A DNA stretch of 6,027 nucleotides from Promethearchaeota archaeon (GCA_027031765.1 JALVPN010000060.1:1-6027); one strand, 5' to 3'; shown: positions 1 through 6,027, counted from the first letter of the stretch. Notes: generated from the letters alone by a model not told the origin. A program made the numbers and translations.

Positions 1-2
1 TC

Positions 3-833
3 GGCAGCCAGAGGGCCGCAATAGAGGACCCGTCACTGGCGGACACTTTCAGGGTCGTGCGTGATTCAGCCCCGTCCGTACCCGTGATTGCCAACATTGG
101 CGCGACGCACGTGGAGCTGGCACCGGACGCTGTAGAGATGATAGATGCTGATGTCCTTGCTGTGCACCTCAACCCTCTACAGGAGGCTGTGCAGCCGGAG
201 GGTGACTGTGACTCGGAGGGGTTCCTGGACAACATAGCAGCCATCGTTGACACGGTCGACGTCCCGGTGATAGTGAAGGAGACCGGTGCAGGGATCTCCG
301 GCGAGGTGGCCCAGATGCTCGAAGAGGTCGGTGTGGACGCTGTTGATGTCGGCGGCGTGGGTGGGACGAGCTGGGCGGCTGTGGAGTACTACCGTGCGCT
401 GCAGGAGGACGACCCGGTCAAGACCCAGCTGGGGCTGGAGTTCTGGGACTGGGGCATCCCCACGGCACTCAGCGTCATCATGGTGCTCGATGCCACCGAC
501 CTCGATGTCATTGCCACAGGTGGCATACGTACAGGCCTCGATGTGGCGAAAGCCCTCGCCCTCGGGACAGTTGCCGCTGGTGTTGCACACCCGCTGCTCC
601 GGCCTGCTGTGAATGGTACCACCGAGGACATCGTCGCGCAGCTCAACGCACTGTTGGAGTCGTTGCGCGTGGCCATGTACCTCACGGGCTGCCTGACCGT
701 CGATGACCTCGCATCGGTGCCACTTGTGATAACTGGCAGGCTTGCCCAGTGCCTCGAGTCCCTGAACCTTGATGTGAGCAGGGTGGCCCTCGGCGTGCGC
801 AAGGTGCCGGAGGTCAGCGACGAGGAGATCTGA
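3..833 (+). CDS. fni: Type 2 (FMN-dependent) isopentenyl-diphosphate delta-isomerase, 5'-truncated by the window edge
   Basis: The frame of ORF 57..833 is open back to base 3 (GSQRAAIEDPSLADTFRVVRD...), so the listed start at 57 is internal. IDI-2 motifs present: GSQR, ANIG, HLNPLQE, PEGD, PVIVKETGAG, DVGGVGGTSW, WGIPT, ATGGIRTG, AKALALG. Stop TGA at 831-833. Confidence 0.96.
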   Translation, partial: GSQRAAIEDPSLADTFRVVRDSAPSVPVIANIGATHVELAPDAVEMIDADVLAVHLNPLQEAVQPEGDCDSEGFLDNIAAIVDTVDVPVIVKETGAGISGEVAQMLEEVGVDAVDVGGVGGTSWAAVEYYRALQEDDPVKTQLGLEFWDWGIPTALSVIMVLDATDLDVIATGGIRTGLDVAKALALGTVAAGVAHPLLRPAVNGTTEDIVAQLNALLESLRVAMYLTGCLTVDDLASVPLVITGRLAQCLESLNLDVSRVALGVRKVPEVSDEEI

Positions 834-945
834 CTGCTGGTGCCGGGTGTTGTCCCCGGACGGGCACGGCTGACACCCACGGGGACTGTCCTGTGTATGG
901 CGCAGACAGGTCTGTCCATGTTGGAGTCGGTGTGCCCGGAGCTGT

Positions 946-972
946 GATGTGGGGCCCATGGGATGTGGGGCC
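946..972. repeat. 11-bp direct repeat GATGTGGGGCC x2 in the convergent intergenic region
   Basis: Identical copies at 946-956 and 962-972, separated by CATGG. Function unknown. Confidence 0.6.
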
Positions 973-995
973 GTAGTGTCAGTTGCGCCAGTAGT

Positions 996-2480
996 TCAGA
1001 GGGCGCCGACACGCTGGAGGTATTCTGACCACTTGCGGATGCCATTGAGCATCTGCACGGCCTCCTCTATGGTGTCACCGCAGGGGATGCCGTTGAGCTC
1101 GAAGCCACGGATTATGACCTCGTACTTGTCGAGGTAGGGGACGTAGGCGACGACCGTCTTCTTGTGCCGTTTGGCCACGTTGGCCACGCGTGCGCCGATC
1201 TGGAGCGAGATGCCGGGTGCGTAGGGCAGCAGCAACAGGAGGGCTGCGTCTATGTAGTCGAGCGCGAGCATCTTGTCAAGGACGCGTTCGTAGTCTATGT
1301 CGGAGGCGCTACCCGTCAGGTCAATCGGGTTGCGGAACGAGGCAATCCCCTGATAGGCCGGTGTCATGACGGAACGCATGGCCTCCTGGTCCTCTTCCTT
1401 GAAGGGTGGGAACTCAAGGCCGTAGTAGGCCGCCTCGTCCGACGCGATGACACCATGGCCGCCACTGACCGTGAGCGTCCCGACACGCTTCCCCTTCATC
1501 GGGCGGGGCCCGAAAGAGAACACCTTTGAGTATGCCATCACCTCGTCCTCGTCCATTGCTTCGATCACGCCGAACTGCCTGAAGGCAGCCGAGACCACTG
1601 CACCATTTCCCGCAAGCGACGAGGTGTGACTCTGTGTGGCCCTGTGCCCTGCTTCTGACTGGCCACCCTTGAGCACCACGATTGGTTTCTTCCTTGCGAC
1701 CCGGGCACACTCCTCGACGAACCGCCTGCCCTCTCCCGGCCCGAAGCCCTCAATGTAGGCCAGGATGACACGGACGTTGTCGTCCTCGCCGAAGAACCGG
1801 ACAAAGTCGGACACCGTGGTCTGTGCCGAGTTCCCAATGGACACCGCTGCTGCAATGCCCACGTCCCTGTCCGCGAACTCTTCGAGGCGCTCAACGAGCC
1901 AGCCACCGCTCTGGGACACTATGGCCACGTTGCCGTACCTGGGCCTTGCGACCCGCTCGGACGGCAGGAAGAACGTGTCCACACGGTCCGGCACGAACAC
2001 ACCTATGCAGTTCGGCCCGACCATGGTGATATTGTACTGGTTGGCAATCTCAACGATCTCGTGCTGGAGGGAGCGTCCAGACTCGCCGGTCTCGCTGAAG
2101 CCTCCAGACACCACGATGACCGAGCGTATCTTCTTGCGCCCGCACTCCTCGAGCACTCCCGGCACGAACCTCGCCGGGATTGATATTACTGCGAGCTCAA
2201 TATCGTCGGGGGCCTCGGTTATGGACTTGTAGACCTTGACGCCCTCGACCGTACCCCCTTTCGGGTTGATGGGGTAGGTCTTGAGCCCATTCTCGAAACA
2301 CAGTTTCCTGAAGATGACGTTGCCCGGCGAAAACGGGTTCGACGTGGAAACGCCCACTACAGCTGTGACCTTTGGGTTCAGCATCGTCTTGAGACCTGCA
2401 ATCACATGACCACGCTCACGAGTGTTCAGTATGTCCGTCCGGCTGCGGCGCTGACGGGCCGCCGTGCTAGTCTGCCCCAT
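996..2480 (-). CDS. acdA: Acyl-CoA synthetase (NDP-forming) / acetate-CoA ligase alpha subunit (CoA-binding domain plus two ligase subdomains, no ATP-grasp domain)
   Basis: CoA-binding fold motifs LNPKVTAVVGVS, YPINPK, ELAVISIPA, VSGGFSE, VGPNCIG. Further family motifs VSQSGG, VSIGN, YIEG, KPIVVLKGG, phospho-His motif SHTSSLAG (H285, bases 1626-1628), TVSGGHGV, NPIDLTG. Symbol is family-level; substrate not determinable. True start may be downstream (GTG 2405 or ATG 2384). Confidence 0.9.
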   Translation of the reverse strand: MGQTSTAARQRRSRTDILNTRERGHVIAGLKTMLNPKVTAVVGVSTSNPFSPGNVIFRKLCFENGLKTYPINPKGGTVEGVKVYKSITEAPDDIELAVISIPARFVPGVLEECGRKKIRSVIVVSGGFSETGESGRSLQHEIVEIANQYNITMVGPNCIGVFVPDRVDTFFLPSERVARPRYGNVAIVSQSGGWLVERLEEFADRDVGIAAAVSIGNSAQTTVSDFVRFFGEDDNVRVILAYIEGFGPGEGRRFVEECARVARKKPIVVLKGGQSEAGHRATQSHTSSLAGNGAVVSAAFRQFGVIEAMDEDEVMAYSKVFSFGPRPMKGKRVGTLTVSGGHGVIASDEAAYYGLEFPPFKEEDQEAMRSVMTPAYQGIASFRNPIDLTGSASDIDYERVLDKMLALDYIDAALLLLLPYAPGISLQIGARVANVAKRHKKTVVAYVPYLDKYEVIIRGFELNGIPCGDTIEEAVQMLNGIRKWSEYLQRVGAL

Positions 2481-2487
2481 CGGTCTG

Positions 2488-2493
2488 ATTTAA
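2488..2493 (-). promoter_or_regulatory. Possible archaeal TATA box (TTAAAT on the minus strand) for the acyl-CoA synthetase gene
   Basis: One of the few AT-rich hexamers in a GC-rich intergenic region, directly abutted upstream by a 20-bp palindrome. It is too close to ATG 2480 for that codon to be transcribed, so it would imply a downstream start. Confidence 0.3.
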
Positions 2494-2496
2494 GCC

Positions 2497-2516
2497 TGTG
2501 GGAGATGTGTCCCACA
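2497..2516. promoter_or_regulatory. Inverted repeat TGTGGGA-N6-TCCCACA, candidate transcription-factor operator
   Basis: Perfect 7-bp arms (2497-2503 and 2510-2516) with a 6-bp spacer, located where a BRE would lie relative to the candidate TATA. Confidence 0.4.
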
Positions 2517-2635
2517 TATTGCTCGTGCTGTCCCTCGGGTGGGGCCGGGTACACATGCCACCGTGATGCCGGTGGGAGCCCCCATGTCCGGTGGCCGTTG
2601 AATGAGTGCTCCTGCGACCGTCTTGTTACCAGCGG

Positions 2636-3724
2636 CTAGGGCTTCATCTGGGCCAGGACCTCGCGCAGGCGTGGCTCCGCAAGGATGCCGAGCTGGATCT
2701 TGCAGAGCAGCTTTGCGGTCTCGGCATAGATGACCCTGCGGGTGTCATCGCTGTCGCTGCTCGCACTGTCCACGGCCTCCTCACAGCGCTGGTTGAACCG
2801 TTTTATGATGCGTTTCTCAAGGTCTGGACCCCCCCAGTCGAAGCCGTCCAGTGCGGCCTGTGCTTCGAGTATCTTCTCCTGCACGTTCACCTCGCCCCCT
2901 CTCAGGACCTCCTCCACGCCTGCAAAGTAGCTGGCCACGGCCCGTTCAATGCGGGCCTTCTCAGAGGGCAGCAGGTCCTTCTCCTGCGGGCGCTTCTGGT
3001 GGAGTTCCTGTAGGAGCCTGGCACCAGGCGCCTCCGTGAGCAGCCCTTTGATTATCCTGACTATGAAACGCGAAGGGGTCTCCACCACATCGGCAAAGTA
3101 GGGGCTCTTTGACCTGTACCGGTGGATCTCCTTGAGGACCTCGAGCCAGAAGACGGGCAGGAGGACGTGACAGCGTACCGAGTACTGTTCAATCATCCTC
3201 TGGTGCTGACCGATGAACCCCCACGCATCGTCCTCAATCTCGGCCTTCAGGTACGGCTCCTCAGGCTCTTCTGGGGCTGCCTCCACCAGTGTGAGTGGTG
3301 GCACCGTGTCCGGTGATGGTGCTGGTGTCATCCTTGAGAGCTGGGCACCCTCAGGCACGACCTCAGCAGGCGGCCGTTCTCTACCGTCGTCGAGGAGCGT
3401 GAGGATCTCCATGGTGGGTGTGCGCGCCTGTTCTGCCCGTTGGGCCCTGTAGGCAAGCTTGGGCAGGAGGCTCTCGATCTGTGAGAGGCGCTTGACGATG
3501 AGGCCCATGATGTTGGCCGTGGACTGGGAGAGCTGTCCCGGTGCGAGGGTGCTCTCAATCCACTTGCGGGTCCTCTTCAGTCCCTGTGTCAGCGAGTCCA
3601 CCCTGTCCGGGTCCACGCGCCCCTCAATCTGGGTGCTCAGCAGGAAGTGCATGAGCGTGGCGTTGAGGGTGGCAATCAGTAGCAACCTGTCCATGAGCTC
3701 TTCTTGGGAGAGCGACTCACTCAA
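2636..3724 (-). CDS. Hypothetical protein, 362 aa, predicted alpha-helical, two domains joined by a Pro/Glu-rich linker
   Basis: Long ORF with protein-like composition. TTG start at 3724 lies 5 nt downstream of a strong SD (GGGGTGATC) that overlaps the stop of the upstream gene. TAG stop at 2638-2636. No family recognised. Confidence 0.85.
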   Translation of the reverse strand: MSESLSQEELMDRLLLIATLNATLMHFLLSTQIEGRVDPDRVDSLTQGLKRTRKWIESTLAPGQLSQSTANIMGLIVKRLSQIESLLPKLAYRAQRAEQARTPTMEILTLLDDGRERPPAEVVPEGAQLSRMTPAPSPDTVPPLTLVEAAPEEPEEPYLKAEIEDDAWGFIGQHQRMIEQYSVRCHVLLPVFWLEVLKEIHRYRSKSPYFADVVETPSRFIVRIIKGLLTEAPGARLLQELHQKRPQEKDLLPSEKARIERAVASYFAGVEEVLRGGEVNVQEKILEAQAALDGFDWGGPDLEKRIIKRFNQRCEEAVDSASSDSDDTRRVIYAETAKLLCKIQLGILAEPRLREVLAQMKP

Positions 3725-3729
3725 CGGGC

Positions 3730-3738
3730 GATCACCCC
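3730..3738 (-). promoter_or_regulatory. Archaeal-type Shine-Dalgarno GGGGTGATC overlapping the stop codon of the tubulin-like gene
   Basis: The minus strand reads ...GCC ATG GGG TGA TC GCCCG TTG. GGGGTGATC matches the GGAGGTGATC consensus (complement of the 16S rRNA 3' end) with one mismatch. Confidence 0.75.
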
Positions 3739-5135
3739 ATGGCTGGTGTTCCAGTGGTGTCTGCTGGCGTCATGTAGTAGCTGAACAGTTCCCTGAAGTC
3801 CTCGATGGCACTCACGAGCTCCTTTCGTGTCGTCCCCTTTGCACGCATGAACCAGCCCTGTTTGAGTGGTGATGCCCCACTGTGCAGGTTCACAAGCTGG
3901 GTCGCCTCGTTGATTATCTGGGCGAGTTCGGGTATCTTGGGCAGCCCGAGCAGGAGGAGCAGGTTTGTGGGTGCCTCCGAGTAATGGTACTGGACGTAAC
4001 AGGGCGTGATGGCAGCGCCGGGTGCGACGAACTTCTCCAGGGCCTCCTTGAGGTGCATGCCGTACTCGGCCTTTGCGATGTGCCTCGGCCCACTGAGGAC
4101 GTAGTACACACTCTCCGCATTGGGCTGTTCGCCGACATCCGCATATGAACACTGTTTGACCGCATAGTCGATCATTGCACGCAGCTGCTGCGGCATGCTG
4201 CCGGCGTCGGGTATCAGGCCCACATCGGTGTACAGTGCGGGGACCACCACCGGGTCGAGTTTGTGCGAGTAGTCTGCGAGGTCTGTGGTCGGGAACACGT
4301 CCTTGCCACTCTCGTACACGCCGGGCGAGAGCATTGCCTCCACCACGTCCAGGGCCATCGGGTTGACCAGTTCCACAAAGGCCTGTTCCGTCCTCTTCTC
4401 AAGGTCGCCCGCCTCGTCCAGTGTTGAGGGCACCATCCTCTCGATGGAGGCGATGTCCGCAATGTCCACGTCGAGCTCCCGCTGGAGGTAGTCCACACTC
4501 TCACTGGTCCGGCTCCGGAGGATCCGTTTCAGCATTGTCCTGTTGCTCAGCAGGATTGTCAGGTTGGCCCCACGGTCCTGGAGCTGGGCCCTCATGAGCT
4601 TTGAGACCGCCCAGATTGAGTTGAGGGCCTCACTGGACTGTCCCTCGAAGGGCAGGACCCCTATGACGTAGACGAATATCCTGCGGCCCTCCTCCTCCTG
4701 GAACCGCTGTTTGAGGAGCTCTATGAGTGCCGGCGTGCCACCGCAGCCGGTACCACCACCGAGGCTCGTGAAGATGCAGAACCCCGAGACCCCTTCGAAC
4801 CCGAGGCCGGCGAGCTGGTCGAATATGATGTCCTTGGCCTCGTGCACTGCCCTGTAGCCGTCCATGAACCGGCCGCCCACACCGATGTCGCTGTCACCGT
4901 AGAGCAGCGTGTTTTCTTTGGGGATCTCGTACTTCTGGCGCACTTTCATGAGGTCGGCCCGGTCAGTGTTCATGAGCAGGTAGCCCCTGACGCGGGACGG
5001 CAGCCTCTTGTCGGCACTTGTCTTGAGGTACGAGCCTACAATATTGGACCCGCACTCTCCGATACCAATTGCAAACACTTCTGCAGCCTTTGCAGAGTCG
5101 TCGTCAGAACCTCTCGGCATCCTTTGCACCTTCAT
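3732..5135 (-). CDS. Divergent tubulin/FtsZ-superfamily GTPase (467 aa)
   Basis: Signature loop SLGGGTGCG (aa 124-132), T1 GIGECGSNI (24-32), T2 MNTD (55-58), T3 GVGG (85-88), T5 VLPFEG (160-165), T6 ILLSN (194-198), T7 TTDLAD (283-288), all in the correct order. Start may be ATG 5135 or ATG 5120; both have an upstream GAGGT/AAGGTG-like SD. The subfamily cannot be assigned by eye. Confidence 0.93.
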   Translation of the reverse strand: MKVQRMPRGSDDDSAKAAEVFAIGIGECGSNIVGSYLKTSADKRLPSRVRGYLLMNTDRADLMKVRQKYEIPKENTLLYGDSDIGVGGRFMDGYRAVHEAKDIIFDQLAGLGFEGVSGFCIFTSLGGGTGCGGTPALIELLKQRFQEEEGRRIFVYVIGVLPFEGQSSEALNSIWAVSKLMRAQLQDRGANLTILLSNRTMLKRILRSRTSESVDYLQRELDVDIADIASIERMVPSTLDEAGDLEKRTEQAFVELVNPMALDVVEAMLSPGVYESGKDVFPTTDLADYSHKLDPVVVPALYTDVGLIPDAGSMPQQLRAMIDYAVKQCSYADVGEQPNAESVYYVLSGPRHIAKAEYGMHLKEALEKFVAPGAAITPCYVQYHYSEAPTNLLLLLGLPKIPELAQIINEATQLVNLHSGASPLKQGWFMRAKGTTRKELVSAIEDFRELFSYYMTPADTTGTPAMG

Positions 5136-5529
5136 CCAACCTCTCTTTGTCGCTCCGATCTGTCACGTCAATACAGCAGGTGGTCGCAGGCCCGCTGCCA
5201 CGAGTCCCGTGCAGCCCTGTCCGGAGGCCATGCGTTAGTCCTCAGCCAACGTCTTGGGTGACCAGACGCCTATTATTTCTGCCGTGCATGTACCCGCTAC
5301 TGTCCAGTGCCGTGAGTGTGCGGCCCCGGGTGTCCCCCAGTGGTGGCAGCACAGTCCCTGCAGCTTCGCGGCCAAGTGCAGTACTACCGCCCTGACGGGC
5401 CGGCTGACGGTGGCCTACTTGGTGGGCCCTGTCACCAGTGGTACCTGGCAGCCCCGGTGTGGACATCCCTGTCCACCTGGCCACCGCAGGCACCCGCAGT
5501 GCCCGTTTGCTCACAGTCCCAAATAAACT

Positions 5530-5580
5530 GTATCGTGACCGCCCGCAGCCGCGTAGCCCGTGCACTTGGCGTCACGGTAC
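5530..5580 (+). other. Potential stem-loop in the large intergenic region
   Basis: GTATCGTGAC (5530-5539) can pair with GTCACGGTAC (5571-5580): 10 bp with one G-U pair. Extendable inward by GCC/GGC and GCA/TGC. Confidence 0.3.
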
Positions 5581-5648
5581 GCCCAGTCGACGGTGAGCAC
5601 ACCAATCCTCTACAGACATTTCCCGAGACGTCCCAGTCGCGTCCTGTC

Positions 5649-6026
5649 CTACCCGCGCTTCTCGACCATGCGGCGCGCGAGTTCTCGCACTGCCCATGTC
5701 AGGTACGAGCTGATGTCCTCTCTCCCATAGGTGTCCCGGATGCGCTTTGCCGTGTCTTCGAGGAACCGTTCCCGCTCGTCGGCGCTGGCCGTGGGACTGA
5801 ACTCGGTCATGAACATACGGAGAGACTTGTGCCAGTCGTCCATCTTCTCGGCCTTGGTCAGCCACTTGGTGCGCATGTCCATGATCTCGTTGAAGAGCTC
5901 GATGGCCTTGTCGAGGACAGTGGCCTGTCTGAGAGCCTCCTCCTTCTCGCGGAGGGTCCTCAATGGGAATATGAGGCGTGAGAAGTCGTCCGGGTGCCTG
6001 TCGTAGACGGCCTCGATTGTGGAGTA
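5649..6026 (-). CDS. Hypothetical alpha-helical protein, C-terminal 125 aa only (5'-truncated by the window edge)
   Basis: The frame of ORF 5649..5963 stays open to the window end (YSTIEAVYDRHPDDFSRLIFPLRTLREKEEALRQ...RRMVEKRG*). Charged amphipathic helical pattern; codon style matches the neighbouring genes. Confidence 0.8.
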   Translation of the reverse strand, partial: YSTIEAVYDRHPDDFSRLIFPLRTLREKEEALRQATVLDKAIELFNEIMDMRTKWLTKAEKMDDWHKSLRMFMTEFSPTASADERERFLEDTAKRIRDTYGREDISSYLTWAVRELARRMVEKRG

Positions 6027-6027
6027 G

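Follow-up and report, generated by a model that had tools for sequence, protein, structure and literature searches.

The stretch of DNA analysed here (6,027 nucleotides of a Promethearchaeota archaeon, GCA_027031765.1 JALVPN010000060.1:1-6027, referred to as the window) raises the question of what role is played by a small gene that directly follows a divergent tubulin-superfamily GTPase. The window covers the beginning of a contig of 16.7 kb, in a genome of 2.95 Mb that is 95% complete. The gene, referred to here as the partner, lies on the minus strand at 2636..3724, and its open reading frame and translation give a product of 362 aa with a TTG start at 3722-3724 and a TAG stop at 2636-2638. 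Upstream of it on the same strand, 3732..5135 encodes the 467 aa GTPase, in which Pfam recognises the Tubulin/FtsZ GTPase domain (PF00091, E 1.3e-18). This is the third tubulin-family gene of the genome and a divergent one, the other two being canonical FtsZ genes. The nearest solved structures are those of CetZ (4b46, 3zid and 4b45), matched over the N-terminal domain only at E 1e-9 to 1e-10, and homologues in full-length matches are 81-87% identical in Thorarchaeota and 49-63% identical in Heimdall-, Hod- and Hermod-type genomes.

Further upstream lies the 3' end (5649..6027, minus strand) of a gene for a large helical protein, the full open reading frame of which extends on the contig to 5649..8357 and encodes up to 902 aa; it is on the same strand as the GTPase and is the first gene of the module described below. 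The spacer of 513 nt between the large helical gene and the GTPase (5136..5648, minus strand) is specific to this genome and atypical, the equivalent gap at other loci being 11-104 nt. A search of 85 genomes from the same family finds no counterpart, and when considered as an RNA element or repeat the spacer yields no Rfam match, a folding z-score of -0.03 and no repeats. The rest of the window is occupied by genes for a type-2 IPP isomerase and an ADP-forming acetyl-CoA synthetase alpha subunit, housekeeping functions that are not kept beside the module in other genomes.

The junction between the GTPase and its partner reads GCC ATG GGG TGA TCGCCCG TTG on the minus strand, such that the GTPase TGA (3732-3734) and the partner TTG (3722-3724) are separated by exactly 7 nt (3725-3731). 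A Shine-Dalgarno motif, GGGGTGATC (3730..3738, minus strand), overlaps the GTPase termination codon, with 5 nt from the end of the motif to the TTG. The 3' end of the 16S rRNA of the same genome, which was located and confirmed as archaeal SSU rRNA, is ...GGATCACCTCC, and GGGGTGATC can pair with it over nine consecutive positions, including one G.U pair. The initial annotation had pointed out the 7-nt gap, the TTG start and a ribosome binding motif embedded in the GTPase stop, and all three hold at the level of coordinates and sequence. Homologues begin with M-S/T-E at the aligned position, in support of the TTG as the start. Because a weak TTG start lies just 7 nt past the GTPase stop and the Shine-Dalgarno motif spans that stop, translation of the partner is probably coupled to that of the GTPase in this genome. 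A survey of 21 loci from eight families places the partner start between -8 and +27 nt from the GTPase stop in 19 of them; SD-like motifs are usual in the short junctions, and most of the Thorarchaeota loci have TTG or GTG starts.

In the AlphaFold2 model the partner protein begins with a three-helix bundle, continues in a disordered linker and ends in an all-helical C-terminal domain. The N-terminal domain (aa 1-100; 3425..3724, minus strand) has helices at residues 7-34, 39-59 and 67-100, with pLDDT of about 70 in the full-length model, in keeping with an earlier description of a region of roughly 100 residues with about three helices. The uncharged 20-residue stretch that had also been noted at aa 14-33, LLLIATLNATLMHFLLSTQI, is present as described and is included in helix 1. 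The linker (aa 101-157; 3254..3424, minus strand) is rich in Pro, Glu and Thr; residues 102-150 are predicted to be disordered, with pLDDT below 50, and a recount gives the same 11 prolines within aa 118-157. Among homologues the linker varies in both length and sequence and occupies gapped, unconserved alignment columns, and its Pro-rich composition is a feature of Thorarchaeota only, other lineages differing in length and composition.

The C-terminal domain (aa 158-362; 2639..3253, minus strand) is compact, all-alpha and common to the whole family. It is seen at residues 158 to 362, approximately, in the full-length AlphaFold2 model, and when its 205 residues are modelled alone with a diverse alignment it comprises ten helices with a pLDDT of 97.2 and a pTM of 0.92, a result that bears out the helical domain of about 200 residues proposed from the sequence. 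Ten of its residues are invariant (D166, Y181, H186, E231-A232-P233, G298, E303, R305 and K361) when columns are scored across lineages about 18-30% identical to the window's partner. The N-terminal region also has invariant positions within Thorarchaeota, namely L10, R13, L15, T19, L20, N21, T23, L24, H26 and F27.

The partner gene is evidently real, as it has 194 homologues at E <= 0.001, with 56-66% identity among the matches listed. All of the named homologues are from Asgard archaea, and the nearest homologues of both the partner and the GTPase are in Thorarchaeota metagenome-assembled genomes. An exhaustive search of 1.84 billion representative proteins with the partner profile recovers only 48 matching clusters, with lengths of 107-602 aa plus one repetitive match of 1212 aa, and, with no length filter applied, this search contains no fusion of GTPase and partner. 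Distant members of the family align only to the C-terminal part of the profile; the window's partner shares this C-terminal homology, and the profile matches in 123 genomes at E-values of 1e-26 to 1e-116.

The distribution of the two genes indicates that they belong together. In a comparison of 400 Asgard genomes using the partner profile and the GTPase profile (E <= 1e-40), the partner is present in 123 and the GTPase in 124. The tallies for partner and GTPase are 73 and 74 of 85 genomes in family f1 and 16 and 15 of 19 in family f14, and are the same for both genes in families f11 (20/22), f30 (5/5) and f6 (4/4). Both genes are absent from all remaining families, including one with 0/135 and another with 0/31. 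The homologues follow the GTPase almost perfectly through the 400 genomes, rather than occurring independently of it. Gene order is similarly conserved, with the partner directly downstream of the GTPase and on the same strand in about 113 of the 123 genomes, as judged from coordinates read by eye. Nearly all of the non-adjacent cases are those in which one or both genes are cut by contig ends, and there are two exceptions, one genome in which five genes (8.2 kb) separate an intact partner from the GTPase, and another in which the gap is 376 nt; the tight coupling is therefore not obligatory. The proposal that this gene is a dedicated partner of the GTPase is supported by these patterns of co-occurrence and adjacency, together with the short junctions at 19 of 21 loci.

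Comparison of the loci also shows that a third gene is usually involved. At most loci a helical protein of 740-1300 aa is encoded upstream of the GTPase, and the usual unit consists of three genes: the large helical protein, the GTPase and the partner. The window has this organisation, with the partner immediately downstream at 7 nt and the large helical protein upstream. The GTPase is flanked likewise in one Heimdall-type genome and in a genome of another Asgard family, by a large protein with no Pfam match upstream (1169 or 874 aa) and a protein of 341 or 336 aa, also with no Pfam match, downstream. Both of these smaller proteins are homologues of the partner, one along the entire length (E 3e-44) and the other within the C-terminal 200 residues (E 9e-19), and the two upstream proteins are related to the large open reading frame of the window (29% identity in 851 aligned columns, E 1e-122, and E 1e-23). 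Another lineage has the same trio with a partner of 602 aa. In one lineage the GTPase and partner are adjacent and the large protein is 3 kb downstream; because the pair stays together even where the large protein is displaced, GTPase and partner form the most stable core of the module. The two-gene system envisaged in the initial annotation is thus correct as regards this core, but the normal module has three genes, with a large helical protein upstream.

A more complex situation is seen in some genomes of family f11, in which a second paralogue of the GTPase has a paralogous large protein of its own and no partner beside it, showing that the GTPase can occur with no partner next to it. Pairwise identities of the GTPase and of the partner are correlated (r = 0.93), a value confounded by common ancestry, and the two trees agree in their major clades. 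Divergence is faster in the partner, with a mean identity of 60% within Thorarchaeota and 27% between families, as compared with 83% and 55% for the GTPase.

Searches for relatives outside the family gave little. Neither Pfam nor NCBIfam has a significant match to the partner protein, and Pfam has no match to it or to 30 of its relatives even at E <= 1. PDB sequences queried with the partner protein, with the family profiles and with a profile of the N-terminal domain likewise give nothing significant. The full-length model has a best Foldseek E-value of 0.35 against the PDB and TM <= 0.29 in the atlas fold search, and VIA wide returns only generic matches to its N-terminal bundle. For the C-terminal domain alone, the best Foldseek E-value is 0.49, the atlas fold search gives TM <= 0.49, the ESM Atlas feature search gives no usable match, and the best VIA wide score is Z 6.0, below the stated background (nine chains reach Z >= 5, and no chain reaches Z >= 8). 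The partner accordingly matches no known unrelated family in Pfam, NCBIfam, PDB profiles or fold searches, although a missing or weak match of the C-terminal domain is not proof of a new fold.

The N-terminal bundle had been compared with MIT domains, which it resembles in size. As modelled, it shares an antiparallel three-helix arrangement with the MIT domain (PF04212), the spectrin repeat and the N-terminus of Not5, and VIA wide gives a Z of about 10 for the latter two, a utrophin spectrin repeat aligning over 100 residues with Z 9.9 and an rmsd of 2.4 A. The MIT domain of spartin is found only at rank 50 (Z 7.9), beneath unrelated three-helix bundles at about 10, and all of the matches are below the level of Z about 13 that the tool states as chance among helical bundles. 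Pfam gives no MIT match, and the N-terminal-domain profile has no significant PDB match. The resemblance to MIT, spectrin and Not5 is that of a common helix arrangement and is not evidence of family membership. Homology of the bundle to repeats of the large helical protein was also considered and is rejected (hhalign probability 0.2%).

What, then, does the partner do? It probably belongs, as a dedicated accessory subunit, to a filament system of Asgard archaea that has yet to be studied, and would be the small member of a module formed with the large helical protein and the Asg.Tub/CetZ-like GTPase. We favour, with a fair degree of confidence, a role as an adaptor or cross-linker in which the C-terminal domain provides the contact to the GTPase or filament, the bundle self-associates or binds the large protein, and the partner is less abundant than the polymer. 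A plausible scenario is that the C-terminal domain, as the only part conserved in all lineages and the bearer of the invariant polar residues, probably makes the contact with the GTPase or filament. The N-terminal bundle, carried on a flexible linker of roughly 50 residues, would probably be a second attachment, either through self-association or to the large helical protein, and this would make the partner a flexible adaptor or cross-link. The frequency of non-ATG starts and the more rapid divergence of the partner fit better with a regulatory or adaptor protein scarcer than the polymer than with a co-polymerising subunit. Adjacency and co-inheritance denote a functional link and not direct binding, and a complex prediction with the full-length GTPase and partner (scores of 0.00 and 0.24, with a verdict mark of 0.32) carries no weight either way.

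For the invariant D, Y, H, E, E, R and K residues, an active site is just as possible a reading as a binding surface. The partner might then be a regulator of the GTPase or an enzyme acting upon it, such as an assembly chaperone, an inhibitor or activator of polymerisation, or a modifying enzyme, in which D166, Y181, H186, E231, E303, R305 and K361 would form the active or regulatory site. These residues are indeed polar or charged and are spread over a compact and confidently modelled domain; the non-ATG starts suggest low abundance relative to the GTPase, and the partnerless GTPase paralogue of family f11 suggests that the polymer needs no stoichiometric partner. However, the protein has no likeness in sequence or fold to any enzyme or known regulator family, and a bundle-linker-domain layout is more typical of adaptors, such that we regard a regulator or enzyme of this kind as unlikely.

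A further alternative, and a more doubtful one, is that the partner is a membrane tether comparable to ZipA, which links FtsZ to the membrane in Gammaproteobacteria, with the N-terminal helix in the membrane, a Pro-rich spacer and a C-terminal domain that holds the GTPase filament. The order of parts is the same in the two proteins (hydrophobic helix, Pro-rich linker, globular domain), both are partners of a tubulin-superfamily GTPase, and the partner has a flexible linker (residues 102-150 disordered, 11 prolines), a likeness of analogy only. An uncharged 20-residue helix near the N-terminus is indeed followed by a disordered linker and a globular domain, and some Heimdall-type members have a more hydrophobic helix (Kyte-Doolittle 19-residue maximum, KD19, of 1.7-2.35), one of them with a summed insertion energy near 0. 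In the window's partner, however, helix 1 has a KD19 of 1.42, the usual transmembrane cut-off being about 1.6, and a summed Hessa-type insertion energy of +4.2 kcal/mol, also on the wrong side of the transmembrane threshold; this simple sum is above +3 in 30 of 31 family members. T19, N21, T23 and H26 within helix 1 are invariant in Thorarchaeota, with an Asn recurring there in most lineages, and such fixed polar residues are unusual for a simple anchor. The helix is acidic on both flanks, AlphaFold2 packs it against two others in the three-helix bundle, and several lineages have no hydrophobic N-terminal segment.

The other end of the protein is unlike ZipA. The FtsZ-binding domain of ZipA is alpha/beta, whereas the C-terminal domain of the partner is all-alpha; there is no sequence similarity between the proteins, and Pfam does not find ZipA_C (PF04354) in the partner. 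The hydrophobicity, the invariant polar residues, the acidic flanks and the packing within the bundle are none of them decisive alone; taken together they make an anchor of the ZipA type unlikely, and the Pro-richness of the linker is not conserved outside Thorarchaeota. The anchor-linker-domain layout given in the initial annotation is therefore not supported as regards the anchor, the word anchor being an interpretation and not an observation, and the tempting analogy with ZipA is set aside as unsupported. Helix 1 may nonetheless make a peripheral, amphipathic contact with the membrane.

That the partner is functionally unrelated to the GTPase and merely co-transcribed with it is highly improbable, for although the two genes are 8.2 kb apart in one genome, they are present or absent together in more than 30 Asgard families, and their order is kept even where the partner is only about 20-28% identical and the other neighbours differ. 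A search of sequencing runs for RNA over positions 2500-6027 listed none.

The adaptor or cross-linker that we favour would be of a recognisable kind. Prokaryotic tubulin-like systems have accessory proteins, including TubR and TubY with TubZ, BtubC with BtubA/B, and SepF with archaeal FtsZ. By analogy, the module would be a tubulin-superfamily polymer with dedicated accessory proteins, resembling the TubZ, BtubA/B and FtsZ systems in which such a polymer is accompanied by lineage-specific partners that adapt the filament to cargo, membrane or scaffold. It differs in that the partner has no homology to TubR, TubY, BtubC or SepF and has neither DNA-binding nor TPR features, and in that those systems do not have a very large second helical partner of the type present here.

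The GTPase has a closer counterpart in the literature. Santana-Molina, del Saz-Navarro and Devos (2023; PMC9871819) named a CetZ-like group of Asgardarchaeota 'Asg.Tub' and reported its genomic context to consist of unknown genes, mostly with coiled-coil regions. The window's GTPase appears to fall in this group: it is likewise divergent, CetZ-like and restricted to Asgard archaea, and the coiled-coil neighbours of Asg.Tub match the two helical neighbours seen here. The 'CetZ-related Asgard archaeal clade' that serves as outgroup in a recent preprint (bioRxiv 10.64898/2026.02.15.705738) is apparently Asg.Tub as well. The neighbouring genes are neither named nor characterised in the 2023 paper (PMC9871819), and no conserved partner family is reported there. 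Our analysis differs in showing that the downstream gene represents one conserved, strictly co-occurring family with a bundle-linker-domain layout. A full-text literature search for 'Asg.Tub' recovered the 2023 paper only, and no description of the partner family was found; we therefore regard the partner family as undescribed, and the central GTPase as named but not studied. The earlier view that the system matches none previously described is upheld for the partner and needs amending for the GTPase, the family of which already bears the name 'Asg.Tub' (PMC9871819).

A bolder proposition, which we put forward as possible and with less assurance than the adaptor role itself, is that the partner founds a new family with a previously unseen all-alpha C-terminal fold, and would serve as a filament adaptor, an archaeal counterpart of a microtubule-associated protein, that joins polymers of a tubulin relative specific to Asgard archaea to a giant helical rod protein in a three-component cytoskeleton absent from all of the model archaea studied.

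Asgard actin and true tubulin homologues are under active study, and the CetZ-like 'Asg.Tub' branch has so far only been named in phylogeny. The present comparison provides defined constructs for experiments, namely the GTPase, the 205-aa C-terminal domain and the N-terminal bundle. If the GTPase forms filaments, its constant companion, the partner, together with the giant helical protein would make of it a third tubulin-superfamily system of Asgard archaea, beside FtsZ1/2 and AtubA/B.

The module (a large helical protein gene, the CetZ-like GTPase gene and the partner gene) is flanked in this genome by two housekeeping genes, at window positions 3-833 (plus strand) and 996-2480 (minus strand). 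One matches TIGR02151 at 288 bits, which exceeds the cut-off, and encodes a type-2 isopentenyl-diphosphate isomerase. The product of the other is an ADP-forming acetate-CoA ligase of the alpha type, whose match to TIGR02717 (E 7e-116) stays under the equivalog cut-off. In other lineages, neither gene is kept beside the module. The large helical protein gene lies at positions 5649-8357 of the whole contig (L008; minus strand), with its 3' end in the window at 5649-6027. A Pfam search of its product assigned no family, and its sole matches are weak and of coiled-coil type; SHE3, for example, matches at E 8e-4 without reaching the cut-off. Among complete genes the product ranges from 874 to 1311 aa across lineages.

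This gene and the GTPase gene are separated by a GC-rich spacer of 513 nt (window 5136-5648, minus strand), whereas the corresponding gap at other loci is only 11-104 nt. The spacer has no match in any of 85 same-family genomes and none in Rfam, no repeats were found in it, and its folding energy is ordinary (z = -0.03). The GTPase and partner genes may have a promoter of their own within it.

Most of the Thorarchaeota loci examined use TTG or GTG as the start codon of the partner gene (junctions L011-L030 and window 3722-3738), and in some lineages among L011-L030 the start overlaps the GTPase stop, at -4 or -8 nt. Judged from these starts and junctions, the sequences suggest that the partner is, by design, translated less than the GTPase. 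The two genes are not always adjacent. In one Thorarchaeota genome (locus L010, G387:C69:9000-23000) five genes spanning 8.2 kb separate the GTPase gene, at 2257-3642, from the partner gene, which is intact and lies at 11858-12922. In two genomes of that genus the GTPase and partner profile matches are about 180 and about 400 nt apart, with a stop-to-start distance of 376 nt where measured. Translational coupling of the partner to the GTPase is therefore dispensable.

In a few genomes (G333:C17, G318:C11 and G106:C52) the partner or the GTPase is encoded in two adjacent frames or is interrupted by an in-frame stop. Faulty assembly could account for this, as could occasional decay of the module.

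Some genomes of f11, an Asgard family with matches to both profiles, carry a paralogous second module, in which a large helical protein of 1141 aa and a GTPase paralogue of 444 aa are encoded at 2560-5985 and 5997-7331 of locus L009 (G072:C10:7000-20000). This second module is followed by a convergent gene, and the partner gene is absent there. Both f11 modules may be served by the single partner that is encoded elsewhere in the genome, or the GTPase paralogue may be partner-independent.
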